DNA of 17,612 nt, taken from a virus. The position numbers were made by a program, and so were the translations under genes. This document shows positions 1 through 17,612 of this stretch, piece by piece (positions within the stretch are counted from its first letter, which is position 1; each line of letters begins with the position of its first letter). The notes beneath the pieces are model-generated. The model was not told where the DNA came from, did not search any database, and saw only the letters and a list, made by a program, of their open reading frames with translations. The stretch spans positions 64,001 through 81,612 of the IMG/VR virus record IMGVR_UViG_3300033121_002167; one strand, written 5' to 3'.

Positions 1-212
1 CGAAGACGTTGCACAAGTCGAGCGTAGTTGGCTCGAGCTTCTGAACCTTTCTTCTGACGATCGCGCCACTTGATGAGGTCTTCGATCCTGGCTTCAAGAT
101 CTCTGATGTGCTTCTTTGACCCGTGCGGCACTCTTGAGCCGTCAGAAACATCAGCCTCTCTAACCTTGCTCTCAACAACGAGCTTGATGTATTCTTTAAG
201 ATCGTCATCCAT
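1..212 (-). CDS. Hypothetical protein; 3' end lies beyond the window start. Translation begins MDDDLKEYIKLVVESKVREADVSDGSRVPHGSKKHIRDLEARIEDLIKWRDRQKKGSEARANYARLVQRL...
   Basis: ATG at 212-210 on the minus strand. The reading frame stays open to position 1 and the translation is charged and protein-like. It overlaps the upstream stop in an ATGGATGA arrangement. It is not in the ORF track because it is partial. Confidence 0.45.
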   Translation of the reverse strand, partial: MDDDLKEYIKLVVESKVREADVSDGSRVPHGSKKHIRDLEARIEDLIKWRDRQKKGSEARANYARLVQRL

Positions 213-423
213 CCTTCATCTCTTTCTCGGCTTTGTCAAGCGCTGTCGATACCGCGCCCCAGATGAACATCCTCATGTGATCGTCAGTGACAGTTTCTGA
301 CTTGTCGATCTGAAACTGGTAACGAATTCTGTCAAGTAGCTCTTGGGTGATCTTGATCTCGAGCGTGCCGCCCTTGGGAAGCGTGATCGATCGCGTTTCG
401 ATAAAGTTTTCGTTGTTTTCCAT
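205..423 (-). CDS. Hypothetical small protein, 72 aa.
   Basis: ATG at 423-421 preceded by GAGGG about 6 nt upstream. Composition is protein-like and it is tightly packed with its neighbours. Confidence 0.55.
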   Translation of the reverse strand: MENNENFIETRSITLPKGGTLEIKITQELLDRIRYQFQIDKSETVTDDHMRMFIWGAVSTALDKAEKEMKDG

Positions 424-453
424 GACACCCTCATACTACAACGCGATCGCAGT

Positions 454-462
454 AATTTATAA
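454..462 (-). promoter_or_regulatory. T4-late-promoter-like element TATAAATT, one mismatch from TATAAATA, lying 30 nt upstream of the ATG at 423.
   Basis: The minus strand reads TTATAAATT across 462-454 and includes the TAA stop of the upstream gene. It is the only such motif on the coding strand in the window. Confidence 0.2.
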
Positions 463-1050
463 CTTCTTCTTCGGCGTGATGGGTGTAGGACCTGACGTAT
501 TTTCAGCACCAGAGTCTTTGTTGACCTTGGGTGTCTGGGATACGATGACGTTGGGCTTGATGTGCTTCGTCTTCGGACCCTTCTCCATCTTCACGTCTGA
601 CGGCTTGTCGCCTGGATCTGCTGCATCTTGTGCTGCGACCTCGCCAGTTACGATCTGCGCGATTCCTTTCAAGAACGCTAGAAGTGCTGTTTTCTCCGCA
701 GATGACAACGAGTTGATGTACTGCTCCATCGCAGACGCAACTTTCTCATCTCTAAATGAGTGACCCGATCTTATGGTGTTGAGCTTCTCAATGACGTCGG
801 TGTGATCGATGTCACCACTCTCCATCTCGCTCTTCTCGTCTTCAGCCGTCTTTGAACCGTGACTCTTTTCATCTTGTGAATCTGCTGGCGGAGATGGTGC
901 CGGATCTGGAGCGTTCGAAGCCATGGCGTCTTGCTTCTCTTTCTCCTGAAGTGACTTCTGGTACAGTCCCGCCTTGACGCTCTCGCTGATGACAGTGTCC
1001 AAGAGCTTACCAAGGCTACGTCCTGTAGTTATCTTGACGTTATTTTTCAT
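457..1050 (-). CDS. Hypothetical acidic, low-complexity protein, about 197 aa (DPAPSPPADSQDEKS... region).
   Basis: The ORF-track start at 1059 is GTG. The in-frame ATG at 1050-1048 (MKNNVKITTG...) has GGTGG 5 nt upstream. The stop TAA at 459-457 is embedded in a TTATAAATT motif. Confidence 0.55.
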   Translation of the reverse strand: MKNNVKITTGRSLGKLLDTVISESVKAGLYQKSLQEKEKQDAMASNAPDPAPSPPADSQDEKSHGSKTAEDEKSEMESGDIDHTDVIEKLNTIRSGHSFRDEKVASAMEQYINSLSSAEKTALLAFLKGIAQIVTGEVAAQDAADPGDKPSDVKMEKGPKTKHIKPNVIVSQTPKVNKDSGAENTSGPTPITPKKKL

Positions 1051-1300
1051 GTAAACCACCGAACCTGGTTCTGTTCAACGGACGCTCTTGGTGACGACGA
1101 GCTCTTTCTCTCTGAGGAGAATCGACCACTTTTTTCCTTGGACTAACTCGCGATTCTTTCAGAACGATAGAGTCCATGAACTTGTCAAACGTGTAACCTT
1201 CGTTGACATCATCGTGCAGGAGCTTTCCAGTTCCATCGCACTTCTCGCAGTCGCCGCCAGCACCATCGCAATCAGTGCAATCTTCTTCGATCTTCTCCAT
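1040..1300 (-). CDS. Small protein with an N-terminal DnaJ-type zinc finger (two CxxCxGxG repeats: CTDCDGAGG and CEKCDGTGK).
   Basis: ATG at 1300-1298 with GAGGA 8 nt upstream. The CxxCxGxG repeat is the hallmark of the DnaJ cysteine-rich domain. The C-terminal third is Arg-rich. Confidence 0.55.
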   Translation of the reverse strand: MEKIEEDCTDCDGAGGDCEKCDGTGKLLHDDVNEGYTFDKFMDSIVLKESRVSPRKKVVDSPQRERARRHQERPLNRTRFGGLHEK

Positions 1301-1303
1301 AGC

Positions 1304-1723
1304 TCATCCTCGCATGTAAATAGGTAACTCTCCTTGCAACTTAACGAGCAAGGTGCACATTCGGCGCGTGTAATCTATCGCTTCTATCCTGACAGCCGAT
1401 ATCGTCAGCGGACCTTCGATGCTCATCCCGCCGTTCTCATCACCGGAGATCTCTAGGCTTGCGATCTTGTACAACGTGAAGTTCTTTAGCGTTGTGAAAC
1501 CGTCTTCTAGCAAAGTTGAAACTTCAACTTCAATGTGTTCATCCAGAAGGATGCTGCTCAACGTTCCAACGATAGATTTCTCTTCGTCATCTTTCACGTT
1601 GATGCGACATATGATGTACGCTGGAGGGTCTACTGTGACACCTTCAATGACTGCATCATTGAGCACGTCAGACATCAGAACACGCGACGTGTCTGCTCGA
1701 ATTGTCATCTCTTTGTCTCTCAT
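1304..1723 (-). CDS. Hypothetical protein, 139 aa.
   Basis: ATG start. The stop lies 1 nt after the downstream start. No recognisable motif. Confidence 0.55.
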   Translation of the reverse strand: MRDKEMTIRADTSRVLMSDVLNDAVIEGVTVDPPAYIICRINVKDDEEKSIVGTLSSILLDEHIEVEVSTLLEDGFTTLKNFTLYKIASLEISGDENGGMSIEGPLTISAVRIEAIDYTRRMCTLLVKLQGELPIYMRG

Positions 1724-1738
1724 GGAGACAAATTTACA

Positions 1739-2113
1739 TCACGAGATGGGCGTAGTAACGATATCTTTGTACGCAGTATCGGCGTAGGATGCGTACTCTT
1801 TGTCAAGCTCTGTCACTTGATCTATGTCGTGCGTTATGAGACGAACATTGACAGAATCACCTACTACGGTGATGTTAGCATTGTGACCCACTTCTTCTTC
1901 GTACTCAAGCAACGCGTAGAGGAACGGGTTGCGATCTTCTTTCCTCTTGAACGTGTATGTCTTCGTGATCGATCCATCATCGCACTTCTCCCAGCGATTC
2001 ATCGCAACGAGAGGTGCATCAGGTTCACGAGCAGAGATAGGAAGCTTGCCGAACGTCATGGGACGATCAGCCATTTTCATGAACTGCTCGTGAAGCTTTT
2101 GTAGCTGTTTCAT
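1739..2113 (-). CDS. Hypothetical protein, 124 aa.
   Basis: The ATG at 2113-2111 overlaps the TGA of the upstream homing-endonuclease-like gene in an ATGA arrangement. Confidence 0.55.
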   Translation of the reverse strand: MKQLQKLHEQFMKMADRPMTFGKLPISAREPDAPLVAMNRWEKCDDGSITKTYTFKRKEDRNPFLYALLEYEEEVGHNANITVVGDSVNVRLITHDIDQVTELDKEYASYADTAYKDIVTTPIS

Positions 2114-2973
2114 ATGATGTTAAACAAATCCGGATTAAGTCGACCATTTTTCAAAATATTCATACTCTGTAGTTCAGATCTTGACCAAATTACAGAATTG
2201 GGATAATTCATGTGAAACCAATCCCATTTTTGTTTTGCTGATGGCGTCCACATACCTTTTATTTCAACATACGTGTCTGTATACGGACCATCTTTTATGT
2301 AAAGATCAATGATGTACATTGATCTAGATCTTTTTGAAGTTGTCAAAATTTGTGTTTCAAACGCAATTTGCCAATCAAAATCATAACGGCATTTATTAAG
2401 CCAAAGCAACGTTGCATATTCATAACCAGACTGGGATAGCAACCGCTCATTCGTTTTCCAATGAAATATAACGGGTTGATTTTGAATTGTAGAAATAGCT
2501 TTTTTCCGTATCTGTGTAGATTGCATAGGACTGTCAACACCATACCTTCTACGATTAGTAAGTCTAGCTTTTTCTTGCACAACTTTACTTTGAAAAGGAT
2601 TGCTGACTCCGTAGCGTTCCTGACATGTTTGTTTAACACGTTCTTTTACAAGATTTGTACGTTGTGGAAATTCTGTCCCATATTTCTGCAAAGAAGTGCT
2701 TTTACTAGTTTCTTTTACAGATTCTGCTTGAAATGGATTATCAACACCATATTTTTCTTGAAAATTCTTATTCTTTTTCAAAAACAAAACACCACCTGAT
2801 TTTTGTGCCAAATTAGCGCAGTGCAAACTACAAAAATGTTCAGATTTTTTTGCTTGTGATGGAAATTTTTCAACTATTTCACCACAAGTATCACACTTAA
2901 CAACACAAACAATCTTAAATTGTCGTCCATACTTTTTAGGGTTTGGAATTATTCGTGATGACTCAATTAGCAT
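2110..2973 (-). CDS. Putative free-standing homing-endonuclease-like protein, 287 aa. It has an N-terminal zinc ribbon (CDTCGEIV...HFCSLHC), four imperfect ~25-aa repeats carrying a (K/R)YGV(D/S)NPFQ core, and a C-terminal PD-(D/E)xK-like motif (IIDLYIKD...TYVEIKG).
   Basis: The gene is sharply AT-rich relative to its flanks. It has an ATG start with no ribosome-binding site, as is common for phage homing-endonuclease genes, and is ATGA-coupled to the downstream gene. The D-x11-E-x-K pattern embedded in beta-strand-like hydrophobic context fits a PD-(D/E)xK nuclease, and the basic repeats fit DNA-binding modules. The family assignment is not certain. Confidence 0.5.
   Translation of the reverse strand: MLIESSRIIPNPKKYGRQFKIVCVVKCDTCGEIVEKFPSQAKKSEHFCSLHCANLAQKSGGVLFLKKNKNFQEKYGVDNPFQAESVKETSKSTSLQKYGTEFPQRTNLVKERVKQTCQERYGVSNPFQSKVVQEKARLTNRRRYGVDSPMQSTQIRKKAISTIQNQPVIFHWKTNERLLSQSGYEYATLLWLNKCRYDFDWQIAFETQILTTSKRSRSMYIIDLYIKDGPYTDTYVEIKGMWTPSAKQKWDWFHMNYPNSVIWSRSELQSMNILKNGRLNPDLFNII
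2463..2765 (-). repeat. In-frame tandem coding repeats, 4 imperfect copies of ~70-80 nt, encoding the (K/R)YGV(D/S)NPFQ modules of the homing-endonuclease-like protein.
   Basis: Repeated peptide cores KYGVDNPFQ, KYGTEFPQ, RYGVSNPFQ and RYGVDSPMQ. Matching nucleotide repeats occur, for example ttgaaaaggattgctgactccgtagcg around 2590 and ttgaaatggattatcaacaccatattt around 2730. Confidence 0.6.
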
Positions 2974-2982
2974 GTTAATTAA

Positions 2983-3738
2983 CTACAAAATTACAAATCC
3001 ACCAACAATTGCAGACTCAGTAAAACTAGAACCGTGCGTATAAATACGTCTATTTCTATCGATACAACAACTACCACCTTTGTACTTCAGATCGCGCTCG
3101 GTACCAACTCTGTTTGACACAATGACATTTGCTCTTGTGTCTTCAACAAGCTCAACCCAGGCTGAATCTGGGTACCCATAGGCACCGCCCCAGTTCGTCA
3201 GAAGAGCAATCATGTCGACAGAGCCTTTGCTGTAAAATTTCTGCCCAGGCTTGTAAAAAGCGTACGATTCTCTGTAGTGATTCATTGCATCCCTGCAAAC
3301 TAGCGCTCCCAGCCGACCGACTGGCGTCACGACTAGTGCATGAAGGGCTTCTGAGGGCTGCGCCCAAATGTTGTCATTACCCCATAGGTTGCTTTTCTGC
3401 GAATTCCCTGCGAGGCCCGAGGGACCCACGATGGCCGCTGAGTTGTACAGCTTACCTTCATAGAGCTCCGGGTAGCCAAAGACAATGTAGCAGTTGTAAC
3501 GATTGGCAATTGGGATGAACGCTTCTGTCTGATACCCATCACGTTCCTGAGCACACTCCATTGCTTCACGAGGAGATCGCAACGCAAACCCAGAAGTGCA
3601 AAGCTCAGGCAGAACGATGACACGGGCACCTTTCGCCGCGGCTTCGAAAGCTAGTTCAGTAGCAACAGCCAGATTCTTCTGGACGTTGAGCAGCTCTGGG
3701 TTGAACTGCGCCGCGGCAACTATTGCTACGTCGTTCAT
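2983..3738 (-). CDS. Carbon-nitrogen hydrolase (nitrilase superfamily) protein, 251 aa.
   Basis: The catalytic triad context matches the family: VIVLPE (Glu), GKLYNSAAIV (Lys) and GALVCRDAMN (Cys nucleophile). It has the expected alpha-beta-beta-alpha length and the expected N-terminal strand VAIVAAAQFNP. Confidence 0.7.
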   Translation of the reverse strand: MNDVAIVAAAQFNPELLNVQKNLAVATELAFEAAAKGARVIVLPELCTSGFALRSPREAMECAQERDGYQTEAFIPIANRYNCYIVFGYPELYEGKLYNSAAIVGPSGLAGNSQKSNLWGNDNIWAQPSEALHALVVTPVGRLGALVCRDAMNHYRESYAFYKPGQKFYSKGSVDMIALLTNWGGAYGYPDSAWVELVEDTRANVIVSNRVGTERDLKYKGGSCCIDRNRRIYTHGSSFTESAIVGGFVIL

Positions 3739-5407
3739 TGATTCTCTTTCTTGCAGTTAACACTAGCGGAAACGTAGAGTCGCAATCTGCGCAGTAAATT
3801 TCGTCAGCTTCTGCTTGGTGGGTGTTCGCGCCGCCGCAAGTTGGGCAAGGTGCATCACCCGTGTGATGATACTCTTGCTCTTCTGCAGATGGCTCAAGAC
3901 CCTCAAGGCTCTGCATGATGTCAGGGAAAACATCGTACATGTACTCTAGGGCTTCTGGGCTGAATTCACGATCACCAAAAGCATCGTTAAGCGCAGACTC
4001 CAACGAAACTGGGTCTGTGATAGATGATGCACCAGAAGAAACGAGCTGTTCAACTTCGCTCCTAGAGACTAGATCTTCATCAACGGGTGAGCCCATCGTC
4101 TCAAGAACGATCGTCAGCGGACCCTTCTTGATTGTGCGAGTCCGGGAGCGAGATTCACCAACTGGTTCCCAAACTTGGGTGTGATCGCCCGTTGGCTTCT
4201 TAACCTTCAGCTTGCCATCTTCAGGCGAGACAATGCCAGACTCTCCTGGCTTGAACTCTGATGCACCCATCTTGCCAAAGACTTTGCCCTTGTAACGTGT
4301 GACAACAGAAGCACCGTTGTACTTCTGGCCGCCCTTGTAAACCTTGTACGAATCCTTGCTGGCTTTTGGCTCTCTTGGTGCCTTTGGAGCTGCTGGCTCA
4401 CTTGTTGACTCTGCACCCGACTCTTCTGGTGCAGCACTCGTTGGTGCAGTTGGATTGTACAGCTTCTCACCACCACGTGCACGCCTGATCGATTTGTCAA
4501 GAAATTCGCGGAAACCATCTAGATCTCTGACGATGTCTGGATGTGCTTTCATGAGAGCAACGTCAGAAGCCGATAGCTCACCCGAACGGCTCAGCATCTT
4601 GATGTAGTCGTTCATGCTCGACAAGACAATGATCTCAAGATCCTCTGGCGACTTGTCTTGCATGTCAGCAACCCACTGTGCTTTCAGCATTGCCTTGTCA
4701 ACAGCTTGCTTCGCGCCGGCAACTGAAAAACCAAGATCCTTAGCGATATCTTGGAACGATGCACCAGAAACGTCTGACACGGTGTTGAACTTTGCTCTCT
4801 CTGGCACGTCAGACGTCGTGTCTTCCAGCGGATCCTCAACTGGATTCTTCATGATCTTCTTCAGATCTTTCTTCGACTTGTCAAACTTTGACATGTACTC
4901 GCTGCCATGAACGCCAGCTGGGATCTTTGTGACAGGCGGAAGCGGTCCAACGACCGGTCCGAAATTCTTTGGTTTCTTGTCAAATGGCGCTTCAGAAACA
5001 ATGTTAAGTTCTTGCAGCTGCTTGCGAACAGCTAGCCTGATGAGTGATTCAGCTGCTGTGTCTTTTGTAGCGCTCTTTGTGCCCGTCGTCTTCTTGTTTT
5101 TCATCGTATCTTCCTTTTCGTCGGGCACGTCAAGGGCCCCCACTAGCTTTTCATACACGTCAGAAACTTTTTCGTCTGGCAGATCGTCGCTTAGGGCCTT
5201 CACAGCAACTTGAAATTCAGCTTTGTTGTTTGGCTTGTAGTTCGGATTGCTAGGATCAGTAAGTATTGCTGACTGATCAACAACTGGGTTGACATCAACA
5301 GGATCATCCACCTCTTCAAGGCAAACTTGCCCGAACTTCTTGTTATCAAGAAGCTCTGATACAAGCTCGCGCAATGCTGTCCTGGTGACAGTGATCTTTT
5401 GTGCCAT
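3656..5407 (-). CDS. Large hypothetical protein, 583 aa. It is acidic and Lys-rich, with a C-terminal CxxC...CxxC zinc ribbon (CPTCGG...CADCD) and a possible HTH-like segment (SFQDIAKDLGFSVAGAKQAVDKAMLKAQ).
   Basis: ATG at 5407-5405 with AAGGG about 6 nt upstream. Its own frame is closed 12 codons upstream. Its last ~27 codons overlap the C-N hydrolase start out of frame. Confidence 0.65.
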   Translation of the reverse strand: MAQKITVTRTALRELVSELLDNKKFGQVCLEEVDDPVDVNPVVDQSAILTDPSNPNYKPNNKAEFQVAVKALSDDLPDEKVSDVYEKLVGALDVPDEKEDTMKNKKTTGTKSATKDTAAESLIRLAVRKQLQELNIVSEAPFDKKPKNFGPVVGPLPPVTKIPAGVHGSEYMSKFDKSKKDLKKIMKNPVEDPLEDTTSDVPERAKFNTVSDVSGASFQDIAKDLGFSVAGAKQAVDKAMLKAQWVADMQDKSPEDLEIIVLSSMNDYIKMLSRSGELSASDVALMKAHPDIVRDLDGFREFLDKSIRRARGGEKLYNPTAPTSAAPEESGAESTSEPAAPKAPREPKASKDSYKVYKGGQKYNGASVVTRYKGKVFGKMGASEFKPGESGIVSPEDGKLKVKKPTGDHTQVWEPVGESRSRTRTIKKGPLTIVLETMGSPVDEDLVSRSEVEQLVSSGASSITDPVSLESALNDAFGDREFSPEALEYMYDVFPDIMQSLEGLEPSAEEQEYHHTGDAPCPTCGGANTHQAEADEIYCADCDSTFPLVLTARKRINERRSNSCRGAVQPRAAQRPEESGCCY

Positions 5408-5730
5408 AATTCGCCCTTGGGAGCTTCTGCTTGCGAGATGTTAGGATTGCCAAGCTTCGCGTCCGTCCACTTCCTACCGAAGTAAAGAGCAAGGATCGGA
5501 GAGAAGTAGCTGGCGCATGCAGCAACATCGAATGGACGGACATGAATGGGACCAAGCGTCTCAAACATGGAGAGCACGTAAGCCAACGTTGTAACCCAAA
5601 ACGATACGAAGACAAGAGTGACAGTGACGCTTCCGTAACCACGACTGTCACGAATCCAAATTCTTGATGGCGAGACTTCACTAGGATCATTAGATGGTGG
5701 CAAATTTTCATTTGCTGTATTGTCAGACAT
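5200..5730 (-). CDS. Small membrane protein with two predicted transmembrane helices (VTVTLVFVSFWVTTLAYVLSMF and FDVAACASYFSPILALYFG).
   Basis: I place the start at the ATG at 5730-5728 (MSDNTANENL...), which has GAGG 7-8 nt upstream. The track start at 5742 is a second in-frame ATG. The last ~70 codons run out of frame across the start of the 583-aa gene and look like overprinted, non-native sequence, so the true C-terminus is uncertain. Confidence 0.45.
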   Translation of the reverse strand: MSDNTANENLPPSNDPSEVSPSRIWIRDSRGYGSVTVTLVFVSFWVTTLAYVLSMFETLGPIHVRPFDVAACASYFSPILALYFGRKWTDAKLGNPNISQAEAPKGELWHKRSLSPGQHCASLYQSFLITRSSGKFALKRWMILLMSTQLLISQQYLLILAIRTTSQTTKLNFKLL

Positions 5731-6514
5731 GTTCAACCTCATTATTTTCAGATATTTCTTGTCGATGTTTTTTCCACCACAATTTCATTGTTTCGCTATG
5801 TGATTTCCGAAAATCAACATTTTCCCAACGTTCGCAAGCTGATTTTCGTCTCTGCTCAGCTAGTTCTGATTTTTCATATGATCGTTTAACGCCGGCACTA
5901 ATTCGCTTTCGAACATTTTCATCTTGACGTGATTTTTTAGACGCCTCCGTCAAATGAAGCAAGTGTTCAGATGAAACACGTCGACCACTCAATTTTCTAG
6001 AAATACGTTCGCGAACTTCAGGAGTTCGTGAAGCTTTGCTTGAAGCACTCAATTTTTGACGCGTTTGTTTTGAAACAACACGGTTACTTGCAACATCAGA
6101 AAGATGTTGACGAACACCTGGTTTGTTCATACCAATACGGGTACGTTCAGAAATAATTTTGCGAATTTCGCTACTCGGATTTGAAATTCCTTCGCCCCCA
6201 ATCGTTTTGTTACATCTGATGTCATCTAGCGACAAACGAAACGAAGGATTGAATGTATCAAGTTCTTTTATCAGATAAATTTCATAATCAAAAGCTTGAT
6301 TTTCGTCCAGTGTTTCAAAAACAATTTCTCTTCTCAATCCCAAATGATGAGAAACAAATTTGTGATGCTTGTTACGACGTTTGTTTTTAACACGAGAAGA
6401 ATTTCCTTTTCCAACATAAAACGCGCGAGGTTCAATTTCAGTTGTGTAATCGACATACACATACCACTTAGACTGAACCTCAGTTGGATCAGCGGCTTTC
6501 TTCTCTTCTTCCAT
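5723..6514 (-). CDS. GIY-YIG homing endonuclease with C-terminal NUMOD3-like repeats (Seg-like, free-standing), about 264 aa.
   Basis: KWYVYVDYTTEIEPRAFYVGKG gives GIY-x10-YIG. The conserved Arg/His (RVKNKRRNKHH), Glu (FDYEIYLIKEL) and Asn (TFNP) are present. At least five repeats of the NUMOD3 type occur (SEIRKIISERT, TRQKLSASS, PEVRERISRKLSG, ENVRKRISAGVKRS, SHSETMKLWWKKH). The gene is strongly AT-rich. The track ORF starts at a GTG at 6628, giving a spurious Cys/Trp-rich extension. The real start is most likely the ATG at 6514-6512, which has GAGG 9 nt upstream. Confidence 0.85.
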   Translation of the reverse strand: MEEEKKAADPTEVQSKWYVYVDYTTEIEPRAFYVGKGNSSRVKNKRRNKHHKFVSHHLGLRREIVFETLDENQAFDYEIYLIKELDTFNPSFRLSLDDIRCNKTIGGEGISNPSSEIRKIISERTRIGMNKPGVRQHLSDVASNRVVSKQTRQKLSASSKASRTPEVRERISRKLSGRRVSSEHLLHLTEASKKSRQDENVRKRISAGVKRSYEKSELAEQRRKSACERWENVDFRKSHSETMKLWWKKHRQEISENNEVEHV

Positions 6515-6549
6515 GTCGACAACCTCTGGTCCTAAATAGGCTGTACAGA
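5723..6549 (-). mobile_element. AT-rich homing-endonuclease island inserted between a membrane-protein gene and the coiled-coil/secreted protein gene.
   Basis: Composition drops to AT-rich exactly over the endonuclease ORF, with GC-normal flanks. Confidence 0.55.
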
Positions 6550-7044
6550 TCATTTGGTCGCATGCGATAGAGCAAAAACGGTGAGCACGGTGAAAACGGC
6601 GCCGCCAGCAAAACCACCAGCAGCCCACAGCATGGGATTGCTAGAGCTAGATGATTGCTTTCGAATCTCTTCGTTTAGCGCAGCAATCTCTTTTTCTTTT
6701 GCAACGATTGATGCACTTAGGATCTTCTTCTCAGCGTCAGTCGTCGCTTGAAGTTCTACGAGCTTGAACTGCGACTGTGCGGCAGCTTCAGCTTTCGCCT
6801 TGTCAACTTCGATCTTCACTTGATCTTTGGAAGAATTTAGCTGCACGATGATGCTTGCAACAGCTTTTGGCGATAGCAAAACACCGGTGTAAGGTGCTGG
6901 CTCACCCTTTTTCATAGGAGTCGTCACAGCACCAGGATCTGGTTCAGCAGATGGAACTGCTGGCACAGTCAACCCTTCGCATCGACCAGGGATTGCTGAA
7001 AAGAAGAACGTCAGAAACGTTACTAGCGTGATGAACTTTTTCAC
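6550..7044 (-). CDS. Secreted or membrane-anchored coiled-coil protein, 164 aa. It has an N-terminal signal-like hydrophobic segment (KKFITLVTFLTFFFSAIPGRC), a central coiled coil and a C-terminal transmembrane helix (MLWAAGGFAGGAVFTVLTVFAL). It may be a spanin-like lysis component.
   Basis: The start is a GTG at 7044-7042 with GGTGG 3 nt upstream, overlapping the TGA of the upstream gene as GTGA. There is no in-frame ATG until far downstream. The topology resembles unimolecular or outer-membrane spanins, but the lipobox is not canonical (PGRC). Confidence 0.5.
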   Translation of the reverse strand: MKKFITLVTFLTFFFSAIPGRCEGLTVPAVPSAEPDPGAVTTPMKKGEPAPYTGVLLSPKAVASIIVQLNSSKDQVKIEVDKAKAEAAAQSQFKLVELQATTDAEKKILSASIVAKEKEIAALNEEIRKQSSSSSNPMLWAAGGFAGGAVFTVLTVFALSHATK

Positions 7045-7433
7045 TTACCACCCGTGGGGATGACAACTGTGAAACCTGCCGCTTCCGACAGTTGCTTTGA
7101 AAGCTCGGTCGGATCATCGCTCCACTTTTTCACGATGTTCTCGATCTCCTTACGCTTCTTCTCGTCAAGGTCTCTCTTAGCAGCTTCGTACTGCTGCTGG
7201 ATTGACATCAACGTTTCATTGAGCTTACGCTCGTTCTCGATGTGAGCTTTTCGCTCTTCTTCACGTGCCTCATTGATCTTCTTAATCTCTTCCTCGTGCG
7301 CCTTCTTGATATCTGACAGCTGGTCAGAAAAAGAAGATTTTTGCTTCGTAAAGATGAAGAAACCAGCGACAGCAATGAGAAATCCAACGGCAAGTTGCCA
7401 GTAAGCTTTGACGAATGCCCAAAATTTTGCCAT
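7041..7433 (-). CDS. Membrane protein with an N-terminal transmembrane helix and a long charged coiled coil, 130 aa. It is i-spanin-like (Rz-like) or another envelope-acting protein.
   Basis: ATG at 7433-7431, followed by FWAFVKAYWQLAVGFLIAVAGFFIF and then a KK/EE-rich helical region (EEEIKKINEAREEERKAHIENERKLNE). Its frame is closed 17 codons upstream of the ATG. The ribosome-binding site is weak. Confidence 0.55.
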   Translation of the reverse strand: MAKFWAFVKAYWQLAVGFLIAVAGFFIFTKQKSSFSDQLSDIKKAHEEEIKKINEAREEERKAHIENERKLNETLMSIQQQYEAAKRDLDEKKRKEIENIVKKWSDDPTELSKQLSEAAGFTVVIPTGGK

Positions 7434-7747
7434 CGTAAGTTCGGCTTGTTCGGGACTTCTTTTGTCTTTGTTGCGGGAGCATATTCAGCTGGTTTTCCCT
7501 TCAACAGTTCGATGATCTTCTTCTGCGTTGCTTCAATCTCAGCAATGCGCTCATTGTGAACCTTGTAGGCTTTAGCAAGAGAGACAATCGACTTAGCGAC
7601 TGAACTAACGTTGATAGACAGAGCTAGGATGTCAGACTTGGTCTCAGTCAACATCCCAGATGCTGACATCAAGTACTCAAATGCATCAATCGCTTTCGCC
7701 AGCAGCTTCTCTTCGAGCGATTTCTTCAAGTTTTTCACGTCTTTCAT
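7208..7747 (-). CDS. Hypothetical protein, 179 aa as an ORF, with a helical N-terminal ~105 aa. The last ~75 codons overlap the next gene out of frame and look non-native (Arg/Ser-rich).
   Basis: ATG at 7747-7745 with GAGGA 3-4 nt upstream. The 226-nt overlap with 7041..7433 is in the -1 frame relationship. An A5/T5 homopolymer stretch (AGCAAAAATCTTCTTTTTCTG) lies inside the overlap. Confidence 0.45.
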   Translation of the reverse strand: MKDVKNLKKSLEEKLLAKAIDAFEYLMSASGMLTETKSDILALSINVSSVAKSIVSLAKAYKVHNERIAEIEATQKKIIELLKGKPAEYAPATKTKEVPNKPNLRWQNFGHSSKLTGNLPLDFSLLSLVSSSLRSKNLLFLTSCQISRRRTRKRLRRSMRHVKKSEKLTSRTSVSSMKR

Positions 7748-8039
7748 TTTCCTCTATTAGAGTATACATCGCTTCAGCGTCAAGTTCATGCAATTTTTTG
7801 CCGTAATCTCTCTTGGGCTTTGGAGCATCATCGAGAGCTGCACGTATTTTCTTCGTCACTAGACCTTTCAAGACGTTGTAACCCGGCCCAGCGTCATCAA
7901 TAACTTGCCTAGCGAACTCATCAAATAGTTCTTGAAGAGAAACACCATGATGGAAAGATTTAACGCGTAGTTCAGCATGCACCTCTTTGTCAAGGTTGAT
8001 GTGCAAGCTTTTCTTTGTGACAAGCGCGTCAGATTTCAT
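7686..8039 (-). CDS. Putative ribbon-helix-helix (Arc/MetJ/CopG-like) DNA-binding protein, 117 aa.
   Basis: It has a beta-strand then helix-helix pattern: SLHINLDKEVHAELRVKSFHHGVSLQELFDEFARQV. ATG start. It overlaps its neighbour by 62 nt. Confidence 0.5.
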   Translation of the reverse strand: MKSDALVTKKSLHINLDKEVHAELRVKSFHHGVSLQELFDEFARQVIDDAGPGYNVLKGLVTKKIRAALDDAPKPKRDYGKKLHELDAEAMYTLIEENERREKLEEIARREAAGESD

Positions 8040-8598
8040 GAACTAAGACTGCTCCTCCTCCGCCGACGCCTCCATCACCTGCTCGATCAGCTGGCGGTGC
8101 AGTGAATTCATCTTCCATTTCATCCCTTGACTTACCGATCTCCATGCCATGCTCGTTGCGAAGCTGCTCTTTGAATGAATCAGCAACTGACTCATCGTAA
8201 TTCTTCGACAAGAAGTTTGACGCCCTACGCAAGATCGTATTTCTAACTTCTAGCAAGGAGTCGTAGTTGTCTATCAACCTGACAACGCCGTTGACAAAAG
8301 AGCCCACGTCGATGTCTTCAACAGTAAGCTTCTTTGGTTCATCGCTAGAATCATCACCCTTGTCGTCATCTTCACCAGCTTCAACGATTCGACGCACAGT
8401 CATTCGCCAATCGCGACCTTCGGTCTTTGCGGACTTTGCTTCTTTCTCATAGTCATTCAAGTAACGATCGACCTGAGAGTCTAGTGAATCTTCTCCCGGC
8501 TCTTCTGCTGGTGGCGCCGGCGCTTCGCCTTCTTCTCTGAGAATCTCTTCCCTTAGAACACGCCGAAGATCACCCAAGCGAACCTTAAAAGTCTTCAT
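8029..8598 (-). CDS. Hypothetical acidic protein, 189 aa (Glu/Asp-rich, Gly-run near the C-terminus).
   Basis: The ATG at 8598-8596 overlaps the TGA of the SOD-like gene in an ATGA arrangement. Confidence 0.55.
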   Translation of the reverse strand: MKTFKVRLGDLRRVLREEILREEGEAPAPPAEEPGEDSLDSQVDRYLNDYEKEAKSAKTEGRDWRMTVRRIVEAGEDDDKGDDSSDEPKKLTVEDIDVGSFVNGVVRLIDNYDSLLEVRNTILRRASNFLSKNYDESVADSFKEQLRNEHGMEIGKSRDEMEDEFTAPPADRAGDGGVGGGGAVLVHEI

Positions 8599-9311
8599 GA
8601 CTTCACCGCCACGCCGATTGCTTCAGCTCTCTTAAAACGATCTTCGCAAACTTCCCAATTGATCTCTCTCATCTGAGCGATCAAGTAGCTCTTCTTGTCG
8701 GTCAAGTAGTCTCTAGCGTATGCATGCTCCCACATGTCGACAACGATCACTGGGTAGAAGCCTAGTGGGATATCTCCACTGTGGTGGCTGATTGGAACGT
8801 TGATGTACTTCTTCAAGAAAGTGTGATATCCGCAAACAGCCCATCCATTTCCAGCAGCCATGGCACATGCGATGAAGTCACGTTGCCAATCTTCGAACGT
8901 TCCGAAGTCTCTCTGCAGCTTGATGTAAGCGATTGAATCCATCACGATCTCAGAATGAGGATCGTAGCAGTTCGCAAAGTACAGCTCGTGAAGCCACACA
9001 GCATTGAGGTTGTACGCTTCATCAAGCTTCAATGACCTGAAGTCACTGTGCTTTGAATTTGAAGCGCCCCTGTCAGCAGTGTCAAGCTGCGCTGAAACAT
9101 TGTTCAACGTATCAACGTACTCACGGTAAAGAGTTGTGTGCGCTTCTTTTGTCTTCTGCGAAACCATCTCGGAGACTTGCTTGAACGGCTTCGGTTCTGC
9201 AACGTAAGACTCGTTGATCTTTCCAACTTCTTTCACAGCAGCCGAGCGCGATAGCGCATCTCTGATCGTCTTATCAAGGTCTAGACCTTCTAGTATGTTC
9301 TTTTTGCTCAT
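8595..9311 (-). CDS. Fe/Mn superoxide dismutase-like protein, 238 aa, with a ~40-aa N-terminal extension.
   Basis: The C-terminal signature DMWEHAYARDY corresponds to the D-x-W-E-H-A-Y-Y motif that carries the Asp and His metal ligands. Other matches are GNGWAVCGY (GSGWxWL-like), NAVWLHELYF (NAAQxWNHtFyW-like, with His) and HTTLYREYVDTLNN (HHxxYVxxLN-like). The ATG has AAGGA 9 nt upstream. Confidence 0.65.
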   Translation of the reverse strand: MSKKNILEGLDLDKTIRDALSRSAAVKEVGKINESYVAEPKPFKQVSEMVSQKTKEAHTTLYREYVDTLNNVSAQLDTADRGASNSKHSDFRSLKLDEAYNLNAVWLHELYFANCYDPHSEIVMDSIAYIKLQRDFGTFEDWQRDFIACAMAAGNGWAVCGYHTFLKKYINVPISHHSGDIPLGFYPVIVVDMWEHAYARDYLTDKKSYLIAQMREINWEVCEDRFKRAEAIGVAVKS

Positions 9312-9609
9312 GATCTTTTCCTTGTAAGCTTAGCTCGTAATTCTTTTCAAGTTCTTCTGCATCAATCAGGAATTTTTCACCCTCTGGCGTCCTGAGTATG
9401 CAATCGTTAGGACCGACTGAATCCACTGTGTAGCGAATTCCACTGTTCTTGTGAAGAACTTTCAGCTCTGGAGCGATGATCATCTTCTCTTCTCCTTTGC
9501 CGATCTTTGCAGTCATCGCAACGTCGACGGTCTCCGTTAGAGACGCAACACGTGAGTCCCACTCTTCACGGAAGACTTCTATGATGTCCTTATCAGTAAG
9601 TGCTCTCAT
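9274..9609 (-). CDS. Hypothetical protein, 111 aa.
   Basis: The ATG at 9609-9607 overlaps the TGA of the dCMP deaminase gene (ATGA). It overlaps the next gene by 38 nt. Confidence 0.5.
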   Translation of the reverse strand: MRALTDKDIIEVFREEWDSRVASLTETVDVAMTAKIGKGEEKMIIAPELKVLHKNSGIRYTVDSVGPNDCILRTPEGEKFLIDAEELEKNYELSLQGKDHEQKEHTRRSRP

Positions 9610-10043
9610 GTTCTCGATGTAAGTATTGTGTCCGATGTTCTCATGACTTCAATACCAACTGATTGCAGCAAGACAAGACCTGACGAATCCCTGTACTGGA
9701 TGTCATACACGACCCTAGAGATTCCAGCGTTGATGATCATCTTGGCACACATCCGACACGGTGAATGAGTCACGTACATGTGCTTCTTCTTCGGAAAGTT
9801 ATAATCGAGCTTGATTATAGCGTTAGCCTCAGCATGCAAGAAACCGCTAAGACCAGGTTCGCTCGATTCTTTCTCGTGAGGTCCACCCTTGTAGTTCCCG
9901 TTGTACCCAATCGAGAGCATCTGCGTGTTATCGTCAGAAACGACGATCGCTCCCACTTTGAGAGCATCGTCGTACGATCTAAGAGAGATCGTCTTTGCTA
10001 CTGACATCCACGTTTCAGGCCACGGAACAGCGTTGTTGGTCAT
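9606..10043 (-). CDS. cd: Deoxycytidylate (dCMP) deaminase, zinc-dependent cytidine/dCMP deaminase family.
   Basis: HAEANAI (the zinc His plus catalytic Glu) and SPCRMCAKMIINAGI (the PCxxC zinc ligands). The track start at 10076 is TTG. I chose the ATG at 10043-10041, which overlaps the thymidine kinase TGA as ATGA (MTNNAVPWPETW...). Confidence 0.85.
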   Translation of the reverse strand: MTNNAVPWPETWMSVAKTISLRSYDDALKVGAIVVSDDNTQMLSIGYNGNYKGGPHEKESSEPGLSGFLHAEANAIIKLDYNFPKKKHMYVTHSPCRMCAKMIINAGISRVVYDIQYRDSSGLVLLQSVGIEVMRTSDTILTSRT

Positions 10044-10609
10044 GTTAGCACTATGAAAGGATGACATCGCAAGCAACGCGGCTCGTATAGCTCGTGCCCG
10101 CCAACTTCAAGCAACGTTTCATCTTCGCTCTTCTTGTACGTAAAATGAGCATCTTGCGAGCAGATCGTGCACACTGCTGAGCACTTCTCTATTGACGTTG
10201 CCCAAGGCAACATCTTTGTCACTTCATCGAACGGTTTGCCGTTGAATGCAGTGTCAAGCGTTGACACTATGATGTTGTATCCGTTCCTGTACAAGAACGT
10301 CAAAGCATCAGCAACGCCGTTGATCATGAAAGCTTCATCTACTGCGATGATGCTAATGTCGTTGTTCTGCTCTTCAAGAACTTTCGCAAGGATACCTTCT
10401 GCGTTATTGACAGTGACTGCATCGTGACGCCAACCGCCGTGCGTCACGATCTGAGACGTAGAGTAGCGATCATCTATCGCAGGCTTGAAAACTAGAGCGT
10501 TTCTCTTCTGGTACTTGCAACGCTCAAGCTCCATCAACAATCGAGATGATTTTGATGACCACATGGGTCCGACGTACATCACGAATGTTGGATTAGCTTG
10601 CTTGCTCAT
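10040..10609 (-). CDS. tk: Thymidine kinase (type II, Tdk-like), 189 aa.
   Basis: P-loop YVGPMWSSKSS, Walker B/acceptor region AVDEAFMI, and the C-terminal zinc motif CSAVCTICS...CLRCH. ATG start. Confidence 0.9.
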   Translation of the reverse strand: MSKQANPTFVMYVGPMWSSKSSRLLMELERCKYQKRNALVFKPAIDDRYSTSQIVTHGGWRHDAVTVNNAEGILAKVLEEQNNDISIIAVDEAFMINGVADALTFLYRNGYNIIVSTLDTAFNGKPFDEVTKMLPWATSIEKCSAVCTICSQDAHFTYKKSEDETLLEVGGHELYEPRCLRCHPFIVLT

Positions 10610-10628
10610 GATCGCTACTCTAACCGGT

Positions 10629-11186
10629 CTAGAGCGCTAGTAATCCGACAACGACAAGCGTGTCGAACGGAGGAGCGCACCCGGCATTCTCTTCTGCGGC
10701 AGCCTTGAGAGAATCCAGAACTCTCTTCTTCGCCGGCCCCACGCCCTTCGAAGCCTTCAATGCACCCAACGCTGCAGGGGATCCAGAGCCAACAGAAGCG
10801 TAACCACGAGCACTCTCAACGAGCTGGAAGTTTCCCTCGAGCTCGTGCAGCTCACCCCTGTATGCAATGAGTAGCGCACCGTGGAAGTAGTGCTGACCAC
10901 GATGCTCCTCAGTACAATCAAACTTCTTCAAACCTTCGCGGATCGCAGGTACCCACTTGCTGACAAGATAGTCCTTCGCAGAACCGCTCTCGTGCGGCGG
11001 GAATTCGATGCCATGCTTGATAGCATCCATGACCTTAGGCAACCCGCAAACACCAACGCCGATGCCGTTCTTCAAGAAGATCTTCGGATGCTTCAAGAGA
11101 ACCCTGTCTAGACCGCCACCAGTTGCTGCACGATCACCACCGAGCCAAACGTTCTTTCCCTCAACGACGCCAACAATAACAGTCAT
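10629..11186 (-). CDS. HslV/proteasome beta-subunit-like N-terminal nucleophile peptidase, 185 aa.
   Basis: It starts MTVIVGVVEGKNVWLGGDRAATGG, compared with HslV [24 protein letters not shown], so Thr is at position 2 and would be the Thr1 nucleophile after Met removal. A Lys in HPKIF sits at the HslV Lys33-like position. The Gly-rich GVGVCG and YASVGSGSPAALGALKA match the HslV GSGG region. There is a strong ribosome-binding site, AAGGAG. Confidence 0.65.
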   Translation of the reverse strand: MTVIVGVVEGKNVWLGGDRAATGGGLDRVLLKHPKIFLKNGIGVGVCGLPKVMDAIKHGIEFPPHESGSAKDYLVSKWVPAIREGLKKFDCTEEHRGQHYFHGALLIAYRGELHELEGNFQLVESARGYASVGSGSPAALGALKASKGVGPAKKRVLDSLKAAAEENAGCAPPFDTLVVVGLLAL

Positions 11187-11362
11187 TTTCCATTCTCCTT
11201 TTCTTCTTTGTAGTTCACTTCAGTCTGCCAGGCTACTTTTATGAGCTCAACCACTTGATCAATGCTCAACCCGAGCATCTCACCGAGCTCAACGACGCTT
11301 CTTACTGCTACCTCGAACATCTTCTCAATCGATGGTAGCTGATCTCCTTTTTGCTTTGCCAT
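11183..11362 (-). CDS. Small hypothetical protein, about 59 aa (MAKQKGDQLPSIEKMFEVAVRSVVELGEMLGLSIDQVVELIKVAWQ...).
   Basis: The ATG at 11362-11360 lies immediately after the TAG of the hydroxymethylase gene. A longer version from the ATG at 11413 would overlap by 50 nt. Weak support. Confidence 0.35.
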   Translation of the reverse strand: MAKQKGDQLPSIEKMFEVAVRSVVELGEMLGLSIDQVVELIKVAWQTEVNYKEEKENGK

Positions 11363-11363
11363 G

Positions 11364-12023
11364 CTATTCAACCAAGTGCCAATGCTTTTGGTATACGTGC
11401 AAAGAACCAGCATGCCAAATCATGGGACCAACTTTGACGCCCAGATCGTGAGCAAGCTGCTTGTGAACGTAGTCTTGCCAGACGCGGTCGTTGCGATATC
11501 CATACAAGACATCGTTCGACCTCATGCGAACGTCAGCAACCAGCTCTCCATTTCTGACGAAGTACTGGACTGAATCAGTACAGATGAAGTCGCTCATCCC
11601 GCTACGGTTGTAATCTTTCCAGATCGAAGGACGCGTGTACACCATCTCTGCGCGGCGGCTTTCTGGAGCTCGACGAAGTTCAGCTAGAACGTTGCTGTAC
11701 TGATCGTGATTCTCAGGGCTCCAGATAAGATAACCATAGTTCGAGTTGATCTCACCGTTAGGTGTAGCGCATGCAACCCAAGCAGCAGGTGCACCGCCAG
11801 GGATATCATGAACGTTAAGAGACATAGACTTGTACCACTCGATCTCCCTAGCTGCGTAGTCCCTGTTCACGGTCCCAAAGATAGCTTCTTCATCCGCAAT
11901 GAACGTTGCACCTATGACCTCAATCATCTTGCAACCTGTTTTGTCGGTCACGTGCTCGCCGGATGCTTTTAGCTCACGGAACCAACTCCGAACATCGCTG
12001 ACTCTATGCTCAATTCGTATCAT
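11364..12023 (-). CDS. Deoxycytidylate 5-hydroxymethylase (T4 gp42-like, thymidylate-synthase fold), 219 aa.
   Basis: Blocks match T4 gp42 as I remember it: DKTGCKMIEVIGATFIADEE, REIEWYKSMSL, GEINSNYGYLIWS, ESRRAEMVYTRPSI, GMSDFICTDSVQYF (Cys nucleophile) and MRSNDVLYGYRNDRVWQDYV. The Asp in the RND motif, where thymidylate synthase has Asn, is the cytosine-specificity determinant. The C-terminal HAGSLHVYQKH matches the TS/CH GDAHIY region. Confidence 0.85.
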   Translation of the reverse strand: MIRIEHRVSDVRSWFRELKASGEHVTDKTGCKMIEVIGATFIADEEAIFGTVNRDYAAREIEWYKSMSLNVHDIPGGAPAAWVACATPNGEINSNYGYLIWSPENHDQYSNVLAELRRAPESRRAEMVYTRPSIWKDYNRSGMSDFICTDSVQYFVRNGELVADVRMRSNDVLYGYRNDRVWQDYVHKQLAHDLGVKVGPMIWHAGSLHVYQKHWHLVE

Positions 12024-12174
12024 TCGTCTTCATCTCCAGGTCCAGCACCTTGTCTTCTAGCGTTTGAATTCTCACCTTCATCTCATTGTGTGCCCTAATG
12101 TCAACGATCGACAGAACGATCGTGAACAGCAACAGCACCCATAGCATGAAGTGGACGTGATGATCTGATTTCAT
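12010..12174 (-). CDS. Unlisted small membrane protein, 54 aa (MKSDHHVHFMLWVLLLFTIVLSIVDIRAHNEMKVRIQTLEDKVLDLEMKTNDTN).
   Basis: It is not in the ORF track because it is under 60 aa. The ATG at 12174-12172 overlaps the epimerase TGA as TGATG. It has one clear transmembrane helix followed by a charged helix. It ends 14 nt inside the hydroxymethylase start and fills an otherwise 150-nt gap in a gapless operon. Confidence 0.45.
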   Translation of the reverse strand: MKSDHHVHFMLWVLLLFTIVLSIVDIRAHNEMKVRIQTLEDKVLDLEMKTNDTN

Positions 12175-13142
12175 CAGACGTTAAGCTTTAGGTTCTTTGC
12201 CCAGTCCCAATTGTTGTCGTACCAATCGCATGTGCGAGCGATACCTTCCCAAACAGGAACTTTTACGCTGTACGCAAGGTAAACTGATGCACCGCTGATG
12301 TTTGCTAGCGTTCGCTTCACATCACCTGCCCGTGTGGGCGCAACGTTGAGCTTGAACCCGCCGTAACGCTTCAGAAGGTAAAGAATGATGTCGTTGTTGG
12401 ATACTTCAGTTCCACATGCTACGTTGAATCGATGCGCTTCAGCAGATGGAAGCTGCGCTGTTGCGGCCTTCATGCATGCATCAACAACGTTGTCAACGTA
12501 ACACAAGTCTCTTGATTGAGAGCCGTCACCATCGAAGCGAAGCGGTTCACCCTTCTTGATAGCCGTCAACCACGCGGCGAGCGCAGTTGCGTACGGAGAA
12601 CCACCCAGCGCGTTGGGTCCAAAGACGTTGAAGAACCTCAAGGAGACAGAATCTAGACCGTAGAACGTCTTGTACAACGTCAAGTAATCTTCGATGATAG
12701 ATTTCTGAAGCGCGTACGGCGACTTGGGATTCTTCTCTTCGCTCTCATGCGTGGGTAGCTTAAGAGCGCCGCCGTACACTGAAGAAGATGAAGCAAAGAC
12801 GAACCGTGTGATGTTTCCTCTGCATGCTTCCAGCAACTTCAGCGTCTTCGTGACGTTTGCATCGTTCGTTTCAAACGGATGCTCCACAGAGTACGAAACT
12901 CTTGGAACAGCAGCAAGATGGATGACAACGTCAAACTCTTTGTCCCTGATCTTCTGAAGAACTGCTTCATCAGAAAAATCACACTTAAATTCACGAATTT
13001 CTCGAAGAGTTGAATCGCTCAAAAATTCTGCGTGCCCATTAGAAAAATCATCAGCACCAGTAACTGTCCAACCAGCAGCTACGCATGCTGCTGTCAAATT
13101 TGAACCAATGAACCCTGCGTAGCCAGTTATGAGGACTTTCAT
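12174..13142 (-). CDS. NAD-dependent nucleotide-sugar epimerase/dehydratase (extended SDR, UDP-glucose 4-epimerase-like), 322 aa.
   Basis: Rossmann motif VLITGYAGFIGSNL, the catalytic YALQK (YxxxK), and the Ser-rich ASSSSVYGG upstream of it. The length and domain order are typical of GalE/WbpP-like enzymes. Confidence 0.85.
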   Translation of the reverse strand: MKVLITGYAGFIGSNLTAACVAAGWTVTGADDFSNGHAEFLSDSTLREIREFKCDFSDEAVLQKIRDKEFDVVIHLAAVPRVSYSVEHPFETNDANVTKTLKLLEACRGNITRFVFASSSSVYGGALKLPTHESEEKNPKSPYALQKSIIEDYLTLYKTFYGLDSVSLRFFNVFGPNALGGSPYATALAAWLTAIKKGEPLRFDGDGSQSRDLCYVDNVVDACMKAATAQLPSAEAHRFNVACGTEVSNNDIILYLLKRYGGFKLNVAPTRAGDVKRTLANISGASVYLAYSVKVPVWEGIARTCDWYDNNWDWAKNLKLNV

Positions 13143-13226
13143 GTCTAGGTAAGACTATACCCACCTACAGGGCTAATGTACAGCGTGTTAGTCGACGTTG
13201 CAGAGCAAGTTCATCTTCCGCATTGC

Positions 13227-13469
13227 TTAAAGCGTCGTCACCTCGTAAGAGCACCGAGCTCTAACAGCATCACGGAGACGTTCACGAAGATCATTCATGT
13301 CGACGGTGTGAGTTCTCAGCTCGCTGAACTCATCGAGCAACTTGCTCAACACGTCTGGTGCATCAGAAAAGTCTGGCGAGCCCATGAAAGGGTGCCCTCC
13401 TGCATCTCGAGCCAGCTTAGAATATTCGAAATAATTGGTCAATGAGATACCGGTATATATTTCCCGCAA
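13227..13469 (-). pseudogene. Remnant of the native 3' end of the glycosyltransferase gene, displaced by the homing-endonuclease cassette.
   Basis: This ORF has a TTG start and a stop codon immediately upstream. Its translation REIYTGISLTNYFEYSKLARDAGGHPFMGSPDFSD...RCSYEVTTL aligns over its full length with the C-terminus of the 446-aa glycosyltransferase (RECTELGCVPLTLNCNEYARLLKLSSFPIYCNPDFSD...RCSYEETTL). The remnant is GC-rich like the host genome, whereas the glycosyltransferase's current 3' end is AT-rich like the endonuclease. Confidence 0.6.
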
Positions 13470-14205
13470 TTATTCCCTTAACTTGGCTAATACGAAGATC
13501 GTATTTCTTGGCAAGATCTTTTTGAGTATACAATCCAGTTTGATAATCACTTCTAAGATCATTTACTGTCGCTCGTAGATGATCATTTCTTTTGATTCTA
13601 GCTGCGGCTATTTTTTGTTTAACTTCAACTCTTTGTTGAACTTCTTTTTGCTTTATGGAAGCTTTCAATCTAAATTCATCACTTCTGAAGATTTCTCGCA
13701 AGTTCTCGATTCGTTGTTTTGCTTTTTCTTCATCACTAGCCCAATTTTTCTTAAGTGATGAAGAAATACGCTGTTTGGTTTCTTCTGTTTGATGACCACG
13801 CAATTTTCTTACTTTGCTTTTCATCTTAAGTCTAAAACTAGGATCCTTCCACAATGCTTTAAATCGATCACTTATCAATTTTTTCTGGTGTGCTGTAATA
13901 CCACGCACGCCCTCGCCACCAGAAGTAAGATTTAGCAACATTACGCCACTTTTCTTAAGAGACGAGATGGTTTCAATTTCGTGTGCGTATGAATCTTCTT
14001 CATTACTAGTGTGATAAACACACTTAAATTCAAACGCGTCTAGACCATAAGTTCGCATGTTCGCATACAAATGACTTCTACCCCTAAATTGACCCGTAGA
14101 ACCAAAATAACGATGTATTCGCCAGCGACAAGCTAGATCATTAGTTTTTCCGACATAAACTTCTGACGTAATCGTATTTGTAATAGTGTATACAAAGAAT
14201 CCCAT
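13417..14205 (-). CDS. GIY-YIG homing endonuclease with NUMOD3 motifs (Seg/I-TevI-like, free-standing), 262 aa.
   Basis: GFFVYTITNTITSEVYVGKT gives GIY-x9-YVG. Also present are RWRIH, YAHEIETISS (Glu) and LLNLTSGG (Asn). NUMOD3-type repeats include HQTEETKQRISSSLKKNW, the consensus GxxHSEETKxKIS. It is strongly AT-rich, has an ATG start and no ribosome-binding site. Confidence 0.9.
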   Translation of the reverse strand: MGFFVYTITNTITSEVYVGKTNDLACRWRIHRYFGSTGQFRGRSHLYANMRTYGLDAFEFKCVYHTSNEEDSYAHEIETISSLKKSGVMLLNLTSGGEGVRGITAHQKKLISDRFKALWKDPSFRLKMKSKVRKLRGHQTEETKQRISSSLKKNWASDEEKAKQRIENLREIFRSDEFRLKASIKQKEVQQRVEVKQKIAAARIKRNDHLRATVNDLRSDYQTGLYTQKDLAKKYDLRISQVKGIIAGNIYRYLIDQLFRIF

Positions 14206-14460
14206 GATCTAACTATAGTGGCACACATACTTTTACAATAGATCCATACGTTTCATCGAACTCAACGTTGTTTCTTCGTATGAACATCTTTGTTGAACGA
14301 CTGTTTTCAGTCTTTCATGTGACTTTTTACAATCATCAGTGCCAACATAATCGATCAGATCGCTAGCTTTATCAACAATGTCAGAAAAATCAGGATTGCA
14401 ATAAATTGGAAATGATGACAATTTAAGCAATCTTGCATATTCATTACAGTTCAATGTCAA
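13417..14460 (-). mobile_element. Homing-endonuclease cassette: the endonuclease gene plus a co-transferred AT-rich replacement 3' end of the glycosyltransferase gene.
   Basis: A contiguous AT-rich block of about 1 kb covers the glycosyltransferase's last ~75 codons and the endonuclease gene. The displaced GC-rich native 3' end lies just downstream at 13227..13469. Confidence 0.6.
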
Positions 14461-15564
14461 TGGAACACATCCCAATTCTGTGCATTCTCTAGCAGCCGTT
14501 CCGCCGTACGTGTCCTGATCGTACAACCCAACAGATATCTCAGCTCTGGAAGCGATGTACTTGAATTCATCCCTGTTAAGCGGGCCAGAGACAAGAGACA
14601 TGTAGCCGTGACGGCCGCAGCGATCTTGCAAGCTAGAATTAGAGATTTTCTGGCTGGGATTTCCAGCTATGACAATAAAGTCTTGGCGACGATTGTGAAG
14701 CTTTGGCAAGATGTCAAACATGAACTTGCCGCAGTTCGTGTAGTCGCTAGACACCCCTGCTTCACCGATACGGTTCGGGACAAAGATGATCTTCTTGCCA
14801 GCTGATTGCAGCTTCTCGACCAGGTTGACATCAAACCTAAGATTGTCGAAATTGACCGGCGATGTGATCTCTTCTCGAGAGTACCCATCATCCCACGGTG
14901 AAGACTTTTCGAGGATCTTTTGGACAACTTCATCTCTGTAAAGCTTCCTGGCTTCAACTTCAAACTCTGCCAACGCAGATTCACACTGCCAGAAGTTCCA
15001 ATCGGCTTTCATCGCTGCTTCGCATTGACCGAGCCACAGCGATGCTTCAGCTGGAAACTTTGGACATGATGGCACATCCACGAAGTGGGAATGTACGAAA
15101 AACTTGGGTTGGTATCCACCAACAACATGGAACATCGCCTTGAAAGCTCTTAGATGCATTGGATCGTTGATGTAGACTGCATCCCACTTGGGTGCTCGGC
15201 TCAACTTCTGCATCCCGAGATTTAGACCGACAGCTAGACCCGTCCAGTCAAAATCATAACGAGTCACAAGAGCATTTCCGATGATGTTGTGCTCAAAGAA
15301 CGCTAGACGATTGTCGCCGTCTGCGCCGTAACGCTCCCAAAGATCTGGGTATACATCCCAAGGATCAGTTACAACTTGTCTCTTTCTGCCGTCATCACCA
15401 AGCTGTGGGATCATCACTGTGATGTGCAACTCTGGGTTCAGCTGAAGCATCACCCTTACGCGACCCATGACCATCTGAAAGCCCGAATCTGCTTCCAAGA
15501 TGAAGTTTCCCTTCGTGTCATAATTTGACAACTGTGTCTCTATCAAAAGCCGTTTTTGTCCCAT
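14233..15564 (-). CDS. GT-B fold glycosyltransferase (GT4-like C-terminal domain), about 443 aa. It is a candidate DNA hmC glycosyltransferase.
   Basis: The C-terminal region YDQDTYGGTAARECTELGCVPL matches the GT-B/GT4 E-x7-E nucleotide-sugar-binding region (…EAMACGCPVI). The track start at 15573 is TTG. The real ATG is at 15564-15562 (MGQKRLL...) with AAGGA 11 nt upstream. The last ~75 codons are AT-rich and have been allele-replaced. Confidence 0.6.
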   Translation of the reverse strand: MGQKRLLIETQLSNYDTKGNFILEADSGFQMVMGRVRVMLQLNPELHITVMIPQLGDDGRKRQVVTDPWDVYPDLWERYGADGDNRLAFFEHNIIGNALVTRYDFDWTGLAVGLNLGMQKLSRAPKWDAVYINDPMHLRAFKAMFHVVGGYQPKFFVHSHFVDVPSCPKFPAEASLWLGQCEAAMKADWNFWQCESALAEFEVEARKLYRDEVVQKILEKSSPWDDGYSREEITSPVNFDNLRFDVNLVEKLQSAGKKIIFVPNRIGEAGVSSDYTNCGKFMFDILPKLHNRRQDFIVIAGNPSQKISNSSLQDRCGRHGYMSLVSGPLNRDEFKYIASRAEISVGLYDQDTYGGTAARECTELGCVPLTLNCNEYARLLKLSSFPIYCNPDFSDIVDKASDLIDYVGTDDCKKSHERLKTVVQQRCSYEETTLSSMKRMDLL

Positions 15565-15569
15565 TATAA

Positions 15570-15926
15570 TCAATGTCCTTTTCTGCCCGGATTGCTCTGC
15601 TTTCTGTACTCTTGGTGTTCTGCGTCGCAGTGAGCCTTGGCTTGATCGAACATCCGACCAACCATTGACTTCAACAGATTCTCACCATAATCAGAAGCAA
15701 TCTCTTCTCTGATTTGATCAACAGTATGTTGAACGCATGCTTCACGATCGTACGAACCATCTAGTTCATCAAAAGTCCATGACGCTGGAGCCTTAATCCT
15801 TGTTGAAGCACGACCGGTCTTGAAGAATATGTGCCCATTTGTCCATCCTATCGACTCGGGAACGCACTCTTCGCGGCCATCGAGCATAGCATAATGCAGC
15901 TCGATCCAAATTTTGCTTCTGCTCAT
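15570..15926 (-). CDS. Hypothetical protein, 118 aa.
   Basis: ATG start overlapping the upstream TGA (ATGA). No recognisable motif. Confidence 0.55.
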   Translation of the reverse strand: MSRSKIWIELHYAMLDGREECVPESIGWTNGHIFFKTGRASTRIKAPASWTFDELDGSYDREACVQHTVDQIREEIASDYGENLLKSMVGRMFDQAKAHCDAEHQEYRKQSNPGRKGH

Positions 15927-16441
15927 CTTTTCAACACCTTTATCTTTTCAATCGAAGCCTCTGAAAGCCTCCACTCAGGTTTCTTCCAGTAACGTTGATC
16001 GCAGATTGGTTTGCCGCCATCTTCAAGGAGCCACAGAGCGTACGTGTACTCGTAGAGCGTCAATGCAACGATGCCGTCAGTGTAAACTAGCGCATGTACC
16101 TCACCCAACGTGGCTCTAACCTCTGCCTCGTCAAAAGTTTCGAGCGTTAGATTTTGCTCTTCAACGTCAGACGAAATCATGGTAGCATAGTCTGACACGT
16201 GACCTATCTTCAGAGGTCCAATGTACTCAACGTTAACAGGGAACTTGTAATCTGGATGATCCCCATGCTCGTGTTCAAACATGTTCCCGTCAGCTTTGAT
16301 GCAACCAACAGGCAGCTCGTTTGGGCAGTAAAACTTGCCTCCAGCTTCTATTGCGTTGGCTATGCCGCAATCCCAGCATCTATTCACGCACGTTGGAATT
16401 TCGATCGAACACCCTGGACATGGTTTAGTCTTCGTCGTCAT
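15923..16441 (-). CDS. Hypothetical protein with an N-terminal Cys-rich zinc-ribbon-like region (CPGC...CVNRCWDC...C), 172 aa.
   Basis: ATG start. It is ATGA-coupled to the downstream gene. Multiple CxxC pairs occur in the first 50 aa. Confidence 0.55.
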   Translation of the reverse strand: MTTKTKPCPGCSIEIPTCVNRCWDCGIANAIEAGGKFYCPNELPVGCIKADGNMFEHEHGDHPDYKFPVNVEYIGPLKIGHVSDYATMISSDVEEQNLTLETFDEAEVRATLGEVHALVYTDGIVALTLYEYTYALWLLEDGGKPICDQRYWKKPEWRLSEASIEKIKVLKR

Positions 16442-16727
16442 CGCAATCCGGTGAAGCTGTGATCAAGTTTGGTATGCGACGTGGTGTTGTTAGATCATGA
16501 GCAGCAATTGAGTAAAATGCGCTGTTGACGTATTCATCGGCAGCTTGAACGTTGCCAGAAGATATCAGCCCATGAATGTTGATCAGATCAGTAGCCGTTG
16601 TCATCCTTTCAGAGCTCATCACCCTGATCGCAGCAATGTCTCGTCGTATGTCTCCGATGATGAAACCAATCACGAAGACGGGTACAACAGCTAGAACGTA
16701 CGTTAGAACAGCTATGACAATGCTCAT
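16425..16727 (-). CDS. Small membrane protein, 100 aa, with an N-terminal transmembrane helix (SIVIAVLTYVLAVVPVFVIGFIIG) and an acidic tail (DCDDDED).
   Basis: The ATG at 16727-16725 overlaps the TGA of the methyltransferase gene (ATGA). Confidence 0.5.
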   Translation of the reverse strand: MSIVIAVLTYVLAVVPVFVIGFIIGDIRRDIAAIRVMSSERMTTATDLINIHGLISSGNVQAADEYVNSAFYSIAAHDLTTPRRIPNLITASPDCDDDED

Positions 16728-17407
16728 TGGGAAGCCTTTACGTAAACTCGAGTGTTCTTCCTGTAGAAAGAAGCGAACGCAAAGCGACCCTTCTTGTTGC
16801 GCCCTGGAACTCTCAAGTTGGAGAACTTTGATGTCAGAACGGGATCTACAACATATCCTCTCTTCAGCATCTTTCCCTCAACGACAGAGACTGGTTGGCA
16901 GTTCACGTGGTGACGTCCGAACTGCGGCAGCCAATCAGGTCCACCCGGGACGAATTCGCCCAAACGATTGATCTTTCCTTGGTTGGGATCGTAAGTGCCA
17001 CGACCAGACGCAACGCCAAAGACAACGATGCGAGGATTGGGCAGCAGCATGCAGTCCAAAAAGTTGCCTTCATGAACGTTGCAAACGTGCTCCATCGCTT
17101 CAAGCGACATGACAACGTCACGTGGGCCAACATCAAGCGTGCTAGGCTTCACAGTTCCGATGTCTATCTTTCTGAAGTTTGATTGGTTGACTCTCAATGC
17201 TGTCATGTCAGCATAACCATCGCAGCACCAGATCGGGATGATGCCTTCAAGGGGTTCGAGCCAATCACCCTGGCCGCAGCCAAAATCGGCGATCGACGTG
17301 GCTTTCAAATCCTTCAAGACAAAGTCCTTCCATGCTGGAAGGCCGCGAGCGAAGTACTTCCTACCGTCGTCAAAAAATTCAGAATCGTAGTTTATGATCT
17401 TTGCCAT
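16724..17407 (-). CDS. Class I SAM-dependent methyltransferase, 227 aa. It is not a Dam/Dcm-type DNA methyltransferase and is more likely a small-molecule or sugar O-methyltransferase.
   Basis: Motif I is IADFGCGQGDW. An acidic residue ends beta2 (IWCCDGYAD). Motif II/III is DVVMSLEAMEHV. There is no [DNS]PP[YFW] or PCQ/ENV motif. The ATG overlaps the upstream TAA as TAATG. Confidence 0.7.
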   Translation of the reverse strand: MAKIINYDSEFFDDGRKYFARGLPAWKDFVLKDLKATSIADFGCGQGDWLEPLEGIIPIWCCDGYADMTALRVNQSNFRKIDIGTVKPSTLDVGPRDVVMSLEAMEHVCNVHEGNFLDCMLLPNPRIVVFGVASGRGTYDPNQGKINRLGEFVPGGPDWLPQFGRHHVNCQPVSVVEGKMLKRGYVVDPVLTSKFSNLRVPGRNKKGRFAFASFYRKNTRVYVKASQ

Positions 17408-17612
17408 TATAATCCCTTGATGAATGCAAGAACCTCTCGCATCTCACGCTCTAGATCTTCATCATCAACGTTAAGCTTCAGAAGCTTCGTCTTCGTCCAT
17501 GATGCAAAAGTGAAGTACTCATCGTGAAGCTTTTGAAGAACCTCAGCGTTGATAGTTGGATCCAAGTCATCTTCAATGCCGACGTACGATGATCGATGAC
17601 ACAGAACGACGC
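17407..17612 (-). CDS. Hypothetical protein; the 5' end lies beyond the window. The C-terminal 68 aa read ...VVLCHRSSYVGIEDDLDPTINAEVLQKLHDEYFTFASWTKTKLLKLNVDDEDLEREMREVLAFIKGL.
   Basis: The frame was hand-translated. It is open from the window edge to the TAA at 17409-17407, which overlaps the methyltransferase ATG. The + strand ORF 17183..17527 in the track is its antisense shadow. Confidence 0.5.
   Translation of the reverse strand, partial: VVLCHRSSYVGIEDDLDPTINAEVLQKLHDEYFTFASWTKTKLLKLNVDDEDLEREMREVLAFIKGL

Follow-up and report, generated by a model that had tools for sequence, protein, structure and literature searches.

The gene at positions 2110 to 2973 of the window (the whole stretch of DNA that was analysed, 17,612 nucleotides) very probably encodes a free-standing homing endonuclease that is active now or was until recently, as judged from comparisons of its sequence with those of its relatives. 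The mobility of the gene, an insertion between two metabolic genes of a large phage, is well supported, and the gene is a clean, if not unprecedented, example of a mobile gene in a catalogued protein family, DUF7487.

Gene and surroundings

The endonuclease gene lies between two genes of the same orientation:

2110..2973, minus strand: predicted free-standing homing-endonuclease gene, 287 amino acids, ATG start (ORF listing and Pfam DUF7487 match)
1739..2113, minus strand: downstream flanking gene, pterin-4a-carbinolamine dehydratase (Pfam Pterin_4a, E = 6e-13)
2983..3738, minus strand: upstream flanking gene, carbon-nitrogen hydrolase (Pfam CN_hydrolase, E = 9e-26)
2974..2982, minus strand: 9-nt spacer (TTAATTAAC) from the hydrolase stop codon to the endonuclease ATG, with no Shine-Dalgarno motif in the sequence

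The surroundings are a nucleotide-metabolism gene cluster. The GC content of the endonuclease gene is 0.337, compared with 0.47–0.50 in the neighbouring genes and about 0.49 in the flanks, which bears out an earlier description of the gene as an AT-rich island. The ATGA coupling of its stop codon to the start of the next gene, also described earlier, is present at 2110–2113, where the TGA overlaps the ATG. This overlap is inherited, as the same ATGA joins the two flanking genes in a relative with an empty site. The reported absence of a ribosome-binding site is true but not distinctive, because a Shine-Dalgarno-like motif is missing from about half of the genes surveyed in the window; we therefore rejected the missing site as a regulatory feature of this gene. 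Scans for a promoter or terminator of the gene's own gave hits at chance level only. A megablast search with the whole window against 50,697 phage records found no match, and the phage therefore has no close sequenced relative among those records.

Domain architecture and family

The features that the preliminary description had read from this ORF (a zinc module, repeats, a C-terminal core and an unusual composition) were confirmed overall. They map as follows:

2818..2895, minus strand: putative FCS-like zinc module, residues C27–C52 (CDTCG-x17-CSLHC; coordinates by translation)
2512..2787, minus strand: four tandem 23-residue KYGV-type repeats, residues 63–154 (period, DNA-level repeats and family logo)
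2113..2478, minus strand: C-terminal PD-(D/E)xK nuclease domain, residues 166–287
2419–2421, 2305–2307, 2263–2265 and 2257–2259, minus strand: catalytic codons for E185, D223, E237 and K239, respectively

The C-terminal domain has the alpha/beta core fold of the PD-(D/E)xK superfamily. Two predicted beta-strands (residues 217–226 and 234–238) carry its motif YIIDLYIK…YVEIKG, and E185, D223, E237 and K239 are invariant in 25 homologues as well as in 131 representatives drawn from 507 related clusters. The PD-(D/E)xK-like core proposed earlier is thus present, with an intact, family-invariant catalytic tetrad. Because these four residues are invariant in the 131 representatives, a DNA-binding element without nuclease activity, which had been offered as another possibility, is unlikely. 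Consistent with the earlier reading, no GIY-YIG, HNH or LAGLIDADG family of Pfam matched the protein at E values up to 1.

A profile of the domain built from 22 sequences matched T7 endonuclease I (E = 2.6e-6), with SGLE, PDF and VETKG aligned to E185, D223 and E237–K239, respectively. The catalytic residues of T7 endonuclease I, which we take to be E20, D55, E65 and K67, align to E185, D223, E237 and K239. This match came from the domain profile only; a single-sequence search of PDB sequences with the endonuclease found nothing at E values up to 10. Three of the 131 relatives match Pfam Phage_endo_I, and the query alone gave no match to it at E values up to 1. In fold searches the best structural match of the domain was TnsA, the endonuclease subunit of Tn7. 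The nuclease domain is related to T7 endonuclease I by sequence and to TnsA by fold.

The structural match to TnsA would also suit a catalytically dead DNA-binding protein, or a protein that plays the role of TnsA within a Tn7-like transposon. We consider this extremely improbable. The catalytic tetrad is intact and invariant, no terminal inverted repeats or transposon-like ends were found flanking the insert, and no transposase or TnsB-like gene adjoins it, the neighbours being the hydrolase and the pterin dehydratase. Furthermore, the insertion replaces homologous sequence and shows no target duplication. TnsA itself shares 13–16% sequence identity with the protein and differs in its N-terminal architecture, and the endonuclease, unlike TnsA, has no TnsB/TnsC partner.

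Upstream of the nuclease domain, the cysteines of the zinc module are spaced C27-x2-C30-x17-C48-x3-C52. About 20 homologues have the same pattern, CDxC…(H)FCSxxC, ahead of their repeats. The zinc ribbon claimed earlier is present as a putative CxxC…CxxxC module, although its match to Pfam zf-FCS_1 is weak (E = 0.13) and residues 1–61 are modelled by AlphaFold with low confidence.

The YG of the four repeats falls at residues 75, 98, 121 and 144, with a period of exactly 23 amino acids. The four (K/R)YGV(D/S)NPFQ repeats of the preliminary description therefore stand, whereas the 25-residue period given for them does not. The array also contains repeats at the DNA level, spaced 69 and 138 nt apart. 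In the protein, any two of the four repeats share 4–10 of their 23 residues, and repeat 2 (KYGTEFPQR) is degenerate. Each repeat is predicted to form a 15-residue helix and a YGVxNPxQ loop (pLDDT 89–96). The repeats are not a chance pattern, because 590 copies occur in 127 of the 224 proteins that we collected, with 2–10 copies per protein. Their consensus is [IV]KEKxKQT[CN]LE[KR]YGV[ED]NPxQSxE, and positions 5, 7, 9, 19 and 22 are the least conserved in the logo of the 590 repeats. The module is fused to at least three types of nuclease. These results agree with the earlier suggestion of a modular array, in that the repeats act as a shuffled module, variable in copy number, on different nucleases. 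The module is not novel, however, as F-LimVIII and other proteins with the annotation of a Hef-like homing endonuclease already contain it.

From its basic composition and its association with nucleases, the array is presumed to bind DNA. Fold searches gave no informative solved-structure match for the array, and the nuclease domain dominated the results. One speculative and unlikely possibility is that the array is a modular DNA reader, with a set number of base pairs read by each repeat, specificity determined by a few variable positions and a target length that scales with copy number (2–10). In the course of evolution, such a reader would have been combined with three or more different nuclease domains, both in phages and in giant viruses that infect eukaryotes. 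If so, the array would be a new example of a natural, programmable DNA-binding scaffold, on a par with the repeats of TAL effectors. As an uncharacterised DNA-binding candidate of variable copy number, the array is worth structural study.

The whole endonuclease matches Pfam DUF7487 (PF24308) with 76.8 bits (E = 3.1e-21; gathering threshold, 27 bits), residues 64–248 aligning to profile positions 23–205 of 220. It also matches PHROG 3339 and PHROG 12131, both of which are annotated 'homing endonuclease'. Thus, the proposal that the gene represents a new family was not upheld. Canonical members of DUF7487 have the same collinear order, in which the tandem 23-residue KYGV repeats precede an E…D…ExK nuclease. 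Alignment by hhalign of the nuclease-domain profile (A3) with the canonical DUF7487 profile (A5; QGYEP…PDIYIP…IEVKS) gave 95% probability and an E value of 3.7e-8, with E, D and ExK aligned. The nuclease domain nevertheless belongs to a divergent branch (HWKT…SGYE…IDLY…VEIKG), which BLAST does not connect with canonical members such as P0003 and P0028. The four repeats of the protein compare with longer KYGV arrays in canonical P0003, P0004, P0007, P0022 and P0028, and with as few as two repeats in other members. An NCBIfam search with the endonuclease returned no meaningful match.

The nuclease domain recurs in at least 500 clusters (at 50% identity), and giant viruses contain proteins of similar structure. 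Homologues sit between conserved phage genes, among them baseplate genes and an SbcCD-like gene near the terminase gene; an AT-rich island is a further setting in which they occur. Huge phages have up to 16 matching places per genome. No mention of DUF7487 was found in the searchable literature, nor was a cleavage activity, target site or homing event found there for any of its members.

Empty, occupied and decayed forms of the locus

Comparison with related phage contigs defined three further features:

2983..3073, minus strand: foreign, recoded 3' end (last 91 nt) of the carbon-nitrogen hydrolase gene (comparison with L002)
2110..2118, minus strand: right junction, ATCATATGA (alignments)
2165..2751, minus strand: segment deleted in decayed copies, 587 bp between 4-nt TATG microhomologies (alignment and end-points)

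The endonuclease gene is present in the window and in contigs L010–L014. The exact protein itself led to no more than a 1-kb contig, and the informative genomic contexts are those of other proteins in its cluster. In four related phage contigs (L002, L006, L007 and L008) the two flanking genes are directly adjacent with no insert between them. The comparison with relatives lacking the insertion thus yielded four empty sites, which is the opposite of a gene conserved in all relatives and fits the free-standing mobile element envisaged in the preliminary description. Only L002 is a near-identical genome, with flanks 99–100% identical to the window; L006, L007 and L008 are 61–72% identical at the protein level.

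The boundaries of the insert are sharp. Downstream of it, the window and L002 have zero differences in 986 nt. Upstream, the first 665 nt of the hydrolase gene are 99.2% identical to L002, whereas the last 91 nt are 56% identical and have a GC content of 0.344 versus 0.511. Relative to L002, this tail carries 21 synonymous and 7 non-synonymous codon changes and a different stop codon. It is more similar to the tail of the distant L007 (62 of 93 positions) than to that of L002 (only 52 of 93), and it is present in all examined contigs that have the gene or a remnant of it. The tail probably marks a co-conversion tract, an altered target site or both. The target probably lies within a region of approximately 100 bp, either in the 3' end of the hydrolase gene or at the junction that follows. 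At the other end of the insert, the final codons of the endonuclease gene and its stop codon (ATCATATGA) match exactly those that end the hydrolase gene in the relative with the empty site, and the ATGA overlap of the ancestor was thereby preserved. A 16-nt direct repeat (14 of 16 identical) lies near both ends of the cassette, at 2165–2180 and 3078–3093. We set it aside as a signal, as we estimate that 1.4 kb of sequence would contain roughly one match of this quality by chance.

Five contigs carry exactly the same cassette (100% identity), among them contigs with clearly different backgrounds. When L010 is compared with L013, 76 SNPs fall in the 2.9 kb upstream and 65 in the 3.1 kb downstream (about 2.3%), whereas the 964 nt of tail and gene contain zero SNPs. 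Counted from the ATG, the first SNPs on either side are at -117 and +917, which places the conversion boundaries within 17 and 53 nt of the cassette ends. An identical cassette in diverged backgrounds could also have arisen from ordinary phage recombination or a selective sweep. Indeed, the gene might be a passenger that was gained once by illegitimate or ordinary homologous recombination and whose own nuclease has no role in its spread. In the mosaic genomes of phages, cassettes can move by recombination alone; moreover, the right junction shares just 9 nt (ATCATATGA) with the ancestral sequence and so resembles a microhomology join. Nuclease genes at boundaries of genetic exchange are the subject of PMC10448857. 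We nevertheless regard a passenger as very unlikely, given the identity of the cassette across diverged backgrounds with boundaries so close to its ends, the intact architecture of a site-directed nuclease conserved family-wide, and the repeated occurrence of family members between conserved phage genes, with many copies per genome. Movement by homing is the reading that we prefer.

Decayed copies occur at the same locus. Remnants of the 587-bp deletion were found in at least five contigs (L015–L019) from five samples; the neighbouring genes are intact in these contigs, and the remnant proteins P0079 and P0082 are frameshifted and 83 amino acids long. Between the two intact alleles there are 10 synonymous and 8 non-synonymous changes, and the resulting pN/pS of about 0.2 indicates some purifying selection. 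Such selection, together with the location of the gene in a nucleotide-metabolism cluster and the sequence homology of its core to T7 endonuclease I, which extends to matches of three family members to Phage_endo_I, would also be expected of a nuclease that benefits the phage rather than itself, such as a T7-endonuclease-I-like resolvase, a degrader of host DNA or a weapon against competing phages. It is hard, however, to reconcile a beneficial role with the loss of the gene by a frameshifting deletion in contigs from five samples, with its lack in the closest relative and three more distant ones, or with its foreign base composition and foreign flank. A PADLOC search matched no known defence-system model, and the weapon version is not truly distinct from homing, as homing endonucleases themselves cut the genomes of competitors. 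On balance, we think it improbable that the gene is kept for a benefit to the phage, and a homing endonuclease remains our preferred explanation.

Proposed homing cycle and known systems

The homing endonuclease gene would be co-transcribed with its neighbours, its translation beginning 9 nt past the upstream stop codon. During co-infection with a related phage lacking the gene, the N-terminal modules may bind at or close to the hydrolase 3' end or the hydrolase–pterin dehydratase junction, and the nuclease domain would cut the DNA by means of K239 and a metal ion coordinated by E185, D223 and E237. Recombinational repair templated on the gene-bearing genome would then copy the gene and the 91-nt flank into the recipient. 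Carrier genomes would be protected because the insert splits the site and 40 of the 91 positions are recoded. After it has spread, the gene may decay by deletion.

Among solved proteins, T7 endonuclease I (gene 3) is the nearest in the sequence-profile comparison, but it has neither the zinc module nor the repeats. It is a stand-alone, structure-specific junction resolvase that forms an intertwined dimer and recognises DNA structure, not sequence. We found no description in the literature of a homing endonuclease resembling it.

The N-terminal half of the protein has a different counterpart. F-LimVIII of Dickeya phage LIMEstone1 has the FCS-like zinc module and KYGV repeats in common with it (40.6% identity over residues 27–150), and Hef-type enzymes, including F-LimVIII and Hef of phage U5, are also free-standing genes between conserved phage genes. 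Hef has been described as an endonuclease that cleaves nrdB (PMC2988022), and enzymes of this type have been assigned to the Vsr-like (EDxHD) catalytic family (PMC3239194). For the nuclease region of F-LimVIII, the matches to DUF559 (E = 4.7e-4), MTES_1575 (E = 1.2e-4) and Vsr (E = 0.058) are weak and fall short of the thresholds. By contrast, profile searches with the endonuclease described here found no Vsr, DUF559 or MTES_1575 match, and it carries E-D-ExK instead.

PD-(D/E)xK is one of six recognised homing-endonuclease families (PMC6083498; PMC2677866). Its characterised member I-Ssp6803I, which belongs to the same nuclease superfamily as the protein described here, is encoded by an intron in a tRNA gene (PMC2677866); it was absent from the sequence and fold matches of the endonuclease. 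The lifestyle of the gene is that of the T4 seg/mob and I-TevI-type enzymes, which are free-standing between conserved phage genes, combine nuclease and DNA-binding halves and co-convert flanking markers (PMC2988022; PMC3239194). Those enzymes have GIY-YIG or HNH catalytic domains, with NUMOD modules for DNA binding in the I-TevI type, whereas here the nuclease is C-terminal, so that the order is reversed, and the repeat unit is different. A Pfam search matched none of the NUMOD families to the endonuclease.

In near-identical natural genomes, this one locus is seen empty, occupied by an intact gene to which a foreign flank is linked, and reduced to decayed remnants. These three stages are strong natural-history evidence that members of the DUF7487 family act as homing endonucleases. 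As DUF7487 is listed as being of unknown function, the locus suggests a function for an unannotated family.

Insertion polymorphism and its linked foreign flank

The strongest part of the evidence concerns mobility. The preliminary description proposed that the endonuclease gene is a mobile insertion, and we indeed found relatives without it at this locus (phage contigs L002, L006, L007 and L008). In the 140-kb viral contig L002, the carbon-nitrogen hydrolase gene abuts the pterin-4a dehydratase gene, the two overlapping as ATGA with nothing inserted between them; the same adjacency occurs in three relatives that are more distant, L006 and L007 (72% protein identity) and L008 (61%). The net insertion relative to L002 is 873 bp. 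Identity to L002 is 99.2% across the opening 665 nt of the hydrolase gene and complete across 986 nt downstream of the insert, but falls to 56% in the closing 91 nt of the hydrolase gene (GC 0.344 versus 0.511). This foreign tail carries 21 synonymous and 7 non-synonymous codon changes relative to L002, as well as a different stop codon. It is nearer to the tail of the distant contig L007 (62/93) than to that of L002 (52/93), and it therefore arrived from another lineage together with the endonuclease gene. The final nine nucleotides of the endonuclease gene (ATCATATGA) are those of the original hydrolase gene end, and the overlap with the downstream gene was thereby kept in its ancestral form.

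In gene-less L002, an 8-bp palindrome, ATGATCAT, followed directly by CATATG, lies at 6735–6760, where the insert of the carriers sits. The palindrome is gone from the carriers and is not statistically remarkable; it could be linked to recognition by a dimeric nuclease.

The reading frame itself (2110..2973, minus strand; 287 aa, starting with ATG) matches the first description, and so does the AT-rich island: GC content is 0.337 in the gene compared with 0.47–0.50 in neighbouring genes, and in a sliding-window profile the drop to 0.30–0.38 is confined to the gene. The proposed coupling was also found, the stop codon sharing an ATGA with the start codon of the downstream gene. A ribosome-binding site is missing, as claimed, but this is not distinctive, as roughly one gene in two in the window has none. 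A search for a separate promoter, terminator or terminal repeats for the gene found none; thus, co-transcription with its neighbours is the simplest assumption.

Intact alleles and decay products

A second allele of the endonuclease gene occupies the same site in five contigs from five samples (L010–L014) and is identical in all five. Between L010 and L013, the 2.9 kb of upstream flank contains 76 single-nucleotide polymorphisms (SNPs) and the 3.1 kb of downstream flank 65, with none in the tail and gene (964 nt together); the closest ones lie at −117 and +917 relative to the endonuclease ATG. The two intact alleles are separated by 10 synonymous and 8 non-synonymous differences (pN/pS of approximately 0.2), a sign of some purifying selection on intact copies.

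A remnant is found at the same locus in five further contigs from five samples (L015–L019). The remnant-protein look-up read seven contigs, and the deletion was aligned in three (L015–L017), in which 587 bp are deleted between TATG microhomologies. Repeats and nuclease domain are both lost through this deletion, which also causes a frameshift, and the foreign tail stays. The homing-endonuclease life cycle predicts that one population will contain empty sites, intact genes and decayed copies, as is seen here.

Other members of the family show similar behaviour: the gene for P0002 lies in an AT-rich island between baseplate genes, that for P0010 adjoins an SbcCD-like gene near a terminase gene, and huge phages hold up to 16 matching places each. 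Passive acquisition of the gene through recombination is improbable, being a poor fit to both the tight conversion tract and this behaviour of the wider family.

A 16-nt direct repeat (window 2165–2180 and 3078–3093, 14/16 identical) has its outer copy 5 nt beyond the foreign tract on the left and its inner copy close to the 3′ terminus of the endonuclease gene. The inner copy starts precisely where one edge of the 587-bp deletion falls; by our own estimate, about one such match would be expected by chance.

Two other genes in the window had been called GIY-YIG endonucleases:

5723-6514, minus strand, first gene called GIY-YIG, within an AT-rich island (~5550–6600)
13417-14205, minus strand, second endonuclease-like gene, in an AT-rich island (~13350–14550), Pfam GIY-YIG

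For the second, the label holds (Pfam GIY-YIG, E = 4.3e-7; GC 0.359). For the first, listed from a GTG at 6628 and with a likely start at M39 (263 aa), it was unconfirmed, with no Pfam match at E up to 0.01. L011 has a 263-aa gene in the equivalent slot between 164-aa and 583-aa genes, matched by position and size alone; the slot is empty of such a gene in L002, L010 and L012. On this equivalence by position, the 5723–6514 gene is another presence/absence insertion.

The 583-aa reading frame (3656..5407) overlaps the start of the hydrolase frame by 83 nt in a different frame (3656–3738). The Pfam match of the long hydrolase form starts at residue 7; automatic gene calls in related contigs place the start later (192 or 210 aa), and in distant L007 the upstream gene stops before the hydrolase start. 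At positions 8595–13142 lies a gene cluster for nucleotide and redox metabolism, of the sort usual in large phages (Fe/Mn superoxide dismutase, dCMP deaminase, thymidine kinase, thymidylate synthase and NAD-dependent epimerase). A megablast search of the window against the phage record collection gave no match.

Domain anatomy and conserved catalytic residues

The suggestion of a new family falls to database matches: the endonuclease matches Pfam DUF7487, a family of unknown function (76.8 bits, threshold 27), as well as PHROG 3339 and 12131, which carry the annotation 'homing endonuclease'. The family thus has existing catalogue entries, and the window protein belongs to a divergent nuclease sub-branch. 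A literature search found no paper naming DUF7487 or giving biochemistry for it.

The AlphaFold model, built on an alignment of 25 sequences (mean pLDDT 82; >90 across most of residues 70–287), has a C-terminal alpha/beta domain. A profile of 22 such domains found T7 endonuclease I at E = 2.6e-6, aligning its SGLE, PDF and VETKG with E185, D223 and E237-x-K239; the T7 catalytic residues are E20, D55, E65 and K67. An exhaustive search with the 122-residue nuclease domain matched 507 clusters at E up to 0.001, and in nearly all of the best 150 the domain lies at or near the C terminus. W172, E185, D223, E237, K239, G240 and F253 are invariant across 131 aligned relatives, and the canonical DUF7487 nuclease domain is homologous to that of the window protein (hhalign 95%). 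Because of the T7 endonuclease I match, the invariant catalytic residues and this homology, the alternative of a DNA-binding protein without nuclease activity is very unlikely. It is likewise exceedingly doubtful that the protein is catalytically dead and only binds DNA, or that it belongs to an element like Tn7: the active site is conserved, and there are neither ends nor partner genes. A nuclease that benefits the phage, either resolvase-like or directed at host DNA, would agree with the T7 endonuclease I similarity; the absence of the gene from the closest relatives and the frequency of the inactivating deletion make it unlikely.

Towards the N terminus, cysteines C27, C30, C48 and C52 form the pattern CDTCG-x17-CSLHC, and a CDxC…(H)FCSxxC arrangement also precedes the repeats in about 20 homologues. 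The Pfam match for this zinc module is weak (zf-FCS_1, E = 0.13), and residues 1–61 of the model are unreliable. The four repeats hold up, with a period of exactly 23 residues rather than the 25 proposed; YG dipeptides lie at 75, 98, 121 and 144, and copy two is degenerate. Among 224 fetched proteins, 127 contain 590 KYGV-type repeats (2 to 10 copies apiece; consensus [IV]KEKxKQT[CN]LE[KR]YGV[ED]NPxQSxE). In the model of the window protein, each repeat forms a 15-residue helix and a YGVxNPxQ loop.

We propose that the zinc module and basic repeats bind DNA, with a target probably within a stretch of about 100 bp covering the junction and the hydrolase 3′ end. In co-infection, a gene-less genome would be cut, and repair with the carrier genome as template would copy in the gene and its flank; carriers would be immune because their site is split and recoded.

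Module exchange across the wider family

The nuclease domain combines with differing N-terminal modules in the 131 relatives: KYGV repeats (83 pass for DUF7487), zinc ribbons (DUF4379 in 9, CapR repeats in 3) and an unannotated repeat of ~45–50 aa, TYxxxxxxxxFIDxxYGEWW…GHxHPxR. The closest relatives of the nuclease domain (P0010, P0011, P0015 and P0020 in alignment A1; 51–58% identity) bear 2–3 copies of this last module, with no KYGV repeats and no Pfam match; it is probably a further DNA-binding repeat yet to be catalogued.

The KYGV array, in turn, is fused to other nucleases, for example F-LimVIII of Dickeya phage LIMEstone1 (40.6% identity across residues 27–150 of the window protein), with further variants in P0078 and P0008. 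F-LimVIII was placed among 'Hef-like' enzymes (PMC3296691); Hef has been described as an nrdB-cutting endonuclease (PMC2988022), and the Vsr-like family includes Hef-type enzymes (PMC3239194). The window protein has a presumed DNA-binding module in common with Hef-like enzymes, whereas its nuclease, unlike theirs, is a canonical PD-(D/E)xK domain.

Folds similar to the model are found in giant eukaryotic viruses (BFVD matches in Klosneuvirus, Marseillevirus and invertebrate iridescent virus 30), annotated 'Zinc-ribbon-containing protein', 'Restriction endonuclease' and 'Csr/MutH/archaeal HJR family nuclease'. The window gene is best read as a new member of a kind already known, the free-standing homing endonucleases of phages that pair a PD-(D/E)xK-type nuclease with a modular region for binding DNA, and judging from the fold matches, its family may not be confined to phages.

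Follow-up and report, generated by a model that had tools for sequence, protein, structure and literature searches.

The window, a stretch of 17,612 nucleotides from a phage of about 300 kb (IMG/VR record IMGVR_UViG_3300033121_002167, positions 64,001 to 81,612), carries a gene for a divergent but apparently intact Fe/Mn superoxide dismutase (SOD) with a phage-specific N-terminal leader. Judging by its residues and its homologues, we think the chances somewhat better than even that its product is a working SOD of the SodFM4 type, probably one that prefers iron.

Identity and fold of the gene product

According to the ORF list, the gene runs from an ATG through 238 codons to a stop codon (Table 1). 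The first-pass annotation had proposed an Fe/Mn SOD-like identity, and searches by sequence and by structure bear this out. Curated profiles gave a mixed picture: Pfam Sod_Fe_C exceeded its cut-off of 20.9 bits with a score of 65.6 (E 4.7e-18), Sod_Fe_N scored 19.4 bits, under a cut-off of 27, and the NCBIfam SOD equivalogs, whose cut-offs are 300-363 bits, reached 86, 44 and 28. Annotation pipelines stop at the label 'Fe-Mn family superoxide dismutase'. The top sequence match among solved structures was 1COJ, the Aquifex pyrophilus FeSOD (E 3e-25, query residues 47-232), and 160 more SOD chains were matched besides. The AlphaFold2 model (pLDDT 75.7) has the two-domain SOD fold, an alpha-hairpin and an alpha/beta domain, and Foldseek matched it to 1COJ with E 4e-13 and TM 0.71/0.80. 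Against the PDB, Foldseek returned 254 matches at E <= 0.001, and each of the 50 listed is an Fe/Mn SOD. Helices 52-78 and 90-114 form the N-terminal hairpin, with a long inter-helix insert as in the Aquifex enzyme, while the C-terminal domain contains three strands and more helices, including an extended C-terminal helix (219-237).

Table 1. Features of the SOD-like gene and its neighbours, in window coordinates
Feature	Position	Strand	Basis
SOD-like gene, SodFM4-like Fe/Mn superoxide dismutase homologue	8595..9311	-	ORF list, Pfam, structure searches, AF2/Foldseek
AAGGA Shine-Dalgarno-like motif, 8-12 nt 5' of SOD ATG	9319..9323	-	direct sequence reading
N-terminal leader, residues 1-34	9210..9311	-	column statistics on 81 orthologues; AF2 confidence
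Junction I32-N33-E34-S35	9207..9218	-	81/81 orthologues; phage-type representatives; cellular N-termini
SOD N-terminal alpha-hairpin domain, residues 35-120	8952..9209	-	AF2 secondary structure, 1COJ alignment
SOD C-terminal alpha/beta domain, residues 121-238	8598..8951	-	Pfam Sod_Fe_C on 131-224; AF2
H58 codon (CAC), first metal ligand, E. coli FeSOD His26 equivalent	9138..9140	-	alignments
Y65 codon, gateway Tyr34 equivalent	9117..9119	-	alignments, conservation
H108 codon, second metal ligand, His73 equivalent	8988..8990	-	alignments, conservation
H177 codon, C-terminal water-coordinating His	8781..8783	-	1IDS alignment, SodFM scheme
V190 codon, X(D-2) position	8742..8744	-	V in 115/117 homologues; PMC10172142 rule
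D192 codon, metal ligand, Asp156 equivalent	8736..8738	-	alignments, conservation
H196 codon, metal ligand, His160 equivalent	8724..8726	-	alignments, conservation
p189, acidic protein, downstream partner	8029..8598	-	coordinates; locus survey
p111, upstream gene, 38-nt overlap with SOD start	9274..9609	-	ORF list; locus survey

Metal ligands and SodFM4-like features

All four metal ligands had also been read from three motifs, and each motif is found in the protein: DMWEHAYARDY holds D192 and H196, WLHELYF holds H108, and HTTLYREYVDTLNN holds H58. HMMER alignments to 1COJ and 1MA1 set H58 on the first-ligand His. MAFFT alignments with E. coli SodA and SodB match the four ligand positions to H58, H108, D192 and H196, H58 being the N-terminal ligand His. 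The claim that the full set is kept is therefore upheld, and the four residues are invariant both in 117 homologues at 63-100% identity and in 81/81 syntenic IMG/VR orthologues at 48-100% identity; most 50%-identity representatives keep them as well. Further catalytic residues are retained (Y65, W157, W194, E195, Y198 and H177). The last of these aligns with His145 of the Mycobacterium tuberculosis FeSOD (1IDS) and is a His in 111/117 homologues.

Helix 1 departs from the canonical form. The spacing from H58 to Y65 is seven residues where eight is canonical, so the helix is one residue short, and in H58-T-T-L61-Y62 the positions of His30 and His31 are taken by L61 and Y62, leaving no HH pair. 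HMMER puts the one-residue gap just ahead of H58 against 1IDS and just past H58 against 1COJ and 1MA1, a register ambiguous by one. This shortened form was absent from every SOD structure in the solved-structure search. The same H-x2-L-Y-x2-Y helix does occur in cellular relatives annotated as SOD, with carriers in the Thermoplasmatales, the Eremiobacterota, Tat-exported Geothrix proteins and the eukaryote Andalucia, among others.

SodFM4 enzymes are defined by an HxxxHH motif that has lost its final His and, in most members, by a C-terminal water-coordinating His; a homotetramer is listed as a further trait, and Val at X(D-2) marks Fe-preferring enzymes (PMC10172142). In the same study, extracts of E. 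coli that expressed SodFM4s were assayed for SOD activity, and metal preference was determined for two archaeal members and their mutants (Sendra et al. 2023, PMC10172142). H177, the Val at D-2 and the lost HH pair are all present in the window's protein, whose features fit this little-studied subfamily. A neighbour-joining tree sets the phage clade beside Aquifex-like and Thermoplasmatales sequences, far from SodA and SodB.

Homology, fold, conserved residues and synteny are direct observations. From homology to the SOD family we infer the chemistry of the protein, the metal it prefers, its oligomeric state and its part in infection, as follows. One Fe (or Mn) ion would be bound by H58, H108, D192, H196 and a solvent molecule, with H177 hydrogen-bonding the metal-bound solvent and Y65 serving as the gate of the substrate funnel. 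Cycling of the metal between the 3+ and 2+ states would turn two superoxide anions into O2 and H2O2, E195 and H196 would bridge the dimer interface, and enzyme made during infection would leave less superoxide in the infected cell. Several observations speak against an active SOD: Leu takes the place of His30, helix 1 is a residue short, the Sod_Fe_N and NCBIfam scores lie below their cut-offs, some representatives have lost ligands, and 21/81 syntenic sequences have Q, S or A at the position of E195.

Distribution, origin and genomic setting

The first-pass annotation held Fe/Mn SODs to be uncommon in phages, which is right for deposited records but not for nature. A tblastn of SodB matched 30/50,697 deposited phage records, several of them apparently host DNA, and a tblastn of the window's own protein matched 12/50,697. 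By contrast, relatives at E <= 0.001 form 1072 clusters at 90% identity, and IMG/VR holds 174 loci on contigs of up to 369 kb. Isolate-phage records contained no relative closer than about 28% identity, and BFVD held only two phage SOD models, both distant at 20% identity. Megablast of the whole window against the 50,697 phage records returned nothing, nor did tblastn of two neighbours, p583 and p189, against the same set. Searches of PHROGs and PADLOC gave no match, and in the literature on phage or jumbo-phage SODs we found no report of this family.

Several deposited 'phage' records (Staphylococcus, Salmonella and Listeria among them) do carry a host-type SOD, with 42-52% identity to SodB, which raises the possibility that the window's gene is a recent host capture or host DNA contaminating the contig. 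We consider this exceedingly improbable. Dozens of contigs, up to 313,755 bp in length, carry the identical protein with its neighbours unchanged, and synteny is conserved across 80 IMG/VR loci. The GTDB species representatives (185,579 species genomes) gave matches of at most 36% identity save for two mis-binned phage contigs, both with the same phage gene block, whereas identity within the phage clade is at least 48%. The phage sequences also form a single clade in the neighbour-joining tree. A host-derived origin, for which the first-pass annotation had proposed a phylogenetic check, is ruled out, as far as these data go, by the identity gap, the phage gene block and the tree.

The gene is conserved in a lineage of uncultured 270-370 kb phages, in which it is fixed between a dCMP deaminase gene and that of a translationally coupled acidic protein, p189, within a long co-directional block in which it is coupled in translation to the genes on either side. 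Its neighbourhood is one of nucleotide-metabolism and lysis-like genes rather than head genes. The ATG of p189 overlaps the SOD stop codon (ATGA). p189 was detected downstream in 68/80 IMG/VR loci, and the 4-nt overlap is retained in the distant lineages L171, L174 and L175. For p189 itself, sequence searches of Pfam, NCBIfam and the PDB came back empty and fold searches found nothing significant; its AlphaFold2 model reached pLDDT 69 and pTM 0.43. On the upstream side, p111, which has the conserved N-terminus MKxLxExDIIRxMREEW, was detected in 48/80 loci. Scans of positions 6500-12200 found no promoter-like sites, and terminator-like sites at chance level only.

Orthologues that have lost the metal site

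About nine of the phage-type 50% representatives, which number roughly 40, have lost one ligand or more. Among these losers are at least three syntenic orthologues, P0151, P0159 and P0127, with two to four ligands gone, the residues at the four positions being (L,F,N,N), (L,L,A,E) and (L,H,N,H), respectively. All three have kept their length and their neighbours and still overlap their p189 orthologue by 4 nt, and ligand losers from distant lineages still have the protein, the junction described below and the partner gene. The nine ligand-poor representatives share only 30-49% mutual identity, with 57 positions conserved in at least seven of the nine. Because ligand-less orthologues are retained with these 57 positions, catalysis is not what preserves the family everywhere. 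Persistence of protein, junction and partner after ligand loss suggests that the family probably has a second, non-catalytic role. The losses also lend indirect support to the idea, raised in the first-pass annotation, of a repurposed protein, although the site is intact in the window's own copy.

Carried further, the same observations would cast the SOD fold in a structural or binding role, with p189 as its likeliest partner given their adjacency at most loci, and dismutation would be vestigial or optional. There is precedent for non-enzymatic use of the fold in the plastid RNA-polymerase (PEP) subunits PAP4/FSD3 and PAP9/FSD2 and in mitoribosomal SOD-like proteins, and PAP4/FSD3 chains are among our solved-structure matches. 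That this is the family's conserved job we find unlikely. The window's protein and the 81 syntenic sequences (at least 48% identity) all keep the four ligands, Y65, W157 and H177, and a ligand set so strictly invariant is hard to account for without metal binding. In addition, the supposed partner p189 is without a recognisable fold or family. An active Fe-type SOD remains our preferred reading.

The N-terminal leader and its junction

An N-terminal extension of 40 residues had been noted from the ORF, with the suggestion that it might alter oligomerisation or localisation and that the enzyme might protect against oxidative stress. The extension is real and conserved, but it is shorter, about 33-34 residues, as the SOD core starts at about S35. 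It consists of a conserved amphipathic helix (residues ~7-20) and a linker of variable length (21-31) with pLDDT below 50, and ends in a junction of consensus [LIVMF]-x-E-[AS], which 81/81 orthologues conform to, with E34 invariant. Nearly every phage-type 50% representative keeps the junction, across leader lengths of 9-114 residues and even in ligand-less members. The nearest cellular relatives and SodB begin right at it. As possible relatives of the extension, ChrC-type and Geobacillus NTD-type SODs were set aside because their motifs differ.

A regular expression composed post hoc for a shared N-terminal 'tag' matched p111, the SOD and p189 among the window's proteins. Leader HMMs run against the window's proteins found nothing significant past self-matches, the next best being p200 at E 0.09. 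Profile-profile comparison of the leader gave weak values for p200 (6.7e-4), p583 (8.7e-4) and p189 (4.4e-3), which were the best three of 61 segments and are all N-terminal. A tag common to these proteins is thus a lead, not a finding. Taken with the tight coupling to p189, the leader points to an added protein-protein or targeting role.

One specific form of such a role is a capsid-targeting propeptide. The SOD-like protein, perhaps together with p189, would be head-internal cargo: the leader would dock it in the prohead, a T4-type prohead protease would cut between E34 and S35, and a virion-borne enzyme of canonical length would be ejected into the host to act at the very start of infection. 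T4 gp21 cuts after L/I-X-E, and short N-terminal propeptides send proteins into the head (PMC9026906), while giant-phage proteases cleave after X-X-E and their propeptides can be as short as 20-24 residues (PMC10052503). I32-N33-E34, followed by S35, conforms to L/I-X-E. The junction directly follows the low-confidence linker, coincides with the start point of cellular relatives, and survives both the range of leader lengths and ligand loss. p189 and p200 have a similar layout of helix, [LIV]-x-E and acidic stretch, and their leaders rank, weakly (P 7e-4 to 4e-3), among the best of the 61 comparisons. A distant SOD-like protein of phage PA5oct was even detected in purified virions. However, that protein is without this leader, and the PA5oct virion list includes enzymes classed there as virion-unrelated. 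The gene sits away from head genes, the shared-leader HMM test was not significant, and L-x-E is a short motif in which E34 could be merely structural. We regard packaged cargo as quite improbable.

Significance

The family spans more than 1000 clusters at 90% identity and is fixed in widespread uncultured 270-370 kb phages, yet has no PHROGs match. SodFM4, of all SOD subfamilies the one characterised least, thereby gains a branch from phages and a form with a shortened helix. Intact and ligand-less orthologues at one locus constitute a natural experiment on what the SOD fold offers beyond catalysis. Should the leader prove to be a targeting or processing signal, it would define a new kind of ejected phage cargo. 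If the protein is indeed packaged, the mature enzyme would meet the host's earliest oxidative response as the first packaged Fe/Mn SOD of a bacteriophage, and lineages without a metal site would keep it as a purely structural internal protein.

Comparison with known systems

The closest solved relative, 1COJ, has about 30% identity to the window's protein. With it and other SodFM4 enzymes the protein has in common the two-domain fold, the four ligands, the C-terminal water-coordinating His, a Val at the D-2 position, an HxxxHH motif without its final His, the long N-terminal inter-helix insert and the extended C-terminal helix. It differs in having H-x2-L-Y where 1COJ has H-x3-H-Y, so that His30 is gone too, in its 33-residue leader with a conserved junction, and in being phage-encoded. 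The SodFM study mentions no phage or virus (PMC10172142).

Cellular SODs of the form H-x2-L-Y-x-G-Y-V ... WEHAYx(R/K)DY share the short helix 1, L/Y for HH, the C-terminal His and WEHAYxRDY. They come from Eremiobacterota, Rokubacteria, Holophagaceae/Geothrix, Melainabacteria, Patescibacteria, Thermoplasmatales and Andalucia godoyi, and to our knowledge none has been characterised. Unlike the phage protein, to which they show 26-36% identity, they are leaderless and begin at the junction, or carry a Tat signal peptide (Geothrix), and none has the phage neighbours. Among isolated jumbo phages (287-349 kb), the Pseudomonas PA5oct group (EST35_0261) and Vibrio phage 2.275.O (NVP2275O_049) encode Fe/Mn SOD homologues with the ligands present and L-Y for HH. 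These show about 24% identity, space their helix residues canonically, have a hairpin that is truncated (183-190 residues), are without leader or junction, lie next to a ClpS-like adaptor and ribosomal protein S21, and occupy a separate branch of the neighbour-joining tree.

Proteins packaged in giant-virus virions have been reported to include superoxide dismutase (PMC9405923). Viral Cu/Zn SODs, which in giant viruses include packaged active enzymes, offer an analogy only, as fold and metal are unrelated and the viruses are eukaryotic. Poxviruses retain catalytically dead Cu/Zn SOD homologues. PAP4/FSD3, PAP9/FSD2 and the mitoribosomal SOD-like proteins give a precedent for an SOD fold kept as a structural subunit; they have no specific relationship to the window's protein, which has a full active site.

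Fold and active site

The superoxide dismutase (SOD)-like reading frame has AAGGA 8-12 nt 5' of its ATG. It overlaps by 38 nt with p111, the gene upstream, and at its other end the stop codon overlaps the start codon of p189, the gene downstream, in an ATGA. The protein scores 65.6 bits with Pfam Sod_Fe_C, over the cut-off, and 19.4 bits with Sod_Fe_N, under the cut-off of 27. Scores with the NCBIfam SOD equivalogs are far under their cut-offs, and a PHROGs search gave no match. Searched by sequence against solved structures, the protein matches Aquifex pyrophilus FeSOD best (1COJ, E 3e-25, query residues 47-232), with ~160 more Fe/Mn SOD chains ranking behind it. An AlphaFold2 model from 67 family sequences (pLDDT 75.7) consists of two long helices and an alpha/beta domain; Foldseek matches it to 1COJ with TM 0.71/0.80, the top matches all being Fe/Mn SODs. 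Sod_Fe_C, the structure search and Foldseek therefore bear out the first-pass annotation of an Fe/Mn-SOD-like protein.

That annotation had also described all four metal ligands as apparently retained, and they are. In MAFFT alignments with E. coli SodA and SodB, reference sequences serving as anchors only, the ligand positions are H58, H108, D192 and H196, and HMMER alignments place H58 on the first-ligand His of 1COJ and 1MA1. The four are invariant in 117 homologues (63-100% identity) and in 81 of 81 syntenic IMG/VR sequences (48-100% identity). Y65 (the Tyr34 equivalent), W157, W194, E195 and Y198 are likewise retained, H177, which is His in 111 of the 117 homologues, lines up with His145 of M. 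tuberculosis FeSOD, and His30/His31 are replaced by L61/Y62. The H58-Y65 spacing is seven residues versus the canonical eight, with the one-residue gap falling before or after H58 depending on the HMMER target. Comparison with solved structures found this shortened form in none of them. At the level of sequence it is not phage-specific, occurring also in SOD-annotated proteins of Thermoplasmatales and the eukaryote Andalucia, in Eremiobacterota, Rokubacteria, Melainabacteria and Patescibacteria genomes, and in proteins of cultured Geothrix that bear a Tat signal. We infer the ligand geometry by homology. Among the 81 syntenic sequences (the window and L088-L167), all with four ligands, 21 have Q, S or A at residue 195, the dimer-bridging Glu of D-x-W-E-H, and the subunit interface may differ among sublineages.

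Fe/Mn SODs have been split into SodFM1-5 by Sendra et al. 2023 (PMC10172142), a paper with no mention of phage or virus. In SodFM3 and SodFM4, which are tetramers, the water is in most cases coordinated by a C-terminal His; the final His of HxxxHH has been lost in SodFM4, and Fe preference accompanies Val or Thr two residues N-terminal to the Asp ligand (PMC10172142). SodFM4 is the most divergent subfamily, largely uncharacterised and with one crystal structure; activity was assayed in E. coli extracts expressing SodFM4s, and metal preference was measured for two archaeal SodFM4s and mutants (PMC10172142). Because it has the C-terminal His (H177) and Val at the preference position (V190, V in 115 of 117 homologues) and lacks the HH pair, the window protein matches the SodFM4 pattern, with a predicted preference for Fe. 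Since the ligand site is intact and strictly conserved, the best reading, which we favour modestly, is an active, probably Fe-preferring SodFM4-type SOD.

Origin and genomic setting

Phylogenetic placement had been proposed as a check on host derivation, which we reject from a search of 185,579 species genomes and from a tree. In that search no more than two matches were above 36% identity, and these lie on contigs with the same phage gene block that look like jumbo-phage contigs mis-binned in bacterial MAGs. In a neighbour-joining tree, the phage SODs form one clade adjoining Aquifex-like and Thermoplasmatales sequences and lying inside no bacterial group.

Dozens of contigs, up to 313,755 bp long, encode the identical protein, and relatives are encoded on contigs of 271-369 kb. 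Gene order is conserved over 80 IMG/VR loci: epimerase, thymidylate synthase, thymidine kinase, dCMP deaminase (78/80), p111, SOD, p189 (68/80), RHH-like p117, membrane/spanin-like proteins and, further on, CN hydrolase and pterin-4a-carbinolamine dehydratase. A DNA polymerase III alpha gene lies ~9.5 kb upstream in one of four fetched identical-protein loci. Against 50,697 phage records, megablast of the whole window found no DNA-level relative among isolate phages, and tblastn found none for the lineage-specific neighbours p583 and p189.

Features of the window and of related contigs
Feature	Location	Strand	Remarks
SOD (ORF list)	8595..9311	-	238 aa, ATG start
p189	8029-8598
p200	457..1059
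p583	3656-5407
Homing-endonuclease-like	2110-2973	-
Homing-endonuclease-like	5723-6628	-
Homing-endonuclease-like	13417-14205	-
dCMP deaminase	9606-10076		156 aa
Same-position gene, L001	8289-9575		428 aa
Small membrane/signal-peptide	7041-7433	-
Small membrane/signal-peptide	6550-7044	-
Small membrane/signal-peptide	5200-5742	-
HslV-family peptidase-like	10629-11186	-	PHROG 1040, E 1.5e-15
Carbon-nitrogen hydrolase	2983-3738	-
Pterin-4a-carbinolamine dehydratase	1739-2113	-
'Bdellovibrionota' MAG contig	L008, JBBAUR010000009.1		same phage block (GTDB)
'Methylococcaceae TMED69' contig	L009, NHDW01000006.1		305,838 bp; same phage block (GTDB)

Several neighbours vary. The block is interrupted by three genes of homing-endonuclease type, one GIY-YIG and the other two with PHROG homing-endonuclease matches; some are missing from L001-L004, loci with an identical SOD protein, which makes these genes variable between strains. 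In the longer deaminase-position protein, found in L001-L003 beside a 100% identical SOD, a ~290-aa Cys-rich N-terminal region is fused to a deaminase allele clearly unlike the one here (HAEINAISHA/PCIMCAK versus HAEANAIIKL/PCRMCAK), a difference that marks local mosaicism directly beside the SOD gene. A possible lysis cassette lies just downstream of SOD, p189 and the RHH gene: a series of small proteins of membrane or signal-peptide type, conserved throughout the lineage, among them p130, whose PHROG matches to Rz-like spanins are weak. The HslV-family peptidase-like gene lies between those for thymidylate synthase and thymidine kinase. The hydrolase and dehydratase are a conserved pair at the block end (dehydratase in 64 of 80 loci), and some relatives (L006) add a carbamoyltransferase, the L006 thymidylate-synthase homologue being 336 aa; together these could point to modification of nucleotides or bases.

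Phage Fe/Mn SODs had been described as uncommon, which holds for deposited phage records: E. coli SodB matches 30 of 50,697, several clearly host-like, the genuine phage cases being the PA5oct group and Vibrio phage 2.275.O. Their SODs share ~24% identity with the window protein, have no leader and sit in a different neighbourhood. The PA5oct protein, EST35_0261, is annotated as a hypothetical protein with an ESI-MS/MS note of detection in purified virions; it adjoins ClpS-like, ribosomal protein S21 and FtsH-like genes, with a similar neighbourhood in 2.275.O.

A possible propeptide

The N-terminal extension first described as 40 aa is present, at a length of 33-34 aa. This leader comprises a conserved amphipathic segment (residues 7-20), a linker variable in length and sequence (21-31, pLDDT <50) and a junction, [LIVMF]32-x-E34-[AS]35, whose E34 is invariant in 81/81 sequences. 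All but a few phage-type representatives of 50%-identity clusters keep the junction, whatever the extension length (9-114 aa) and even where ligands are lost, and the N-termini of cellular relatives fall exactly there. The T4 prohead protease has an L/I-X-E specificity, which the motif fits, and its short N-terminal propeptides direct proteins into the head (PMC9026906); giant-phage proteases cleave after X-X-E and remove propeptides down to 20-24 aa (PMC10052503). Both p189 and p200 have a similar layout of helix, conserved [LIV]-x-E and acidic low-complexity sequence. When the leader was compared with 61 segments of 16 neighbouring families, the N-termini of p200, p583 and p189 ranked top three, with weak P values (7e-4 to 4e-3, profile-profile); a plain HMM test for a shared leader was not significant. 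Taken together with the PA5oct virion detection, these features make it possible that the leader is a propeptide. The hypothetical proteins p189, p200 and p583 all begin with an amphipathic helix resembling the leader.

Loss of the metal site in relatives

In nine of ~40 phage-type representatives, between one and four ligands are gone. P0151 (L,F,N,N; 41% identity to the query) is followed by a p189 orthologue (E 1e-10) and then by the usual downstream genes, an arrangement that P0127 (L,H,N,H) shares. P0159 (L,L,A,E) belongs to a block running epimerase, ThyA, ..., deaminase, p111-like, SOD-like, p189-like. All three retain the 4-nt overlap with the partner gene, and they are syntenic orthologues, not paralogues. 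The nine share 30-49% mutual identity, with 57 positions conserved in at least seven, including E34 and many family-specific residues. Given this conservation and the retained locus, the protein has been maintained without a metal site in several lineages, which argues for a second, non-catalytic family role, plausibly involving p189. Pfam, NCBIfam, PDB sequence and fold searches found no recognisable family or fold for p189.

An 'Fe-Mn SOD' annotation is already pipeline output; new and testable are the pattern across the family and a signal that may serve targeting or processing. We regard the protein as a phage-specific variant of a known enzyme family, defined by its leader, junction, coupling to p189 and ligand-less orthologues.

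Follow-up and report, generated by a model that had tools for sequence, protein, structure and literature searches.

In T-even phages, 5-hydroxymethylcytosine (hmC) is prepared before replication as hm-dCMP by the T4 gp42 enzyme, a GT-B transferase is encoded near the hydroxymethylase (in T4, beta-gt directly adjoins gene 42), and the genome also carries dCMP deaminase and thymidine kinase. A different route was described by Pyle et al. (bioRxiv 10.1101/2023.12.21.572611), where a C5-methyltransferase and a TET-like dioxygenase form 5hmC post-replicatively, and where phage glycosyltransferases acting with epimerases were shown experimentally to give Hex, HexNAc and HexA products on 5hmC. In subclass II of these systems epimerase and glycosyltransferase are adjacent and transferase activity depended on the partner epimerase, whereas the GT-B enzymes all belonged to subclass III; metagenome mining in the same study also returned GT-B hits near ThyS and epimerase genes, uncharacterised there. 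The 5-hydroxycytosine pathways of RB69, DLP3, HY126 and RL38J1 (PMC13326640) in turn gather into one cluster a TS homolog, a neighbouring GT-B/GT4-like DNA glycosyltransferase and a nucleotide kinase, with phage-encoded genes for NDP-sugar supply, and the diversity of cytosine sugars in phages with TS homologs has been documented (PMC13326640). Which of the restriction, CRISPR and type IV systems can attack a phage depends on the sugars on its cytosines, and the enzymes involved serve 5hmC labelling and epigenetic sequencing chemistry.

Here we analysed a stretch of 17,612 nt (the window) from an IMG/VR record (IMGVR_UViG_3300033121_002167, positions 64,001-81,612). Taken jointly, it is probable that the window carries a module with which an uncultured large phage, one with a DnaE-type polymerase, handles nucleotides and modifies its DNA, and that this phage replaces cytosine with hmC before replication and then glycosylates hmC in its DNA. 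Most likely the DNA is coated with a sugar other than glucose, a variant of a known anti-restriction strategy. The module shares with the T-even system a hydroxymethylase with the same active-site signature and the presence of dCMP deaminase and thymidine kinase, and differs from it by a conserved, dedicated NDP-sugar 4-epimerase, by a transferase that is more like GT4 enzymes than like T4 AGT or BGT, and in that the phage, with its DnaE-type polymerase, is not related to Straboviridae in this region. The adjacent epimerase and transferase recall subclass II of Pyle et al., but here a ThyA homolog would install the hydroxymethyl group ahead of replication, and the transferase is GT-B/GT4-like. 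With the 5-hydroxycytosine glycosyltransferases (PMC13326640) the window transferase shares top structural hits, namely PimA (2gej), sucrose-phosphate synthase (6kih) and BshA (3mbo there, 6n1x here), whereas those phages obtain their sugar through arabinose-5-P isomerase, kinase and uridylyltransferase or UDP-galactopyranose mutase, with no SDR 4-epimerase. An earlier note on this DNA had proposed a pathway of undescribed kind, which does not hold, since epimerase-dependent 5hmC glycosylation has already been shown (bioRxiv 10.1101/2023.12.21.572611; PMC13326640).

Layout of the module and its clade

All genes of the module (11364-17407) are encoded on the minus strand, and calling genes independently on this contig (Logan SRR32380191) reproduced the gene map. 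The coordinates, the single strand and the ATGA, TGATG and TAATG overlaps of the earlier note were confirmed, the junctions being TAATG, ATGA and further overlaps that range from 1 to 17 nt. Its count of seven genes plus a remnant in a gapless arrangement needed correction: we found nine ORFs and one remnant (Table 1), a GIY-YIG endonuclease having gone unmentioned, and gaps of 27 nt and 84 nt flank the endonuclease and the remnant, so the module is not strictly gapless. Moreover, it extends beyond 17407 into a kinase-like gene, and it is flanked by a DnaE polymerase and nucleotide-metabolism genes. One related locus (L001) is 98-100% identical to the window. The clade consists of large phages that are abundant in the environment, with contigs reaching about 370 kb, and no relatives of it were found among 50,697 phage records.

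Table 1. Features of the window, in order of position.
Position	Strand	Feature	Length (aa)	Matches and remarks
9606..10076	-	dCMP deaminase	145	PF00383 2e-20; probably ATG start
10040..10609	-	Thymidine kinase		PF00265 1e-41
10629..11186	-	HslV-family N-terminal-Thr hydrolase	185	phrog_1040 1.5e-15
11364..12023	-	T4 gp42-type dCMP hydroxymethylase (hm-dCMP synthase)	219	PF00303 4e-18, phrog_160 3e-51
12010..12174	-	Single-pass membrane mini-protein	54	Lineage-specific; only in L001, L094
12174..13142	-	Extended-SDR NDP-sugar 4-epimerase	322	PF01370 7e-53, phrog_540 1e-67
13227..13469	-	Pseudogene fragment, diverged glycosyltransferase 3' end		Local alignment to transferase residues 371-434
13417..14205	-	GIY-YIG homing endonuclease	262	PF01541 4e-7, phrog_314 5e-26
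14233..15564	-	GT-B (GT4-like) glycosyltransferase, predicted DNA hmC glycosyltransferase	443	
15570..15926	-	Lineage-specific protein	118	Translation, family searches
15923..16441	-	Zinc-ribbon protein (CPGC...CWDC)	172	Weak HscB_4_cys match
16425..16727	-	Protein with N-terminal hydrophobic helix	100	No family match; only in L001, L094
16724..17407	-	Class I SAM methyltransferase, HEN1-like motifs, accessory gene	227	
17407..17612	-	P-loop (AAA_28) kinase-like gene, C-terminal part	181 (full)	Open to window end

A hydroxymethylase of the T4 gp42 type

The gene at 11364-12023 encodes a protein 51% identical to T4 gp42 over its full length (219 aa), and its PF00303 match exceeds the cutoff (4e-18). 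In thymidylate synthase homologs Cys146 is catalytic, N177D specifies cytosine and L143D/E admits water (E. coli ThyA numbering). An alignment of the window protein with T4 gp42 and E. coli ThyA, the ThyA sequence reproducing the known motifs, placed C146, L143D, D169 and N177D in the window enzyme, and the C146, L143D, N177D signature was found in all 47 clade homologs. The dCMP hydroxymethylase proposed in the earlier note, with its catalytic Cys and specificity Asp, is supported, and conversion of dCMP to hm-dCMP by a gp42-type enzyme is well supported by sequence. A 5-hydroxy-dCMP synthase of the RB69 gp48, DLP3 gp80 or HY126 type was rejected: D169N is diagnostic of these enzymes (PMC13326640), while the window protein keeps Asp169 (MRSND, against MRSQN in HY126) and is only about 25% identical to the HY126 5hodCMP synthase.

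A phage-restricted glycosyltransferase coupled to the hydroxymethylase

The transferase has the two-Rossmann-domain GT-B architecture and is superposable on GT4 enzymes, so the fold predicted earlier stands, while the predicted length does not, 446 aa being reached only with an upstream TTG start and 443 aa from the ATG. Its structural neighbours are BshA, PimA, WaaG, PglH-like enzymes, sucrose-phosphate synthase and T4 AGT. No Pfam, NCBIfam or PHROG match was obtained at E <= 0.1, which leaves the protein outside Pfam Glycos_transf_1 / CAZy GT4 as far as sequence models go, and no sequence similarity to T4 AGT or BGT was detectable. The family profile reaches 152 clusters among 1.84 billion proteins, and the family was not found in cellular genomes; by sequence, this is an unnamed, isolated, phage-restricted glycosyltransferase family. 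Two findings count against a role on hmC, namely that the proteins nearest to it in structure work on small molecules or lipids, and that the transferase matches no sequence model of known DNA glycosyltransferases.

The gene neighbourhood argues for such a role. Across 46 independent loci with the transferase, a hydroxymethylase-type TS homolog lies immediately downstream in every one, an arrangement so regular that it is far beyond chance. The epimerase adjoins the transferase in 42 of them, and in the window the two are split only by the inserted homing endonuclease. In the remaining four, which keep transferase and TS homolog, the epimerase is missing, so a phage epimerase is not a strict requirement of the transferase. 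The co-conservation of the dCMP deaminase (145 aa in the independent gene call; 44/46 loci), the thymidine kinase (within 8 kb in 41/46) and the HslV-like gene with the module was also supported. The HslV-family hydrolase (profile to PDB HslV 2.7e-4, Thr2 invariant) is a conserved neighbour, and the link to modification that the earlier note drew stays putative. We found neither a C5-cytosine methyltransferase nor a 5mYOX/TET dioxygenase among the genes of the window and of the neighbourhoods labelled with Pfam families. That no dCTPase and no second glycosyltransferase are visible in the 17.6-kb window counts against the hmC reading. Overall, the hmC sugar hypermodification first proposed from the window is strongly backed by synteny, and the module defines a transferase family strictly coupled to T4-type hm-dCMP synthases.

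The epimerase and the proposed pathway

The epimerase carries GYAGFIGS (NAD site), SSSSVYG and YALQK (catalytic Ser/Thr...YxxxK), and 9 loci share its GxxGxxG, S118-120, Y143, K147 and gatekeeper T278 without change. Together with the PF01370 and WbgU/WbpP matches, these residues support the nucleotide-sugar 4-epimerase class read earlier. Among PDB chains, WbgU and WbpP come closest (1e-47), with E. coli GalE at 1e-23. The gatekeeper is a small Thr here, Ser in WbgU/WbpP and Tyr in E. coli GalE. The enzyme falls below the curated equivalog cutoffs for TviC (163 bits vs 760) and GalE (152 vs 262), and we consider it a candidate UDP-HexNAc(A)-type epimerase, nearer to WbgU/WbpP than to GalE. 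By sequence, galactose, GalNAc, a pentose and a di-sugar, the options of the earlier note, are all candidates for the sugar.

We propose a pathway in which the gp42-type enzyme would convert dCMP to hm-dCMP, the P-loop kinase-like protein from the gene just upstream and host kinases would raise it to hm-dCTP for incorporation by the phage polymerase, and dCMP deaminase and thymidine kinase would balance dTTP supply as in T4. The 4-epimerase would invert C4 of a UDP-sugar that is plentiful in the host (UDP-Glc, UDP-GlcNAc or a uronic form), and the GT-B/GT4-like transferase, judging from its fold and invariant synteny, would attach the epimerised sugar to duplex DNA at the hydroxymethyl of hmC. 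The transfer is probably retaining (alpha linkage), as it is in the GT4 enzymes that come nearest in structure. DNA modified in this way would be protected from restriction and from other defences that target DNA. For the kinase step, the complete gene in L001 (6659-7204) starts VGPDMTGKT and its C-terminal part is kept upstream of the transferase in most loci, making it a candidate nucleotide kinase of the pathway; its Pfam AAA_28 match is marginal (28.8 bits vs a cutoff of 27), which counts against this step.

A HEN1-like methyltransferase in part of the clade

The class I SAM methyltransferase lacking DNA-methyltransferase motifs was recognised correctly in the earlier note. The further idea of an O-methylated sugar is unproven, since only about one in three related loci has the gene and since HEN1, an RNA ribose 2'-O-methyltransferase, is its closest sequence match. 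Among solved structures, its only sequence relatives are bacterial and plant Hen1 (E = 0.0025 to 0.057). HEN1 and bacterial Hen1 methylate the 2'-O of RNA 3' ends. The DFGCG SAM motif of the window enzyme is identical to theirs, E103, E106 and H107 align to the E-x-x-E-H metal motif, and the invariant H166/H167, putative further metal ligands, follow at HEN1-like spacing (~60 residues downstream), while the whole-profile match is marginal (E = 0.0025). There is a considerable, if somewhat less than even, chance that this one gene encodes a HEN1-type RNA 3'-terminal ribose 2'-O-methyltransferase, unrelated to the DNA sugar, that would keep ribotoxins or exonucleases from attacking tRNA/RNA ends of phage or host. 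Alignments covering DFGCG and E-x-x-E-H, a CCA-adding/PolyA_pol-like gene near some related loci, and the absence of the methyltransferase from most transferase-keeping loci are in line with this. At the same time, the family differs from HEN1 in its own conserved 135-172 insertion and in a gene slot adjoining the DNA-modification transferase, and the Pnkp/RNA ligase repair partners of bacterial Hen1 are absent from the gene lists of three related loci (L010, L012, L094).

Within the proposed hmC pathway, the predicted metal-dependent enzyme may add a tailoring step in the window phage and the rest of that third of the clade, gripping a cis-diol of the sugar as HEN1 grips the ribose 2',3'-diol. 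That the hmC sugar there is both C4-epimerised (a galacto Hex, HexNAc or HexA) and O-methylated is speculative and, in our view, doubtful; no methylated glycan on DNA was reported in the literature searched. The transferase family, paired with a UDP-HexNAc-type 4-epimerase and sometimes with this HEN1-like enzyme, makes the module a tangible candidate, amenable to cloning, for an hmC glycan that would be new, and perhaps for the first DNA sugar to carry an O-methyl group.

Other destinations for the sugar

The epimerase can run in both directions, so glucose may still be what is transferred. Plain glucosyl-hmC as in T4, with the epimerase topping up UDP-glucose from UDP-galactose or balancing host pools and the methyltransferase unrelated, would also be compatible with the four epimerase-free loci and with the glucosyltransferases (sucrose-phosphate synthase, WaaG, T4 AGT) among the structural neighbours; the modification would then be ordinary in its chemistry. 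We consider it quite unlikely, since retention of the epimerase in 42/46 loci with invariant catalytic residues points to a specific need, its nearest relatives and small gatekeeper point away from GalE, and the published phage transferases on 5hmC needed their epimerase in E. coli, which already makes UDP-Glc.

It is very unlikely that epimerase, transferase and methyltransferase serve to remodel a polysaccharide of the host envelope or to glycosylate proteins of the virion (superinfection exclusion, receptor masking), the place beside the hydroxymethylase being gene order only. The nearest characterised relatives of the epimerase (WbgU, WbpP, TviC) and of the transferase fold (BshA, PimA, WaaG, PglH-like) do act in envelope or small-molecule glycosylation, and cyanophage clusters of epimerase, GT and O-methyltransferase have been interpreted in this way (PMC7824862). 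However, such homology extends to fold and family, which holds for any UDP-sugar enzyme, and not to pathway context: the TS homolog follows the transferase without exception, the family was not found in cellular genomes, the single GT has no flippase, polymerase, acyltransferase or lipid-carrier genes nearby in the neighbourhoods examined, the module lies between DnaE polymerase and nucleotide-metabolism genes, and a remote relative is likewise embedded in nucleotide metabolism.

Lineage-specific genes and the transferase remnant

Homologs of the zinc-ribbon protein, with 34-49% identity, occupy the same slot in many loci, and the 100-aa protein is lineage-specific. The GIY-YIG endonuclease, inserted between transferase and epimerase, was found only in the lineage of the window, L001 and L094. 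The displaced gene end reported earlier beside it is real: its alignment to the transferase ends RCSYEVTTL against RCSYEETTL, and it has tblastn matches to the transferase C-termini of other loci.

Gene content of the module

All genes of the window are carried on the minus strand, and the module runs, in transcription order, from a methyltransferase to a thymidylate-synthase (TS) homolog (table below), a map that the public-assembly gene calls for the same contig match. The observation made in the earlier note was largely right, if incomplete: seven genes plus a remnant had been placed in 11364-17407, and the remnant is there, but we count nine ORFs, including a GIY-YIG endonuclease that had been missed. 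The overlapping junctions described there were found (TAATG, ATGA), with overlaps reaching 17 nt; the module is not "gapless", since gaps of 27 nt and 84 nt flank the endonuclease and the fragment, and the 446 aa given for the transferase is reached only from an upstream TTG. A promoter and terminator scan of the window gave signal no higher than shuffled expectation, scanning it for Rfam families and for tRNAs gave no matches, and PADLOC, run on seven proteins, found no defence-system match.

Features of the module, listed as they are transcribed
Feature	Length	Coordinates	Strand	Place in transcription order
Methyltransferase	227 aa	16724-17407	-	first
Protein with hydrophobic helix at N-terminus	100 aa	16425-16727	-	second
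Zinc-ribbon protein	172 aa	15923-16441	-	third
Unknown protein	118 aa	15570-15926	-	fourth
Large transferase	443 aa (from ATG)	14233-15564	-	fifth
GIY-YIG homing endonuclease	262 aa	13417-14205	-	sixth
Gene fragment	80 codons	13227-13469	-	after endonuclease
Epimerase	322 aa	12174-13142	-	after fragment
Membrane mini-protein	54 aa	12010-12174	-	between epimerase and TS homolog
TS homolog	219 aa	11364-12023	-	last

A T4-type hydroxymethylase linked to an uncharacterised transferase family

The TS homolog matches the thymidylate synthase family and shares 51% identity with T4 gp42 along the full length of the protein, against about 25% for the homolog of phage HY126. Many "gp42-like" enzymes were shown in 2026 to yield 5-hydroxy-dCMP and not hm-dCMP, and the makers of 5-hydroxy-dCMP are marked by D169N in E. 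coli ThyA numbering (PMC13326640). When aligned with T4 gp42, the HY126 homolog and E. coli ThyA, the window enzyme carries Cys146, L143D, Asp169 and N177D, all as in T4, and the HY126 homolog carries Asn169, so that by its residues the window protein is predicted to be a T4-type dCMP hydroxymethylase. The same L143D, C146, D169 and N177D signature was present in 47/47 of the TS homologs recovered, even in those sharing just 24-30% identity with the window enzyme, and D169N in 0/47.

To follow the transferase across loci we gathered 7 loci on viral contigs, 80 from metagenomes, and several contigs obtained by exact protein look-up, and counted over the 46 loci that, after deduplication, extend at least 4.5 kb beyond the transferase on its downstream side. 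A TS homolog lies on the same strand within 4.5 kb of the transferase in all 46, the epimerase is found in 42/46, dCMP deaminase in 44/46 and thymidine kinase in 41. Most loci keep a P-loop AAA_28 kinase-like gene upstream of the transferase, and in relatives the module is preceded, at a distance of a few kb, by a gene for a DnaE-type polymerase. The edge ORF 17407-17612 of the window (listed as 52 aa) is the C-terminus of this 181-aa P-loop protein, cut by the window edge; the gene is complete, and above the Pfam AAA_28 threshold, in the near-identical locus L001 (6659-7204). With the transferase as tblastn query, none of 50,697 phage records was matched; blastn with the module gave short gp42-like matches only, and a non-exhaustive scan with two peptide patterns found no transferase relatives in 185,579 species genomes of bacteria and archaea. 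Judged from sequence, a T4-type hm-dCMP synthase, a 4-epimerase predicted to work and a GT-B transferase are shown to be tightly and exclusively linked.

A remote transferase relative (profile E = 4e-32) was found on the 7-kb contig L095 (1-7134), again surrounded by genes of nucleotide metabolism, between a P-loop kinase-like gene and genes for Nuc_deoxyrib_tr (nucleoside deoxyribosyltransferase-like), Peptidase_U32 and dCMP deaminase. The contig has no TS homolog, and another base-modification route may feed a related transferase there. In the arabinosyl-5hoC cluster of RB69, RB69p050 is listed with a collagenase-like protease fold (Table 1 of PMC13326640).

The epimerase and the sugar

The epimerase is an extended SDR (PF01370, 7e-53; phrog_540) whose nearest relatives of solved structure are WbgU, WbpP and related 4-epimerases of UDP-GlcNAc/GalNAc (1e-47), with E. 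coli GalE at 1e-23; it reached no cutoff among the NCBIfam equivalogs. Nine clade members share, without exception, the NAD motif, the catalytic Ser...YxxxK set and a small gatekeeper Thr, and membership of the 4-epimerase class is well supported as a prediction. By the GalE/WbpP rule, a small residue at this position goes with acceptance of UDP-sugars that are N-acetylated or bulky in some other way. In some subclades (L034/L035, L040, L050, L067/L068) the region downstream of the transferase encodes either two SDRs or a different SDR, which is 30-41% identical to the window epimerase and in some cases scores comparably on a GDP-mannose dehydratase-type model. Since these subclades have another SDR in place of the epimerase or in addition to it, with four loci having no SDR at all, the data suggest that the sugar and its supply diversify within the clade.

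We hypothesise that hm-dCTP would be made with the help of the P-loop kinase-like protein and incorporated by the phage polymerase, and that a host UDP-sugar would be epimerised and then transferred, probably by a retaining mechanism, to the hmC of the DNA; O-methylation of the transferred sugar would be a speculative last step. A rival reading is plain glucosyl-hmC, with the epimerase merely balancing pools; T4 itself makes hmC and then glucosylates it. The methyltransferase could, on another reading, be directed at RNA, and we consider a glycan on hmC that is both methylated and epimerised unlikely. Single-sequence PDB searches with the methyltransferase gave nothing significant, nor did those with an HslV-like neighbour, and family profiles were needed for PDB matches of both. 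Envelope or virion glycosylation is the reading that we consider least likely, because the transferase is coupled to the TS homolog at every counted locus and its family did not appear in the two-pattern, non-exhaustive scan of cellular genomes.

Relation to known systems

Systems of this kind are already known in three forms. T4 is one; in RB69, DLP3 and RL38J1, arabinose or galactose/glucose is placed on 5-hydroxycytosine with a phage-encoded sugar supply (PMC13326640); and metaviromic phages make 5hmC via a methyltransferase and TET (bioRxiv 10.1101/2023.12.21.572611). In the latter, GT activity needs a partner epimerase, the adducts being Hex, HexNAc or HexA; subclass II comprises the epimerase-paired GTs and subclass III all GT-B enzymes of that study, and GT-B matches often lie near ThyS and epimerase genes, as found from mining alone (same preprint). 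The window module differs in joining a pre-replicative T4-type route to an epimerase-coupled transferase of an uncharacterised GT4-like family, with a HEN1-like enzyme as an optional addition, in a clade without a relative among the 50,697 phage records. Our literature search found no paper on this combination, nor on an O-methylated DNA sugar. The earlier interpretation holds in outline; its novelty was overstated, and the sugar's identity and methylation are unproven. The module is a good experimental lead.

Mobile elements and other neighbours

The fragment aligns with transferase residues 371-434, and we therefore read it as a duplicated and diverged 3' end of the transferase gene, adjoining a mobile endonuclease. 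Between transferase and epimerase there lie the GIY-YIG endonuclease and then this duplicate of about the last 64 codons, which together look like a trace left by gene conversion that the endonuclease drove; the arrangement is limited to one lineage (the window, L001 and L094). Two further homing-endonuclease-like genes lie in the window, at 2110-2973 (DUF7487/phrog_3339, where the GC content drops to 0.35, other parts being at about 0.47) and 5723-6628 (a GIY-YIG-like phrog_314 member). L001 has an additional DUF7487 copy, which immediately precedes the transferase but is encoded on the other strand, and in relatives the upstream gene for the DnaE-type polymerase is split by intein-like and endonuclease-like ORFs (L001 410-5643; L012 1-4749). 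L001 is also only 42% identical to the window in the deaminase region despite about 99% elsewhere, so this spot is mosaic. A PolyA_pol/CCA-adding-like gene, absent from the window, lies between thymidine kinase and dCMP deaminase in L010 (16462-17670), L012 (14901-16031) and L001 (15481-16800).

Most of the clade carries an HslV/proteasome-beta-like hydrolase close behind the hydroxymethylase on the downstream side, either adjacent to it or, as in the window, one small ORF away. The window's 185-aa protein (10629-11186) belongs to the N-terminal-Thr hydrolases of the HslV family (phrog_1040, 1.5e-15; profile to HslV, 2.7e-4; Thr2 invariant), with no HslU-like partner seen within the window; it is a conserved neighbour that nothing ties to the modification chemistry. 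The window also encodes a carbon-nitrogen hydrolase of the nitrilase superfamily (2983-3738; PF00795, 9e-26) and a protein of 238 aa whose C-terminal domain matches that of Fe/Mn superoxide dismutases (8595-9311; PF02777, 4.7e-18); where related loci reach far enough, most of them conserve this gene, a few kb beyond the downstream end of the module.

Follow-up and report, generated by a model that had tools for sequence, protein, structure and literature searches.

How did one phage gene come to have two versions of its own 3′ end, and which of them is native? The question arises within a 17,612-nt stretch of viral DNA (the window; positions 64,001 to 81,612 of IMG/VR record IMGVR_UViG_3300033121_002167), where a glycosyltransferase gene ends in an AT-rich tail, an endonuclease gene follows, and a GC-normal sequence resembling the glycosyltransferase C-terminus comes after that. 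The original prediction, made from the window alone, was that a GIY-YIG homing-endonuclease cassette had overwritten the end of the gene and left the native end as a fossil. Comparison with related loci indicates that this interpretation was essentially right, with several boundaries and the nature of the event revised as described below. Coordinates refer to the window, and every feature located here lies on its (-) strand.

An AT-rich cassette lies inside the glycosyltransferase gene

GC content drops from ~0.50 to ~0.35 between roughly 14460 and 13420. By part it amounts to 0.49 in the glycosyltransferase body, 0.34 in the tail and 0.37 in the endonuclease region, which bears out the predicted contrast between an AT-rich tail and a GC-normal body. 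Alignment of the window with L138, an empty-site allele, reveals a match up to ~14459 that picks up again at 13427. The inserted mobile element occupies 13428..14442 (1,015 nt, AT-rich) and consists of a foreign tail, a spacer and an endonuclease gene; every GIY-YIG allele carries it at this same length. The insertion point, TGTAAT^GAATAT, falls between codons N377 and E378 of the glycosyltransferase, at invariant Glu-Tyr codons that form the 3′ edge of the last conserved block and immediately after which conservation collapses.

Upstream of the insertion point, alignment with the empty-site alleles L001, L002 and L138 defines a conversion tract of 24 nt (14443..14466), where foreign GTTCCATTGACATTGAACTGTAAT (VPLTLNCN) stands in place of native ATACCTTTTTGGATTTCTTGTAAT (IPFWISCN). 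Foreign sequence begins at 14466 and not at ~14460, where it had been placed from composition. Other occupied alleles have a foreign tract that starts ~63 nt further upstream, at 14527 in window coordinates, and contains an insertion of 6 nt, such that the upstream junctions form two classes, short tract and long tract, which are not coupled to endonuclease subtype. The stretch CTAGAGAATGCACAGAATTGGGATGT at 14467..14492 is intact, native sequence in the window and foreign sequence in long-tract alleles; it starts where another allele, L140, has a DUF7487 cassette (14493|14492). The predicted homing with co-conversion is thereby narrowed: the 24 nt at 14466..14443 represent co-conversion in the strict sense, whereas the 69-codon tail belongs to the inserted mobile unit.

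The foreign tail (14233..14442) forms the 5′ part of the element and comprises 69 codons (E378-L446) and a TAA stop, in frame with the native body. It is ~41% identical to the native tail and retains the invariant and near-invariant residues of the family, and dN/dS among foreign-tail variants ranges from 0.12 to 0.40. Its donor appears to be unsampled, with best identities of 45-49%: the closest native tail is 49% identical among 120 family proteins and 47% identical among 115 further loci, and a search of 1.84 billion representatives gave 45% identity at best. One candidate from this last search, P0250, was rejected as low-complexity noise.

Between the tail stop and the endonuclease start lies a 27-nt spacer (14206..14232) with the motif CTATAGTTAGAT at 14218..14207. 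This motif is kept upstream of the GIY-YIG start in three lineages (the window with L003, L011 and L013) whose enzymes are only 53-55% identical, and DNA-level homology among the window, L011 and L013 covers the end of the tail, the spacer motif and the GAATAT junction. The cassette tails of the window and L011 are 39% identical, no closer to each other than either is to native tails. Scans for sigma-70 promoters and terminators around the cassette gave counts not above those of shuffled sequence.

The native 3′ end is stranded downstream

Downstream of the endonuclease, an ORF at 13227..13469 (-) had been described as colinear with the glycosyltransferase C-terminus. This colinearity stands, at 41% identity over 69 aa (E=1e-10), apart from the first 13 aligned residues ('REIYTGISLTNYF' versus 'RECTELGCVPLTLNCN'), which match by chance because they are the endonuclease 3′ end in another reading frame. 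True remnant homology begins at 13427 (GAATAT, encoding Glu-Tyr). The remnant had also been thought to end at 13227; the TAA found there is a nonsense change, and homology runs on to the native stop at 13190..13188. The stranded native end therefore occupies 13188..13427, with 79 codons, the native stop and a premature TAA at 13229..13227. Apart from the window, only L137, its 100%-identical copy, has that TAA; all other relatives compared have TCA.

Direct colinear comparison of the remnant with the live native allele L138 reveals 4 differences over 240 nt, of which two are synonymous, one is missense and one is Ser67>stop; the L140 remnant shows no differences from the live native allele. 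Remnants as a group are 98-100% identical to the live native allele, and the events are therefore recent. A family-tail profile matches the window twice, both times on the (-) strand, with 76.7 bits for the in-frame tail and 85.5 bits (E=1.2e-25) for the remnant, the latter covering profile positions 1-72. Relative to the endonuclease-free allele P0007, protein identity is 98% for the body, ~41% for the in-frame tail and 92% for the remnant. Together with the empty-site alleles, these values agree with the prediction that a divergent gene end arrived with the endonuclease, in frame, and displaced the original end, which appears to persist as an untranslated remnant.

The endonuclease, the glycosyltransferase and their phage context

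The free-standing endonuclease gene (13417..14205) encodes a protein of 262 aa, and its predicted assignment is corroborated by a GIY-YIG domain (Pfam PF01541, E=4.3e-7, 30.6 bits against a cutoff of 22.6 bits) and by matches to three PHROGs labeled 'homing endonuclease', namely 314 (E=5e-26), 7168 and 5123. Residues 5-32 (VYTITN...VYVGKT...RWRIH) align with I-TevI 1mk0 (IYQIKN...VYVGSA...RWKRH). The combination of catalytic-domain motifs, presence/absence polymorphism and disagreement between element and flanks marks the protein as a putative GIY-YIG homing endonuclease. Its dN/dS of 0.15-0.19 indicates purifying selection, and some copies look inactive, with a +1 G frameshift in L022 and a start codon changed from ATG to ATA in L011. 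The last three codons and TAA (13428..13417) are almost wholly native-derived, the same GAATATTCTAAG being found in native L138, and the final 10 nt of the gene coincide with native sequence. For I-TevI the offset between cleavage and insertion sites is 23-25 nt; the shortest conversion tract, reaching 24 nt upstream of the insertion point, matches this value, and any link between the two is speculative.

The native body of the glycosyltransferase (14467..15573) spans codons 1-369 of a 446-codon ORF that is opened by TTG at 15573. The ATG at 15564 is the likely start, relatives being called from MGQKRLL. Searches of Pfam and PHROG with the 446-aa protein gave no match. An AlphaFold2 model (pLDDT 92.4, pTM 0.90) was matched by Foldseek, with probability 1.00 and TM of 0.55-0.64, to GlgM, glycogen synthase, sucrose-phosphate synthase, BshA, MshA and OtsA. 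Because the model matches GT-B enzymes despite the lack of a Pfam match, the glycosyltransferase label holds at fold level, with two predicted Rossmann-like domains in a GT-B (GT4-like) arrangement.

The native downstream neighbor is an NAD-dependent sugar epimerase/dehydratase gene (12174..13142; Pfam PF01370, E=7e-53), separated from the glycosyltransferase by a spacer of ~45 nt in empty-site alleles. Genes for DNA polymerase III alpha, a thymidylate-synthase-like protein, thymidine kinase and dCMP deaminase, packed in bacterial fashion, give the window a phage context, and viral contigs of IMG/VR with this locus measure 140 kb and more. Searches of INPHARED phages by DNA and by protein returned no cultured relative. 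The window also holds two further endonuclease islands; duplicated neighboring gene ends were sought at both, and none was found.

Empty and occupied alleles coexist among close relatives

The endonuclease-free allele that the original prediction proposed to look for is present in L001, L002, L138 and L139, where the glycosyltransferase runs into the GC-rich end and then into the epimerase gene. Empty-site loci include these four and L019-21, and the occupied loci are the window, L003, L005-7, L014-18, L022, L137, L141 and L011/12. L138 and L139 carry the empty site in a background near-identical to that of the window; L001 and L002 are close relatives. Four allelic states are found in almost one background, that is to say empty, GIY-YIG with short tract, GIY-YIG with long tract, and DUF7487. 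More than one allele is present in the samples SRR32380191, SRR29748438, SRR29748427, SRR29927283 and SRR31968662.

Comparisons between occupied loci show that the cassette moves between backgrounds. Between L007 and L014, the cassette is 100.0% identical over 1,015 nt, with the remnant at 88.7%, the epimerase gene at 85.0% and the gene body at 95.2%. Between the window and L003, the flanks are 97-99% identical and the cassettes only 93.2%. In a second lineage, L011, this architecture recurs at the same codon, and the endonuclease is 55% identical to that of the window; relative to P0019, whose loci are endonuclease-free, the L011 body is 99%, the in-frame tail ~39% and the remnant 86% identical. 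The downstream junction is identical in at least 13 occupied loci of the window clade and is homologous in L011 over ~20 nt of endonuclease-side sequence, and the downstream marker AAGTTGG (versus AAGCTGG) goes with the P0241 endonuclease subtype. In L013, a related endonuclease gene separates the glycosyltransferase gene from the epimerase gene, and virtually no remnant is present. TGAATAT is kept there, followed by a degenerate vestige of ~25 nt, which suggests that L013 once had a remnant and lost it. The replacement itself stands as predicted; instead of the single event that had been read from it, the locus reflects an old composite cassette whose presence varies recurrently within the population and which a second phage lineage carries too.

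Probable homing of a composite cassette and its alternatives

We consider it very probable that a composite mobile cassette, made of a foreign, cleavage-resistant 69-codon tail, a spacer and a GIY-YIG homing endonuclease gene, homes into the glycosyltransferase gene. Within this account we infer that the enzyme cleaves, where it does so and that the foreign tail resists it. During mixed infection, the endonuclease would cut alleles with an empty site, either at TGTAAT^GAATAT or slightly upstream of it, and double-strand-break repair would copy the cassette from the occupied genome; judging from the anatomy of the locus, the homology arms would be the gene body upstream and the stranded native 3′ end with the epimerase gene downstream. 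The recipient would gain a chimeric but complete glycosyltransferase, and its own 3′ end would become an untranslated remnant that decays, as seen in the premature stop of the window and the near-complete loss in L013. The foreign tail would have two jobs. It would keep the host gene whole with neither intron nor intein, and it would shield the carrier from cleavage and from recombination that deletes the endonuclease gene, a protection to be expected because the tail has only ~50% nucleotide identity to the native site. The founding event probably joined the end of an endonuclease gene to the broken native gene by illegitimate recombination, and since the junction is homologous in two distant lineages, founding would most likely have happened once, long ago.

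An alternative that we regard as unlikely is passive mosaicism, whereby the AT-rich block is an exchanged recombination module and the endonuclease gene an inert passenger. Phage genomes of this clade are mosaic everywhere and some endonuclease copies look disabled, as noted for L022 and L011. The relatives are all metagenomic assemblies, so some of the mosaicism could stem from strain mixing during assembly, and the two classes of upstream junction, with no continuum between them, mean that part of the pattern could reflect inheritance and ordinary recombination instead of many homing events. An inert module, however, would not be expected to span 1,015 nt and end at one downstream junction every time, nor to be 100% identical across backgrounds that are 85-95% identical. 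Purifying selection on the endonuclease ORF also argues against a passenger, as does the association of a low-GC tail with endonuclease presence in 10 lineages, and insertion at invariant codons is what a homing target would predict.

Repeated de novo formation, which we judge very unlikely, would have an intergenic endonuclease like that of L013 home in each time, with the break sealed by microhomology at GAATATTCTA and no composite cassette homing via the remnant arm. The intergenic position of the related L013 enzyme, essentially without a remnant, would fit such a course, and so would the native sequence in the final 10 nt of the endonuclease gene. Independent sealing is difficult to reconcile with a downstream junction that at least 13 loci of the window clade share and that has a homologous counterpart in L011, with AAGTTGG/AAGCTGG markers that go with endonuclease subtype, and with the L013 vestige after TGAATAT, which points to a lost remnant.

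That the two tails form one expression unit, either as an ancestral tandem or around an intron- or intein-like insertion, is extremely improbable. In its favor, the two tails share an orientation, can both be read and are colinear with the family C-terminus, but ~90 distinct family loci have one tail only, and the in-frame tail has its own stop, with the endonuclease in a separate ORF, in another frame, after the 27-nt spacer. Joining 14467 to 13427 would remove 8 conserved codons, and the remnant of the window contains a nonsense codon. An Rfam scan of the whole window returned no intron family at E<=1 and only one chance-level snoRNA match. A group I intron with an endonuclease ORF was rejected on this result and on the empty allele, which implies replacement and duplication in place of clean exon junctions. 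An intein was likewise rejected, as the host ORF terminates at a stop codon (14235..14233), the endonuclease has an ORF of its own and no Hint/intein Pfam domain is present. Finally, a chimeric contig of an AT-rich and a GC-normal phage deserves almost no weight, for although the relatives are metagenomic assemblies, the architecture recurs in at least 14 independent ones from different samples and sources (Logan, ENA, JGI/IMG-VR), including the 140-kb contig L022 and the contig L137, which matches the window at 100% identity across 12,249 nt.

A second endonuclease family occupies the same slot

In L140, the foreign tail is the same, but the slot behind it holds the gene of an unrelated DUF7487 endonuclease; the remnant after this gene begins at CTAGAGAATGC, 50 nt upstream of GAATAT. 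The protein matches PF24308 (E=5e-21) and PHROG 3339 and 12131, both 'homing endonuclease', and some relatives are named very-short-patch-repair endonuclease by JGI. A DUF7487 gene lies directly 3′ of the glycosyltransferase gene in at least 8 lineages. Family profile and variable presence beside conserved genes thus characterize the L140 occupant as a candidate free-standing homing endonuclease of DUF7487 / Vsr-like type. Its sequence matched no solved structure, a search of IMG/VR gave no match, and the protein collection held no full-length close homologue. The locus was sought with the epimerase of the window, which gave no match, and was reached in full through the thymidylate-synthase-like protein.

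Across the glycosyltransferase family, a tail GC below body GC goes with an adjacent endonuclease gene (10 lineages versus 67 loci, Mann-Whitney p=1.3e-6). P0253, an ORF of 84 aa that comprises nothing but a tail, is a candidate for another stranded or displaced gene end. One tentative reading, which we put forward with some doubt, is that a spare gene end is a general third route into conserved phage genes, beside introns and inteins, and that the foreign tail may act as a portable immunity module that GIY-YIG and DUF7487 endonucleases inherit or steal, succeeding each other at sites 50 nt apart. If so, the short-tract allele of the window would be immune to the GIY-YIG enzyme and open to the DUF7487 enzyme, and long-tract alleles would be immune to both.

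Relation to known homing systems

Among known systems, the mORF gene hybrids of fungal mitochondria come closest; an example is atp6 of Allomyces macrogynus, a hybrid reportedly described by Paquin, Laforest and Lang in 1994. Such 'gene hybrids' also involve atp6, atp9, cox2 and nad3 of Glomus sp., atp9 of Rhizopus and cox2 of Mortierella (PMC3630166; also PMC6279837). Their layout is a native body, a foreign in-frame C-terminus, an endonuclease ORF and a displaced native C*-terminus; the native C* closely resembles the gene of a sister taxon while the inserted C-terminus has diverged, and a close relative carries an empty-site allele (PMC3630166). The phage cassette is alike in layout, divergent inserted tail, native-like displaced end and empty-site relative. 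In the window, the foreign tail is in frame, the endonuclease ORF is followed by the displaced end, and C* is near-identical to the matching part of the intact gene in a sister genome. The window differs in residing in a phage instead of a fungal mitochondrion and in affecting a bacteriophage glycosyltransferase instead of respiratory-chain genes. Its endonuclease has an ORF of its own, beyond a stop and spacer, in contrast to some mitochondrial cases where it is in phase with the host gene. Also unlike the mORF hybrids, four allelic states occur in one background, and two unrelated endonuclease families share one tail, 50 nt apart.

Within phages, a literature search found no description of homing with a spare gene end. 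Free-standing T4 endonucleases (SegF, SegG, SegB, MobE and others) perform intronless homing by double-strand-break repair, with co-conversion of flanks and variable presence, as Belle and colleagues reportedly described in 2002. The window resembles these cases in having a free-standing GIY-YIG gene by a conserved gene, co-conversion and variable presence in close relatives. The T4 endonucleases lie between genes, however, and replace flanks without duplication, whereas the window element lies inside coding sequence and carries a spare gene end, for which reason the native end is left as a remnant. Aeromonas phage Aeh1 nrdA is split by mobE, and T4 genes 39/60 are associated with mobA; in both, the two pieces are expressed and assemble into the enzyme. 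As in the window, a free-standing endonuclease sits in a conserved phage gene with no intron or intein and function is retained, but in the window the element brings its own replacement, which makes the downstream piece superfluous and leaves it to decay. Endonucleases of group I introns and inteins (e.g. I-TevI) similarly colonize a conserved site without killing the gene; the window has neither ribozyme nor protein-splicing domain, and its neutrality comes from the replaced gene end.

What is new here is the DUF7487 occupant behind the same foreign tail and the family-wide association of a low-GC tail with an adjacent endonuclease. The locus links two separate literatures, on fungal mitochondrial mORF hybrids and on phage intronless homing, and allows one to see in natural phage populations, at single-nucleotide resolution, how a selfish endonuclease may reside inside an apparently important conserved gene by bringing a substitute part. 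The junctions are defined, target and immunity sequences are predicted, and the system is directly testable. For annotation, a short GC-normal ORF that follows an AT-rich endonuclease gene can be the stranded end of a gene, and chimeric gene tails distort phylogenies and protein clustering. In the glycosyltransferase family, the GC drop at the 3′ end of the gene predicted an adjacent endonuclease gene.

Locus architecture and gene identities

Inspection of the minus strand reveals three ORFs: a 446-codon glycosyltransferase ORF (14233..15573), a 262-codon GIY-YIG endonuclease ORF (13417..14205) and an 80-codon ORF that holds a copy of the glycosyltransferase tail (13227..13469). GC content falls from ~0.50 to ~0.35 within ~14460 to 13420 of the window. 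Over 69 residues, the 80-codon ORF and the C-terminus of the 446-aa protein are 41% identical (E=1e-10). A profile of the family's C-terminal tail has two matches in the window, the in-frame tail (76.7 bits) and the downstream copy (85.5 bits). Both the GC contrast and the colinear downstream peptide of the original prediction hold. The 262-aa protein is identified as GIY-YIG by Pfam (E=4e-7) and as 'homing endonuclease' by PHROG (E=5e-26), and I-TevI aligns with its N-terminal motifs. The 446-aa protein, which has hundreds of full-length homologues in metagenomes, has no match in Pfam or PHROG. Its AlphaFold2 model, built with 35 homologues as input, reaches a pLDDT of 92.4 and matches GT-B glycosyltransferases at probability 1.0, such that the predicted glycosyltransferase label is justified at the level of the modeled fold.

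The neighborhood (9606..13142 and 14233..15573) encodes the GT-B glycosyltransferase, a sugar epimerase/dehydratase, a divergent thymidylate-synthase-like protein (219 aa), a thymidine kinase and a dCMP deaminase, with DNA polymerase III alpha also present in relatives (contigs L001 and L137). Contigs of this family extend up to 140-370 kb. Gene content and contig size together suggest that these phages form a large uncultured group that modifies nucleotides or DNA, possibly by glycosylating bases; no cultured relative was present in the collection searched.

Empty-site alleles define the boundaries of the cassette

Endonuclease-free alleles with a GC-rich end, as the original prediction envisaged, were found in four contigs (L001, L002, L138 and L139), and on sequence grounds they settle how the locus is to be read. 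All comparison sequences are metagenomic assemblies. L001 and L002 encode P0007, a homologue 88% identical overall to the 446-aa protein, whose C-terminus is reached directly from the body and is nearly identical to the window's downstream remnant; ~45 nt then separate the glycosyltransferase gene from the epimerase gene. At the protein level, the window matches P0007 at 98% across the body and ~41% across the in-frame tail, versus 92% between the window remnant and the P0007 tail. L138 and L139 represent a very close background, since their thymidylate-synthase-like protein is identical to the window's.

Alignment of empty and occupied alleles sets the boundaries, all on the minus strand. The native gene body runs down to 14467 and is followed by a foreign upstream conversion tract of 24 nt (14466..14443) and a 1,015-nt insertion (14442..13428) at TGTAAT^GAATAT, between codons N377 and E378. 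The insertion opens with a full alternative tail of 69 codons and a stop. After a 27-nt spacer comes the endonuclease gene, whose final three codons and stop extend into native-derived sequence. Native sequence resumes at 13427 and continues to the native stop at 13190..13188. The remnant peptide proposed originally is thus a colinear copy except for its first 13 residues, which are the end of the endonuclease gene in another frame. Nor does the remnant end at the TAA at 13229..13227, as had been assumed: 13 more codons lie beyond this TAA, a nonsense change found only in the window and in L137, a copy 100% identical across 12,249 nt.

The cassette is mobile and its endonuclease is under selection

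Comparison of occupied alleles shows that the cassette has moved between genomes. Contigs L007 and L014 share a 100.0% identical cassette (1,015 nt) at identities of 88.7% for the remnant, 85.0% for the epimerase gene and 95.2% for the gene body. The window and contig L003 present the reverse, with 93.2% for the cassette versus 98.9%, 97.5% and 97.4%, respectively. Only two classes of upstream junction were seen, and these are uncoupled from endonuclease subtype. The short class has the 24-nt conversion (window, L007 and L015-17), and the long class starts ~63 nt further upstream (window 14527) and includes a 6-nt insertion (L003-6, L014 and L008-10). L010 equals the window over ~1.4 kb of gene body and switches abruptly at the tract.

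Endonuclease dN/dS is 0.15-0.19, indicating purifying selection, with values of 0.12-0.40 for the tail and 0.04-0.08 for the epimerase gene. The remnants have 0-5 changes in 240 positions relative to the live native allele, so the insertions are young. In L007 and L014-L017, an 8-nt insertion (ATGAGCAC) close to the native stop of the remnant shifts the frame, and the remnant ORF then reads on into the start of the epimerase gene. This sub-lineage yielded no empty-site allele, and the insertion may be decay or a variant of the native gene.

A second endonuclease family shares the foreign tail

Four contigs (L008-L010 and L140) carry the same foreign tail, of the long-tract type, followed, across an ATGA overlap, by an unrelated 335-aa DUF7487 protein (PF24308, E=5e-21; PHROG 'homing endonuclease'), relatives of which are labelled Vsr endonuclease by JGI. 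L140 spans the whole locus, and its native remnant starts 50 nt further upstream (CTAGAGAATGC..., i.e. RECTELGCIPFWISCNEYSKL...) and is 100% identical to empty-site L138 throughout the 240 nt that begin with the Glu-Tyr codons and end with the native stop. This DUF7487 insertion point (14493|14492) lies in sequence that is native in the window but not in long-tract alleles. With L140 beside the empty and GIY-YIG alleles, four allelic states are found side by side in nearly the same background: empty, GIY-YIG short tract (the window), GIY-YIG long tract and DUF7487.

The composite unit recurs in a second lineage

Contigs L011 and L012 come from an AT-rich phage, and their glycosyltransferase body shares 68% identity with that of the window. 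The same position is occupied by a GIY-YIG gene with 55% identity, and the remnant after it again starts at the Glu-Tyr codons. Compared with P0019, a homologue from endonuclease-free loci (L019-21), the body is 99% identical, the in-frame tail ~39% and the remnant 86% to the P0019 tail. Homology among the window, L003, L011 and, partly, L013 covers the spacer motif CTATAGTTAGAT, the tail end before it and the endonuclease side of the GAATAT junction. The composite unit of tail, spacer and endonuclease gene is therefore probably old, its design being present in a second lineage. In L013, a GC-rich lineage with a 53%-identical enzyme, only TGAATAT and a degenerate ~25-nt vestige precede the epimerase gene, consistent with later loss of the remnant.

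CTATAGTTAGAT lies at 14207..14218 (minus strand), just 5' of the GIY-YIG start codon, and is kept in three lineages with an enzyme identity of only 53-55%; its candidate functions are promoter, translation signal or autoregulatory site. Signs of decay in the GIY-YIG gene include a start codon change in L011 (ATG>ATA) and, in L022 (IMGVR_UViG_3300033069_001798, ~4975), an extra G in a G-run (AGGGGT to AGGGGGT) that shifts the frame at ~codon 42 of an endonuclease otherwise 100% identical in protein to the window's. The latter reflects either a genuine inactivation or a sequencing error in the homopolymer. Decayed copies fit the usual cycle of invasion, fixation and degeneration. The L011-type phage (L011/L012) and window-clade phages (L142/L143) both occur in samples SRR29748438 and SRR29748427, so that carriers of two diverged cassettes co-occur and could exchange DNA.

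Family-wide pattern and insertion site

Screening of 115 further loci of the family from IMG/VR and JGI metagenomes confines the duplicated tail to L011/L012 and the window clade, to which the 140-kb viral contig L022 belongs. DUF7487 genes lie directly 3' of the glycosyltransferase gene in at least 8 other lineages, without a remnant. Taking one value per lineage, tail-minus-body GC is -0.02 to -0.15 in 10 lineages with an adjacent endonuclease gene, versus a mean of 0.001 (sd 0.032) at 67 other loci (Mann-Whitney p=1.3e-6), and the tail seems generally to travel with the endonuclease gene. L116 (Ga0068871_100072669; tail 2205..2408) is the sole locus with a strong GC drop (-0.11) and no endonuclease gene detected; its contig stops ~400 nt past the gene, so an endonuclease gene may be cut off. 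P0253, a free-standing 84-aa ORF consisting of the tail only (MPLSIRMYEYKSILES...RCSYEDTTKNKMKKIGLL), could mark a further lineage with a stranded gene end. No donor of the foreign tail was found among 120 family proteins, the 115 further loci or 1.84 billion representatives.

A comparison of 90 distinct native sequences shows strong nucleotide conservation between -75 and +6, numbered from the Glu codon, and an immediate collapse beyond it. Both cassettes insert at the 3' edge of this last conserved block (YGGTAARECxELGCxPLW..EY), in which E378 and Y379 are invariant, as expected for a homing target. Because conservation ends at the insertion site, the carried tail can be short and variable.

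Proposed mechanism and known systems

The sequence comparisons show the anatomy, the empty sites, mobility between backgrounds, endonuclease selection, second-lineage recurrence and remnant decay. We infer a cycle in which the endonuclease would cut the empty allele near the insertion site, and break repair would copy the tail and endonuclease gene; the homology arms would be the gene body on one side and the remnant/epimerase region on the other. Foreign tail and native site are identical at only 12/24 positions on either side of the insertion point (manual count), so the foreign tail should shield its carrier from being cut and also keep the endonuclease gene from being lost by recombination between tail and remnant. 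The cassette would have been founded by an illegitimate join at GAATATTCTA. At 24 nt, and with a crossover between -33 and -24, the shortest conversion tract is presumably compatible with an I-TevI-like cleavage-to-insertion offset, which we treat as a lead only.

An RNA family scan of the whole window gave no intron match, and an intein is ruled out by ORF layout and the Pfam scan. Intronless homing with co-conversion is described in phages (T4 Seg and Mob enzymes). Phage endonuclease genes at boundaries of genetic exchange have also been described (PMC10448857). The layout of the locus is that of mORF 'gene hybrids' in fungal mitochondria, first described in Allomyces macrogynus atp6 (Paquin et al. 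1994) and later in Glomus atp6/atp9/cox2/nad3, Rhizopus atp9 and Mortierella cox2 (PMC3630166), and C-terminal duplications of atp6 and cob beside GIY-YIG or LAGLIDADG ORFs have been reported (PMC6279837). Full-text literature searches, incomplete in coverage, returned no phage element that carries a spare gene end and leaves the native one stranded. The principle is already known; what is new is the phage setting, the population-level resolution and one tail common to two endonuclease families.

Other endonuclease islands

A second free-standing endonuclease gene (2110..2973, minus strand; 287 aa; DUF7487 PF24308, E=3e-21; PHROG 3339 'homing endonuclease') forms an AT-rich island (GC 0.30-0.38) between the carbon-nitrogen hydrolase (2983..3738) and pterin-4a-carbinolamine dehydratase (1739..2113) genes, where no duplicated neighboring gene end was found. 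A third endonuclease-like ORF (5723..6628, minus strand; 301 aa from GTG; PHROG 314 'homing endonuclease', E=4e-8) has GIY-YIG-like motifs (WYVYVDY...FYVGKGN) in an AT-rich island of GC 0.38-0.41. It seems to be absent from L139, where the gene table gives a gap of ~340 nt between the 164-aa and 583-aa genes versus ~1.1 kb in the window. A DUF7487 endonuclease gene (303 aa, opposite strand) that is absent from the window lies immediately upstream of the glycosyltransferase gene in L003 (5051..5962, minus strand), L004, L022, L138 and L141; in carriers, the glycosyltransferase gene has endonuclease genes on both sides.
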